A DNA stretch of 64,000 nt. Source: Isurus oxyrinchus. Its lineage: Eukaryota. The stretch covers positions 4,526,001-4,590,000 of the forward strand of contig JANJGN010000023.1 of NCBI GenBank assembly GCA_026770705.1, in the 5' to 3' direction. This document shows positions 1 through 64,000 of the stretch, piece by piece. Numbering within the stretch: the stretch's first letter is position 1; each line of letters begins with the position of its first letter. The notes beneath the pieces were generated by a model. It was not told the origin of the DNA. It saw only the letters and a list, made by a program, of their open reading frames with translations, and did not search any database. The position numbers and the translations under genes are program-made.

Positions 1-490
1 CAGTCTTCTAGTGGCCAAGTCGAGAACAAGATGGAAAACCTTTGGAATAGAACTAGACCGTTCAGGAATGATGTGAGGAAGCATATCTTTACACAAAGGG
101 AAGCAGAAATCTGGGATTCTCTCACCCAAAAAGCTGTTGAGAATGATGGTCAATTAAAAAATGTAAAAAATGAGATTGGTAAGCTTTTGTTAGGGGAGAT
201 TATTAAGGATTACAGAACCAAATAGGTAGATGGAGTTAAGATATTGATCAGTCATAACCTAATTGAATGGCAAAACAGGCTCTGGAATGGGGTGGGGTGG
301 ATGGGTGGTGGGGGGTGGATGGTTGGGGGAGTGGGGTGGATGGGTGTGGGGGGGGTGGATGGGTGGGGGCTGGGGGGGAGAATGGGTGGGGAGTGGGGTG
401 GATGGGTGGGTGGGGGGGGTGGATGGCTGGGGGTGGGGAGGTTGGTGGTTGGCGGTGGTGGAGCTGAATGGCATCCTCTTTTTCCTAAAT
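1..490 (+). mobile_element. CR1-type LINE 3' end fragment interrupted by a G-rich expansion
   Basis: Translation HIFTQREAEIWDSLTQKAVE resembles the CR1 ORF2 C-terminus (FFTQRVVxxWNxLP); the CR1 3' tail (gatcagtcataacctaattgaatggc...gctgaatggc) is split by the G-rich tract. Confidence 0.7.
288..462 (+). repeat. G-rich low-complexity tract, (GGGGTGGAT)-like, G-quadruplex prone
   Basis: Many GGG(G) runs separated by T/TGGAT. Confidence 0.85.
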
Positions 491-1641
491 CCAACAAAAG
501 TAATCAGAGATCTGGAAAGGGACCCCGGCAACTTTTTCCCCCTCCTTAGTCCAGAGTGTGCAAATCCATTGTTAGAAACTGAACTACTGCCCAGACTGAG
601 ATCAGCAAAGTTTGCACAGACTGTGGGCCATACCTGGGACCTTTCTGATCAGCAAGATTGAGTACTGCAGCAAGCCATCGGGTCTATTAACTTGAGTACT
701 TTGAATTCTTTTCATGGTATCTAACTAGAATGTCAACTGTCCACTGGACATGAGCTCTCTCAATAATGCAATGTCTTAAGGAGTGGAGATAACCATGGGT
801 TCATCCAGCGGTAAGTTCTCTCAGTATACTGCCTCCCACTGTATTTCTGGACTACAAGTTTCATCGATGCAAATGTCTCCATAAACAGGTAAAGTTCTGC
901 AGCTGGAGCTCAGCTTTTACTTTGACAGGATTGACAAAACAATGCTGCTAAGAGCAAAGAACATAAGAAAGACTGGGATGAGAAAATATCAATCAGCTTA
1001 TCAGGCACTCTCTACAAAATCTGTACAATTCCCCATATCAGGGATTCTCCCACAGTCCATACGTCTACATTCTGTCCTCTAATGGACTTTGCCCACACTG
1101 AGGGCAAGTTGTATCAGCACTCCCTGATCCCAAAAAGAAATTGAACAGAACACCTGAATATACGGCCAGTCTCACAACTCCACTGTTCAACCATGGCCTG
1201 CTGAGGTCTAATTCTAGGCACAGCTGTCCACATAGGAACTAGGCTAAATGCTGAGGGAGAGTGTGCTGGGGTCTATAACAAAATAGTTTTACTCATCCCT
1301 GGTTGTGTTTAACCATCCATGTTTATAATAATTGGCCCTTTATACCTGGGTTCAGTTGAAACTTCTCTCTTATATTTGGCTCTTCCTCTGGTTTGCCTAC
1401 CCTGCTTTTAAATCAATACCTACCTACAATCATTGGTTCCCGACATTATTCTAAAAACTTGCACTGTGCGCCCTTAATCTTCAGTTTTCAATAATGAGCT
1501 CTAATTGAAAGTGTGGCACACCAAGGCTCAATCTAGCTTCACCACCTCCTGCTTAAACAAAGCCTGGTGTGCCACATCTCACGCTCTAACACAATCCTTC
1601 CCGCTCATGGCCATCTAGCTGTGCTTTCCTCTTCACCTCAG

Positions 1642-1791
1642 GTCTACATATGCGGAGGATTCAATGGTAATGAATGCTTGTTCACAGCTGAGTTCTACAC
1701 TCCCGAAACCAACCAATGGACAACCGTAGCGCCCATGAGGAGCAGGCGTAGTGGCGTTGGCGTTATAGCTTATGGTGAATGCGTATACGCA
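1642..1791 (+). CDS. KLHL10: Kelch-like protein 10, penultimate coding exon (kelch repeat)
   Basis: cag|GTC TAC ATA...TAC GCA|gtaagt; 150 nt, VYICGGFNGNECLFTAEFYTPETNQWTTVAPMRSRRSGVGVIAYGECVYA; synteny with KLHL11 and ACLY. Confidence 0.92.
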
Positions 1792-3987
1792 GTAAGTGAA
1801 AACAGCTTGCAATTATAGAACACTTCTAACATAGCAAAACACCCCAAGGAGTGTCTCAACTTGGGGTTAATAGAAAAGGGAAATTTAGAATGAACAAGTA
1901 GATTTTAAGGCGACTTCTGGTGTGGGGGAAATGTGACAAGGGAAAAGAGAGTTCCAGATTTAGGGAGGCAGGATGACTGAGAGCACTGCCACTAGTGATA
2001 GAGAGGAATGCACATCACACCAGGGGTTAATAGCGGGCAATGCAAGATTGTACACAGGGCAGGAGAGAGTTGCAGAGGTTGAGAGTGTGAGGCCACAGAT
2101 TGGGGGAGGAGGTTGGGGATTTTGAAATGGGTGCTGAGGAATAGGGTAAAGCCAGTGGGAGACATGACTCCTCCCCAAACATTCTGAGGTCAGTTACCTC
2201 ATGTTGCTCCCAGGAATTTCTGGCACCCTGACTTCAGCCTGGGAGACCACGATTCCAGGTCAGCTTTCAGAGTGGTTAAGTCAGCATTCTCTCAGTTCCA
2301 AACTCCCACCATTTGGCTGTGCCACCGCAGAAGGACAGGAAGCAAAGAGAGGTCAAAAAGGACACAGGACTAAATAGGTGAGCAGCATTTTATACTGAAT
2401 GAACATCACATGTTTTCCTTATTCAGTTACGTTAATACAAAGGTCACTGGGGTTACTTGCAAACTCTCCCATTATCCAAGTGACTTGTTTATTCTTTCTT
2501 CAATCCAATTTGCTTTGCCTTCTCCAAGTTTCACCAAGAAATTATCAGGCAACAAGAACCTCAAACTGACACTTCCATGATGTCTTGTAAACTTGCTTGA
2601 GAACGGACGCTAATATTCTCTCCCTGTGCCTAGCATCCAATCAAATGGATGAAAAAAAACAATTCTGGCAGCATTGAAGGTGCATGTTGGAGGCCAAACA
2701 TCTGGATGTTGGACTGATAGGACAGGTGGAGTGCTAGCTAACAACTTGCTTTTATATAACACTTTTAATATTAGAAACATCCTAACATGCTTCATGGGGT
2801 GTGGGATGGGGACCAATTAACAGGAGCGATGTCCAAAGGAACAGTTCAAAAGACCAGCTTGAGAAACCTTTTAATGGCAGGGTGGGTAGTTTCAAGGAGG
2901 AAGGGTTTAAGAATTAAGTTCTAGAGATTAAGGTCAACAGTGGATCACAGAAAGGGCTGGGGGTTGGGTGGGGGTGGGGGGGAGCAGAACTACCTTCCTG
3001 ACCCCAAATTCCTAATCTTACTCTTGGGCCTGGAGAGGTGGCAAGAGAAGACTGAAGTGATTTAACAGTGGGCGCTATTTGAAGTCGAGTTCTGTGAGAC
3101 AGCTTTCTATACTTTATTACCTCCACTCCCCTATCCCAGCAGTAGACCTGTTCACCAGGGGAGGAAGGGCAATGTGATAGAATGACAGGGAGACTGATTT
3201 TTCTAGGGAGGAGTGGAGTGAGATGCCAACATTAACAAGTCCAGAATTCTACAGTCTGGCCAAGAGATGCAACTAACCACAAAGAACAGAGGGAACGAAT
3301 GCACAGAAGCTTCTGCATATTCCTCATTCCCTAATACATTTATTTTAACCCTAAATACAATGGTTCACATTAAAAGTACTGTTAACAAGTGGATACGGAG
3401 TAAGGAACAGTTGAACAAGCCCATGTCTTTTTGATTGATCTTAACCCACCTATCCATCTTGCACATCACTGAACCATAGGAATTACAACACAGGAGGACA
3501 TTAAGCCCACCCACCCACCCTGTCTGTGCTGGTGTCACTGCTAGCTCTTCAGCTGCAGCTATCTACTCTAAACAATCTTCCAAACTCCTTTCCCCTGTCC
3601 CTACATGTTCTTTTTTTTCAGTTGTCAGCCTTGAGTAAGTGGCTAGCACTCAGAGTCAAAAGGTTGTGGGTCCAAGCTCCTTTCTAGACACTGGGGCACT
3701 GACACTTCAGTACATTACTGAGGGGGTGCTGCACTATCAGAGGTGCTGCCTTTCAGGTGAGAGGCTGAACCAAGACCCCATCTGCCTCCAATAAGCTGAC
3801 ATAAAAGATCCCATGGCACTATTTTGATGAGCAGGGGAGTTCTCAGTGTCCTAGTCAACATTTATCACTCAAACAATATTGAAAACAGATGATCTAGTCA
3901 TTTACTTCACTGCTGTTGTGGGAGCTTGTTGCACCCAAATGATTCCATGTTTCCAACATTACAACAGTGAGTACACTTCAAAAGCAC

Positions 3988-4530
3988 AGTGGCAGTGGCT
4001 TAGCGGTATTGTCTCTGGACTAGTGTTCCAGAGATCCAGGGTAATGTTCTGGAGATAAAAGCAAAATACTGCGGATGCTGGAAATCTGAAACAAAAACAG
4101 AAAATGCTGGAAAAACTCCAACAGGTCGAGCAACATGTGTGGGGATAGAAACAGAGACTGTTCCAGAAGAGAAGCAGAAACTGCTTCTCTCTCCATAGGT
4201 GCTGCTAGACCTGTTGAGTTTTTCCAGCATTTTCTGTTTTTGTTGTTAATGTTCTGGGGACCTGGGTTCAAATTCCACCAAGGCCGATGGTGAAATTTGA
4301 ATTTAATAAAAATCTGGAATTTAAAGTCTGATGATGACCAAGAAACCATTGTTGTAAAAACCCATCAGGGTCACTATTGCCTTAAGGGAAGAAAACCTGC
4401 CATCCTTACCTGGTCTGGCCTACATGTGACTTGAGACCCACAACAATGTGGTTGACTCTTAAATGCCCTCTGAACAAGGGCAATTAGGGATGGGCACTGG
4501 ACTTCCCAGTGGCGCCCACATCTCAAAAAA
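3988..4530 (+). mobile_element. tRNA-headed SINE with LINE-derived 3' tail
   Basis: A box tggcttagcgg (~3995), B box ggttcaaattcc (~4265), tail caagggcaattagggatgggca shared with the LINE at 4605-7422. Confidence 0.8.
4053..4246 (-). mobile_element. Penelope-type inverted-repeat short insertion (older copy)
   Basis: Imperfect palindrome flanked by 11-bp TSD taatgttctgg (4042-4052 / 4247-4257). Confidence 0.8.
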
Positions 4531-4604
4531 ATTGGCTGTGAAATGTTTTCAGCCATAGAAATGCAAACTTCCTCTTATTTTCTTCAAATAGTTATTAAAT
4601 ATAT

Positions 4605-7422
4605 TTATTCATTCACAGGATGTGGGCATCGCTGGCTGGGCCAGCGTTTATTGCCCATCCCTAGTTGCCCTTGAGAAGGTGGTGGTGAGCTGCCTTCTTG
4701 AACCGCTGCAGTCCAAATCATGTAGGTACACCCACAGTTCTGTTAATGAGGGAGTTCCAGGATTTGACCTAGCAACAATGAAGGAACGGTGATATATTTC
4801 CAAGTCAGGATGGTGATGACTTGGAGGGGAACTTCCAGGTGGTGGTATTCCCATCTATCTGCTGCCCTTGTCCTTCTAGATGGTAGTGCTCTTATAGCCA
4901 CAGTATTTATATAGCTAGTCCAGTTCAGTTTCCAATCGATGGTAACCCCCAGGATGTTGATAGTGGGGGATTCAGTGATGGTAATGCCATCAAGGGAAGA
5001 TGGCTAGATTCTCTCTTGTTGGAGATGGTCATTTCCTGGCACTTGTGTGATGTGAATGTTACTTGCCACTTGTCAGCCCAAGCCTGGATATTGTCCAGGT
5101 CTTGTTGCATTTGGAAATAGACTACTTCAGTATCAGAGGGGTCATAATTGGTGCTGAACCTTGTGCAATCATCAGCGAACATCCCTACTTCTGACCTTAT
5201 GATGGAAGGAAGGTCAGTGATGAAGCAGCTGAAGATGGTTGGGCTGAGGACACTATCCTGAGGAACTCCTGCAGTGATGTCCTGGAACAGAGATGACTGA
5301 CCTCCAACAACCACAGCTATCTTCCTTTGTGCTAGGTATGACTCCATCCTGTGGAAGGTTTTCCCCCTGATTCCCTTTGTCTCCAGTTTTGCTATTGCTC
5401 CCTGAAGCCACACTCAGTCAAATGTGACCTTGATGTCAAGGGCCGTCACACTCACCTCACTTTGGGAGTTCAGCTCTTTTGTCCATGTTTGAACCAAGGC
5501 TGTAATAAGGTCAGAGGCTGAGTCTCCCTGGTGGAACCCAAACAGGGCATCAATGAGCAGGTTATTGCTAAGCAAGTACCACTTCATAGCACTCTTGATG
5601 ACTCCTTCCTTTACTGATGATTGAGAGCAGACTGATGAGCCGGTAATTGGCTGGATTGGATTTGTCCTGTTTTTGTGTACAGGACATACATGGGCAATTT
5701 TCCACATAGTCAGGTAGATGCCAGTGTTGTAGCTGTACTGGAACAGTTTGGCTAGGGGCACGGCAAGTTCTGGAGCACAAGTCTTCAGTACTATTGCCGG
5801 TATATTGTCAGGACCCATAGCTTTTGCAGTATCCAGTACCTTCAGCTATTTCTTGATATCATGTGGAGTCAATCGAATTGGCTGAAGACTGGTATCTGTG
5901 ATGCTGGGGACCTCCGGAGGAGGTAGAGATGGATCATCCACTTGCAATTCTGGCTGAAGATTGTAGCAAATGCTTTAGCCTTAACTTTTGCACTGATGTG
6001 CTGAGCTCCCCCATCATTGAGGATGGAGATATTTGTGGAACCTCCTCCTCCAGTGAGTTGTTTAATTGTCCACCACCATTCACAGCTGGATGTGGCAGGA
6101 CTGCAGAGCTTAGATCTGATCCGTTAGTTATGGGATCACTTAACTCTGCCAATCACTTGCTGCTTATGCTGTTTGGCACGCAAATCGTCCTGTGTTTTGG
6201 CTTCACCAGGTTGAGGCCTCATTTTTAGGTATGCCTGGTGCTGCTCCTGGCATGCCCTCCTGCACTCTTCATTGAACCAGGGCTGATCCTCTGGCTTGAT
6301 GGTAATGGTAGAGTGGGGAATATGCTGGGCCATGAGGTTACAGATTGTGTTCAAGTACAATTCTGCTACTGCTGAAGGCCCACAGCGCTTCATGAATGCC
6401 CAGTCTTGAGTTGCTAGATCTGATCAAAATCTATTCATCAGATGGTGGTAGTGCCACACAGCACGATGGAGAGTATCCTCAATGTGAAGGCGGGACTTTG
6501 TCTCCACAATGACTGTGCTGTGGTCACTGTTACCCATACTGTCATGGACAGATGCATCTGCGGCAGGCAGGTTGATGAGGATGTGGTCACGTGTGTTTTT
6601 CCCTCTTGTTGCTTCCCTCACCACCTGTTGCAGACCCAGTCTACCAGCTATGTCCTTTAGGATTCAGCCAGCTCAGTCAGTAGTGTGCTTCCAAGCCAAT
6701 CTTGGTGATGGCCATTGAAGTCCCCCACCCAGAGTACATTCTGCGCCCTTCCCACCCTCAGTGCTTCCTCCAAGTGATGTTCAACATGGAAGAGTACAGA
6801 TTCATCAGCTGAGGGAGGGCGGTACGTGGTAATCAGCAGGAGGTTTCCTTGCCCATGTTTGACCTGATGCCATGAGGCTTCATGGGGTCTGGAGATGATG
6901 TTGAGGACTCCCAAGGCAACTCCCTCCTGACTGTATACCACATATGATTCTGCGAGTATGACTATGTCAGGCTGTTGCTTGACTAGTCTGTAAGACAGCT
7001 CTCCCAGAGCACTCGTCCTCAGATGTTAGTAAGGAGGACTTTGCAGGGTCGACAGGGCTGAGTTTACCACTGTCGTTTCCAGTGTCTAGGTCAATGCTGG
7101 GTGGTCCGTCTGGTTTCATTCCTTTTTTGAGTCTTTGTAGCGGCTTGATACAACTGAGTGCAGTTCAGAGGGCATTTAAGAGTCAACTGGAGTCATATGT
7201 AGATAGGACAGCAGATTTCCTTCCCTAAAGGGAAATTTAAGTGAACCAGATGGGTTTTTACAACAATCGGCAATGGTTTCACGGTCATTGCTAGATTTTT
7301 AATTCCAGATTTTTATTGAATTCAAATTCCACCACCTGTTGTGGCGAGTTCATTCCCAGAGCATTACCATGGGTCTCTGGATGACTAGCCCAGCGACAAT
7401 ACCACTCAGCCATCGCCTCCCC
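4605..7422 (-). mobile_element. Degenerate near full-length CR1-group LINE (APE endonuclease + RT) with SINE-like 5' head
   Basis: Fragments YRPP..WVGDFN (APE), GPDNIP..LK, GVPQDSVLSP, FADD (RT); 3' tail ...cccacatcctgtgaatgaataaa; multiple frameshifts. Confidence 0.88.
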
Positions 7423-7849
7423 TGGGAAGAGACTGGGAGATATGGTTAAAAGGTAGATCGCTGTAGGAGACCGGTTTTTTGGACTTTTCCCATCTCTTCA
7501 TAATCTTGAAGCTGCATTCGTCACCTCAAAGCCTCTTTTCCAAAGACAATACTTTCTTTTTTTTAAAAAAAAAACTCTATTCTCATAAGTTTGATTCCAA
7601 AATTCCAGAATTACCTTTGTTCGGTCCTTTTCAAAGGACAATAATAATTCTCTTGCTGCCTGATGATTAGCTGGCCAGATGGAACAAAAGTCCTGCGGAT
7701 GGCGTCTGACCGACAACTTATTGACTTTTAAGATTGTCTGGGCTTGAAAGTAAGACTGAAATAGTAATCATTACAAAACCACTTAACGCTGCGAGGAAGT
7801 GAACCATTTCCCTTGTAGTGAACAGCTGCTTTCCCCTTTTAAACGGCAG

Positions 7850-8227
7850 GTTGGAGGCTTCGACGGGGCTAACCGCCTTCGGAGTGCTGAGGCTTACAGC
7901 CCCCTCACCAACACCTGGCGCACTTTGCCCACCATGTTTAACCCGCGGAGCAATTTTGGGATTGAGGTGGTGGACGACCTCTTGTTTGTCGTGGGCGGTT
8001 TTAACGGTTTCACGACGACGTTCAACGTCGAGTGCTACGACGAGAAGACAGACGAGTGGTACGACGCCCATGACATGAGCATCTACCGCAGTGCCCTGAG
8101 CTGCTGCGTGGTGCCAGGGCTACCCAACGTTCGAGAGTATGCAGCGCCCAGGGACAGTCTGCTGGGGTTACTGTCCCGCGAGGAACAAATCAAATACTCT
8201 GCCTCTACCAGCCTCTTAGCGGTATGA
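7850..8227 (+). CDS. KLHL10: Kelch-like protein 10, last coding exon
   Basis: cag|GTT GGA GGC; VGGFDGANRLRSAEAYSP...FNPRSNFGIEVVDDLLFVVGGFNGFTTTFNVECYDEKTDEWY...stop at 8227; in phase with the 1642-1791 exon. Confidence 0.93.
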   Translation, partial: VGGFDGANRLRSAEAYSPLTNTWRTLPTMFNPRSNFGIEVVDDLLFVVGGFNGFTTTFNVECYDEKTDEWYDAHDMSIYRSALSCCVVPGLPNVREYAAPRDSLLGLLSREEQIKYSASTSLLAV

Positions 8228-8267
8228 TCTCTGCACTGACAACCCGATTACTCTTTTTGCTGTTACC

Positions 8268-8332
8268 AATAAAATATTTTCCTGAAGAATCAACAGTGTA
8301 ATAACCATAAAGAAAACTTATTTTTAAATAAA
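8268..8332 (+). terminator. Candidate KLHL10 polyadenylation signals
   Basis: AATAAA at 8268-8273 and 8327-8332, shortly after the stop codon. Confidence 0.6.
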
Positions 8333-9214
8333 ATTTTAAGCACAGTGTGAAGATTGGTCTGCATATGTTCATTGGTAACTGTGAGGACGAAGCCTAAAGG
8401 ACCCCTGTTGTGCAGTGAGAAGAGAATCACCAATATTTCGAATGAGAAAAACAGGCACCTTTGTTCTAGGGGTAAGTAACAATAGCCACAAAGCCTTTAA
8501 CGCTGCATATATACCAAGAGGAAGGCTTCCATCCCTTGGCAACGCCCGCTGACGGAGAAAGGTCAAGAGACTGATCCTTAACGACAAAGATCTGAGCTAT
8601 CAGGGAAAACTGGAGAAAGTTAGACTCCTCCACTAAGAAAGGTGTCGGAGAAAGTGATCTCATTCGAGATTTAGAAGATGGGTAAAGCAATGGAATAACG
8701 CTTCAAATTACATTCTAGCTGGGTAGAACAGGGGACAAATGTCTATATAAAAGGTAAATGTAGAACGGAAATCAGGAATTCTTCACAAGGACTGAGCAAC
8801 ACTTGGAAAGAGGAATGATGTCAAAAATCCAGTATCTTTGTAGTATTTGCTCTCAGGATGTGGGAATACTGGAATGTATTGACAGAAGCAAATTGAAGTG
8901 ACGAATCACGATCATCACAAGCACACCGGCAAAATAAAATGTTTATTAGTGGACTAAGTAAGCCACGTTGAAACTTCCTAGAATTCAATGCCAAAGAGAT
9001 GCAAAGTGTATTTACCACAACTGGAATTTGCACTAATATTCAACTTGAGCTGAACTTTGGGAAATCCACAAAACATGTCAATAATAAGGAGAGAATGTCC
9101 GACTGTAGAGGCCACAAGGATGGATGATTTGGGAAAGGGAGATGCCATATTGGTACAGTAGCTGATGAGCGGTGAGGTAGTTTAAAAGGGGGCTTTACGT
9201 GGGGAGGCGGGACA

Positions 9215-10035
9215 GATGGAGACTGGAGGTTATGTGATGAAATCTTCAGGTTTACATCCAAGCAGAGGGAAAGTGTGGGAAATGTGAGGTTGTCCAAATT
9301 GTCAAGAATAATAGAAAAGCAGAATATTATTTAAATGGAGAGAGACTGCAGAGTGCTTCAATACAGTGGAATCTAGGAGTCCTTGTACCAGCCACACAAG
9401 GTTAACATGCAGATACAGGAAGTAATTAGGAAGTCAAATGGAACGTTGGCCTAGGGAAGCCTTGCTAGAACTATACGGGGTGGTGCTGAGACTGCGCCTA
9501 GAGTACTGTGTACAGTTTTGGTCTCCTTACTTAAGGAGGGATGTATTTACACGGAAGCAGTTCAGAGAAGGTTCACTAGGTTGTTTCCTGGGACGAAGAG
9601 GTTGTCTAATGAGGAAAGGTTGAGCAGGGTGGGCCTATACTCCTTGGAGATTAGAACAATGAGAGGTGATCTTATTGAAACATACAAGATTCTGAGGAGT
9701 GCTGGACAGAGTGAGTGCTAAGAGGATGTTTCCTCCTGTGGGGGAATCTAGTATTAGGGGGCACATTTTAAAAATAAGAAGTCTCCCATGAGATGAGGAG
9801 GAATTTCTTCTCTCACAGGGTTGTTAGTTTTTCGAATTCTCTTCCATGGAGAGTAGTGGTGGCTGGGTCATTGAATATATTCAAGGTTGAGTTTGACAGA
9901 TTTTTGATCTACAAGAGAATCAAGGGTTGTGGGGCAACAGGAGAGTGAACTTAAGGTCACAATTAGATCAGCCATGATCTTATTGAATGGTGGAACAGGC
10001 TCGATGGGCCGAATGACCTACTCCTGCTCCTATTT
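9215..10035 (+). mobile_element. 5'-truncated CR1 LINE
   Basis: RLRLEYCVQFWSPYL, RRFTRL, MRGDLIETYKIL; tail ctactcctgctcctatttcttctg. Confidence 0.85.
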
Positions 10036-10179
10036 CTTCTGATCTTTGATCTGATAGCCATTGCTGAACTTAAAAGGAACCAAAATTTCATGTTTTTCTG
10101 CACTGCGTTATTCCAGTATAAAAGGTGAATTTGTACACTAAGGGTTAAAAGACAAAAAAAAAAACCCCAAAAGGACTAT

Positions 10180-10550
10180 GCCGGCAAGAGATTATGTTAC
10201 TGGGCTAGTAATCAAGAATCATGGACTAATGGTCAAATACTACATGGCAGCTGGGGTATTTAAACATTATTATTTAAAAGAAGCAGCAACGGTGACCATA
10301 TAACTTCTGGAATTTCATTAAAAACACACCCAGATCACTAATACCCTTTAATTTGCCATTGGTCTGGCTTGTGTGTGGCTCCAGATCCACCGTAACATGA
10401 CTGACTTTTAACTGCCCTATGAAATAGCCTTGGAGACCATCCCATTGCATTCAAGAATGTGGCTCACCGCAACTTAATCAAGGGCAATTAGGGATGAGCA
10501 TTTATGCTGCATTTACCAGCAATGCCCACACCCTGAGAATGAATTAAAAA
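10180..10550 (+). mobile_element. Diverged copy of the tRNA-headed SINE
   Basis: actgggctagtaatc...ggtctggc...tcaagggcaattagggatgagca...gaatgaattaaaaa. Confidence 0.65.
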
Positions 10551-10569
10551 ACAGAGGGCATCAAACTTT

Positions 10570-11686
10570 TTTTATTCGTTCACAGGATGTGGGTGTCACT
10601 GGCTGGGCCAGTATTTATTGCCCATCTCTAATTGCCCTTGAGAAGGTGATGGTGAGCTGCCTTCTTGAACCGCTGCAGTCCATGTGGTGTAGGGAGGGAG
10701 TTCCAGGATTTTGACCCAGCAACAGTGAAGGAAAGGTGGTGTATTTCCAAGTCAGGAGATTCACAAGAATGATTCCTGGGATGATGAACTGTAACTATGA
10801 GGATAGATTGGAGAGGTCGGGTCTGTTTTGCTTGAAGAAAAGGAGACTTGATAGAGGTATTCAAGTTCCTGAGGGGTATGGACAGGCTAAATAGTGAGAA
10901 AATGTTCCCACTCAAGAGAACAGCTAGAACTAGAGGGTACAGATTCGAAATAATTGGCAAAAGGAGTAAATGTGGTGAGGAAAAGTTTTTTCACCCAGAG
11001 GGTGGTTGGAGTCTGGAAGGAACTTCCTGAAAGTGTAGTGGAGGCAGGTTCGATCGAGGTATTCAAAAGGGAATTGGATTGCTATCTGAAAAGAGAGCAC
11101 GCGCAAGATTACAGGGATAAGGCAGGGGAATGGGACTAGGTGGAATGCTCTTTCAGAGAGCTAGTGCAGACTCAATGGGCCAAACGACCTCCTTCTGCAT
11201 TATAAATATACAGTGATACTGTGTGCAACTTGGAGAGGAACTTGCAGGTGGTGGTGTTCCCATGCATCTGCTGCCCATGTCCTTCTAGGTCGTAGAGATC
11301 ACAGGTTTGGAATGTGCTGTTGAAGGAGCCATGGTGAGTTGTTACAGTGCATTTGTAGATGGTACATACTGCTGCCAATGTGTGTTGGTGGTGGAAGGAG
11401 TGAATGTTTAAGGTGATGCAGGGGGTGCCAATCATTCAGGCTGCTTTGTCCTAGATGATGTTGAGCTTCTTGAGTGTTGTTGAAGCTGCATTCATCCAGA
11501 CAAGTGGAGAGTATTCGATCACACTTCTGACTTGTGCCTTGTAGATGGTGGACAGGCTTTGGGAAGTCAGGTGGCGAGTTACTCGCCACAGAATTCCCAG
11601 CCCCTGACCCGCTCTTGTAGCCACAGTATTTATATGGCTAGTCCAGTTCAGTTTCTGGTCAATGGTAACCTCCAAGATGTAGATAG
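10570..11686 (-). mobile_element. 3' part of host LINE (same family as 4605-7422), cut by the LTR element; contains a + strand CR1 3' fragment at ~10757-11205
   Basis: VTIDQKLNWTSHINTVATRAGQ...YKAQVRSVIEYS; the sequence stops exactly at the LTR TG and resumes at ~25007. Confidence 0.85.
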
Positions 11687-12653
11687 TGTTGGAATCATAT
11701 CTCTCAAGACTAAATTTTTCTTTTACAAAATGGAAGGACTTGGCATTATTTGTACATTTGGATGTTGACCTGGGTTTTTTTCAAAAAGGTCATAAGTTCA
11801 CTTTGGAAGTGTCAACAAACAGGCCTCTTCGAAGAAATCACCTGACCTTTATTTTACTGGTGGAAGATCTTGTCGAAGATTGTTTGTTTTGAACTGTAAT
11901 CACTTTAATTGATGGGGAAAGAAACTGAAGAAAATCAAAGACTAATAACTTTCTGGAAATCACATGGGAGAAAGAAAAAAAATCTTGAAGTTGTGAAGCT
12001 GCCGGTTTTGAAGGCAGCCTGGTTGGGGAACAAGCTGAGGAAAGTAGGCTACCTTAACTGGCTCTCTCTCTCTCTACCATGTCTAAAATTGTACGTGGCT
12101 ATCAACCTGTAGCCAGAGAACCCTCATCTGGGTGTAACTGGTCTGCATTTGGACCTGCAAAGCTGAGACCAGTTGGTGAGAATTTCCAAACGTCACCAGG
12201 ACCAATGACCTGTCATCAGATGACAGAACTCCAAGTCGACAGTGTCAAGGTCCTGCGCACTTTATCCTTTATTTTATAATGCTCATCCTCTAAAGCTCAT
12301 CTCTGCAGAGAGACTCTAACTGTGCTTTACTTGTCTGTGTGTCTGTGTGTGTGTGTTTCTGTGTGTGCACACGTGCGTGCTGGGGGAATTCTGTAGGAAG
12401 AGATAGTTATACTTCCCGATTACAACTGTGTGTTAACCCAGTACTTGTAACTTGTTAAAAAAAATTGTTTTATAATAAACAATTGTTCTGAGTTTACTGA
12501 AAGAAGCCTTGTTGAAGATTCTTTTATTCTGGGCACCATTAGGAGAAATAGGTGATTGGCTATTTTGGTGAGAAAATTAAACTTTTAAATTAATGGTACA
12601 GCAGAGTAGTGGGGCTAGATCATACATGCACTTCTCCCATCCCGGTTGTAACA
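11687..12653 (+). repeat. 5' LTR
   Basis: TGTT...AACA termini; direct repeat of 22515-23372. Confidence 0.9.
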
Positions 12654-12658
12654 TAAAT

Positions 12659-12676
12659 TGGGGGCTCTTGCGGGAT
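12659..12676 (+). promoter_or_regulatory. Primer-binding site, tRNA-Pro type
   Basis: tgggggctcttgcgggat matches the canonical tRNA-Pro PBS TGGGGGCTCGTCCGGGAT at 16/18, 5 nt after the LTR. Confidence 0.85.
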
Positions 12677-13785
12677 TTGAAATGTGGACAGCGGGTGATT
12701 GGACACAGAATAACAGCAATTGGTAAAGGATAAAAGGACAGAGACCAGGTCTCTTACACATTAATAAGTGAAAATAGCCATCTTTGATGCAAGTGATTTT
12801 TGAAACAGCCTGGGTTAAATTATGATTCTGTAATGATATTAACCATCACTCAGTTGATGAACATGGCGGAGGAGTTACAGATAGAAGTTAGAACAAAAGC
12901 TAAGAAAGCAGAGCTTAGAAAACTAGTGGCCAAAAAGCTGAAAATGGAAGTGAAAGAACCAGAGGAACCTTTAGAATCAGAAGGAGACAAGTTTACCTGG
13001 GCACAGTTTAAGGTAGAACAGAAGAAGTTGGAAAGGAAAAGGAATGATAAAGGAAAAAGCAAGGGAATGAAAGGAAAGGGAAAAAGAGGGAGTGTTTCAA
13101 AGGGAGCAAGCAGAAAGGCAGGAGTGAGATATGGCAATAGAAAGAGAATTGGAAAAGTGAAAACTTGATCTCCAGAGAGAGAAGTTAGTAATGGAAGAAA
13201 AAGAGAAGGAACGAGAAAGGGAATACTGGCTTAAAAGGCTGGACTTTAAAAAGAGGCCTCAGATGTAGAAGAAGGTCCTGATAATGAAAGAAACACCTCC
13301 AATCCAAAGCCCAGTGAGCACATGCTTAAATTTGTACCAGACCTCCCAAAGTTTGAGGAAAGGGTTGTAGAAGCATTCTTTATTTCATTTGAGAAGGTAG
13401 CTACGCAAATGAAGTTGCCAAAAGAAATCTGGACATTGCTCTTACAGAGTAGGTTGGTGGATAGAGCTCATGAGGTTTATGCATCGCTGTCAGAAGAGGC
13501 ATCTGTGGATTATGATGCAGTAAAAAAGGCTATTCTGAGTACATATGAGTTAGTCCGGAGGCATACAGGTAGAAATTTTGGAACATAAGGAAACAGCTTG
13601 GGCTGACCTATATTGAATTTGAGGGGGTAAAACAAAGTAATTTTGACCATTGGGAACAGGCATTAAAGGTAGATACAACATATGAAGCCCTCAGGGAAGT
13701 AATTCCCCAGGAAGAATTTTTAAAATCACTTCCTCCATTAGTTAGAACCCATGTTGAAGACCAGAGGGCTGCAACAGCTAGACGG

Positions 13786-14878
13786 TGTCATGACAGTGGA
13801 TTACAGCCCTGAATTACTTACGGGCATGTTAAACATTTTAAGGAAGAGGTTTTTTAAAGACATACAAGCAAAAAATGAGCAAAAGATAGCTGAGAATGTA
13901 AAGTAACCACTTACTAGAAAATTCCTATGTACATTATACTTGACCGACTAGTTCTGAGAGAACATGGAATATTGCACTAAAAAGGTGTCAAGGCCAACTT
14001 TAGACAAAGACACTTGAAGGGAAGAGGTGAAATGCAAAAGACTGAACTTTAATCTCCTGTGGTTGTGGAGACAATGGAGGCTGATTTCCACATCTCAGCA
14101 GCCATTCAAGACCATCTCCTGTTGAGTTATATCTCAGAATGTGGAAATGATCTGAGTTGAAAGAAACAAGCTCTGGGCGAAGGACATGTTCGTTTTTTTC
14201 CCTTCCAGGAATACAGAAGGAAATGGGTTAAAAAGCTAGCTGCCAGCTTGATCTGCATGTGCTAGTGTGTGCTGTGAGTCACAGCAGAAAAGAAAGGATC
14301 AACGAGGTATCGGCTGCAGCTTGCAGACAAAAGGCTATTTCTCGCTCTCTGTTGCTGGAGGCAAATCAGCAATACCACAATCAAAAAGGAAATAGGACAG
14401 CTCTTCAGCCAACCTGCAGAACCAAGTGTCTCTATACCAACTGCTAAACTGCCAAAGTCATCTCTGGAATCACCCAACTTAATGGCCACATTTCGCCATC
14501 TACTGCTCACGGACAAGCCAAGGACTGATTTGTATTTTTAAAATCTTTTATTTGGACTCAACTTCTCACTTCTGATGTGTGTTTTTTTCTCAGCTTTTTA
14601 GTAACTAATAAACTTACTCAAAGAATTTCTTTAACTCAAGAAAGTCTGGTTAAATTGGCTCCTTCTAAAACAAAAATACACTTGGACTGGGAAAAGGTAT
14701 CCACGGGGGAAAGGATTCCTTTTAAATTAACCTTGTAACCTTGTTGCAATCAACCAAGGGCGTTGAATAAAGAAGGGGAGCCAGTTCATTCCTCCTCATC
14801 CAGGAGCACAACAAAATTAGAGTCCCGTTCAGGAAGTTAACAAATTGGGGGGACCTCACCCAGAGATCAGTCATAACA
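13786..14878 (+). mobile_element. Solo LTR of an unrelated family inserted in gag
   Basis: TGTCATGA...TCATAACA termini, 4-bp TSD acgg/acag; removal restores the gag frame ARQATEMADNYEL. Confidence 0.85.
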
Positions 14879-16190
14879 ACAGGCAACAGAGATGGCTGAC
14901 AATTATGAGCTAGTCCATAAATCTAAACCTTTTTTCTGTCACCCCTACAAACCCAAGAAAAATAGAAGGTGGGAAGATGAAAGGAAGGCAAGTAGCCAGG
15001 GAAAAGAAGGGACAGCTGAGAATTCCCCGGAAACTCCTCTTCAGACCAGAAAGGAGGGTGCTGAGGGTGGAAGTGATATTCGAAGGCCTAAGTGTTTCCA
15101 TTGTAACAAAGTGGAACACGTTCATGCCTGTTGCTGGAAGTTGTGGGGAAAATCCAAGGGACTTATTGGGGTATGCAAGGGCAATTCAGGAAAAGGAATC
15201 CTGACTGAAAGTAAAACCGATCAAGTAGTGTTAACTGCAGCTGTGAGAACAAACGCGAACACTGCTGTAAGTTCAGGAGAGGTGAATAAGATACAGGAGA
15301 GTTATAAATAATTTTTGTCGAGGGGAAAAGTAAGCCCTTATCCCTCAAATGAGATACTAAACCCATAATATCAAGAGACACAGAAGCCACGCAAACATTT
15401 TTGCTGGGGAAAGGTATAACTTTTCCACCAGAGAGCGCATTAAAAGCCAAAGTTTTAATAAATAGTTTTGGTGGGGAGTACATACCCCTACCTTTGCACA
15501 GGGTGCACCTGGAGTGTGACCTAATGTCTGGGATGGTGACGGTAGGGGTTGTTCAGAAGTTACCTGTGGATGGAGTTGATTTACTCCTGGGAAATTATTT
15601 AGTTGGAGTGAAGGTAATAGTTTCTCCCATAATTACAGAAAGCCCAAGTGAGGTTAGAGATGGAGCAGTTACAAGGAAAGGTTCCAGGAATCTTTCCCTC
15701 ATGTGAGATGACTCAAGCAATGGCTAAGCAAGATCCATCATCGGAGGTCAAAGTGATACCACAAACAGACATTTGGTTAGCTGAAACTTTCTTTAAAGAC
15801 TTAGATAATCCAAAAGAGATATTTAATAAATCTTTTCTGGTTGGGGCTCAACAAACCGATCTGGAGTTAAGTAAGATAGCACAATCAGCCCATACTGAGG
15901 CTGAGGCTGAGGAAGTTCCAGAATGCTATTACATTTAAAATGGGATACTAATGAGGAAGCAGAGACCTTCTCATTGGCCAGCAGATGTAGAGTGGATGGT
16001 TGTTCATCAGGTAGTGGTACTGCCAAATATCATAAAGAGATATTACGGATAGGACATGAAATTCCTTGGCAGGACATGTAGGGATATGGAAAACTCAAAT
16101 GCAGATAAACCAACATTTTTGCAGGCCAGGTCCTCACAAGGGCATCGTGTAGTTTTGTAAAACGTGCCAGATGGGTAGGTAAACCACAAC

Positions 16191-19100
16191 GTCAGTGGTC
16201 AGGATCAGCAGGGTGTGACTGCAAGTGAGGCAGGTAGAAGGATCCTGTGTTCAGGAACAGAGGAGCCTCAGCTCTTGACCTTGTCCAACAGGTACGAGGT
16301 ACTTGCTCCCTGTGTGGATGAGGAACAGGGCTGTAGGGAGGATGAGCCAGCTGACCACCGCACCATGGCACAGGAGGCCATTCAAGAGGGGGGGAGCAAA
16401 AAGACAAGTGGTAGTTGTAGGGGATTCTATAATTAGGGGAATGGATAGCAACCTTTGTAAGCAGGATCGAGAGTCCCGCATGGTATGTTGCCTGCCCAGT
16501 GCCAGAGTGAGGGACATCTCTGACCGGCTTGAAAGGATATTAGAAAGCGAGAGGGAGGATCCAGTTGTTGTGGTTCACGTCGGGGCAAATAACATAGGTA
16601 AGACTAGGAACTAGGAACTAAATTAAAGAACAGGTCCTCAAAGGTTATAATCTCCGGATTACTACCCGAGCCACATGCAAATTGGCATAGGGACGTGAGA
16701 ATAAGAGAAGTAAACATGTGGCTAAAGGAGTGGTGCGGAAAAGAGGTGTTCCATTTCGTGGGGCACAGACGTCAGTATTGGAACAGGAGGGATCTGTACC
16801 GTTGGGGCGGTCTCCACCTGAACCAATCTGGGACCAATGTTCTAGCGAAAAGGGTAAATAGGGTGGTCAACAGGACTTTAAACTAGAAAGTGGGGGGGGC
16901 GGGAGGGGAGGGTAAAACCCCAAGAAGTATGACTAATGGAAAACAAAGCAGCATGTTGTGGGGGGAGGGGATGGATTCAACTTCATGGAAAATTATGAAA
17001 AAACTGAAAAGGAAAGCCCAGAAGAGGCTATTAAAATCTCCAGAACACAAAATAGGACAGACTGTTTGGAAAGGGCTAGGAATCTAACTTCAAGCACATC
17101 AGATAAAGGGACGACAATGAGAAAGGGGATGGGAAATACAGGACTGAAGGTTTTGTATCTGAATGCATGCAGTATACAAAATAAGGTAAATGAGCTTGTG
17201 GCGCAGATTGAAATTGGCAGGTATGATGTGGTGGGCATCACGGAGACATGGCTGCAAGGGGATCAGGACTGGGAGCTAAATATCCAAGGATATACATCCT
17301 ATTGAAAAGATAGGTAGGTTGGCAGAGGGGGTGGGGTTGCTTTGTTAGTAAAAAATGAAATTAAATCAAGAGCAAGAAATGATGTAGGGTCAGGTGATGT
17401 AGAATCTGTGTGGGTAGAGTTGAGGAACCGCAAAGGTAAAAAAACCACAATGGGAATTATGTACAGGCCTCTGAACAGTAGTCAGGATGTGGGGCATAAG
17501 ATACACCAGGAGATAGAAAAGTCGTGTAAGAAAGGCAAGGTTACAGTGATCATGGGGGATTTCAATATGCAGGTAGACTGAGAAAATCAGATTGGTAGTG
17601 GATCCCAAGAAAAGGAATTTGTGGAATGTCTACGAGATAGCTTTTTGGAGCAGCTTGTGGTGGAGCCCACTAGGGAACAGGCAATTCTAGATTTAGTGAT
17701 GTGTAATGAGGCAGATTTGATAAGGGAGCTTAAGGTGAAGGAACCCTTAGGAGGAAGTGACCATAATATGATAGAATTTACCCTGCATTTTGAGAGGAAA
17801 AAGCTGGAATCAGATGTAACTGTATTACAGTTGAATAAAGGCAACTACAGAGGCATGAGGGAGGAGCTGGCCAGAACTGACTGGGAGATGAGCCGAGCAG
17901 GAAAGACAGTGGAACAGCAATGGCAGGAGTTTCTGGGAGTAATTTGGGACACACAGCAAACATTCATCCCTAGGAAGAAGAAGCATACAAAGGGAGGACG
18001 AGGCAACCATGGCTAACAAGGAAAATCAGGGACAGCATAAAAGCTAAAGAGAAAGCATACAATGCGGCGAAGAGCAGTGGGAAACCAGAGGATTGGGTAG
18101 CCTACAAAAACCAACAGAGGACAACTAAAAAAGAAATGAGGGAGAAGATTAAATATGAGGGTAAACTACCCAGAAATATAAAAGAAGATTGCAAGAGTTC
18201 TTTTAGATATATAAAGGGTAAGAGAGAGGCAAAAGTGGACATTGAGCCGCTGGAAAATGACGCTGGAGAAGTAGTAGTGGGGAACAAAGAAATGGCGGAA
18301 GAACTGAATAGGTACTTTGCGTCAGTCTTCATGGTGGAAGACACAAGTTACATCCCCAAAGTTCAAGGGTCGGGGGGCAGAGGTGAGTATGGTGGCCATT
18401 ACCAAGGAGAAGGTGCTAGTAAAATTGAAAGGTCTGAAGGTGGATAAATCACCTGGACCAGATGGATTACACCCCAGAGTTCTGAAGGAGATAGCTGAAG
18501 AGATAGTGGAGGCGTTAGTGTGATCTTTCAGCAATCACTGGAGTCAGGGAGGGTCCCAGAGGACTGGAAAATCGCTAATGTAACCCCCTGTTTAAGAAGG
18601 GAGTGAGGCAAAAGACGGGAAATTACAGACTGATTAGTCTAACCTCGGTCGTTGGTAAGATTTTAGAGTCCATTATTAAGGATGAGATTTCAGAATACTT
18701 GGAAGTGCATGGTAAAATAGGGCAAAGTCAGCATGGTTTCATCAAGGGGAGGTCGTGCCTGACAAATCTGTTAGAATTCTTTGAGGAGGTAACGAGCAGA
18801 TTAGGAGAGCCAATGGATGTTATTTACTTGGACTTCCAGAAGGCCTTTGACAAGGTGCCGCACAGGAGGCTGCTCAGTAAGATAAGAGCCCATGGTGTTA
18901 AGAGGCAAGGTACTAGCATGGATAGAATATTGGCTGTCTGGCAGGGGGCAGAGAGTGGGGATAAGGGGATCCTTCTCAGGATGGCAGCTGGTGACTAGTG
19001 GAATTCCGCAGGGGTCAGTATTGGGACCACAACTTTTCACTTTATACATTAATGATCTAGATGAAGGAACTGAGGGCATCCTGACTAAGTTTGCAGATGA

Positions 19101-20025
19101 TACAAAGATAGGTGGAGGGACAGGTAGTATTGAGGAGGCGGGTTGGCTGCAGAAGGATTTGGACAGGTTAGGAGAATGGGCAAAGAAGTGGCAGATGGAA
19201 TACAATGTGGGGAACTGTGAGGTCATGCACTTTGGTAGGAAGAATAGAGGCATAGACTATTTTCTAAATGGGGAGAGAATTCAGAAATCTAGAGTGCAAA
19301 GGGACTTGCGAGGCTTGGTCCAGGATTCTCTTAAGGTTAACTTGCAGGTTGAGTCAGTAGTTAGTAAGGCAAATGTAATGTTGGCATTTATTTCGCGGGG
19401 ACTAGAACATAAAAGCAGGGATGTGCTGCTGAGGCTTTATAAGGCTCTGGTCAGACTACATTTAGAATATTGTGAGCAATTTTGGGCCCCGAATCTCAGG
19501 AAGAATGTGCTGGCCCTGGAGAGGGTCCAGAGGAGGTTCACGAGAACGATCCCAGGAATGAAAGGCTTAACATATGAGGAACGTTTGAGGACTCTGGGTC
19601 TATACTCAAATGGAGTTTAGAAGGATGAGGGGGGGTATCTGATTGAAACTTACAGAATACTGAAAGGCCTGGATAGAGTGGACGTGGGGAAGATGTTAAG
19701 ATGTTTCCATTAGTAGGAGAGACTAGGACCCGAGGGCACAGCCTCAGAGTAAAGGGAAGATCTTTTAGAACAGAGATGAGGAGAAACTGCTTTAGCTAGA
19801 GAGTGGTGAATCTATGGAATGCATTGCCACAGAAGGCTGTGAAGGCCAGGTCATTGAGTGTATTTAAAACCGAGATAGATAAGTTCTTGATTGGTAAGGG
19901 GATCAAAGGTTACGAGGAGAAGGTGGGAGAATGGGGTTGAGAAACTTATCAGCCCTGATTGAATGGCAGAGCAGACTCGATGAGCTGAATGGCCTAATTT
20001 CTGCTTCTATGTCTTATGGTCTTAT
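16191..20025 (+). mobile_element. Long CR1 LINE with ORF1 SGNH-esterase domain and ORF2 APE-RT, inserted in the integrase
   Basis: VVVVGDSIIRG...VVVHVGANNI (esterase); YLNACS, GITETW, MGDFN (APE); PQGSVLGP, FADD (RT); (tcttatgg)n tail; integrase GKPQ|TIKPASLIPI resumes after it. Confidence 0.92.
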
Positions 20026-22514
20026 ACAATCAAACCGGCATCCTTAATTCCCATAACAGTTTTTGAGGAGCCATGTGGGACAATTACCAAAAACGAAAGC
20101 AGGACACCAGTATATCCTTACTATTATGGAGATGACAACTCGATTTCTAGTGAAAAAGTAAACCCAATTTTTTACTCGATATGGATGACTGATGGAGATC
20201 TAGTTGGATCAAGGGTCCAATTTTACGTCTAAAATGTTTCACAACATAAGTAGTTTGGGTATAAAACAGTTAAAATCCACAGCATATCATCCACACACAC
20301 AGCAAGCTTCAGAGAGGTACCATCAAACCCTCAAAACAATGATTAAAGCATATTGTCATGAACATCCCCATGATTGGAACAAAGGACTAGATTTTCTTTC
20401 ATTTGCTACCCGAAATTCTACAGGTTTTAGCCCTTTTGAATTAGTTTAGTGACACAAGACAAGACCTGCTCTGAAATTAATCAATGATAAATCTTTAGGA
20501 GAGCGGGACAAATCCCCTATGTTAGATTTTGTGTCTGTGTTCCAGGAACAGCTCATGGGGTCTGCAAAGTGGCTCAAGAATGTCTTAAAGTTTCTCAAAG
20601 ATGAAGCGATGGGCAGAAAAGCAATCTGTGACCTGAACATTACAACCAGGGGATGAAGTGTTAGTGTTATTAGCTTTATAGGTGGAGCCTCTGAAAGCAC
20701 GGTTCAGTAGTCCGTACAAGGTAAACAAGAGGGTTGATAGAGTAAATTATTTGATAGACACCCCATATTGCAGGAAAAAGAATCGGGTATGTCATATCAA
20801 TATGTTAAAACAATACCATCGTAGGGGGTAAGATAAAAAGGAGCAGGTATGTCAGATAGTAAGGACAGCAGAGGACGAAAGGTACAGTGAGTGAGGCAGA
20901 AGGAGATTTACATAACCCACAAATCAAGCCTCTTATCCTACTCGGTTAGCTAACACTGAAATATTATGACAGTTATATACTGTATTTTCATACTTAAAGG
21001 TTGGACGACAAGGGGATCTATAAGGTTACTTACAGAATTTAAAGAAACCTGTAGGGACAAACCAGGAGGTACAACTTTAGACATGCATGATGTGGAGGTA
21101 GGGGAATCTTCACCTATTAGGCAACATCCTTATCATTTAAGTCAAGAGGAACAAAGCTCAAGTGACAGCAGAAATTCAATATATGTTTAAAATCACCTAA
21201 TTGAGCCTAGTGAAAGCAGTTGGAGTTCGCAACCTGATGGGTCAACCAGATTCTGAATAGATTATAGGAAAGTTAATGCAGCAACAAAAACAGATTCCTA
21301 CCCAATCCTTCGTTTAGAAGATTGGATTGACAGGCTTGACGGTGCCACATTCCTCACTAAGAAAGATTCGCTGAAAAGATACTGTCAAGTACCTTTAATG
21401 TCACGAGCTAAGGAGTTATTGGCTTTTGTCACGCCAAGTGGGCTATACCAATGTCGAGAAATGCCATTCGAACTAAAAAATGCTACAGCCCCTTTCCAAA
21501 GACTAATGAATCAAGTGATCACTAATATTACTAACTCTGTAGTTTACTTGGATGACGTATTGATTTACAGAAACACAAGGAAACTCCACCTAAAACAGCT
21601 GGAAGCGCTATTTGAACAATTACAGTTGGCAGATCTAGTAATAAACCTTGCCAAGAGTGAGTTCATGAAAGTGTGAGTAACATATCTAGGGTATATTGTA
21701 GGACAAGGACAAGTTTGCCAAGAACAGCAAAAGCACAAGCTTTGATGTAATTCCCTGTCCCTAAAACTAAACAGGAAATCATGAGATTTTTAGGGATGTC
21801 AGCTTCTACCATAAATTTGTGCCAAACTTCAGCATAATAGCTGCTCCACTAATGGATTTATTGCAAAAGAAGGCTAAGGTAGTATGGTCAAGAGAGTGCC
21901 AGACAGCTTTTGAGAAGATGAAGACAATCCTAACTAATGAACTTGTGTGCTGCCCCTAATTTCGCTAAACCCTTCAAGGTGGTAATCGATGCTGGTGACT
22001 TGGGGGGTGAGGGTGGGTGTGGTCTTAATGCAGGAAGATGAGTCGGCCATAGAGAAGCCAGTGGAGTACTTTTTGAAGAAATTAAATTGGCAACAAAAGG
22101 GGTACTCTACAATAGAAAAGGAAGCCCTGGGGTTGTTACTGGCTCTTAACATTTTGAGGTATATATCAATCATGGCTGTAAAGAAACCCTAGCATATACT
22201 AACCATAATCCTTTGGCCTTGGTGGAAAAATTTAAGACTCAGAATGACACACTATTCCGAAGAAGCTTGCTAAAACAGCCTTATAACTAAAAAATTGCTC
22301 ATAATGCTGAAAAAGAAATATAATTGCTGATGCATTATCAAGAATGTAATTTTATTTAAAATTGTCTGAAAAACCAAGTGAGAAAACTGTATAAGGAGTG
22401 AATGCTGAGTGAGTGCATGTTTGAATTGTTATATATGTTGTATGTATCTTTTTCTGTACACTATGCAATGAAATACATTTGGAAATGGTATTTCTTCTCT
22501 TAAAAGCAGAGGCA

Positions 22515-23372
22515 TATTAGAATCATATCTCTCAAGACTGAATTTTCCTTTTGCAAAATGGAAGGACCTGGTATTATTTGCACATTTTGGATACTGGCCT
22601 GGGATTTATTATTTTTTTTTAAAAAGGTCATAAGTTCACTCTGGAACTGTCAACAAGCAGACCTCTTCCAAGAAATCACCTGCAATTTATTGTAATTGTG
22701 AAAGATCTGGTTGTTTGTTTTGAACTATAATCACTTTAATTGATAGGGAAAAAACCTGAAGAAAAACAAAGACTAATAACTTGCTAGAAATCATATGGGA
22801 GAGAGAAAAAAATTTAAGTTGTGAACCTGATGGTTTTGAAGGCAGCCCGGTTGGGAAACAAGCTGAGGAAGGTAGGCTGCCCTAATTGGCTCTCTCTCTC
22901 TCTACCTTGCCTAAAATTGTGTAGGGGTATAAGCTGTAGTCAGAGAACCCTCATCTGGGTGTACCTGGTCTGCATTTGGACCTGCAAAGCTGAGACCAGT
23001 TGATGAGAACTTCCAGACGCCCACTGGTCTTTACATGAGGGAACTCCAGTTCAACAGTGTAGAGACCCTGCTAACTTCACCCTTTATTTTCTAATGCTTA
23101 TCCTCTAAAGCCCTTCCCTGCAGAGGGACTCTGTCTGTTTGTCTGTGTGTCTGCAAGCGCATGTGCTAGGGGAATTCTTCAGAAAGAGAGAGATAGCTAT
23201 ACTTTCTGATTACTTTTATGTTAACCAGGACTTGCAATGTGTTAGAAAGAAGTTTTGTTTTATAATAAACAATCGTTCTGAGTTTACTTAAAGAAGTCTG
23301 GTTGAAGATTCTTTTATTCTGGCTACCAATAAGGGAAATAGATGATTGGCTATTTTGGTGAGAAAATTAAAC
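22515..23372 (+). repeat. 3' LTR, truncated at its right end
   Basis: Preceded by purine tract aaaagcagaggca; homology to the 5' LTR stops at gagaaaattaaactt. Confidence 0.88.
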
Positions 23373-24995
23373 TTAGTAATAGCTGAAAATCAGATGAATG
23401 GGAGAAAGGAACTTGGTGGAATTGAAATCACTGGGGAAGCAGTACTGAGAAAATTGATGGAGCTGCAGGCTGACAAGTCTCTGGATCCCAATGGACAACA
23501 TCTTAGGGTCTTAAAAGAGGTGCCTAATGAGGATGTCGATTTGCTGGTGTTAATTTTCCAAAATTCGTCAGATTCTGGAAAGGTTCCATCAGATTGGAAA
23601 ATAACAAATATAACCCCCCCTATCCAAGAAGGGAGGGAGGCAGAAAACAGGAAACTATAGGCCAGTTAGCTTGACATCTGTCATGGGGAAGTTATTAGAT
23701 TCGATCATTAAGGAGGTTATAACTGGGCACTTAGAGAGCTCAAGGCAATTGGGAAGAGCCAGCATGGTTTTGTGAAAGGAAAATCATGTTTAACCAATTT
23801 ATTGGCGCAGGGATAAAGGGGAGCCTGTAGACATACTATACTTGGATTCCAGAAGGCATTTGATAAGGTGCCACATCAAAGATTATTATGGAAAATTAAA
23901 GCGATGGTGTAGTCGGTAGCATATTAGTATGGATAGAAGATTGGCTGGCTGGCAGAAAGCAGAGAGTATGCTTAAATGGATCTTTTTCTGATTGACAGGA
24001 TGTGACGAGTGGCATCCCATCGGGGTCTGTACTGGGGCCTCAACTTTTTACGATTTATATCAATGACTTAGACGAGAGGAGTGAAGGCATTGCAGATGAC
24101 ACCAAGATAGGTAGGAAAGTATGTTGTGAAGAGGACATGAGGAGGTTGCAGATGGATATAGATAAGTTGAGTGAGCGGGCAAAGATCTGGCAAATGAAGT
24201 TTAATGTGGGAAAATATGAAGTTGTTCACTTTGGCAGGAAGAACAAAAATGCAGAGTACTACTTAAATAGAGGACAGCTGCATAATTCTGAGGTGCGGAG
24301 GGATCCAGATGTTCTAGTAAGTGAGTCACAAAAAGTTGGCAAGCAGTTACAGCAACTAATTAAGAAGGCTAATGGAATGCTATCCTTTCTTACGAGAGGG
24401 ATTGAACATAAAAGTAAGGATGCTTCAGTTATACAGGGCATTGGTGAGACCACACCTCGAATACTGTGTGCAGTTTTGCTCTGCTTATTTAAGGAAGGAT
24501 GTAAATGCATTGGAGGCGGTTCAAGGGAGGTTTACTAGATTGATACCTGGAATGAGTGGTTGTCTAATGAGGAAAGGTTGCACAGGCTGGGCTTGTTTCC
24601 ACTGAAGTTTAGAAGAATGAGGGGTGATTGATTGAAGTATACAAGATCCTGAACAGCCTTGATATCCTAAGGATGTTTCCTCTTGTGGGTGAGTCCAGAA
24701 CTAGAGGGCACTATTTTAAACTTAGGGGTTGCCCTTTTAGGACAGAGATGAGAAATTTTTTCTCTCAAAGGGTTGTGTGACTTTGGAATTCTCTGCCTCA
24801 TAAGAAGGTGGAGGCGGGGTCATTAAATAATTTTAAGGCAGAGGTAGATGGATTATTGTTAGGCAAGGGAATCAAAGGTTATTGGGGTTAGATAGAATGT
24901 GGAAATCGAAACACAAGATCATCAGCTATGATCTTATTGAATGGCGTGGCAGGCTTGAGGGGTTAAATGGTCTACTCCTGTTCCTATTTCTTATG
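23373..24995 (+). mobile_element. 5'-truncated CR1 LINE (RT region)
   Basis: GIPSGSVLGPQLFTIYINDLD..IADDTK; RPHLEYCVQF; tail ctactcctgttcctatttcttatg. Confidence 0.88.
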
Positions 24996-25006
24996 CTCTT
25001 ATGATT

Positions 25007-25285
25007 TGCTCTTGTTGGAGATGGTCATTGCCTGGAACTTGTGAGACACAAATGTTAGTTGCCACTTATCAGCCCAAGCCTGGATATTGTCCAGGTCTTG
25101 CTGCATGTGGACACGGACTGCTTCAGTGTTTGAAGAGTCGCAAGTAGTGAACGCTGTGCAATCATCAGCAAACATCCCCAATTCTGATCTTATGTTGGAG
25201 GGAAGGTCATTGATGAAGCAGCTGGAGATGGCTGGGACTAGGACACTACTCTGAGGAACTCCTGCAGCGATGTCCCGGGACTGAT
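25007..25285 (-). mobile_element. Continuation of the host LINE interrupted at 11686
   Basis: GMFADDCT...MQQDLDNIQAWADKWQ, collinear with the 4925-5413 ORF. Confidence 0.8.
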
Positions 25286-25560
25286 AGGGTTATCGGAAGA
25301 AAAAAGTGAGGGCTGAGAGGATGGTGGTCCTATAGATCTTACAATACCTGTGCCACTATGTGTTCCACACTGGTTGTTGCAGATATTTTGCCTCATCTCC
25401 TAAGAGTTGGATAATCTGACCTATGCTAATCAATCCCAGATATGGTAATGAAACAGGTAGTTGAGATTTAATTGTTATTATATCAACTGAGCACACTACT
25501 ATCACCAGCCCCTCTACAGAAAGCAAACACACATAATTCATGGTAAACTTAAACTCTTCC

Positions 25561-25566
25561 TTTATT
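25561..25566 (-). terminator. Candidate distal KLHL11 polyadenylation signal
   Basis: AATAAA on the minus strand followed by a GU-rich tract (tgtgtgtttgct) at the edge of the repeat-poor region; a second candidate lies at 26462-26467. Confidence 0.5.
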
Positions 25567-26989
25567 GACAAGCTACCGTATAATATTTTAGAAAAACAAA
25601 AGTGGATGACTATCACATTGCTGAACACACAGTAAACATGCATGTGCACATTAGAATTAATTTGTCAAGTCTGGGCAACCTTGCTAGTGAATGTTCGAAA
25701 TGGAGTCAGGCAGAAAAGCACATTCCCTTCTATTTGAAAGATCCTCCTTCCACTATCCCCTTTAATTCAATGCAAGTCACAATCACACTGTGCCCAGCCA
25801 ACTGCACAAATGCACTTAAGAGTTGGGAAAAAATCCATTTAGACAAAGCTTTTTTTTTAAAAAAAAGCATCAGGAACACACAACAACGATGAAGACAAAC
25901 TGGAACAGACCTCATGTTTGAGTACAAGACAGTATACACTGTTCAGAGTTCAAACCAGTCTATGTTAGAATTCAAACTCTTTCCTTACCTCACTCCCCTC
26001 CCTCTGTACATAGTAGCAAAACGCTCCATCTCCTTAAGCAGAGGGAGATAAAACCCCATACAATTCACATACACACACACGGATAGTGAAATCTGCTTTG
26101 CTTGAAATGACGTGCATCTTAGCATCATTCCTCAGCGTGTTTCTGACAAACAATGGGAGTGAAATAACCAAGAAAGGGCTGAGTAAGTAAAAATATTTAA
26201 CAAATAAAAATATACAGATCAGCAAAGGAAACAGGAAGTCAGTAAACTAATGAAAGAAATTGGTGCAGTCCAAGAATGTGGCAGCCAAACATAACTGGGA
26301 GCCATCACACTGTCCCCCTTACTCCCAACCTCTAAACAAACACATAAGGTTAGTCTTTTGAACAAAGTACTGATGCAGATTTAGCTCTGCTAATTTTGCA
26401 CTTTGGAACAGCAGAATGGGAAATGCCAGCAGCATGCATGTCCATATTAAGCATCTTGTTGTTTATTAATAAATTTAAAAGAATATTAAAAATACTGTCC
26501 AAGAGAGACAGCCTAGGGGGCACTGTATGAAGAGTGAGTACAAAGAGAAATCAAATGTTAAAATATTCAATGAGCCAATCATAACGTGTGGATGTTAATA
26601 GAGGCAAGTTACTTAGGACATGCTCTGATGTTCTCCTCACTGGCCCAGGCCAGGCTCTGTACATCTCATCATTCAGTGCAGAAAGAGAGTAGATCTCACT
26701 CTACTCATGTGTTAACTTGGACACAAGATCACAGGGGTGTATAAAATGCCCAGAGTGTGCACAATGCGGTGCCATTAGATGACCAGATATCCCCTATGGC
26801 CGAGCTGCCAATATCAAGGACAAGGTAGGAGTGTCAAGGGTTGCATCATATTAAAACCAGTAACTAAAAACCAATTTAAATGATCATCACTCCTAACAAA
26901 GTGATGCTTCTACAGCTACCCATAGTTTTCTTACATCATCGAAGGATGTTAAAATCAAAGGCAGTCTATCCTTGATCACCAATGAACTG

Positions 26990-27150
26990 GCATTTCAAGT
27001 CATGCTTGCTATTGGGATCTTGCTGTACACTCCAATGACAGTCATCTTTTTTCAAACAGAATAGTTAAATTTCACTCCAAAAGTGAACATGAAATGCTTT
27101 GAGGGATTTCTGAGGTGCAATAAGACACATTAAAAACAAGACTTTTTTCA
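26990..27150 (+). mobile_element. Old Deu-SINE 3' remnant in the putative KLHL11 3' UTR
   Basis: tgctattgggatcttgctgtacac...cactccaaaagtg...gctttgagggat resembles the 3' part of the 3630-4570 element. Confidence 0.45.
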
Positions 27151-30100
27151 AATCCACATTGTAATAGGATGTGGATGTTATAAATGACAAGAGGCCACTG
27201 TACTGGACTGTTTGCAGGCAAGACTTCATGCTGGAGGTTAAACTTGAAGGAAATACAATCTTACTGAAGCTTGAACTTCCTTAGGGATTATAAAGTGAGG
27301 TGTAGCAAAACATTTCTCATTTTGTTCAGTGCTCCATGCTAAACAGGCAGAACACCTCTCCTATAAACCATGCTGATGTATCACTTACCACTGCTTGTGA
27401 CACTGCATGTGCTGAATCTAAAAGTAAAATGCCTCATTAGCACAGAGTATTTCAGTACATAAAAGGACACCAGAGCATGGTTTCAAACTGCACAAAGCAA
27501 TAATATTTGAGGTTGGACAAATGGAATTGGAATCTTTCTCCTCTGGCCCAGAACCTTACCTTTGGACAGCATAAATTGGGCTGACAGGTCAACACGTGAG
27601 CTAGATCACTTGTGCGGACAATGCTCATGCATAGCTTTTCCAGGGCAGAAATTTCCCACTCAACATGTCACATCACAGTGAATGGAACTCTCTGAATAAT
27701 ACACCCTCAACTGAGTAACCAGCATTAGCTCCAGATGGCTGTGTGCCTGTCCGATAGAATGAATATAATTTGGTGCATGGAGGAAGAAATCCAAGCCCAG
27801 GATCACTCGAGTTGTGCATGAAGGCTGACACAGTTGCCAAGGAGTTCACAACGATTTCAGTAAAAAGTGTAATGGAGAAAACATGAAGTTATGCATGCCT
27901 CTGTAATACAATTACCAAACCCATCCTTCCAAACTGGCTCATGAATGTAGAGAGCATTCTGAAGTTACAGGTGGGCCACTGGTAGTGAAGGAACAGTTAG
28001 ATTAATTCAGACTACCAGTGTCAGACAAGCAGAGTATAATACAACACTAAAGTGTACGGGCTTTTGTACTATCCTATTCTTGAGAGGGTACATATACTAA
28101 ACAAGCCTAGTGACTACGGATATTTGTGGTTATTATTTAATTTAAAATTTGAAGAGAGGGAGAAATACCAGCAGCGTGAAACCTGGTTCCTTGGTGTCAG
28201 CCCTACTGTGGGGTTTAGTGTTAGGTTCCTGCGGCAGCCTTAGCATCACGATAAAAATGGTGAATGGTGCAGCACCAAAAACCTTCAGCTTTGGAAACCA
28301 GTTGCCATGAACAAACATTGGGACATCACTAATTGTACATCAAAGTAAGTTTATAAGTTTCATTCAGGAAAAAAGGGAACTGTGCAGGCAGTGTGTTATC
28401 TGCAGGACATGCTCCCCAAAAGACAACAGCCCTGTCAGACAGGCTGGTGAAAGAATGGCCCATAGCCCCAAAACAAAGGCATGACCATACACTCTTATTT
28501 GCATGTCAAAACTGCTTTGCCAAGTCATCTTACAAATACATTTACAAAACATAAATTAAATCTTCTACTTGAACTACTTACACTACTTAAAACAAAGTGA
28601 CTTCTGATACAGAAATTAGGCTGGCCAGTTTAAATTTAGGCCTCTCCCTCCTTTGAGGATAGCTTCATACACAGAATGGAAATATATAGATCTATACAGG
28701 GAAAATACATCTCAGAATCTAATGGTCATACAAGTCAGGGTACATATATACACAGTGCAACATATATACACAGTTCAGCAGAAAGTGACAGCACCATGGG
28801 AGACACTGCAACTAAAAGCTATGCTCTAACAACAATTTTCACTACACCTTGGAAACATAACTGATTGGTATGACAGAGAACTAGTTCTATGTTTTCTAGA
28901 TTTTTAACTAGCAATTGTGGGAACAAAGTGCTTAAATAGGTTACACAAAAGGAGTTGGTGGGGGTAGTTTCTCCTTGTGTATTGTAAGGAATGAGGAAGA
29001 GCAAGGGGAATATGTTTCATCTTAATCAAAGCTCACAGTTCAGAAGTCTGCAGGGAGTCTTGATCAATTAGAACAGGGTACAAGAGTTCAATATAAACAT
29101 AACACAAAAATGCTACTGAATCCAAAGCAACGTATAAAAACTGAGATCATCATAACTCCCAACTGTGACCAAGTGTAGGAAATAAAAGGGAGAAACAGAA
29201 AAGATGGCATGGGTCTGCAAATAATTATTCAGGGCAGTCACCCTATCAGTCAGTTACCCAGTCCAATCCAAAAATGTTCAACTGTAACTCTGTCAAACCC
29301 TTTAGTAGAAAGTTGGGCTCTTCCTCGCACAGCCCAAATTGAAAGCCAAAGATAAAATGTAATCTATACCCTATCAGGCCAGATACCAGGTTCCTGGACT
29401 AGTGAATCAGTCAATGTTCACTGATCTATAGTATGGTCAAAACTAAAAAGCCGATCATGACAAAATGACAAGTACTTTTAAAGGGCAAGCTTAAAATGGA
29501 AACCACCTCCAGGAGGTTTAATCATAGTGTGGTTTAATAGTAATGATGCTCACTGTGTGCTCTGTTCAAGTTAACAGCATCAGTTTAAAGTGCTTTCTGC
29601 AATAACCAAAGTGCTCAGGAAATCCTATGCTGGTTAGTATCTGGCATAGGTTTTCCAACTGTTGACTTGTGCCCATTCCTTTTTGTGGGTTATGACTAGA
29701 AAACCCAGGGCAAATTATCTAGGTCTCCATGTCAATTGTGCTACATTATTAAAGTTTAGATCCAACAAATTTACCCCTAATGTTCCCCCAATAAGTTCTA
29801 GATCACTCCAAGGTTTGGTTCCATGTGCTCACAGGCACCATGCAGAATGGAATCCATCAGACTGGTTCCCCAGTCTTCCATCGCTATCATTTTTGATCAG
29901 AACAGATACAGAGGAAAGCCGTCACGCAACAACATAAGAGTGGATCGAGAAGAAGTGGCCATGTCCAAATAATTGAGTGACATCCTCAGGAAATTATTAT
30001 GGCTCAACAGGATACGTTCCCTCTGCTGCCTCACGTTAAGAAAATTGGAATTTTTGCATGTTTAAATAAACGTGGGGTTTATGGAACAAGAGATAAAAAT

Positions 30101-30629
30101 TGGTCTCAACAAGGGATGAAGAAGTGAAATGTTACATGGATAACACCAAGGCAAGACATTGATTTAAAACATAGTACACATCTACCACTTAGCTGGAGAT
30201 GGAGTGTGGCATGGGAAGAAGCAACATTTTTGAAAAAAGAAACCAAAGAGTCTGGATGCAGTGAGCCGTCCTAAAATGATTTAACCCCTTAGTTTCTGGA
30301 ATATTTGTCTTTTGCATGGCAAAACCCAGAGAGAGAAAAACATATGAAGTTCAAGTCTCATTGATATCTGATACAGTCCATTTGGCTGTGACACTGACCC
30401 TTATTTCCATTATAGAACAATTGAGTATGAAGACTCTTCCCCCAACACACTGCCCCCACTTTCAACTGCCTATATAATCTGTATCGTCACAGCAGTTTAT
30501 GTTTGGAGGGGCAGGAATTCTAGTTAGCACTGACCTCAAAATTATATTAAGCTGAGGAGAATCAGACTTGTTCTGGAATTTTTGAGGGAGGTTTCTCACT
30601 AAAACCCCCATCTCCAGAAGTGCTTCTGG

Positions 30630-32214
30630 TTAACATTCGACTTGAGGTTGCAGCTGCCGCCTGAGGCTTAGAGATCGCCGATGCAACTGCTGCATCTGCT
30701 GCAGCCGTTCTCGCTGCCTGGCCAGGTTCTGTGGCATTGGGTACCTTTGAGCTCCATATAGGTACCTGTAAGGTATCCTCACGTGGCAAGCGGTTGCTCG
30801 GCATCGTGGCTGGGGCATGGGAGGCAGCAGCATCCAGCGCTTCCTCTCTGAACAATAGCGGTATGCCTCCTTTCGATACTGCTTGTCCATGTCATCACTG
30901 TTCTTCCAGCCACCGATTATGAAGACATCATCACGGAAGTAGCAAATCGCCGCCCCCTCAATACTCAGCACTTCGGGTGGTAAGCTCTCCAGGATTTCAT
31001 CAGCTGTCATGCTGGAGATTTTCTGCTTTGCTTCACCGTCTGTCACAGGGTAACACTTGGGGCAGCAGGAGGCTGTGTGGTAAAAGTTTGTGGCTGCAAT
31101 AGCCATTTGGAAGGCGCAGTAGTTATCAAGGAGCGGCAGAGATTCCACATCCTGCCACTGTCTTGTGTCAGTATCATACTTTGCATTTATTGTCTCCAAA
31201 CCATCCTCATTATCGGTATCCACAGGGGTGCGGGCGGTGACGTACACAAAACGGTCTTCCACACTGATGGCTTTAACATCCCGTAATATTTTGGGAGCGG
31301 ACTCCAGGTGGTGCCACCTATCCTGTTCAGGTTCGTAAACATCAACATCTTTGAAACCCGGGCTAAAATTCCCATGTCCCCCGATGCTATACAAGTTCTG
31401 CTTAACTGCCGACAGGCCAAAGGAATGCTTCCTCGTGATTAAGTTGTTAACTTGCTCCCAGCTGTTTCTGTTTGGGCTGTACCTCTCCACCGTCTTTGCA
31501 AATCCAGGCTCCATGGAGCCAGCCACGTACACATGGGAGTCTGTGATGGCCATAGCATGGCCATCTAGATGGTTGTGAATGTGGGGGAGATTTACCCATC
31601 GATCTTCATCTATGAAATAGCCTACGCACTCGCTCAGGTAATCCCCACCCTCTGACACACCACCCACCACCATAATAATATCCATGTTTTGCCCAAAGCG
31701 AGGCTGGAATGACACAACATGGGACGCCCAGTGCTCCAGGTTGGCAGGCTGAAGATTCTCCGACCTCAGTGCATGACCTTCCACTGCTTCTGAAACGAGC
31801 CTGAGGCAGCTGGCATTATCAGCTACTAGCCGCTCAGATTTGATGATCCGGGTTAAGTATGTGGGCTTCATCTGAGGCAATCGCAGCAACTGGAACAGCT
31901 CCTCGAAGTGCTTCTCCCTCTCCTCTGGGTTCCGCTGCACCCACTTCACCACAGCCTCAAAAAGAACTTCCTCAGAGTCCACTGTGATTTCAGAGTCTGA
32001 CAGCCAGTCTCTGACCAGGTGGAAAGGCAGTGTGTAGAACTCATCATCCTGTACCACCTTGGAGAAGTCCCTGCGGATCATGTCTGCAGCTTTCAATGCC
32101 AGCTGGTCCAGGGAGTACATGTGGGCCAGACTGTGAACTGCCACACAGTTGGTGAGGTTTAGCTTTTTCTTTAGAAACTCCCCACAGAATTCCTTCAGTT
32201 GGAGCAAGAGGAAC
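30630..32214 (-). CDS. KLHL11: Kelch-like protein 11, exon 2 (BACK + kelch repeats)
   Basis: ttccag|G TTC CTC TTG; 1585 nt to TAA; [33 protein letters not shown] typical of KLHL11. Confidence 0.96.
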
Positions 32215-33069
32215 CTGGAACAAGGAAATGGCAGTTTTGGAAAATTTTGTAAATGCCATTAATGGAGAGTACATTGAAAACAAATACACCACATGCTTAA
32301 CATTTTTTGAAATTAATTACTACAAAATTCATATTGCATGAAACAGGAGTTAGAGACCAAAGCAGTTTCATTCCATGCCTCCAGGAAACAGGACCAGAGA
32401 CATAAAAATAAATGAGTGCAAAGTAAACTGGAGGGCTTTGAACAGGGAGTGGCAAGCGCGCTGGCTGCCTAACGGCGAGATCTGCTTGGCTGCTGCAGAG
32501 AAGCTGCCGTTTAGCTCTAGCAGTGAGTATGCAATGATTCGGTTTCAGCCATCAGTAAAATATCTGGCCTGTACAGTTCCTTCCATAGCATCACAGAGGT
32601 CTACGCACTCTTCCTTTGTTCCTGAATGTGGGAAAAAGGGTTTATCAGGTTCACACGCACAACCATTTTCACCAAAAGTAATTCATAAATATTAATACAG
32701 GGAATCAAAAAAAGCGCCTCATGTTTGCAGTGACAGTACAATCATACTTTTACAGCCTCATCTGCTGTTGACTGCAGGCTCCTTAAATATCTGCCCCCCA
32801 CAACCCTCCTGTGCATTATCTTCTACTTCCAGTCCTAACAGACCTCTCAACTCAAATGGTTTCCCCAACTACACCCACATGGGCACATGAGTGCCCATCC
32901 TTGGTCCTCTAGATGCTAACCCTTGGCAATTCTACCTGGAAGCATGGAGTCAACTTTCACATGTATTCTGAAGATGCCCAGCTCTATCTCAGCATCTGCT
33001 CCACTCATCTCACAAACTGTTATTACTATCTTCAATTGCTTATCCAAAATGAAGTATACCGAGTTAGGT

Positions 33070-33795
33070 CACATTGAAGCAATGGATGTTATCCACTATG
33101 GATTTTAAGAAAACATTTCACAAAGTACCACATAAAGGGCTGGTTAACAAAATTGTGGCTCATGGAATAGGAGGGTCAAAGTCAACTTGGATTTAAAAAG
33201 TTGGCTTAAGGACAGAAAACAGCAAATTATGGTAAATGGTTATTCTTCAGATTGTCCACCATCTACAAGGCACAAGTCAGGAGTGTGATGGAATACTCTC
33301 CACTCGCCTGGATGAGTACAGCTCCAACAACACTCAAAAAGCTCAACATCTTCCAGGACAAAACAGCCTGCTTGATTGGCACCCCATCAACCAACTTTAA
33401 ATTCGCTCTCTACGAAACTAGCACACAGTATCATTTGTGTATACAATATACAAGATGCACTGCAGCAGCTCGCTAAGACTTCTCTAACTGTATCTTCCAA
33501 ACCTGTGACCTCTACCATCTAGAAGGACAAAGGGACCAGATACATGAGAACACTACACCAGCAAGTTCCCCTCCAAGTCACTCATCATCCAAACTTGGAA
33601 GTATAATCATCATTCCTTCACTACCAGTGGGTTAAAATCCAGGAATGCCCTCTCCAATAGCATGGTGGGTGTAACTACACAACACAAACTGCAACAGTTC
33701 AAGAAGGTGGCACACCACCACATTCTCAAGGGTAATTAGGGATAGACAATAAATGCTGGCCATGCCTGGGGTGCCCACATCTCAAGAAGGAAGTT
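33070..33795 (+). mobile_element. Adjacent CR1 RT fragment and LINE 3' fragment
   Basis: MDVIHYGF..K (YLDF-like) then YKAQVRSVMEYSPLAW; tail taattagggatagacaataaatgctggcc. Confidence 0.75.
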
Positions 33796-34004
33796 AAAAA
33801 AAGGGGGTGAGGAGTTTAAGAAAATGGCTTGCAGTAGAGAAAAGCAGGGTTGTCTTTGCTTTCCAGGCCAATCCTGAACTAAAAAGCAGGTTTCACAAAG
33901 GAGAGCAGGACCCAATAGTGCTTTACATGGTCCAGGCAGATCTGGTAGTGAATGGCTAAACCAGCTGTCCATCAAATCTATTCAAGTTTGCTTCCCTTGG
34001 ATTT

Positions 34005-34715
34005 TTTTCATTCATTTACGGGATGTGGGTGTAGCTGGCCAGGCCAGCATTTATTGTCCCTCCCCATTTGCCCTTGAGAAGGTGGTGGCGGTGTTGCCTT
34101 CTTGAACTGCTGCAGTCCAGGTGATGTAGTTACACCCACAGTGCTGTTGTGGTTGGGGTGGGATGGTGGGGGGAGTTGCAGGACTACAGGATTTTGACCC
34201 AGCGACAGTGAGGGAACAGCGATATATTTCCAAGTCAGGATGCTGTGTGACTTGCATGGGATCTTGTCCTTCTTGACGGTAAGGGTTGTGGGTTTGGAAG
34301 GTGCTGTCTATGGAGCCTTGGTGAATTCCTGCAGTGCATCTTGTAGATGGTACACACACTGCTGCCACTGTGCGTCGGTGGTGGAGGGAGTGAATATTTG
34401 TGGATGAGGTGCGAATCAAGCAGGCTGCTTTGTCCTGGATGGTGTCAACCTTCTTGATGACGTGGGAGCTGCACTCATCCAGGCAAGTACTAATGTCCTT
34501 TAGGGACAGAAATCTCCCGTCCTTACCTGGTCTGGCCTACATGTGACTCCAGACCCACAACAATGTTGTTGACTTTCAAATGCCCTCTGAACAAGGGCAA
34601 TTAGGGATGGGCAATAAATGCTGGCCTAGCCAGCAACCCTCGCATCTCATGAATGAATAAAAAAGTATTCCATCACGCTCCTGACTTGTGCCTTATGGAC
34701 AGGCTTTGGAGAGGT
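34005..34715 (-). mobile_element. LINE 3' fragment containing a + strand truncated SINE (~34488-34665)
   Basis: NIHSLHHRRTVAAV; the inner SINE ends gaatgaataaaaaa. Confidence 0.75.
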
Positions 34716-34954
34716 AAAGGAAGCAAAGGTGAAAACTATAACAGGGATTGGCCAGGGTGAGAGGGGAGATTATTTTAATGGGGAAGAAAACATTGCACTG
34801 AGAAAAATTATTTCCTGCAAAAATGTTGTAGTGAATGCAGGGTCAAAGGTTGGAGAGATTGGATTTGAAATCACAGCTGTAAATGAATTGGGAAAGATTT
34901 TCTTCCAGGGGAAGACACAGGAGGAAGTAAGATTTGGTGGGAGATGTTTTTTTA

Positions 34955-36165
34955 ATTCATTCATTCATGCGAAGTGGGCTTCACTAGCTGTGCCAGCATT
35001 CATTGCCTATCCCTAAATGCCTTCAAGAAGGCGGTGGTGAGCTGCCTTCTTAAACCGCTGCGGTCCATGTGGCGTAATTACACCCACAGTGCTGTTAGGA
35101 AGAGGCTTCCAGGATTTTGACCCAGCGACAGAGAAGGAAAGGCAATATATTTCTAAATCAGAATGGTGAGTGGCTTGGAGAGGAACTTCCAGGTGGCGGT
35201 GGTCCTATCTATCTGCTGCCCTTGTCCTTCTGGATGGTAGTGGTCGTGGGTTTGGAAGGCGCTGTCTAAGGAGCCTTGGTGAATTCTTGCAGTGCATCTT
35301 ATAGATGGCTCCCACTGCTGCTACTGTGTGTCGGTGGTGGAGGGAGTGAATGTTTGTGGAGGTGCCAATCAAGCAGATTGCTTTGTCCTGGACAGTGTCA
35401 AGCTTCTTGAGTGTTGTGGGAGCTGCACTTATCCAGGTACGTGGGGAGTATTCCGTCACACTCTTGACTTGTGCCTTCTAGATGGTGGACAGGCATGGGG
35501 ATTCAGGAGGTGAGTTACTCGTCGCAAGATTCCTAGCCTCTGGGCTGCTCTTGTAGCCACTGTATATGTATATTACTAGTCCAGTTCAGTTTCTGGTCAA
35601 TGGTAATCCCCAGGATGTTGATAGTAGGGGGTTCAGTGATGGTAACGCCATTGAATGTCATGGGGCGATGGTTAGATTCTCTCTTGTTGGAGATGGTCAC
35701 TGCCTGGCACTTGTGTGGATGAAAATTACTTGCCACTTATCAGCCTAAGCCTGGATATTGTCCAGGTCTTGCTGCATTTGGACATGGACTGCTTCAGTGG
35801 CTGAGGAGTCAAAATGGTGCTGAACATTGTGCAATCATCAGCAAACATCCCCACTTTTGACCTTATGATGGAAGGAAGGTCATTGATGAAGCAGCTAAAA
35901 ATAGTTGGGCCTAGGACACTACCCTGAGGAACTCCTGTAGTGATGTCCTGGGGCTGAGATGATTGACCTCTAACACAACCATCTTCCTTTGTGCTAGGTA
36001 GGACTCCAACCAGTGGAGAGTTTTCCCCCCGATTTCCACTGACTCCAGTTTTGCTAGGGCTCCTTTTCGCCACACTCTGTCAAATGCACACTTGAGGATG
36101 GGGGCAGTCACTCTCATCACACCTCTGGAAATCAGCTCTTTTGTCCATGTTTGAAGCAAGGCTGG
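34955..36165 (-). mobile_element. 5'-truncated LINE (RT + 3' tail)
   Basis: GVPQGSVLGPTIFSCFINDLP..FADDCT. Confidence 0.85.
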
Positions 36166-36576
36166 AGAGTCGTATAAGAATATGATCAAAGATGACCTTA
36201 TCTGTGATTGACACGATGGGGGTGGCGAGACCATGTTGGATGGCAAAGATTAAAAGATTTGCACTTTCCCCAATCCTGAAGGTTCTTTGATCGCAGAGCT
36301 CCCATGTCCTCTGATTGCGTGGCACTCAGTACATAACATCAGTGATTATATCTCAGAAGATGATTAACTGGATGTGGTGCGTGTTGTAATGTTATGATCA
36401 CATCTCCAACCTCACTGTCCTGATCCACGCTGCTCACCATGGCCAACAGCGACATGCCCTCCCCCCCCCCCCCGCCACCATTACCCAATGGCAGCATGGG
36501 CTCCGCCATTCTCACTGTCTAATAGCGGCAGAGCCCCTCCTCCCATCCCCATTTCCACCACTGACAGCATGGGCCT

Positions 36577-36995
36577 CCCATTCCCATCGGCCAATGACAG
36601 AACAGGGGTCCCATTCCCAGCGGCCAATGACAGAACGGGGGTCCCATTCCCATCGGCCAATGACAGAACGGGGGTCCCATTCCCATCGGCCAATGACAGA
36701 ACGGGGGTCCCATTCCCATCGGCCAATGACAGAACGGGGGTCCCATTCCCATCGGCCAATGACAGAACGGGGGTCCCATTCCCATCGGCCAATGACAGAA
36801 CAGGGGTCCCATTCCCATCGGCCAATGAAAGAACAGGGGTCCCATTTCCAGCGGCCAATGACAGAACGGAACGCCGCATTCCCAACAGCCAATGAGTGAG
36901 GGACCCATTCCCAATGGCTAATGACAGCAGAGTCTCCACCCCCTCCCCCCAGCAGCCAATGAAAGGGGAGGCCCCATTCCCAGTAACCAATGAGT
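36577..36995. repeat. 33-bp minisatellite with one CCAAT box per unit
   Basis: Unit cccattcccatcggccaatgacagaacgggggt; CCAAT at 36591, 36624, 36657, 36690, 36723, 36756, 36789, 36822, 36855, plus degenerate flanking units. Confidence 0.95.
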
Positions 36996-37022
36996 GTAGA
37001 GCTCTGGCTCTCCCGCCTTCAC

Positions 37023-37399
37023 CTGTCGGCCAGTTCCAGAACCTCATGCACGGTGCCGGTGCAGACTTGGATGGTGCCGGTGTACATGTACTGGATGACG
37101 GCCTCCACCGTGTCGGGGTCGGGTCCGGGCTCCGTGCTCCATTTGCGCATCTCCACCCGCTCCGAGCGCGACTCCTCGAAGTTGCCGCCGAGCAGCGGCT
37201 CGAAGTACTCGGTGGCGGCGGCCAGGACCGAGCGGTGGGCGCGGAACTCGCGGCCTCCCACCGACAGCGTCAGGTCGCAGAATAGGCCCCGCTTCCTCTG
37301 CTCGTTCTGGCGGCGGGACAGCTCCAGGCAGTGGGTCTTCGAGTCGAACACATCGGCGTCGCCACCGTCCGCCTCCTCCGGGCTCGGGGCCGCCGCCAT
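37023..37399 (-). CDS. KLHL11: Kelch-like protein 11, exon 1 (BTB domain)
   Basis: ATG at 37399; [44 protein letters not shown]|gtga; phase 2 joins exon 2 (total 653 aa); CpG-rich. Confidence 0.95.
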
Positions 37400-37650
37400 T
37401 GCTCCCCAACCGCCGCCAGGACGTCACTGTTCCCGCCCCGCATCGCGTCATAAACATTTGCACTTCATACGTCATCCATTTCTGTGCACTTCTCGCCCTC
37501 ACCCAAACGTCATCTGTTTCTGTGCACTTCCCTCCCCCATCCGAACGTCATCTGTTTCTGTGCACTTCTCACCCTCGTCCGAACGTCATCGATTTCTGTG
37601 CACTTCCCTCCCTCATCCCAACGTCATCTGTTTCTGTGCACTTATCTTTC
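37400..37650 (-). promoter_or_regulatory. Putative KLHL11 promoter with GC box and a 38-bp tandem repeat of CRE-like TGACGT sites
   Basis: ACGTCA at 37421, 37469, 37507, 37545, 37583, 37621; CCGCCC at ~37433. Confidence 0.6.
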
Positions 37651-37899
37651 ACCCCCATTCAATTAAGAACAGAAATAGGAGTAGACCACTGCAGCCTGTT
37701 CTGCCTTTCAATAAAACCATACTTAATCTTACCTTAACTCCACTTTATCCATTAATTCCCTTTCCCTTCCAGGTACGATTCCCTAAGAGGGTATTGGTGA
37801 CAATGGACTACCATTGGATTGGTCCATGATTATGCTTGGTGCAGTACTGCAGTGGTTTGCCTTTGACTTCTGCTCTTACCAACGTCCATCAGGTCAATA

Positions 37900-40800
37900 G
37901 ATGTAGAGTTATACAGCACAGAAACAGGTCCTTTGGCCCATTGTGTCCGCCAGCCGTCAAGCACCTATCTATTCTAATCCCATTTTCCAGCTCTTGGCCC
38001 GTAGCCCTGTATGCATTGGTGTTTCAAGTGCCCATCTAAATACTTAAATGTTGTGAGTGTTCCTGCCTCTACCACCCCCTCATAAGAACATAAGAAAAAG
38101 GAGTAGGAGTGGGCCATTCGGCCCCTCTAGCCTGCCCAGCATTGAATAAGACCATGGCTGATCGGCCCCAGGCCTCAACTCCTCTTTCCTCGTAGCCCTC
38201 AACTCCCCCATTTTCAAAAATCAATCTACATCCTCGTTAAATACTTTCAGTGATCTAGCATCCACAACTCTCTGAGGTAGAGAATTCCAGACATTCACTA
38301 CCCTCTGAGAGAAGAAATTCCTTTGCATCTCAGTTTGAAATGAGTGTCCCCTTATTCTGTAACTATGTCCCCTAGTTTGCATTTCCCCTGCTAGTGGAAA
38401 CATTTTCTCAACATCTATCCTGTCAAGCCCACTCAGAATCTTGTACGTTTCGATAAGATCACCCCCCATTCTTCTGAACTCTAATGAATAAAGGCCTAAC
38501 CTGCTTAGCTGTTCTTGATAAGTCAACCCCTTCATCCCAGGAATTAGCCTAGTGAATCTCTTTTGAACTGTGTCCAATGCCAGTATATCTGTTCTTAAAT
38601 ACGGGGACCAAAACTGGATCTCAGGCAGTGTTCCAGATTCCAACCACCCTCTGGGTGAAAAGATTTTTCCTCAAATCCCCTCTAAACCTTCTGCCCCTTA
38701 CCTTAAATCGATGCCCCCTGGTTACTGACACCTCTGCTAAGAGGAAAAGTTTCTTCCGATCTACGCCCCTCACAATTGTGTATATCTCTATCAGGTCCCC
38801 CCTCAGCCTTCTCTGCTCTAAGGAAAACAACCCTAAGCCTATCCGGTCTCTCTTCATAGCTGAAATGCTGCAGCCCAGACAACATCCTGGTGAATCTCCT
38901 CTGCACCCTCTCCAGTGCAATCACATCCTTCCTATAGTGTGATGACCAGAACTGCACACAGTACTCCAACTGTGGCCTAACTAGCATTTTACACAGCTCC
39001 AACATAAACTTTCTGCTCTTATATTCTATGCCTCGGCTAATAAAGGCAAGTATCCCATATGCCTTCTTGATCACCTTATCTACCTGTGCAGCTGCCTTCA
39101 GGGATCTATGGACATGAATACCAAGGTCCCTCTGATCCTCTGTACGTCCTGGTGTCCTACCATTCATTTTGTATTCCCTTGCTGTGTTAGTCCTCCCAAA
39201 TTGCATCACCTGACAATTCTCAGGATTAAATTCCATTTGCCACTGAAGACGGGTACATTTTCTGATCCTGCAACTACCACATAGGCCAGTTGAAGAGAAG
39301 TTACACTCTCCGATCACACAGTGACCACAGAGACTCAGGCTTCTTTTAACCAGTTTTATTCAAGCATATGCAAGTGAGCCGCAATCATTCCAAAGAATGA
39401 ATATCCAGCTCCTAGATGGATTACATTTCATTACTTTTGTACTTTTTCTTATCATAATACATTTGAGTACATTTGAATACATCCAATCGGTAACCGACAC
39501 ACCAGTCCCATGCTAACTCTATCCTATTGAGTACATAAACATGTGATTTTGCTAACCAATTATTCTGAAGGCTGTACACATAATTGTATTATCCAATCAA
39601 AATTAAAACACGTACGCAAAGACCTTGGTTCTCACGACTCAAGACTGTTTGTGTTTCATCAAAGCCCCCTCTTTGTCCATTGTTCATCTTCCCAAATCTA
39701 AGCTAAAACCATCTGCCCCTTCCCTATGTGAGAGGGGAGTACACTTAATCTAATTTATGTCCTGCTTGTCTAGTCCGACTCTCAAGGCTGTGCAACGTTC
39801 ACTCTTCAACTCTTAATATGTTTAGCAGCCATGTCTGCATGGAGATTTTAAGGGTTTTTCAGTAAATTCTTACCGTATTCTCTTTTAGCATTTTTAATTT
39901 CCCCCTAACAGCCACTGCTCTGCCCATCTTACCAGCCCATCTATATCGTCCTGTAATCTAAGGCTTTCCTCCTCACTATTTACGACACCACCAATTTTTG
40001 TGTCAGCTGCAAACTTATTGATCATACTTCCTATATTCACGTCTAAATCATTAATGTACACAACAAACAGCAGGAGTCCCAGCACTGATACCTGCGATAC
40101 ACCACTCATCACAGGCTTCCAATAGCAAAAACAACCTTTGACCATCACCCTCTGCCTCCTGCCACTAAGCCAATTTTGGATCCAATTTGCCAAATAGCCC
40201 TGAAACCCATGAGCTCTTACCTTCTTGACCATTCTCCCTTGCGGGACCTTGTCAAAAGCCTTACTGAAGTCCACGTGGACTATATCAACTGCACTACCCT
40301 CATCTACACAACTAGTCATCTTGAAAAATTCAATCAAATTTGTTAGACATGATCTCCCTCTGACAAAACCATGCTGACTTTCCCTGATTAATCTCTGCCT
40401 CTCCAAGTGGAGATTAATCCTGTCCCTCAGAATTTTTTCCAATAGTTGCCCTATCACTGATGTTAGACTCAGGCTCATAATTACCTGGTTTATACCCACT
40501 ACCTTTCTTGAATAATGGTACTACATTCGCTGTCCTCCAGTCCCCTGGCACCTCTCCTGTCGCCAGAGAGAATTTGAAAATTAGTGTCAGAGCCCTGCAA
40601 TCTTCTCCCTTACCTCACATAGCAGCCTGGGATATATCTCATCTGGGCCTGGGGAATTATCTACTTTTAAGCCTGCTAAAACCTCTAATACCTCCTCCCT
40701 TTCAATGCTAATTTGTTCAAGTATATCACGGTCCCCTCCCTGAATTCTACACCCACATCGTCCTTCTCCATAGTGAACACATATGAAAAGTAATCATTTA

Positions 40801-41015
40801 AAACCTCACCTATGTCCTCCAGCTCCATGTACAGATTGCCACTTTGGTCCCTAATGGGCTCTACTCTTTCCTTGGTTATTCTCTCGCCCTTAATATATTT
40901 ATTAAAATACCTTGGGATTTTCCTTTATCTTGCCCACCAGTGTTTTTTCATGCCCCCTCTTCGCTCTCCTAATTACTTTTTTAAGTATCGCACTAGACCT
41001 TCTATACTCCTCTAG
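37900..41015 (-). mobile_element. CR1 LINE with nested CR1 3' fragment (~38083-38618) and solo LTR
   Basis: QHGFVRGRSCLTNLIEF, DFSKAFDKVP, RPQLEYCVQFW; the nested copy begins with a cataagaacataag tail. Confidence 0.88.
39244..39910 (-). mobile_element. Solo LTR (667 bp)
   Basis: TG...CA termini, perfect 5-bp TSD gccac (39239-39243 / 39911-39915), minus-strand AATAAA at ~39355. Confidence 0.88.
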
Positions 41016-41029
41016 GTGTATTGGAAAAA

Positions 41030-43050
41030 TTTAAAGGCTGATGATTAACTTGTTTCGCCACGGCATGTACACACCTTCGGTGGCCATCAATCCTGTGGGA
41101 CTTGAACCCAGAACCTCTAGCCCAGAGCTAGAGGCACTACCACTGTGCCACAACACCTCCTAAATTTAATTCCCTGACTGCCCAAAAATCTATTGACCTC
41201 TATCTTGAATGTCCTCAACCATTGCGCATCCACAGCTGTCAGGGGTAAAGAATTCCAAAGACTCAACTTCTGAGTGAAGAAATTTCTCCTCCTCAGCCCG
41301 TTAGGTTCTACATAATTGTAATGAATTGCAAGTCTTTCATTCCTTGGTATTGTATAGTCACAAGAGTAAAAAAAATTGCAGGAGTAAGCAATTTGACGCT
41401 GCTCTACAATTTTAATATGATCGTGAAGGATAGTGCAGATCGGTGCACTCTTTCCACGCCCCACTCCCCCCCCCCCCCCCCACCCCCACCCCCGCCCCAA
41501 TGCTATTCCTGCATCCTTTACTTCCCTTGGAAACAAATCTATGGATCTGTCATGAACATACTCAGTGACTGAGCACCCACAGCTTTCTGGGGTAGAGAAT
41601 TCCAACAATCACAACACTTTTGAGTGAAGAAATTTTTCCTCATCTCAGCTCTAAATGGCCAACTCCTTATTCTGAGATTGTGACACTTTCAAAAGCAACT
41701 TATAACATTATTTAGGGTAGATAAATATGTACCAATTAAATCACCTCTTACATCTTCTAAATTTCAGACTATAGTTCTAGTGCGACTTGACTGTAACATA
41801 TGAAATCCTGAGGGGTCTTGACAGGGTGGATGTGGAAAGGATGTTTCCTCTGGTGGGAGAATTTAGAATTTGGGATCAGTTTAAAAATAAGGGGTCACCC
41901 ACTTAAGACAGAAGGAGGAGAAATTTTTTCTCTGAGGATCCTGAGTCTTTGGAACTCTTCCTCAAGACGGTGGAGGCAGAGTCTTTGAATATTTTTAGGG
42001 CAGAGGTGGGTAGATTTTTGGTTACAAGGGGTTGAAAGGTTATTGGGAGTAGCCAGGAAAGTGGAGTTGCAGTTAAAATCAGATTAGCCATGATCTCATT
42101 GAATGGCGGAGCAAGCCTACTCCTGCTCCTAATTCACATGTTTATATATATGCTCATATGTAAATGCACAGTCTCTTCTCATAGGACAATCCCCTCATGT
42201 CAGTCATCAATTTAGCAAACTTTTGTTGCATTCTCTCCAAGGGTAGTATATTCTTCCTTAGGTAAGGATTCAAAAACTGCACACAATTTACGAGCACGGG
42301 CAATCAAGGCTGTTTGGAATTGTAGTAAGACCACACTTAAACTCCAACCCTTTTGTAATAAAAATTGCATTTTGTAGCTGCTTGTTTTTCTAATTTATTT
42401 GTTCACAGGATGTGGGTGTTGCTGCCAAGGCCAGCATGTTTTAACCATGCTTAATTGCCCTCGGAGGTGGTGGTTAGCCTTCTCGAACCACTGCAGTCCA
42501 TGTAATGTAAGTACACCCACAGTGCTGCTAGGGAGTTCCTGGATTTTGACCCAGTGACAGCGAAGATTAGCAATATAATTCCAAGTCAGGATGGTGTGTG
42601 ACTAGCTTGGAAACACCACCACCTGCAAGTTCCCCTCAATCTGCTGCCCTTGTCCTTCTAGTTGGTAGAGGTCACAGTTTTGGAAGGTGTTATCAAAGAA
42701 GCCTTGGTAACTGGCTGCAGTGCATCTTGTAGATGGTATATACTGCTGACATTGTTCATCAGTGGTGGAGGGAGTGAATGTTTCAGGTGGTGGATGGGGT
42801 GCCAGTCAAGCAGGCTACTTTGTCTGGGATGGTGTCGAGCTTCTTGAGTGTTGTTGGAGCTGCACTCATCCAGGTAAATGGAGAGTATCCCATTGCATTC
42901 CTGACTTGTGCCTTGTCGATGTTGGACAGGCTTTGGAGAGTCAGGTGGTGGGTTACTCGCTGCAGGATTCCTAGCTTCTGGCCTGCTCTTGTAGCCACAA
43001 TATTTAAATGGCTAGTCCAGTTCAGTTTCTGGTCAAATGGTAACCTCCAA
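41030..43050. mobile_element. Cluster of SINE and LINE 3' fragments in both orientations
   Basis: tRNA-like head on minus ~41050-41160; CR1 tails minus ~41165-41760; CR1 tail plus ~41790-42145; LINE minus ~42395-43050 (DQKLNWTSHLNIVATRAGQ). Confidence 0.7.
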
Positions 43051-43569
43051 GCTATTGATTTAACTTTGCAACTAATGTACAAGGACACACTTAATTACTT
43101 AAAGCTGTATTATGAATGTTAAAATGTAATTCAAACTGACATTTTTAATGCAACAACCATGTTTTACTTTTGTAACAATCAGCATCTAAAAAGACTCCTG
43201 CCTTAGTATGTAAATTGACTAATTAATACCAACTTAAAAAGACCAGGTTACATTCATAGTCTACACTGTGGTAATTGAAATGAACGAGAGAATCACTAAC
43301 TTCAGCGCTGGCCAAGTATATTGGTTAGACAACTATTTAATTTGAAGTGGCAGGACTAAGGTTATTGTCTTGGATGGTCATCATATCCTGTATAAATCAC
43401 CTAAGAGGTTGATGCAGTGAAATTCAATTAAAATATCCAAGTTCAGATTGGACAGATGAATGAAGGAAAAGAGGAGGAAGGGAAATGGCTCTACATATAA
43501 TACCAACACTGACTAGTTGCATCAAGTGGCCTGCTTCCATGGTGTAACTGCTGGGTGTGTATTCAGGAA

Positions 43570-45715
43570 GATTTCCCACAATGTGCTAGCCAGAAAAATG
43601 CATCTACCCTGCTAAGCCCCGTAAGAATTTTGTAACTTTCAATGAATTCACCACTCATTCTTTGAAACTCTGGAGAATCTAGGCCCAGTCTCCTCAATCT
43701 CTCCTCATAGGAGGATCCTGCCATCCCTGGAATCAGTCTGGTAAACCTTTGTTGCATTCAGTCTAAGGGAAATATATTCTTCCACAGGTAAGGAGACCAA
43801 AACTGCACGCAAAACTCCAGGTGCAGTCTCACCAAGGCTCTATACTATTGCATAAAGACTTCTTTACTCCTGTACTCAAATCCTCTTGCAATAAAGGCCA
43901 ACATACCTTTTGACTTCCTAATTGCTTGCTGCACCTGCATGTTAGCTTTCATGAACAAGGACACCCAGGTCCCTTTGGTAATCAATAGCTCTCAATCTCT
44001 CATTTAAAAAACTCTGCATTTTTGTTTTTCCTGCTGTACCCCCCTAGTCAGTGTGCCAATCTGAAGATTCATTTATTCCTACTCTATTTTCAGTCAGTTA
44101 ACCAATTTTCAATCCATACCAGTCTATTACTCTCTATTCCACATGCTCTATTTTTGTTTACTAACCTCTTGTGTGGGACCTTATCAAAAGCCTTCTGAAA
44201 ATCCAAAAACACTATATTTGCTGGTTTCTCCATCAATTCTGCTAGTTCTCAAACAACTCCAACTGGTTTGTCAAATATGATTTCCCTTTCATAAATCCAT
44301 GTCAACTCTGGCCAAACCAACATTATTTTCTAAGTCAAAAACAGAATTACCTGGAAAACCTCAGCAGGTCTGGCAGCATCGGCGGAGAAGAAAAGAGTTG
44401 ACGTTTCAAGTCCTCATGACCCTTCAACAGAACTGTTCTGTTGAAGGGTCATGAGGACTCGAAACGTCAACTCTTTTCTTCTCCGCCGATGCTGCCAGAC
44501 CTGCTGAGTTTTCCCAGGTAATTCTGTTTTTGTTTTGGATTTCCAGCATCCAGTTTTTTGTTTTTATTATTTTCTAAGTGTCCAGTTGTCACATCCTTTA
44601 TAATAGATTCTAGCATTTCCCTACTACTGATATCAAACTAACAGGTCCGTAGGTGACAGTTTTCTGTCTTCCCTCCTTTCTTAAATAGTGGGGTTATATT
44701 TTCTACCTTCCAATCTACAGGAACCATTCCAGAATCTATAGAATTTTGGAAATGACTACCAATGCATCCACTATCTCTACAGCCATCTCTTTTAACACTC
44801 TGGGATGTAGATCATCAGGTCCAGGGAATTTAGTAACTTTGTCCCATGAGTTTCTCCAGTACTTTTTTTTACTAATACTCATTATAGTTCCTTATTCTCA
44901 CTAGTCTCTTGGTTCTCTAGTATTTCAGGGAAATTTCTGTATTTTCCTCCATAAAGACAGATACAAAGTATGTTTAGTTTCTCTGCCATTATAAATTCTC
45001 CTGTCTGTAATGGGCCCATATTTGTCTTTGCTAACTCTTTCCTTTTTACATCCCTATTAGAAGCTTTTAGTCATTTTTATTTCCAGCTAGTTTACTTCCA
45101 ATTTTCCTTTTATCAGTTTTTTTGGTCCTCTTTTCTGAACTCTAAAATGCTCCCAATCTTCAAACTTACCACTTTTTTGGCCCCTTCCTTTGATCTAATG
45201 CAATCTTTAACTTCTCGTTAGCTATGATTGAATCACTTTTCCTGTTGGGTTTTTGTCCCTCAAGGGAATGTATATTTGTTGTAAGCCTTGTATTAATTCT
45301 TTAAATGCTCACCATTGCCTATTTACCATCATACCTTTTATTGGAGCTTCCCAATCTACCACAGCCAACTTGCCCCTCTCACCTTCATGGTTTCCTTTAA
45401 GACTAATTCCAGATTGAACTATATCACTTTCAAACAATGTAAAATTCTAACATATTATGGTCACTCTTCTTGAAAGGCTCCTTTACGAAGAGATTAATTA
45501 GCCCTCTCATTGCACACTACTAGATCTAAAATAGCCTGTTCTCGAGTTAGTTCCTTAGCATACTGTTCAAGAAACCACCTCATATATACATTCCAGGAAT
45601 TCATCCTGCACAGCATTAGTGCTAATTAGGTTTACCCAATCTATATGTAGATTGAAGCTACCCATGATTGGGTACCCTTGTTACATGCACCTTTAATTTC
45701 CTGATTTATACTATG
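43570..45715 (-). mobile_element. Old fragmented CR1 LINE
   Basis: QRFTRLIPGM..YEERLRRLGL; DFQKAFDKVPH-type segment ~44170-44200. Confidence 0.75.
44336..44565 (+). mobile_element. Penelope-type palindromic insertion with hammerhead-like core
   Basis: ~98-bp inverted arms centred on 44434; 14-bp TSD attattttctaagt (44322-44335 / 44566-44579). Confidence 0.88.
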
Positions 45716-46224
45716 CTGTGCCGTCTGGGGTATACATTCACTTATTGTGAAACAACTTAGTTTTCATTCTATAAAAAAATTACTTGGACATGACAAACAT
45801 AACTAATGTGAGCATGTGATCATAAACCCTCTTCCAAATACTTATTGAGCACTTATGTTTTGAGCTTGTATGGTACTGGTATGACTGATGGGCATGACAG
45901 ACTTATGGATTTATATCCAAAACGATTTGACAATGCTGTGACACGTTGAAGCATCACACATCCTGCTCAGATATTAAAGAACAAGAAATCAGTCATTGCC
46001 ATGATTACCACTCCATCCTCCCTCAGACGAGATGAGAGAGGCATGAGAGAAAAGTCCAATTACTTGTTTCCATTACTGGATTTGCTTGGAACTGATACAA
46101 TTTCTCTCTGAACATAAATCAGTCCTTTGAGTTCAGCCCCAGGTAAATCAATCTCAGAATTAGCCAGTGAAGGTGAAAGAACATATGTGGAGATAGTTCG
46201 GTGGGAGACTCAGTGATGATCTTT

Positions 46225-47330
46225 AGCATGGCTTTTGATAAGGTCCCTCATGGAAGACTGGTCAAGAAAGTAAGAGCCCATGGGACTTGAGCAAAGTGGC
46301 ACATTGGATCCAAAATTGGCTGAGGGGCAGGAAACAAAGGGTTTTCGCAGGGCTTGGTGCTGGGGTTCTTGCTGTTTGTGGAATACTTAAATGATTTGGA
46401 CTTAAATGTAGGGGGTATGATCAAGAAGTTTGCAGATGACACAACAATTAGTAGGGTGGTAAATAGTGAGGAGGATAGCCATAAACTGCAGGAGGACATC
46501 AATGGACTGGTCAGGTGGGCAGAGCAGTGGCAAATGGAATTCAACTTGGAAAAGTAAGGTAATGCACATGGAGGGTTAACAAGGCAAAGGATTACACTAT
46601 GAATGGTTGGACCCTGGAAAGTAGAAGATCAGAAGGACCATGGTGTGCATATCCACAGATCTCTGAAGGTAACAGGCAGATAGATTAGATGGTTAAGAAG
46701 TCATATGGGAGACTTGCCTTTATTAGTCATGGCCTAGAATACAAGAGCAGGGAGGTTATGCTGGAACTGTATAAAATGCTGATTAGGCCACAGCTGGAGT
46801 ACTGTGTGCAGTTCTGGTCACCACATTATGGGAAGGATGTGATTGCACTGGAGAGGGCGCAGAGGAGATTTACCAGGATGTTGCCTGGGCTGGAGGGTCT
46901 GATCTATGAGAAGAGATTGGATAGACTGGGGTTGTTTTCCTTGGAGCAGCGAAGGTTGAGAGGGTCCTGATGGAGGTGTATAAGATCACAAGAGGCATGG
47001 ATAGGGTGGATAGGAAGGCATTTTTCCATTAGTAGAGGGGTCAATAACCATGGGGCATAGATTTAAGGTAAGAGGTAGAAGGCTGAGGGAAGCTGAGGAG
47101 AAATTTTTTCACCCAGAGGGTGGTGGGTGTCTGGAACTCACTGCCTGAAAGGGTGGTTGAGTCAGAAACTCTCGTAACGTTTAAGAAGTATTTAGATATT
47201 TACTTGTGTTGCCATAGCCTCCAGGGCTATGGGCCAGGTGCTGGAAGATGGGATTAATGTAGCCAAATCTTTGCTGACCAGTGCAGACACAATGGGTCAA
47301 ATAGCCCCCTTCTGTACTGTAAACATCTAT
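46225..47330 (+). mobile_element. 5'-truncated CR1 LINE
   Basis: KFADDTTI, RPQLEYCVQFWSPHY. Confidence 0.85.
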
Positions 47331-47692
47331 GAGATCTCTCAACCTGTGGTGTACCGACAGATTAGACAGGCACTTAAACAGCCAGAAGCCCAGACTGCTG
47401 CTCTGGAGAAATGAACTGAGTTAAGTTCAAGGCTTAGTGACTCTCAAAAGTTTACTGCAGTTTTGATGGAAGAATTAATGTCAACTCTCCCAGAGCAAAG
47501 ACCTGATCATCTTCTATTCAGATTCTGTTAAAAGTGTTAAGGACGCAGGTTTTAAAAAAAGGTCTGTCTCAAAGAGACAAGAGGCAACCTGTCTGAAGAA
47601 AGTACATAGTGCAAGAAGAGAAAGTCTCCCAGCATAGGCAACTTCAAACAAATAAATCACACAGACAACATAAAACCCAATAAATTACATAC

Positions 47693-47698
47693 TTTAAT
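47693..47698 (-). terminator. Candidate ACLY distal polyadenylation signal
   Basis: ATTAAA on minus followed by GU-rich tgttgtctgtgtg; a proximal AATAAA lies at 48968-48973. Confidence 0.45.
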
Positions 47699-49186
47699 TT
47701 ATACTAAGATACCAGATAGACTTTGTGGTTATAGGTTCAGGCCTGGGTACCTTGAGGTTGCAGAAGACACAATAAGACAGTGCATATGGTTACAGTAAAG
47801 GTTTACCTTTGAAGACAGACTGAATTTCTAATGATTAATGACCCTCATCCCTTAACAGGAATTACATCTCATTCCCAATCTCCTAATTTTAAAATTACAA
47901 TTCTGAAACCACACAGAGCAGACAACGGTTTAGTACAAATGGTCCCTTAAATAAGCTTACATCAGCACAGTTACTACTTTGGATTTACACACAGCAATGT
48001 GGTCAGATGAAATGCCATTGAAGCTGTACAGCAGATCCCAGCAAGAGAAAGTAATCACATGAGTTGGACTGATTGCGTTGCTCCAATGAATGTCAAACAT
48101 GTTGCCTTTGGTGGCCACTTGAGCTACGTACAAGCCTGAGAACCACGACTGGCATTACCAGACAAACACCTGCATGATGTTTCACTGTCCACTGTTCACT
48201 GTTTCAAGTGGAGGTGTTAATATGCATAAAAAAGGCAACATAAGCAAAAATATAGTGAACAAAGGAACATCATACAAAGATGTTAAGTACTCATTGGCTA
48301 ATATCAACAGAAATTTCTAGGCAATGAAGTTTAAATCCCATTAACCTGTAAACATCAAGCTGCTGACAATGCATTTCAGTCTGTAGATTTAGGACTTATC
48401 CAACAGTGATGCAATAGCACCAACAGCCCTTCCAAATCTCCAGCCCAACAGAATTAGACAGGACAAATCAGCAGAGAAAAAAAGTGCAAGTCAATGGAGT
48501 TGCCAGTGCCTCTCCAGGTGGATAGCTACAGTTTGCAAGCTGCCTATGGCTTTAGTCACAGTTTGTTTGTCCTTCTCTGGTTACTTCAGACAGTTAAGAA
48601 TTCTACAAACCCGAGTCTGAATTCCCAGTTTACTGATTATGTAAAAAAAAAACCCACTTGAACTGAGAATAGGCTTCAGCCTACTGAATGGAAATGTTGC
48701 TATCACCAAGCAACAAGAAAACCTTTGGGATATTTTTCCTGAAATTAATTTAAATGAAGGAACGATTCTACTTTGGGTTCTGCTGTATTCTGCAATGGCA
48801 GTGCAGACAAAGGACTCCTGACAACACCGATTCCTTGCTCACTTTGTATCCTACACTAGATTCTCAAATACTGCGTGACTTATGCACGCATGCACCCACA
48901 CCCAGTCTGACACCAGGTCCCACCTACTTCCTAATGGACTCATACAGCAGCATGTATTTGGTTTTTTTTTATTAAAAAGAGCTGCATCATTTCATGAAGC
49001 ACATTGTTTGTACAATTTGTCAAGACGTGAGATTGCCATTCCCCCTTCCTGTTCTTCTCTTCTCCCTCACCTACCAAGAATTTCAGTGCACAGAAGAAAA
49101 GCAATGTAAACACCTTTTGGGGTGGGCAATATTGGGATCAGGGAGATGTTTCTGCACTGAGACCCCCTTCCTCGCTAACCCAATGT

Positions 49187-49281
49187 TCACATGGTCATGT
49201 GTTCTGGTAAGACATACGAGATGTCGTCCCACGGGTGGCGGTATAGTCCTTGCTTCAAACGCTTCTGATCCAGATAGTGTC
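49187..49281 (-). CDS. ACLY: ATP-citrate lyase, last coding exon
   Basis: ccag|GA CAC TAT; [31 protein letters not shown]. Confidence 0.96.
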
Positions 49282-49959
49282 CTGGAAAATTAAAGTACAT
49301 CAGTAACCACAGGAAATAATGCAAATGAAAGCCTTCAAATTTCAACTTAAAAGTAGATTTTTCTGGAAATAATTTGGCAAACATCAGTTAGAAGATGATA
49401 GTCTACATCCCTTCAGAGTGCAGGACCAAAGAATTGTATAGATTTTAAAATACAGAACAAAGCCATTCAGTCCTATAGGTCTTTGCTAATGTTTATGCTC
49501 CACAGCAGCCTCCTCTTCCTACTGTATCTTGTCTCACCTTATTAACAATTCTGCTATTCCTTTCTCTCCTGTGCATTTATCTGGCTTCCTCTCAAGTGCA
49601 TCTATCATATTCATTTTTATCACTCCTATGTGGTAACAAGTTTTGCACTGCAGCCACTTTGGGTGCAGAGGTTTGCACTTTGAGGCGTTCTTGCTTCCCT
49701 GGGTGGCAACAGAAAGGCAAGTCACTGTTGCCAAGGCCACGAGTTTCCTCAGGAAATGGGTGAGCAGAGCCTCCCTGCACACAGCCACCACATGGTCTGT
49801 TGGTGTGAAATGAGAAACTCATGCATGCAACTTTGGAGCAAGTGTGCATGTGAAGCTGTGGCATTTCTGCCACCCACCCCACAGTACAAAACAAACTACC
49901 TGGACACTTCACTTTCAGTGGCAATAGTTGGTTAGGAGGTAGAGCAAGTTGTGTGGATG

Positions 49960-50690
49960 GAAGCAGAAAGTTGCAAAGGGACACTCAGTTTACGCGAGTT
50001 GGGCAAATGTGCGGCAGATGGAGTTAAGCATGGGGAAGTGCAAGGCCAGCCACATTGGATGATAAATCAGAATAGGTTTTCAACAGGGAACAGACAGGGG
50101 TCTGTGCAACAGCAAAGGGATTTAGAGGTTCATGTACACAAATCACTAAAAACTGGCTCACAACTACAAAGTAATTAAAAAGGTTGGAATGTTGAACTCA
50201 AGGAGATTTTAATACAACAGTGCTTTAGCTGTACAAAGTCTGGAGTAACTGTGTTCAGTTTTGGGCATCACACCTCAGGCAGAAGATATTGGCCTGGAGG
50301 GGGTGCAACACAGGTTCACCAAAGTGATACCAGGGCTTAGAGGGTTAAATAATGAGGACAGGTCATAAACTTGTCTTGTATTTCTTCATGCATAGGAAGT
50401 GGAGTGGTAATCTAATAGAGGTATTTAAAATCAAAGTATTCAATAGTTTCCTGTATACATTTCTCTGGTGGGGGAGCCAGGATAGAGGCTTGAGCTTAAA
50501 ATGAGAGCTAGGCCTTTCAGGGGTGAAATCAGGAAACACTTGTCCACACAATTTGAAACTTTCCCAAAAACTGTGAATTTCAGGTCAATTAAAATTTAGG
50601 AGGGAAACCAGTCAATTTTTGTTAGGCAGGGCTATTAAGGAATGTGGGGCTAAAGCAGGTAAAAGAGGTTAAGACACTGGTCAGCTGTCT
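49960..50690 (+). mobile_element. Old CR1 fragment in an ACLY intron
   Basis: QRDLEVHVHKSLK; tgtgttcagttttggg; aggttcacc. Confidence 0.65.
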
Positions 50691-50866
50691 ACTTGCCTTG
50701 ACTCCACGTTCCAGATTTCCACTATCCTTTGTGTGTAAGTGCTTCCTGAATTGACCCCTGAACAGCCCACCTCTAACAGAGTGTAGTGGCGGGGGGAGAC
50801 AGGTGTAACTCCAGCTTATCTTTTGCCCTGACCATTTAAAAGAAAACACCACTTTAAATAACTTAC

Positions 50867-50943
50867 CAATAAAGCCCATACTTCGTCCGAGAACAAAGAT
50901 TCCATTCAGAGCACCAATCTCCACATACTCATCAGCTTCTTCC
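50867..50943 (-). CDS. ACLY: ATP-citrate lyase exon
   Basis: [29 protein letters not shown], 77 nt. Confidence 0.95.
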
Positions 50944-51254
50944 CTGCACACAACAAAGTCAAATTATAATTTTTTTTGGGGGGAGTGAAAAGCAGACAGA
51001 TTAACATTAACTAGTCTCTATTCAGACACTGGGACCTGCTGCATATTTCCACTTGGGAGGTGGGGGGCGAGAGTGAGATCAAGAGCGAGGGCAGGGACCA
51101 CGCAGCTGTGCAGGAAATATTCCCCACTCCACCCCAAGATTTAATATATTGTGTCATTGGTAGCACGATCGACAGAGTCAGAAGGCGAGTAGTTCCAGAC
51201 GCACTTAGAGCTCAGCACATACTCTACACTGACATTTCCAGTCGTGTTGTCATT

Positions 51255-51500
51255 TTCAGGTAAGATGCTTAGCTGAGGCCCATCCTGTCATGTGCACTAA
51301 ACTCCCATGCCACTATTCAAAGAAAATCAGGGGAATTCTCCTTTATCCTTTAACCAAAATCACCAAAAAAACAGATTAATTGATTGTTCATTGGGTCTTG
51401 CTGTAAACAAATTGCACCATTTGCCCACAAAACAACAGTAAGTTAATTAATACTTACTTTGAAGCATTTTGAGATGTTCCCAATATTTAAATGCAAGACC
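51255..51500 (+). mobile_element. Deu-SINE remnant
   Basis: cccatgccactattcaaagaaaatcaggggaattctc...aaacagattaa...gggtcttgctgta. Confidence 0.55.
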
Positions 51501-51898
51501 TATGCTTACATTGTTTCCTTGAATAGCAACTTAAATGGTACTTCAACCAAATTCACCGCGTGAAGCGCTTTGGAATACCGTGAAGCATGATAATGCTTCA
51601 TATAAAGTTCAAGCTCTTTGTACAGAAAGTAATTGCTAAGCTCCTACCCAGCACATGTAATCTATCGTGTAAGCTCCTTGACACTAGTGTCCTGTCAAAG
51701 TTCAGCATAACATTCTTGCTCTGGTACTCTATGCCCCTATTAGTAAAGCCTAGATACTGTATGCTTTGGTAACTGCGCTCTCCACCTGTCCTGTCACCTT
51801 CAATTACTTATTCACATGTATACCCAGGTCCCTCTGCTCCTGCACATCCTTTACAGTTGTACCCCTTGTTTTATATCGGGCGGAAAGAAAATACCTAC

Positions 51899-51981
51899 CT
51901 TGTAAAAGCACCACAGTTTCTTAGCAAGTCAACCATGGCAACACCAATAAAACCATCAACATTCAGGATAAGATTTGGTTT
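51899..51981 (-). CDS. ACLY: ATP-citrate lyase exon
   Basis: [31 protein letters not shown], 83 nt. Confidence 0.95.
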
Positions 51982-52572
51982 CTGAAACAAAAAAAAAATT
52001 AATCATTCAATTCTCAATCAATGTTCGATAAACACAAGAATTCTGAAATGGTCAATTCTTCTCCAGCATGTTTGACTTCCAAAATAAACCACTAATAAGT
52101 TTCTTGAGAGCTCATCCAGCCACCTTGTACTGCAGATTCCATTTAGGAACAGGTTTTCAAATAAAGAGGGAATCAAAATCTACTTTCTATGGACACCTGC
52201 CATGTTGCCCAAATTGTTTGGATACAAGCTATTTCATGGCATGCATGTCCAGATTCCTCATTTAAAGAATCACCATTTGGAAATGAAGTAGTTTCCACAG
52301 TGTACCAACATACACAGCACAAAGACAGAAGGAATGGTTTAGAATTTTAAACTATTAAAAGTTTGAAATAAAATCCAGCAAAAAATTCTGCAAATGCACC
52401 AAACTGAAGAGAGAAGAGATTGTTTCAGGTGCTTGATATGAGTTTACAAAATTAATTTTTAAATTTCTCGAGCTGAATTAATGTTTGCCACTGAATCCTG
52501 GTAGAATTGATCGCTGTGGGAGAGACTGGTTACTTGCTAGCCAGGTTTCAACGCACCAGTATAGTTCCGTAC

Positions 52573-52686
52573 CTTGGAGGTAGTAATCTTCTCCACTTCT
52601 AGTGCATAATCAAGGAGGGGAGTAGCTGGAAAATTCTGCTTCACAAAATCTTTTAGGATCTGCACCCTCATGTCTGGATTATTGAT
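52573..52686 (-). CDS. ACLY: ATP-citrate lyase exon
   Basis: [38 protein letters not shown], 114 nt. Confidence 0.95.
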
Positions 52687-53309
52687 CTGTGATCAGAAAG
52701 TTTGATTCATTAAACACCACATTCCAGTGATTTAAATGTGCATTACTTACAGGTATCTCTGTATTAGCTAATGGTGTTCCCAAAGTGACAGGCTGTCATT
52801 CCCAGCATATATTTTCATGATTACTGAAACTCTCATCACTTTTTTGTTACCTCTATATGTAACTATTCCAATGCACTCTTGAACAGCTCTGATGAACATA
52901 AACACCACTGGCAGTACCCAAACCACAGCCGTGAACCCCAGAAACTCAAGACCTGCACTTACACTCCACACTCAGTGGATATCCTGTTTCAATTAGCAAA
53001 GGGCTGTTCTTTGATAAACCCCAAATCAGTTCACTAAGATCAATCAACAAAACAAGATATACGCAAACTATTGGGATTTCATTTATACATGTCCGCTGAA
53101 GTTCAATGATACGGACTCAAGTCAAAAAATACTTTGGACACTCATGGGAACAGTACAGCTCATTATTTGCATGGGGGGGGCAAGTATTAAATAGATGCAA
53201 GTTTCACCAATTACCCTTAATGACGTACAGTCCCAAACAGCACAAAATGAATTGTTGGTATGGTGGTTATAGAACAGTGGTGTCCAATATTGAAGTAGTA
53301 CAGCATGGA

Positions 53310-53542
53310 AAACAAAAACAGAATTACCTGGAAAAACTCAGCAGGTCTGGCAGCATCGGCGGAGAAGAAAAGAGTTGACGTTTCGAGTCCTCATGACCCT
53401 TCGACAGAACTTCTGTCGAAGGGTCATGAGGACTCGAAACGTCAACTCTTTTCTTCTCCGCTGATGCTGCCAGACCTGCTGAGTTTTTCCAGGTAATTCT
53501 GTTTTTGTTTTGGATTTCCAGCATCTGCAGTTTTTTTGTTTT
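53310..53542 (+). mobile_element. Penelope-type palindromic insertion with hammerhead-like core
   Basis: ~100-bp near-perfect inverted arms centred on ~53410; 14-bp TSD tagtacagcatgga (53296-53309 / 53543-53556). Confidence 0.9.
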
Positions 53543-54277
53543 TAGTACAGCATGGACTTGTGTCTCAGTAGCAGACAACTCTTTGCTCCTCTGACATCTA
53601 GTGGCTGGTTACAGAACAGCAGTAGAACAGCCAGGATTGTACCTCCCAGCCAGTCACTTTCATGAGGGGAAGGCAAAAGCATTACATTTCCTTTTAATAA
53701 TGTTCACAGAATAATTGCAGTCACTCTAAGACTACATTTCTCAGTTTTGCAAATATTCACTACTGCATCCTTTAAAGGAAGGGTCACAGAAATGTAAGTC
53801 ACCAAGCATTAAAAGTACATTTCAGCTGGCCTGACCAGTAAGCCCAGGTGAGGAGTCCTCACACTGCATCAACATACCCTTTCCTTCACTGAGCAATAAA
53901 TAGCAACAACAGGCTTGTCATCATGTTCATGTGAGCAGCATGAGGCTAAGGTAGTATGTTAAAAAAAATTGAAGCTCAGACTGTTTCTCCTGAATTGAAC
54001 TCCTGGCCATTCCAAAAATGCTTCAACAAGCGCCGAGAGGCATTTTTCACACAGAAACCAAGACAGTGAGTGGCATTGTGCTATTTTATCACAGAAGGCT
54101 TCACAGCTAAGCTAATCCTAACCTCACATGAAAACATGTACCAGCAGACAGAGACACACTAAATGCAATTCTTTCTTTAAGGCTCAGAACCAAGATTCAG
54201 TTCCGTTGTTTTGTCTCTGGTACTGTAAACAGCAAAAGTGCACTGACGAACCAAAGTTAAACAGCGTTGGGACTCAC

Positions 54278-54421
54278 CGACTTCACCCTGTGCCCAATTC
54301 CCATGATCAGCTTCCCTTCTTTTTTCATCTTATTGACAAAGTCCATCGCAATGAGGCTGCTGTCAAAGGCTTTGCTGAACTGCTTGGCAGCTGCATCTAA
54401 AGCACCTCCAAATCGATCCCC
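54278..54421 (-). CDS. ACLY: ATP-citrate lyase exon
   Basis: [20 protein letters not shown]...GIGHRVKS, 144 nt. Confidence 0.95.
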
Positions 54422-55961
54422 CTGTGAAAACAGACACATGCGGCACAGGAGATATATCAGTAATCTGGGAATATCGATTTCTGCATTAGGACTCTGCAGA
54501 GTAACTGTTACTAAACTAATGAAAAAAGTACTACTTGTAATGTTTACACAGCAAACACGCAAAAACACGGTCGCCAAAATGTTTGAACTTTAGCCTTGTG
54601 CTGACAACATTCCAAAAGGCAACATTCCAGTATATGATGCTCAATGGGGTCACACACAGTTCTTCTTTGACAAGGCTCAGTGCCAATGAAGCCACAAGGC
54701 CGTTTTCTTGTCTTTGGTACAGGATGCAACACAACTGCAGCGACTTGCTAAAGTTAAACTATGCTGAAATTTACTGACTTTGCCTGATGGCCAATATATT
54801 ATGGTGTTAGGGGGAAGCATGTATAAATGGGCTCACATACATGTACAGATAATATGCGTGGTGGGTGTGAATATTTTGCATCTGACATTACAATATCAGG
54901 TACAGAAGGCTAGCCACTTGAACCAGTGGAGCTTAAAGATTTTGCCATTATTAACATTGAGTTTGAATGGCTTTCGAAAAGATCATAATTTCTCTTTTGT
55001 TCTCCCTGGTGATACACACAATTCTTTAGCATCACTTCTTAGAAGAAAGAAAAATAATTTAAAAAAACTGCTCCTGTGCCTAAACAGTGTTAATAGAATC
55101 TGTTATCTCTTGTAAGCAACCAGGGCTTATTTGCTCACCGATTTAAATCCACCCATGGTACAATCACAGGACAGGATTTGCATCAGCACAACTTGTTAGC
55201 TTGAAGCACGACTGCTTGCCTGGACACTAACACATGGTTGCCCAATTGCTGATCTGGGGGTCATTGGAAGCATATTCAAGGCCATGGACTTGCCTGTTGA
55301 TAACCAGTACAAACAACATCCCCAATTCCCTGTACTCCCAGCTCTCAGTTGCAGCTGAAAAAAAAGGGTTCACTGATTGTAGAGGAGAGGGTGTACAGTT
55401 AGGAAGAGTCGCATGTAAATGGGTACACGGGGCTTTTAAAAGGTATTCTAGGTGATGCGGGGATTGTGAGGCAGGGGGAGTAAATAAAAATTGCTAAGAG
55501 AAACAAAGACTATTACAGTAATATTGATGGCCCTCTTGGAGTAATTTAATACAAATCAGTACTTCCTATTTCACAATGCACAATATGAAAAACAAATTTA
55601 TCAGCCTGGAAGACAGGTTTCCCTGGACTAGTTGTCAGTACAAAACATCATTATCCTGCTCAGTAATCTGGCACATTCTTACTAACTGGCAGGGATGCAG
55701 CTATAGCTTTGGGTGAAAATTTAAGTCACTGAAGGAGTTGACAAAACACAGGTACAGTTAACTCTCACTGCAAATGTTCAGGTGCGCACTGGCACCAACC
55801 TCATGAAACACAGACCTGCCACAATTTAAAAAAACTAACTTCTGTACCAGCTGGTTGTAAAAACAGAAAAGCGAAGCAGAACTGAGGACATGCAGATTAA
55901 AAATGTACAATCCACATTCTATTGATTAGCATCAAGATAAATGCACTCTGCATAAACTCAC

Positions 55962-56112
55962 AATAGTGAGGAGACCAGATGTGAGGCTGGAGATGAGGTC
56001 TTTTCCTGCTCGGGCACAGACAATGGTGTTGTGAGCTCCAGAGACAGCTGGACCATGGTCTGCTGTTACCATCAGGCACATCTCGATAAAATGGCATGCA
56101 TGTTTTGGCAAC
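55962..56112 (-). CDS. ACLY: ATP-citrate lyase exon
   Basis: [29 protein letters not shown]...GLLTI, 151 nt. Confidence 0.95.
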
Positions 56113-56554
56113 CTTGGAGAGAAGGGAGAGAATAACTTCACATGGAAACAAGGAAATAAACATTTATCTAACCCAACTTCAACTATTGGGTTATTTGGGA
56201 TCTGGACAGCAACTCTAAACTGAAATGTTTTATAAGTTTCGGAACTTAACTTTTTCACAGTGATGATTTGTGGATTAATATCTGTCATTTTACTTCTATG
56301 GTTTTCTTTTTAAAATTCCCACTTTTCCCCACTTGGTGGTCTCTAATCAGTGCCATCTTTCACCTTAACACATTCTGCCCTGAAGACAGGTATAACAGAA
56401 TGATGCAGAAGAAACCATTTAGCATTTGAAATATTGTGTTGGATCTCTAGATTATCGAGGGTTATCGCTCACCCCAATTAGTCATTCTCTTTTCAATATT
56501 GGTGTCACAAACTAGGCAAATGTTCACTTTTGCCAGGTGGCCCCAGTATTTTCC

Positions 56555-56690
56555 AGTCCTGTTGAAGAGTCATACGGACTCGAAATGTTAACTGTGTTCC
56601 TCTCCGCAGATGCTGTCAGACCTGCTGAGTTTTTCCAGCTATTTCTGTTTTTGTTTCAGATTTCCAGCATCCACAGTATTTTGCTTTTAT
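56555..56690 (+). mobile_element. Single-arm Penelope-type insertion starting at the hammerhead-like core
   Basis: 13-bp TSD cccagtattttcc (56542-56554 / 56691-56703). Confidence 0.85.
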
Positions 56691-56882
56691 CCCAGTATTT
56701 TCCTGTTTATAGATGCACAAAGTTGCATTTCAACTATTGTAAGTGTCATTCAGGAAGTTTCCCATCACTCCCATTTGTCTTGTTCTATCCAATCTTGTGA
56801 GAACAACTTGAGATGGGCAATAAATATGTTCTAGTCAGTATCAAACAATATTGCTGCCAGGTGGAATAGGTTCACATCTCAC

Positions 56883-57037
56883 CTCCTCTGGAACCAGAGC
56901 AAGCCCAGGACACCTCCTAGGCCCATGTCCTCCTTGAAGATTTCAGTGATGGGCATTCCGGCATAAATGAGCTCTTGACCCCTCTCGTCACAGATACTGG
57001 TCATGAAGGAAGCTGGTTTTCGGATTAGACCTAACTC
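56883..57037 (-). CDS. ACLY: ATP-citrate lyase exon
   Basis: [30 protein letters not shown]...LLWFQR, 155 nt. Confidence 0.95.
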
Positions 57038-57529
57038 CTGTGATACGTGTGTAAAACAAGTACAGAAAATCAGAACAATTATTTAGTTTGGGCTGCCTAG
57101 ACAAAAAAATTCTCATCTGGCTGCTAGAGTTCTTTTTTTTTTAAATAAAAGAATTCCTTAACTCAATTGGGATCAAAAATACCCAGTCAACAAAAATTCC
57201 CAGTCAGTGTAAGTTTGCTTTGGGAGATGGATTTCAAGGAATGTTTGAATAAAGAAAAAGCCATAATTTTGTATAACTCTTAAAGAAAACTTTTCAAATT
57301 GATCAATGTGGAGTTTTTGGGGATCAGCAAGTCATTGGATTTCTGTCCACCTAGGACTGGACCACATTTATCAGCAGCAACAACAGGAATCACCAGCCAG
57401 CAAATTAAATACAGACTACAATGAACAGTCTCAAGATTCTGTTTTCTATAGTTTTGAATATAATTTTCTGCAAACAGGTCGCTAACGCTCTTTTGGAGGT
57501 TAAATTTCACAGTCATTACAAATATTTTA

Positions 57530-58535
57530 AAGGTGATGATTATCTAGCTCAAGTTAATATTTTAGATGTAATTTTAAGTTCTGGGAAGATTAAGCTTTAA
57601 CTGTAGAAAATGGGATAAATGCAACTAAAACAGCTTGGAGTCTATTACACTTAAAGGGGCGACGTTGACTTTAAGAGGTTAACAGCTAGAAAGGAAAGAT
57701 CCTAAGGCAAGAGGTGGGCTTAGTCAGCTATTTGTAATGAAGTACAGTTCAGAGAGATGTGTTTTGGTTTGGGAGCTGGAGCTAAGCTAAATGAGATCAG
57801 TGGAGCTTAAGAAGGTTCTCTGGCTTCAATTTATCTGTGTGTTTGGTGGGGGAGGGGTATTTGGTCCTCATGTGGTTTGTGGCTCACAGAGAAGTCCCGA
57901 GAGAAGCTTAGTGCAGTTCGGGCTCAGGAGAAGTCCTGGGGGGCTGAGACAGTGGCGGAAGGTCATTGGTTCTGTGTTGGAGACAGCACGAGCTCAGGGA
58001 AGCCCAGGGAACCATTTATAGCTCGGGGCAGCTGGGAGAACTGGAGTTCGGAGAAACTCAGGGGCAGTGCTAGCTAAGTGAAGCTAGCTGTCTGTGAATG
58101 AGCTGGGACTGTGCTGGTAATCAGAGGCAAGAATGCAGCTTTACGAATCCCATGGAACACAGTCTCAGGTGAAGAGATTGAACCACTGTTGAGGCAATCT
58201 GAGTCAAAATGGCTTTCGAGGGAATTCAGAGGCTAGATCTTCAAAAGTGAAGAGTTGAAATCCTTTGTGAGGGAGACAGTTTTCATGAGATTGACTCAGT
58301 GGTCACTGATATCTGGGTGGATTGCTGAGAAATCCATGGGACCTGTCTTGGCTGCATCTTCCACTTAATATGCAGTGCGGTTTGCTTGACCACAGTTTGC
58401 CTGTTAATTCTGAATGTTAGAGTGTAAGATAGTTATTATAGATTGTAAAGTTTATTTTGTTTAAAGCCTCAAGATTCCAGTTTTATTTTAAACTGTGCCT
58501 ACTTTAAACAAAAAGTCCCTAACTGGATCGTAACA
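57530..58535 (+). mobile_element. Possible old solo LTR in an ACLY intron
   Basis: ~1 kb compositionally distinct block ending ...gatcgtaaca like the other LTRs here; left terminus and TSD not identified. Confidence 0.4.
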
Positions 58536-58613
58536 AACATCACATTAATAAAGTAGAGAAGCAGCAGAGTAAAAGTTTCCAAACTAGAGTTGCTGGATGT
58601 GTTGGCTACTTAC

Positions 58614-58707
58614 CCTTGCCCAGGAATAGTCCATTGGCACTGTTGGAGGAGGAACTTCTTGTGCAGGTACGATCACGTTTTTAGCAACAAGGTCATCATA
58701 AACAGTC
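58614..58707 (-). CDS. ACLY: ATP-citrate lyase exon
   Basis: [31 protein letters not shown], 94 nt. Confidence 0.95.
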
Positions 58708-59080
58708 CTATCAAATTGAAGAGATTTCTCAAACTGTAGTACTTGAGAACATTGTGATGGCATTCAATGGGTTAAACAGCTCAGCTCACTCTCAACCAGC
58801 TAGCTACTCTACAATCACTAATGCCACAAGTGCTTAAAAAGGCCTGTCCACTCAATCTTTTCTTTTCAGAATACCAACCCTAACCTCTCCCTATTACAAC
58901 ACCAGTTGAGTCCAGTCTCTTGGCCTCATACACCCTTCACCAGTAACCCATCTCCAACTATTGGACTGCCCTTGGTGCAAAGAAATAATTCCAAATATAC
59001 GTCCTAAATTTGCCCTTGGCATCTCTGGACCTCCATCCCTTTTCTCAATGCCCCAGTATGTCTGTAAATGACAGTCTTAC

Positions 59081-59208
59081 TTGATGATCTCTCCCAACTC
59101 ATCAAAGTTCCTTGGCACAATGGCCCCAATCTCTCTCAGGGCCTGGTTCTTGGCTACCGCTGTTTCAGAATTTTCATTAGCACAGGCACCAGCGTGGCCA
59201 AACTGCAC
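59081..59208 (-). CDS. ACLY: ATP-citrate lyase exon containing the catalytic phospho-histidine
   Basis: [26 protein letters not shown]...FDELGEII, 128 nt. Confidence 0.96.
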
Positions 59209-59872
59209 CTACACGGAGGGAGAAAAATAACAAAGTACCTGTTACCTGGACAAGAAACAAGAATTCCCACCACGCGCAATATTAAACCATTAAACCCCTT
59301 CAAATCAGATTTATCTCTGGCCACAGCCAGCATTCTATGAACTTGCTTTGTATATTGCTGGCATTTCTGCATGTTTTAGAAAGCCTATTTACTAGCTACA
59401 TGTTTGCATCTTGCTACAGGAGGCTTTTTTCCACCCCTGCGAACATTTATGCTCATTAAGGTCAGGGAATGTTCCTGATGAAAAATGAGGATATTTACCA
59501 ATCTCAGGATCTGAGTCAGCATCAAACATTCAAAGGTTAAAGTCTGAAGGAGTAAAACTTCTACTACTACACTCCACAAAGGAAGTCAGGTACACCAGAG
59601 ACAGTTAAAGCTCACTCTACCATGCGCCAAACACCAGGGTAGCCCAGAATGCATCTTCTACTATTCATGTGATTGTGACTCTCAACTTGGTGCTAATTTT
59701 GGGCTTTGGGCCAATAACTATATGGATCTAGGTTGACAAAGTCTCATCACATAGGATATTATAAAAGAGTTTTCATCTCAACCATCTGGGCTGGATTTGA
59801 ACACAGGTCAACTTTTTTGTTTTAAAAAGATGCTTCACAGTAGGTTATCTGAAATGACTAATACACACTCAC

Positions 59873-59983
59873 CTCAGAGGCAAACATAGTTGCACAAGTC
59901 CCAATGCACCAGATGACAACAGGCTTTGTAATTCGTCCTTCCTTAATGCCTGAGCAGATCTTGTACTCCTCAGTTCCACCAAT
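59873..59983 (-). CDS. ACLY: ATP-citrate lyase exon
   Basis: [37 protein letters not shown], 111 nt. Confidence 0.95.
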
Positions 59984-60194
59984 CTACAGAGAGATTTAGG
60001 TTAGATTGCTCTCTTGCTTGCCTCAGTTAATCCTTCAACTAGGATGTGCAGTGTTAAAATTCTTGTATTCTGTTTTTAAACCTTTCAATCACTGGATACA
60101 CAACTCCCAGTGATAGTGTCACCAGGCATTAGTGTGTGGATAAGAGTTGGGGCTGGTGTCCAACTCCCCAGTTTTACAGACATAGAATATTAGT

Positions 60195-60510
60195 GGCAGT
60201 GCTCACTCCTGAGTCAGAAGGTCCCACTTCAGGTCTTAAACATCTAGGCTGACACTTCAGTGATAAGTGATGGGTTGTCAGGAATAGGGATCTACTGGAG
60301 ATGCTAAACCAAGGCCAATCTGCCTTCTCTGGTCAGCAAGGCACTATTTATTCTGCCAATACACCAATAAATGAAATGAACTGGTCTTAGTGCTGTTTGT
60401 GGAATCTTGCTGTACACAATATGACTGCCATGTTTTCCCAAAAATAGCAACTGCGCTTCAAAAGTAATTTGTTGGCTGTGAAGTGACATTTCATCCTGAA
60501 GATGTGAAAT
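60195..60510 (+). mobile_element. Deu-SINE remnant
   Basis: ctgagtcagaagg...ctgacacttcagt...gctaaaccaaggcc...tgctgtttgtggaatcttgctgt...cttcaaaagtaatttgttggctgtgaag. Confidence 0.6.
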
Positions 60511-61040
60511 TCTCCATTTCACAGGTTTCATTTTCCTTTCGGTCCAAATTCACAAAACTATTAGAAAATATGTTACCCTTTATAAATCAATATTTCCAAA
60601 ATGCTGGGGGATTTGGTTTCAGTGCATCTTGTAAAAACTTTCCCACTTTCTCCAATCTCCCCTTCCCATTGACCCCACCAAAAAAAGAAATTAAAAGTGA
60701 AGAAAATGAAAATATGAGAATCAGATTTTTAAAAGAGACTTATAATTTTCCTTAGTGTGTAAAAAATAAAGAAAAATCGCAAAGGTCTAAAGTAGATAAA
60801 TAAAAGTATTGCTTCATCAGAAAGCAAAATATTCTCCTAAAATAGAGTATCATATCCTATAACCCAAACATCAGCTCTGCCACAACTGATGTACCATTGC
60901 CCAATAGCAATCACACAGTAATTACCAGCAAGACCTTCGTTCCCTTACTAACAAGAAACAATTGACAACAGTGTAGGTAGCCAGCGAAGAATTGGAACAT
61001 CGCCTCAGGACTTAAACCAATGACACCCGGAGCCACTCAC

Positions 61041-61122
61041 CTCTCCAAGGACAACAATCATCTTAACTCCTGGTGTGTCCTGGTAACGCAAGACATGGTC
61101 CATGAATGTAGATCCTGGGTAC
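61041..61122 (-). CDS. ACLY: ATP-citrate lyase exon
   Basis: [27 protein letters not shown], 82 nt. Confidence 0.95.
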
Positions 61123-61313
61123 CTGGTGAGGGGAGGGAAATAGCATCCTTTGTCATTTTTCCATGTTAATATTTACTCAATGCAAGAGATATTTTTCAAT
61201 TGTTAATAGTTTTGAAAGAGATTTAATTATAATCAAGGGTGTTTAAAAATGTGATGCAGTTGCAGGTGAAATGTAATCCTAGGAACTTACACAGTAAAGG
61301 CAGTGGCACCTAG

Positions 61314-61697
61314 CACATTGAACAGTGAGCTGAATGTCACATTCATGAACAGTGAGCTGAATGTCACATTCATGAACAGTGAGCTGAATGTCACATTCAT
61401 GTACAGTGAGCTGAATGTCACATTCATGTACAGTGAGCTGAATGTCACATTCATGAACATGGAGCTGAATGTCACATTCATGAACATGGAGCTGAATGTC
61501 ACATTCATGAACATGGAGCTGAATGTCACATTCATGAACATGGAGCTGAATGTCACATTCATGAGTATGGAGCTGAATATCACATTCATGAGTATGGAGC
61601 TGAATATCACATTCATGAGTATGGAGCTGAATATCACATTCATGAACATTGAGCCGAATATCACATTCATGAACATTGAGCCGAATATCACATTCAA
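61314..61697. repeat. 27-bp minisatellite, ~14 units, each with an internal palindrome
   Basis: Unit gagctgaatgtcacattcatgaacagt; tgaatgt-c-acattca is self-complementary. Confidence 0.95.
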
Positions 61698-62293
61698 ACA
61701 GAGGAATGGGAATATTTTACATTCTGCAGGCAGGTGGTGACTTTGTTTTATTAGTGAGGGTATTTGTCATTTGATGATGGATTTGGGGACCTTTTGCAAT
61801 TAAACTGTGACATTCACATTTTGTGGGGTAGATGAAGAAACTCAATTAATCAATGGGATGTCAGGCCAGATCACTTGCATTGGGCATCAGCAGGAGGCAG
61901 AAGTGGGTGAGGAGTGGGGGGCAGGGGTGGTGTGCGGTGAAGTACTGTCAACAGTAAGTACTGAAAGAACACTTAGTACATTGGCATGGCAAATTCAAGA
62001 GTCAGTTTTTACTCTGCTGCTGGACATCTTCCAGTGGTGAAAGTCTGCAACAATCCACTCATTGATTTTGGAAGTTAGTCAGTCAGTTAAATTATAAATG
62101 ACCTCATTTTTAATTAATTGAATGCCAATTTCACAGTAGCAGTATTAACAGAGAATATTTAATAGGCAGGCAGTAAGCTGCGATTCTACTGCAAGCTTTG
62201 ACTGCTGTCCCCACAGAAACCAGTTAGAGAGGGCCCTCAATGAGGGGATAATCCCACAGCTCTTCAAACAGCCATCCTGCCCACAGTTCTTAC

Positions 62294-62490
62294 CGATCTC
62301 CACCGATAGCAACCCCTTCATAAACACCATCGGTGGTTCTGGAGATAATGTTGTTGAGCTCATTAGACATTCCACCAGAGCGCGAGACATACGCCACGCT
62401 GCCAGGACGGTACAGCTTGGAGGCCAGGATGTTATCCAGCATTCCACCAGTGTTCCCAATCTTATAGCAGCCTGGCTTAATGCCACCCAC
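62294..62490 (-). CDS. ACLY: ATP-citrate lyase exon (gene continues beyond the window)
   Basis: [47 protein letters not shown]...GVAIGGD, 197 nt. Confidence 0.96.
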
Positions 62491-63549
62491 CTGAAAAACA
62501 CCCATTATGTAAACTATGAAATACAAGCTGGAGCCTGTTTTAAAAGAAAGCAGCACTTTCTCTACTCAAGTTTTATTTTCCTAACACATTGGGACTGATT
62601 CACGGAATGCAGCCCCAGAAGTACTCGCCAGCACTCAATCGCCAATTCCTCACGCAGGCCTAGGCAGCACGTGTTGGCCAGCTATTTGATCAAGAGGGAC
62701 GTCACCATCAAGTCCTCACCCAATGACTGCTCATGCAAATTTCACCAAGAGTTCCTGGACAGTGCTCAGGATCAGGAACCCTGGATGATTTTCCCCCTTG
62801 AGGTCACTTTGAATTCTTGCACTTTGAATGCTGCTTCAGCGGAAATCAGTTAGCTGCACAAAGATGTGAGATACACACAGGTACAAAGTAATGCCATTTT
62901 TATCGGGAGGCGACGGACTGCACCCAGGGTGTATGTCACTACTGTAATGAACATTGTCTGATGTGGCTGTAGAGGCCAATTTGACAGTGGCAGTCTCTTC
63001 TGCAGCTGGCACAGATGAATGCCACTGGCCCAAGGTCGACTGATGTTTTTCCATTTGAAACATACAAATGACTGTTTCTACAGTGATTCTACTCAAGTGA
63101 AGAACCATCAGGGAGATCAAAATATATTGAGAATATAAATTAAATGAAAAAAAAATTGAAAAAGCAACTGATGTGATTTAAGCAGTCTGTGTGAAGGAGC
63201 CAAACATGTCACTTAAATGTGAATGATCTTGTTGGGCTTTAAACCAGCATAGTAACATCATTTGACTCAGAAACATGAAGTCAGCTCTCTCCAGTGGGGT
63301 GACAAGTGTCCAAAAATATAATGGAAAAGGAGGATAAAACACAGCTGGATTACAAGTGCTGAAGTCTATAACCCTAGAAACCATTTCATACCATAGCCTA
63401 CTTAATGATGCAGACCCCTTTTTTCTATGTGCCATCTTAATTAATCTCCCCATACTTGTCTCATTCCCATCACCTTTTAACTTTCACCATTTATTCATTC
63501 TTGCATTCCGCTATCACGTAACTTTTAAAGCTGTTACACCTCTAACTCC

Positions 63550-63670
63550 CTTCAGTTTAGGTGAAAGCTCAATGGCCTGAAACTTTAGAGCTCTCCATAG
63601 ATGCGGCCTGACCTGGTGAGTATTTCCAGCATTTTCTAATTTTCTTTCAGGTCTCCAGCATTTTGCACTC
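63550..63670 (+). mobile_element. Highly degraded copy of the Penelope-type short element
   Basis: cctgaaac...ctccatagatgcggcctgacctggtgagtatttccagcatttt...ccagca. Confidence 0.55.
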
Positions 63671-64000
63671 GATTAATTTCCTGCTTAGTGTTCCAAGGAT
63701 ATTTGCAGCATTGACAGTCAGTGTCTGAATCTGGGGGTATGCTCTCTAGATCCGGGCAACCGCCCAGCACTGTTGTCAACTCAGTGGGGAAGCGCACTCA
63801 AGGGCAAGAGGCTGAGCCAGGGGTTGGAGAAGTGCCAAGTGTTACCCCTACCCACCAACCTGATCATAGCCTCAGGTTCCCCAGCTTAAGGGAAGTGGGG
63901 GTGGGGACAGGTAGTTCTTATTCACTCTCAACCCACCCAAAAGAGAACCTGCAGGCAGAGGAGAGTGAAGGTCAGTTTTAATTAGTTACCACCATCTACA

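Follow-up and report, generated by a model that had tools for sequence, protein, structure and literature searches.

In the textbook division of retrotransposons, LINEs are coding and transcribed by Pol II, and SINEs are non-coding and transcribed by Pol III. The 64,000-nucleotide window of Isurus oxyrinchus DNA analysed here (contig JANJGN010000023.1, positions 4,526,001 to 4,590,000) contains a LINE that begins with a tRNA-like sequence. Is this sequence part of the LINE, and if so, could the element combine a coding ORF with Pol III transcription? The LINE copy is composed as follows.

4605..7422, minus strand: full-length decayed copy of the tRNA-headed Zenon LINE, ~8% (7.9% mismatch) off the family majority
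7339..7422, minus strand: head resembling tRNA-Thr(AGU), in which ~20 nt are inserted ahead of the T arm, from alignment to the genome's tRNA-Thr(AGT) genes (L230, L232)
7402..7412, minus strand: A box, from the sequence and the column counts in copies
7377..7393, minus strand: anticodon-arm-like hairpin, its loop that of tRNA-Thr(AGU) in most copies and mutated in this one
7343..7353, minus strand: B box site, mostly deleted in this copy (deletion at ~7352) and intact in the family majority
7163..7338, minus strand: 5' body common to the LINE and the SINE family, by eye without match to the Meta-domain consensus
7036..7163, minus strand: start region, with an out-of-frame AUG at 7119 in this copy
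6510..7036, minus strand: APE endonuclease remnant (Pfam PF14529 on the natural copy L033)
4990..5764, minus strand: reverse transcriptase remnant, frameshifted (Pfam RVT_1 on window 4928-5413)
4661..4990, minus strand: C-terminal region of the ORF up to the family stop, with a 309-nt deletion at ~4889
4605..4677, minus strand: 3' tail common to LINE and SINE, A-rich at its end and bearing a signal that resembles AATAAA

The head as the 5' end of the LINE family

The window copy is dead. Its ORF is broken by several frameshifts, by stops, by a 90-nt deletion at ~6942 inside the APE remnant and by the 309-nt deletion, and its B box is mostly gone. The head sequence quoted in the preliminary description was found on the minus strand at 7422-7163, collinear with the head (3988-4055) and body (4247-4475) of a neighbouring SINE; the LINE and this SINE are 84% identical over 57 nt of head and 70% identical over 199 nt of body. 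The APE domain starts at ~7036, about 130 nt past the end of the shared segment at 7163, and this bears out the earlier remark that there is no room for ORF1. With its single ORF for APE and RT, no ORF1 and poly(A) 3' tails on its copies, the element is not short and non-coding as a SINE2 would be. No sequence relative of the APE part was found in the PDB.

By sequence, the element belongs to the elasmobranch Zenon family of the CR1 group. The first 400 letters of the published CarCar_Zenon-1 match the aligned copies of this genome almost letter for letter, as judged by eye (PMC13343379). In the RT tree, the element groups (99/98) with 14 mostly unnamed proteins, one of them from amphioxus, apart from the CR1-like control of the same genome; the tree contains no named Zenon. 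The absence of ORF1, which had been taken as unusual, is the rule here, for Stuart et al. (2026) describe Zenon LINEs in five elasmobranchs as always lacking ORF1 and carrying a poly(A) tail (PMC13343379). Their elements (CarCar, HypSab, RhiTyp and ScyCan Zenon-1; SquAca Zenon-1/2/3) are of the same family and ~3.3 kb long, and the accessible text presents neither a T-run analysis nor a link to SINEs, unlike the present work. The family and its lack of ORF1 were thus already known, and the head is printed in the published consensus without comment there. By eye, it stands at the start of 7/7 elasmobranch rows from five species and is absent from two hagfish rows and one coelacanth row, over the first 400 letters given. 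Neither "tRNA" nor Pol III is mentioned in the main text, preprint or supplement (cells to 400 letters) of that report.

Chance adjacency, in which a SINE landed beside a 5'-truncated LINE at the window locus only, is conceivable in a genome dense in SINE and LINE fragments. When the 4.98-Gb genome was searched with the junction as query, 38 of the 39 non-self main matches began inside the head and continued into the ORF; these come from the best 40 of 12,351 candidates, a selection that favours junction-like loci. The junction copies have a sharp 5' edge, and their upstream flanks are unrelated to each other. Among 20 copies fetched whole, 18 reach the same 3' end, mostly over 3.1-3.25 kb, the length of the family in this genome, and the fetched copies diverge 7-11.5% from the column majority. 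Since this search is biased toward the junction, two further searches were anchored downstream. A 34-nt motif ~330 nt inside the element returned 25 loci, 22 with the head upstream, and an APE-only query returned 29 other loci; in 14 of these the head lies where its distance from the APE predicts (two are copies of one duplicated locus). The headless loci of both searches are cut at scattered places, as 5'-truncated LINE copies are, and neither an alternative shared 5' end nor an ORF1 was found upstream of them. In addition, all 20 loci fetched with the protein of a distant relative as query are of this same Zenon family.

The head-ORF junction therefore recurs at the level of the family, as the preliminary description had expected, and the two outcomes that would have spoken against it, a junction unique to this locus and a conventional ORF1 in the family, were looked for and did not appear. 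Chance adjacency is refuted, because the junction recurs at dozens of loci, spread over different contigs, and in the published consensus of five species; we assign it a negligible probability. The head and body are the true 5' end of the LINE family. Target-site duplications are mostly missing or eroded among the fetched copies. In one Zenon copy (L055/L087, G000:C4:198.30 Mb), the APE region has been amplified in tandem to over 20 units, each ~61 nt long.

The tRNA-like head and the neighbouring SINE

The head aligns with tRNA-Thr(AGT) genes across the anticodon loop and the T arm, and a motif search of the genome gave eight matches, two of which are tRNA-Thr(AGT) genes. A five-pair anticodon stem is retained, with letters that differ from those of the genes. 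The A- and B-box columns are well conserved among copies, CpG decay aside. "tRNA-Thr-like" is a fair wording, because the Rfam tRNA match on copy L068 is weak (16.5 bits, E 1.1, below gathering) and ARAGORN called no tRNA at the window head or in six family loci. In the window region itself, Rfam detected no tRNA, and four heads folded singly had no clear advantage over shuffled sequences. With its A and B boxes, the head of the family majority has the layout of a tRNA-derived Pol III promoter (type 2). It is plausible that it was captured, by template switch, from an older SINE or a tRNA.

A MetaSINE origin of the 5' body was considered and rejected: by eye, the body is unlike both the Meta consensus and the EptSINE1 heads (PMC7245038 supplement). 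MetaSINE heads are likewise Thr-like (PMC4824008), and MetaSINEs are recognised by a 66-bp Meta domain directly after such a head; by eye, the Zenon LINE lacks this arrangement.

The SINE beside the LINE has the following parts.

3988..4531, plus strand: bipartite SINE with the same head and body and the LINE 3' tail (short-breakpoint class); A box at 3996-4006, B box at 4265-4276
4056..4246, no strand: palindromic insertion (~190 nt) in the SINE head, with 29-nt perfect inverted arms

The B-box consensus is GWTCRANNC. The boxes of this SINE had been called perfect, which is right for the A box; the B box has one mismatch to the consensus, and the two boxes are split by the ~190-nt insertion, which lies between two direct copies of a 14-nt sequence (4042-4055 and 4247-4260). 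The SINE does not end at 4470, where its end had been placed, but runs to ~4531, its last ~55 nt being the 3' tail of the Zenon LINE. At 3988-4531 it is short and non-coding, as SINE2 elements are.

The SINE family consists of the 5' and 3' ends of the Zenon LINE joined to each other. Its junction pattern has 1155 exact matches in the genome, and among the 100 matches listed at least three breakpoint classes occur; the longer classes hold ~23 extra nt of LINE sequence, including AUG-GCC-UAG. In the first 30 of 3564 exact matches to a body motif, the ORF follows in eight, the LINE tail in 20 and neither of them in two, and no third tail type was found among these 30. The head is retained at 20/30 SINE loci and differs from the LINE head at a few sites, so the SINE had masters of its own. 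The Zenon family also occurs in contigs of four runs, which cover four organisms, and in contigs of another organism these two LINE regions are joined at additional points. Taken together, the SINE family looks like an internal-deletion offspring of the LINE and not the donor of its head. The earlier picture of an autonomous LINE with a captured tRNA-derived promoter thus stands as regards the ORF1-less, autonomous-type LINE and its A/B-box head, and is not supported as regards the neighbouring SINE as donor.

Several known systems resemble parts of this arrangement. The lepidopteran Zenon has likewise given rise many times to short elements in which its 5' and 3' ends are combined, named Persaeus, which are described without tRNA homology or a Pol III promoter (Wang et al. 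2019, PMC6740152). In contrast, the shark derivatives inherit the head from their parent LINE, which makes them true tRNA-headed SINEs. Bov-tA, AfroSINE and SINE1-1_EBu, derived from RTE/Vingi elements, also combine a small-RNA head with a LINE 5' part and a 3' tail (Kojima 2018, PMC5786205; Kojima 2020, PMC7245038). In the published account of these, a non-autonomous LINE that had already undergone deletion acquired the head, and its autonomous counterpart is regarded as a Pol II element, whereas in Zenon the autonomous element is itself headed. RTE-1_DAn and elements related to it, LINEs of a different clade, are said to contain a tRNA-like sequence, as Zenon does (PMC5786205). In sharks and rays, the tRNA-headed HE1 SINE has been paired with the CR1-group LINE HER1 by their common tail (PMC3747384). 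The window SINE, which has head, body and tail in common with Zenon, is set apart by the description of HE1. HE1 is a V-SINE that has only its tail in common with canonical CR1. No report of a Pol III-driven or tRNA-headed autonomous LINE was found in the literature searched, which lay outside Repbase, Dfam, SINEBase and most subscription papers.

An older repeat at 3690-3985 and 4532-4560 (minus strand), into which the bipartite SINE appears to be inserted, resembles, as we take it, a Deu-domain SINE. A second bipartite SINE fragment lies at 34489-34661.

Avoidance of T-runs along the LINE

The reading we prefer is that the Zenon LINE is likely a Pol III-transcribed, protein-coding LINE with a 3.2-kb RNA and one APE-RT ORF. 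Alternatively, the LINE could be an ordinary Pol II element. Its RNA would then stem from host read-through or from a promoter for Pol II within the body, and the head would be either a relic of capture or a structured RNA segment that serves stability, translation or RT binding. We consider this unlikely. In the published consensus rows, the A and B boxes are conserved in sharks and in a ray, with a variable arm in between, which argues against the Pol II reading. The A tail and the AATAAA close to the 3' end are equally compatible with Pol II, and a capped RNA would make translation easier.

Pol III terminates at sense-strand runs of at least four T. A 3.2-kb Pol III unit must avoid T4 runs, because Pol III would stop at them. 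The Zenon family majority sequence (median depth 75) has none, and 14 A4, 11 C4 and 9 G4 runs. The missing TTTT alone is weak evidence, because its probability is ~0.20 in dinucleotide shuffles with TT fixed and 0.09 in synonymous shuffles. The depletion extends to shorter runs: T3 runs number 6 against 21.6 expected, a count as low in 0/1500 shuffles, and within the ORF 4 against 12.8 under synonymous codon shuffling (0/5000 as low). None of the 88 Leu codons of the majority ORF is TTA, and TT is under expectation in every region of the element. As controls, two further LINE families from this genome were handled identically; their majorities hold 7 and 11 T4 runs. Pentamers with at least four T occur 2 times in Zenon against 21.9 expected, and 41 against 27.9 and 39 against 23.3 in the controls. 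The observed/expected ratio of T|T at codon boundaries is 0.26 in Zenon and 1.08 and 1.12 in the controls; that of TT overall is 0.68 as against 1.17 and 1.14. Natural copies behave alike, with 0.39 T4 per kb in Zenon versus 2.65 and 6.17 in the controls. Five of seven full-length Zenon copies examined have no TTTT at all, whereas 3-9 per kb occur in the sequence on either side of them. A second majority, built from 20 copies selected by protein and seeded from the first majority, again has no T4.

The avoidance of T-runs is new sequence evidence that favours Pol III transcription, independently of the boxes. A Pol II element could be poor in T if this were a trait of its clade, or if U-rich binding or splice signals were avoided. 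A general Pol II pressure does not account for the depletion, since the two control families show none. In the 5' regions of hagfish, coelacanth and one butterfly Zenon, to which the comparison with headless elements extends, T4-T6 runs do occur, and this also speaks against the Pol II reading. On the other side, the Phe content of the shark Zenon protein is 1.8%, and that of some close invertebrate relatives, including amphioxus Hypp5830, is 1.5-2.6%. T-avoidance may predate the head, because Phe is low in these relatives too, and this lends the Pol II reading some support; it also hints that a Pol III lifestyle may be older and wider than the elasmobranch family. The low-Phe invertebrate relatives (P0010, P0011-P0013, P0015-P0017) may avoid T-runs as well. 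Metagenomes scanned for a clade-matched control gave distant (23-39%) relatives only, several with an upstream ORF, and viral contigs scanned for a Zenon-clade control gave nothing.

At the 3' ends of L036, L041, L044, L046, L047, L050 and others, a variable T-run abuts the A tail. T4 or longer lies directly before the tail in 7/18, 5/29, 3/28 and 0/8 3' ends. These runs, variable in length, may be a built-in Pol III terminator or may reflect tail decay.

Translation start and the proposed mode of life

The majority ORF has ~975 codons with APE and RT motifs, and one homopolymer frameshift at a site where the copies split. In the family, the start region encodes an Arg-rich N-terminal stretch (within 7036..7163, minus strand, in window coordinates), and it has an AUG in frame, behind which a stop usually comes at codon 3 and/or 9. 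The in-frame AUG is in strong context in 63/70 copies. Codon 3 is TAG in 43/70 copies, GAG in 9 and CAG in 6, and codon 9 is TAA in 20/70; a sense codon 3 (GAG or CAG) occurs together with TAT at codon 9 in only 8/70. A dependable AUG start is lacking, because the in-frame AUG mostly runs into an early stop and the second AUG of the region is out of frame. The same AUG-GCC-UAG is found in six of the seven published elasmobranch Zenon consensus rows. Readthrough of the stop in this motif was considered and is not favoured, given the TAA at codon 9 in 20 of the copies; it is further disfavoured by the frame across the A-rich linker, which by eye varies among the published rows. No unbroken ORF occurs among the copies examined, and the best 47 candidates scored with the relative's protein all contain stops. 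For the stingray, 3 of 612 ORF2 are listed as intact (PMC13343379).

Pol III RNAs that are long and uncapped are translated poorly. Initiation independent of AUG is known from R2 and from further LINEs processed by ribozymes. The start pattern fits AUG-independent initiation on an uncapped RNA. It also fits a second alternative, in which the headed copies are "mega-SINE" passengers: Pol III would make the RNA that is inserted, and the protein would be supplied in trans by a few copies that are transcribed by Pol II or have an open AUG. The stop right behind the in-frame AUG in most copies, the eight copies with sense codon 3 and TAT codon 9, and the motif in six of the seven published rows are all what such passengers might show. 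The family majority, however, retains the ~975-codon ORF with its APE and RT motifs, and no separate helper family appeared among the 20 loci fetched with the distant relative's protein. Moreover, T-avoidance at synonymous sites indicates that coding constraint and Pol III-type constraint acted on the same lineage. We regard the passenger explanation as improbable, more so than the Pol II one.

Under the preferred reading, that of a Pol III-transcribed coding LINE, TFIIIC would bind the A and B boxes and Pol III would start at the head. Selection against premature termination would strip T-runs from the ORF while the protein is retained. Transcription would run past the A tail and stop at the first genomic T-run, and the 3' AATAAA might direct polyadenylation. 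The weakest step is translation, in which the uncapped RNA would have to be read without a dependable AUG, by non-AUG initiation or re-initiation. The protein would then insert its own RNA by target-primed reverse transcription via the 3' tail. Internal deletions of such an element would yield ready-made Pol III SINEs, complete with promoter and tail, which now outnumber the LINE.

With somewhat less confidence than for the transcription itself, we favour the view that the lineage switched to Pol III, so that one uncapped, tRNA-headed RNA serves as both mRNA and template, and thereby became a major repeat family of sharks and rays that gives rise to SINEs by internal deletion. If so, Zenon would break the textbook split between LINEs and SINEs and would offer a natural example of a long uncapped Pol III RNA being translated. 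A SINE could then be born in one step, by deletion of the middle of a promoter-bearing LINE, which reverses the model in which the head is added later. The T-run signature would also provide a cheap screen for similar elements in repeat libraries.

The window holds further repeats and a Kelch-repeat exon. Other 5'-truncated Zenon fragments lie at 10450-11697, 25003-25284, 33512-36164 and 42393-43059. A young CR1-like family (window 17048-19557, plus strand; L136-L160) has copies 96.6% identical to their own majority, in which a frame of 1002 codons stays open. ARAGORN calls a tRNA-Gln(CTG) at 41088-41157 (minus strand); it has no T-run behind it, adjoins a LINE fragment and is probably the head of another SINE. 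A Kelch-repeat exon at 7787-8224 (plus strand; Pfam Kelch_1, E 1.5e-23) is presumably KLHL10-like, and the Zenon LINE lies antisense to it, ~370 nt upstream and probably in an intron.

Follow-up and report, generated by a model that had tools for sequence, protein, structure and literature searches.

Minimal hammerhead ribozymes (min-HHRs) were reported by Cervera and de la Pena (2014, PMC4209133) from the pLTRs of metazoan Penelope-like elements (PLEs). As described in the portions of that report available to us, these motifs have no helix III beyond the palindromic 15.2 and 16.2 bases, an extra base between positions 9 and 10.1, a G10.1-C11.1 pair and a short helix I, and they occur as thousands of scattered single copies. 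They are inactive as monomers and weakly active as dimers, and the core variant named there is U3-A8. The motif described here from Isurus oxyrinchus agrees with them in its location in a pLTR, in these structural features and in its dispersal, but has an A6U change that is fixed across the family. Neither U6 core heptamer occurs in supplement file 2 of PMC4209133.

A second point of comparison is given by the endonuclease-bearing (EN+) PLEs with a CX2-5CxxC Zn-finger-like linker between the reverse transcriptase (RT) and endonuclease (EN) domains, the Neptune/Nematis type, as defined in the available part of Craig et al. (2021, PMC8557442). The Isurus element shares with them an RT in a single long frame adjoining the repeat, a C-terminal GIY-YIG, a linker of the form C-x4-C-x2-C, partial tandems of the pLTR, an inverted, 5'-truncated copy and a tail of 30-40 bases at one end only. 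It differs from them in its very many tiny head-to-head products and in its non-canonical core. In that source the role of the hammerhead in endonuclease-bearing PLEs is stated to be unclear, such that it may only ride along, and Naiads are reported to spread without canonical hammerheads.

The insertion mechanism has been studied in Poseidon PAc from the green anole (Frangieh et al. 2024, PMC11167929), the one biochemical study. In the part of it available to us, uncut RNA is the insertion template, and hammerhead catalytic mutants leave insertion in vitro unaffected, making cleavage dispensable there. Cleavage requires the protein, and none of the RNA-seq reads ends at the cut site. PAc has two internal RT start sites bounding the tail, and both target strands are cut and extended; the Isurus family resembles it in both respects, as judged from the layout of its insertions. 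In PAc the hammerhead, which is active when protein is present, overlaps the start of the ORF, whereas the long frame in Isurus begins about 170 bases downstream of C3.

Changes at core position 6 give low activity in the sources that we could consult in part (PMC3088659, PMC7151607, PMC9901934). The natural A6C hammerhead of phage Bcep176 has a kobs below 0.1 per min (Perreault 2011, PMC3088659), and A6C performs poorly in Mg2+ and well in Mn2+ (Naghdi 2020, PMC7151607). Single and double mutants of the U-turn region have low activity that is not rescued, the C3-G8 swap being the exception (PMC9901934). The Bcep176 and Isurus motifs are alike in having a natural change at position 6, but the former has C in one phage ribozyme with assayed activity, while the latter has U in about 85,000 copies and is known from sequence alone. 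General background is available in the accessible parts of PMC6765202 and PMC6155905. Our literature search found no printed account of A6U in a hammerhead catalytic core, nor one that treats Penelope and Neptune retrotransposons together in a shark genome, and the papers that mention sharks, Penelope and hammerheads, as judged by title and the start of the abstract, contained none on an A6U family. Lünse and coworkers reportedly described many PLE hammerhead variants in 2017, which may include A6U. What appears to be new here is the A6U variant of the PLE minimal hammerhead; the kind of element and its anatomy are known.

The window examined is a stretch of 64,000 nucleotides from one Isurus oxyrinchus contig (JANJGN010000023.1). 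Positions in the motif are numbered with C3 as 0, which places the predicted cut at +31 and the 4-bp stem I of the family at -4..-1 paired with +31..+34. The insertion at 53310-53542 lies between identical 14-bp target site duplications (TSDs; 53296..53309 and 53543..53556) and is a palindrome. Its inverted pLTR arm (53310..53407, minus strand) has no tail and stops at the inner RT start site, where 3' ends cluster at +96..+100; the self-match is 98.5% over 202 bases. By motif scan, this arm carries a minimal hammerhead core with A6U and an intact stem I 5' strand (53377..53407, minus). A head-to-head junction, seen in the sequence as a 5-base quasi-palindrome (53408..53412) and differing in spacing among copies, lies immediately 5' of the plus-strand core at 53413..53443. 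The latter is a minimal type I core with A6U, an extra A preceding stem II and a 5-bp stem II that includes one G-U pair, is identical to the majority sequence of the youngest subfamilies, and is predicted to be cut after 53443. It is followed on the plus strand by the stem I 3' strand and the conserved body of the pLTR, which extends to the inner RT start site (53444..53510), and then by a tail of about 35 bases (53511..53542), as tails are defined in the available parts of PMC11167929 and PMC8557442. The tail lies between the two RT start sites and occurs on the plus arm only.

A second palindrome at 44336..44565 has U6 cores at 44438-44468 (plus) and 44400-44430 (minus) by motif scan, a tail on its plus arm and a 14-bp TSD (44322-44335/44566-44579). 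Each of these two palindromes is of about 100 bp, and a transcript across either would likely form one long hairpin rather than a hammerhead. The insertion at 56555..56690 (plus) is short and solo and belongs to an older U6 subfamily; it starts exactly at -4, with its core at 56559-56589 (plus) and a 13-bp TSD (56542-56554/56691-56703). The same lineage is represented by an older palindrome at 4053..4246 (TSD 4042-4052/4247-4257), in which the arms are joined downstream of the core so that the core is absent, and there is an old, decayed copy of 74-80% identity at 63581..63661 (plus).

The original prediction listed three TSD-flanked cores, and all three are present at 53413, 44438 and 56559, each having U6, a stem II of 5 bp and the triplet GUH; the TSDs, of 13-14 bases, are real at all three insertions. 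It overlooked the minus-strand cores and thus the palindromes at 53310-53542 and 44336-44565. The stem I that it proposed exists in the family as four base pairs. In the solo copy the proposed fifth base is the last base of the TSD, and this copy also has a private mismatch in stem I; in the copy at 53413 the stem is partly there, the junction leaving just 2 bp on the plus arm. An Rfam scan of the window contained no hammerhead family in 19 matches at E<=5, and the matches over the copies were hairpin look-alikes below the gathering score. The scan also gave a tRNA-like match above the gathering score (36.3 bits) at 41088-41157 on the minus strand, which could be the head of a tRNA-derived SINE.

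Among 20 loci from a DNA search, one retained upstream sequence, and this was used as a query to obtain 30 further loci. Many of the 30 run upstream into a frame with RT and GIY-YIG motifs and a C-x4-C-x2-C linker. [quoted passage not shown] Pfam RVT_1 was above its cut-off of 29.6 in both frames searched (34.2 and 30.1 bits; E=2.8e-8). GIY-YIG was slightly below its cut-off of 22.6 (20.5 bits, E=6e-4) in the single frame that reaches this domain, and the translations have a GIY-YIG-type motif with Cys/His residues at the C-terminus. A PDB sequence search gave no matches. From its sequence, the repeat is identified as a pLTR belonging to an autonomous EN+ PLE, which its linker and domain features assign to the Neptune/Nematis type, and the three copies in the window are 5'-truncated end pieces of that pLTR. 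The Penelope-type minimal hammerhead of the original prediction is borne out, and the linked RT and GIY-YIG frame that it suggested looking for was found. The pLTR region is also present in sequencing runs of four organisms and in two metagenome runs, so that close relatives of the element exist beyond the Isurus oxyrinchus genome. Two of the loci, L059 and L060, lie about 20 kb apart on one contig; over a span of more than 9 kb that contains several Penelope copies their identity is 99.9%, which points to a recent segmental duplication or an assembly artefact.

The original prediction further proposed a non-coding family mobilised by a PLE, and this part did not hold up. Such a family, SINE- or retrozyme-like, would have its own master and be moved in trans by a Penelope protein. 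Many copies are indeed short and TSD-flanked and start near one position, and non-autonomous retrozymes derived from PLEs have been described in animals (non-LTR retrozymes; Li et al. 2026, 10.64898/2026.07.22.740005, consulted in part). These too are hammerhead-bearing, non-coding pieces, but they form head-to-tail tandem units with complete hammerheads, whereas the copies in the window are solo or head-to-head truncation products with no head-to-tail arrays. The short copies are 95-97% identical to the pLTRs of ORF-bearing copies and follow the same subfamily steps, and neither head-to-tail non-coding units nor a separate master was found. The anchor spacing across 28 palindromes ranges from 39 to 523 bases, with differing junctions; variation in junctions and arm lengths is expected if each short copy is newly made. 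We consider a self-standing family improbable, and it is already largely refuted.

To describe how short copies arise, we collected 92 arms from 70 loci, picked by exact match to an anchor that lies downstream of the ribozyme, which keeps the choice free of core bias. Their 3' ends are bimodal, with 41 at or before +105, 39 at +125..+140, three between and nine beyond, which places two 3' end sites about 36 bases apart. Among 28 head-to-head pairs, a tail was present on one arm in 26, on neither arm in two (one of them borderline) and on both arms in none, and 19 of the 28 have a TSD of 13-16 bases. This pattern of 3' ends and tails agrees with the anole element, for which two internal RT start sites and nicking of both strands are reported, and with the one-sided tail and inverted copy described in PMC8557442. 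The process may be pictured as follows. Transcription would start at about -4, so that the mRNA would begin with the hammerhead motif. The protein of the element would nick both target strands 13-16 bases apart, each nick would prime reverse transcription at one of the two internal sites, and about 100-140 bases of cDNA would be made up to the 5' end of the RNA. Joining of the two cDNAs through short homology would give a palindrome, retention of one a solo copy, and read-through of tandems the longer copies. The twin priming and the start near -4 are what we infer here; the insertion layout of inverted copy, tail and TSD is already known.

The 5' ends of the 92 arms bear on whether the template is cut. 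Copies start mostly at the motif or upstream of it. There were 35 ends at -20..+9, around the motif's 5' edge (eight of the 92 exactly at -4), and three at +34..+50, and not one of the 92 lay in the predicted cut region at +29..+33, so the templates appear to have been uncut at the ribozyme site. Ends mapped to -41 to -299 are partly alignment drop-outs within simple repeats and were left uninterpreted. A G, as a cap would leave, precedes -4 in 11 of 61 truncated copies and in none of 121 long copies, and many of the former are explained by the TSD or by junction homology; junction microhomology explains part of the 5'-end pile-up. When 30 older, A6-rich copies were read by eye, they likewise appeared not to begin at the cut site, and since these seem to start alike the 5'-end test cannot separate A6 from U6. 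It shows that cutting plays no part in templating and says nothing on whether U6 abolishes cleavage.

The A6U change is family-wide, as the original prediction had supposed from three copies. An exact 28-base core pattern searched over the whole 4.98-Gb genome gave 85,234 matches with U6, 171 with A6 and 2,118 with C or G at position 6, counted as arms and not as insertions; C accounts for 95 of the first 100 matches listed in the last class. Reversed control patterns gave no matches genome-wide, so the U6 count is far beyond chance. U6 was also found in all 66 ungapped cores among the 92 arms chosen by the downstream anchor. A looser pattern recovered 9,231 A6 cores, mainly from older relatives, and 7,607 U6 or C6 cores in which stem II is of the older form. 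Other hallmarks of the minimal type I motif, namely G12, A13 and A14, A15.1-U16.1, H17, palindromic 15.2/16.2 and the extra base before G10.1-C11.1, are all present. The canonical C3 U4 G5 A6 N7 G8 A9 is intact in the ancestral subfamilies S1-S4. Since the family itself has U in place of A6, we file it as a hammerhead descendant and not as a demonstrated ribozyme.

The subfamilies, S1 to S13, were obtained by sorting 188 long arms on upstream letters chosen by eye. A6 is present in 22 of 23 arms of S1-S4, S5 contains both letters (4 A, 11 U), and S6-S13 carry U6, apart from copies that were retrieved because they have A6, C6 or G6. Copies differ from the majority sequence of their subfamily by 10.8% in S1, dropping to 0.4-1.0% in S12-S13, values that are biased low by the choice of loci. 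A tree built from 113 of these arms, no more than 12 from any subfamily and with column 6 omitted, was a ladder in the same order, with the later A6 copies as scattered tips; its support was modest, with 19 of 103 branches starred and the A6 and U6 copies of S5 not separated. These sequences suggest that A6U likely arose once in the source lineage, with the switch within S5. Between S5/S6 and S13 the ORF changed at 15 of 170 four-fold sites and at 10 of 348 second codon positions, indicating from sequence comparison that it stayed under purifying selection in the U6 era. We considered whether the C6 copies form one single subfamily and rejected this, as C6 occurs in more than one of the subfamilies and includes at least two small groups, each with upstream letters in common. 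The oldest subfamily, S1, has a stem I mismatch that is repaired from S2 onward; its stem I 5' strand forms a perfect 4-base palindrome, on which junctions are often centred.

Our preferred reading, to which we assign a probability of roughly 0.6, is that the short insertions derive from the end repeat of an autonomous PLE in which A6U is family-wide and probably crippled self-cleavage, yet left the element able to spread because its insertion likely draws on RNA that is uncut. The original prediction left a choice between a natural variant ribozyme and spread after losing cleavage; the genome evidence favours spread after loss of most or all cleavage over a fully working variant. The element spread to tens of thousands of copies with a changed core letter, so that cutting is likely unneeded for jumping.

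Variant counts at three core positions (4, 6 and 9), made with patterns that differ slightly in length, allow some estimate of what is still selected. With changes at A9 as the background rate (410 over three substitutions, about 137 each), the 171 A6 revertants are near background, whereas C6 and U4G+U6 cores exceed it, C6 by more than tenfold. Position-4 variants number 980, and the first 100 listed comprise 62 G, 20 C and 18 A. The U4G copies group with common upstream letters, the change often being on both arms of a palindrome, which suggests a source carrying two core changes (U4G and U6) that still spread modestly. The small U4G and C6 branches could have moved in trans. As part of the preferred reading, the U-turn half of the core would have tolerated further changes after A6U, while the rest of the motif was likely kept in part, as a structure or as a signal for transcription or protein binding.

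Between S5 and S13, four of eight free positions changed, compared with one of 31 core or stem positions (Fisher P=0.004), and the one was a tolerated G-U pair. In the majority sequences from S5 to S13, G8, A9, G12-A14, the palindromic stem III bases and stems I and II are unchanged or compatibly changed. This pattern fits continued selection on the motif, and it also favours the view that U6 is a tuned-down working ribozyme, slow as a dimer or protein-bound, that removes the capped 5' 35 bases and whose residual cutting is selected. The lack of excess change at A9 is in keeping with this, as are the anole hammerhead that cleaves only with protein and the activity of A6C in Mn2+ (PMC11167929 and PMC7151607, as far as available). 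Measured against the neutral rate of the ORF, conservation of the motif is not significant (P=0.23). The A6 revertants have not expanded, whereas the U4G and U6 branch did. Over the first 47 bases the predicted stem II probability is 0.67-1.00 in S1-S9 but 0.37 in S12-S13; in these two the minimum-energy fold has a competing helix instead, favoured by about 2 kcal/mol. A lack of stem covariation was named in the original prediction as evidence against it, and that lack is partly what we saw: in 13 hand-picked aligned copies of this shallow lineage, with 94.6% of cells paired, two-sided changes occurred in none of nine pairs of stems I and II and a one-sided change in one. In dimer folds the double hammerhead was not the minimum-energy structure. 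A slow but used ribozyme is possible, and on the whole we regard it as somewhat unlikely.

Going beyond the crippled ribozyme of the preferred reading, the data would also accommodate a stepwise conversion of a catalytic RNA into a non-catalytic element. The U-turn half (positions 4 and 6) would decay in more than one of the branches that amplified. Selection would hold on to stem II, the G-A pairs and the stem I that lies at the mRNA 5' end, because these are read by the Penelope protein or the transcription machinery, and loss of cleavage would have helped the element to reach about 10^5 copies. We offer this as a speculative and rather doubtful extension.

If insertion indeed proceeds with a crippled motif, the Isurus family would mirror, in nature and in vivo, the experiment done with PAc mutants. 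It offers, within one lineage, an ordered natural series with copy numbers, from A6 to U6 with side branches C6 and U4G+U6, in which each member is a 47-base RNA that can be assayed. The open question of what the hammerhead does in these elements thereby becomes directly testable. Hammerhead searches that require A6 would miss the motif of a very abundant element.

The motif might instead never have been a working ribozyme in this lineage, even with A6, and be a relic retained as a promoter or splice sequence. The 5' starts of the older A6-rich copies, the stem I mismatch in S1 and the failure of all five folded stretches to be significantly more stable than shuffles agree with this, as does a pyrimidine run with AG before the core in the older subfamilies. 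S2-S4, however, have a complete canonical minimal core with perfect stems, and min-HHRs of metazoans cleave weakly as dimers (PMC4209133, in part). We also tried the idea of an intron ending at the AG before the core. It was unsupported: none of the 14 joints in contigs from four presumed-RNA runs was a GT..AG joint, which is a weak test, as the contigs show presence only. Altogether we judge it very improbable that the motif never worked. The pLTR is the most deeply covered region of those contigs, a depth to be read with the provisos that the runs may be DNA and that copies lie inside host transcripts.

In the older subfamilies, splice-acceptor-like sequences (a pyrimidine run with AG) occur before the core, before a second ATG and after the tail, and the second and third of these lose their AG in the young subfamilies. 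The roughly 25 bases directly upstream of the core (L057:1925-1947) changed in the source lineage from S5 to S13 far faster than the silent sites of the ORF, possibly through promoter turnover or a template switch, and by S12-S13 they had grown similar to stem II in its 3' half. In the young subfamilies (L057:1960-2120) an ATG in loop II starts a frame of 18 codons, and a second upstream ATG starts one of 10 codons. By eye, the frame from the second ATG seems to be about 30 codons long in the older subfamilies, in frame with the main ORF and ended by one stop.
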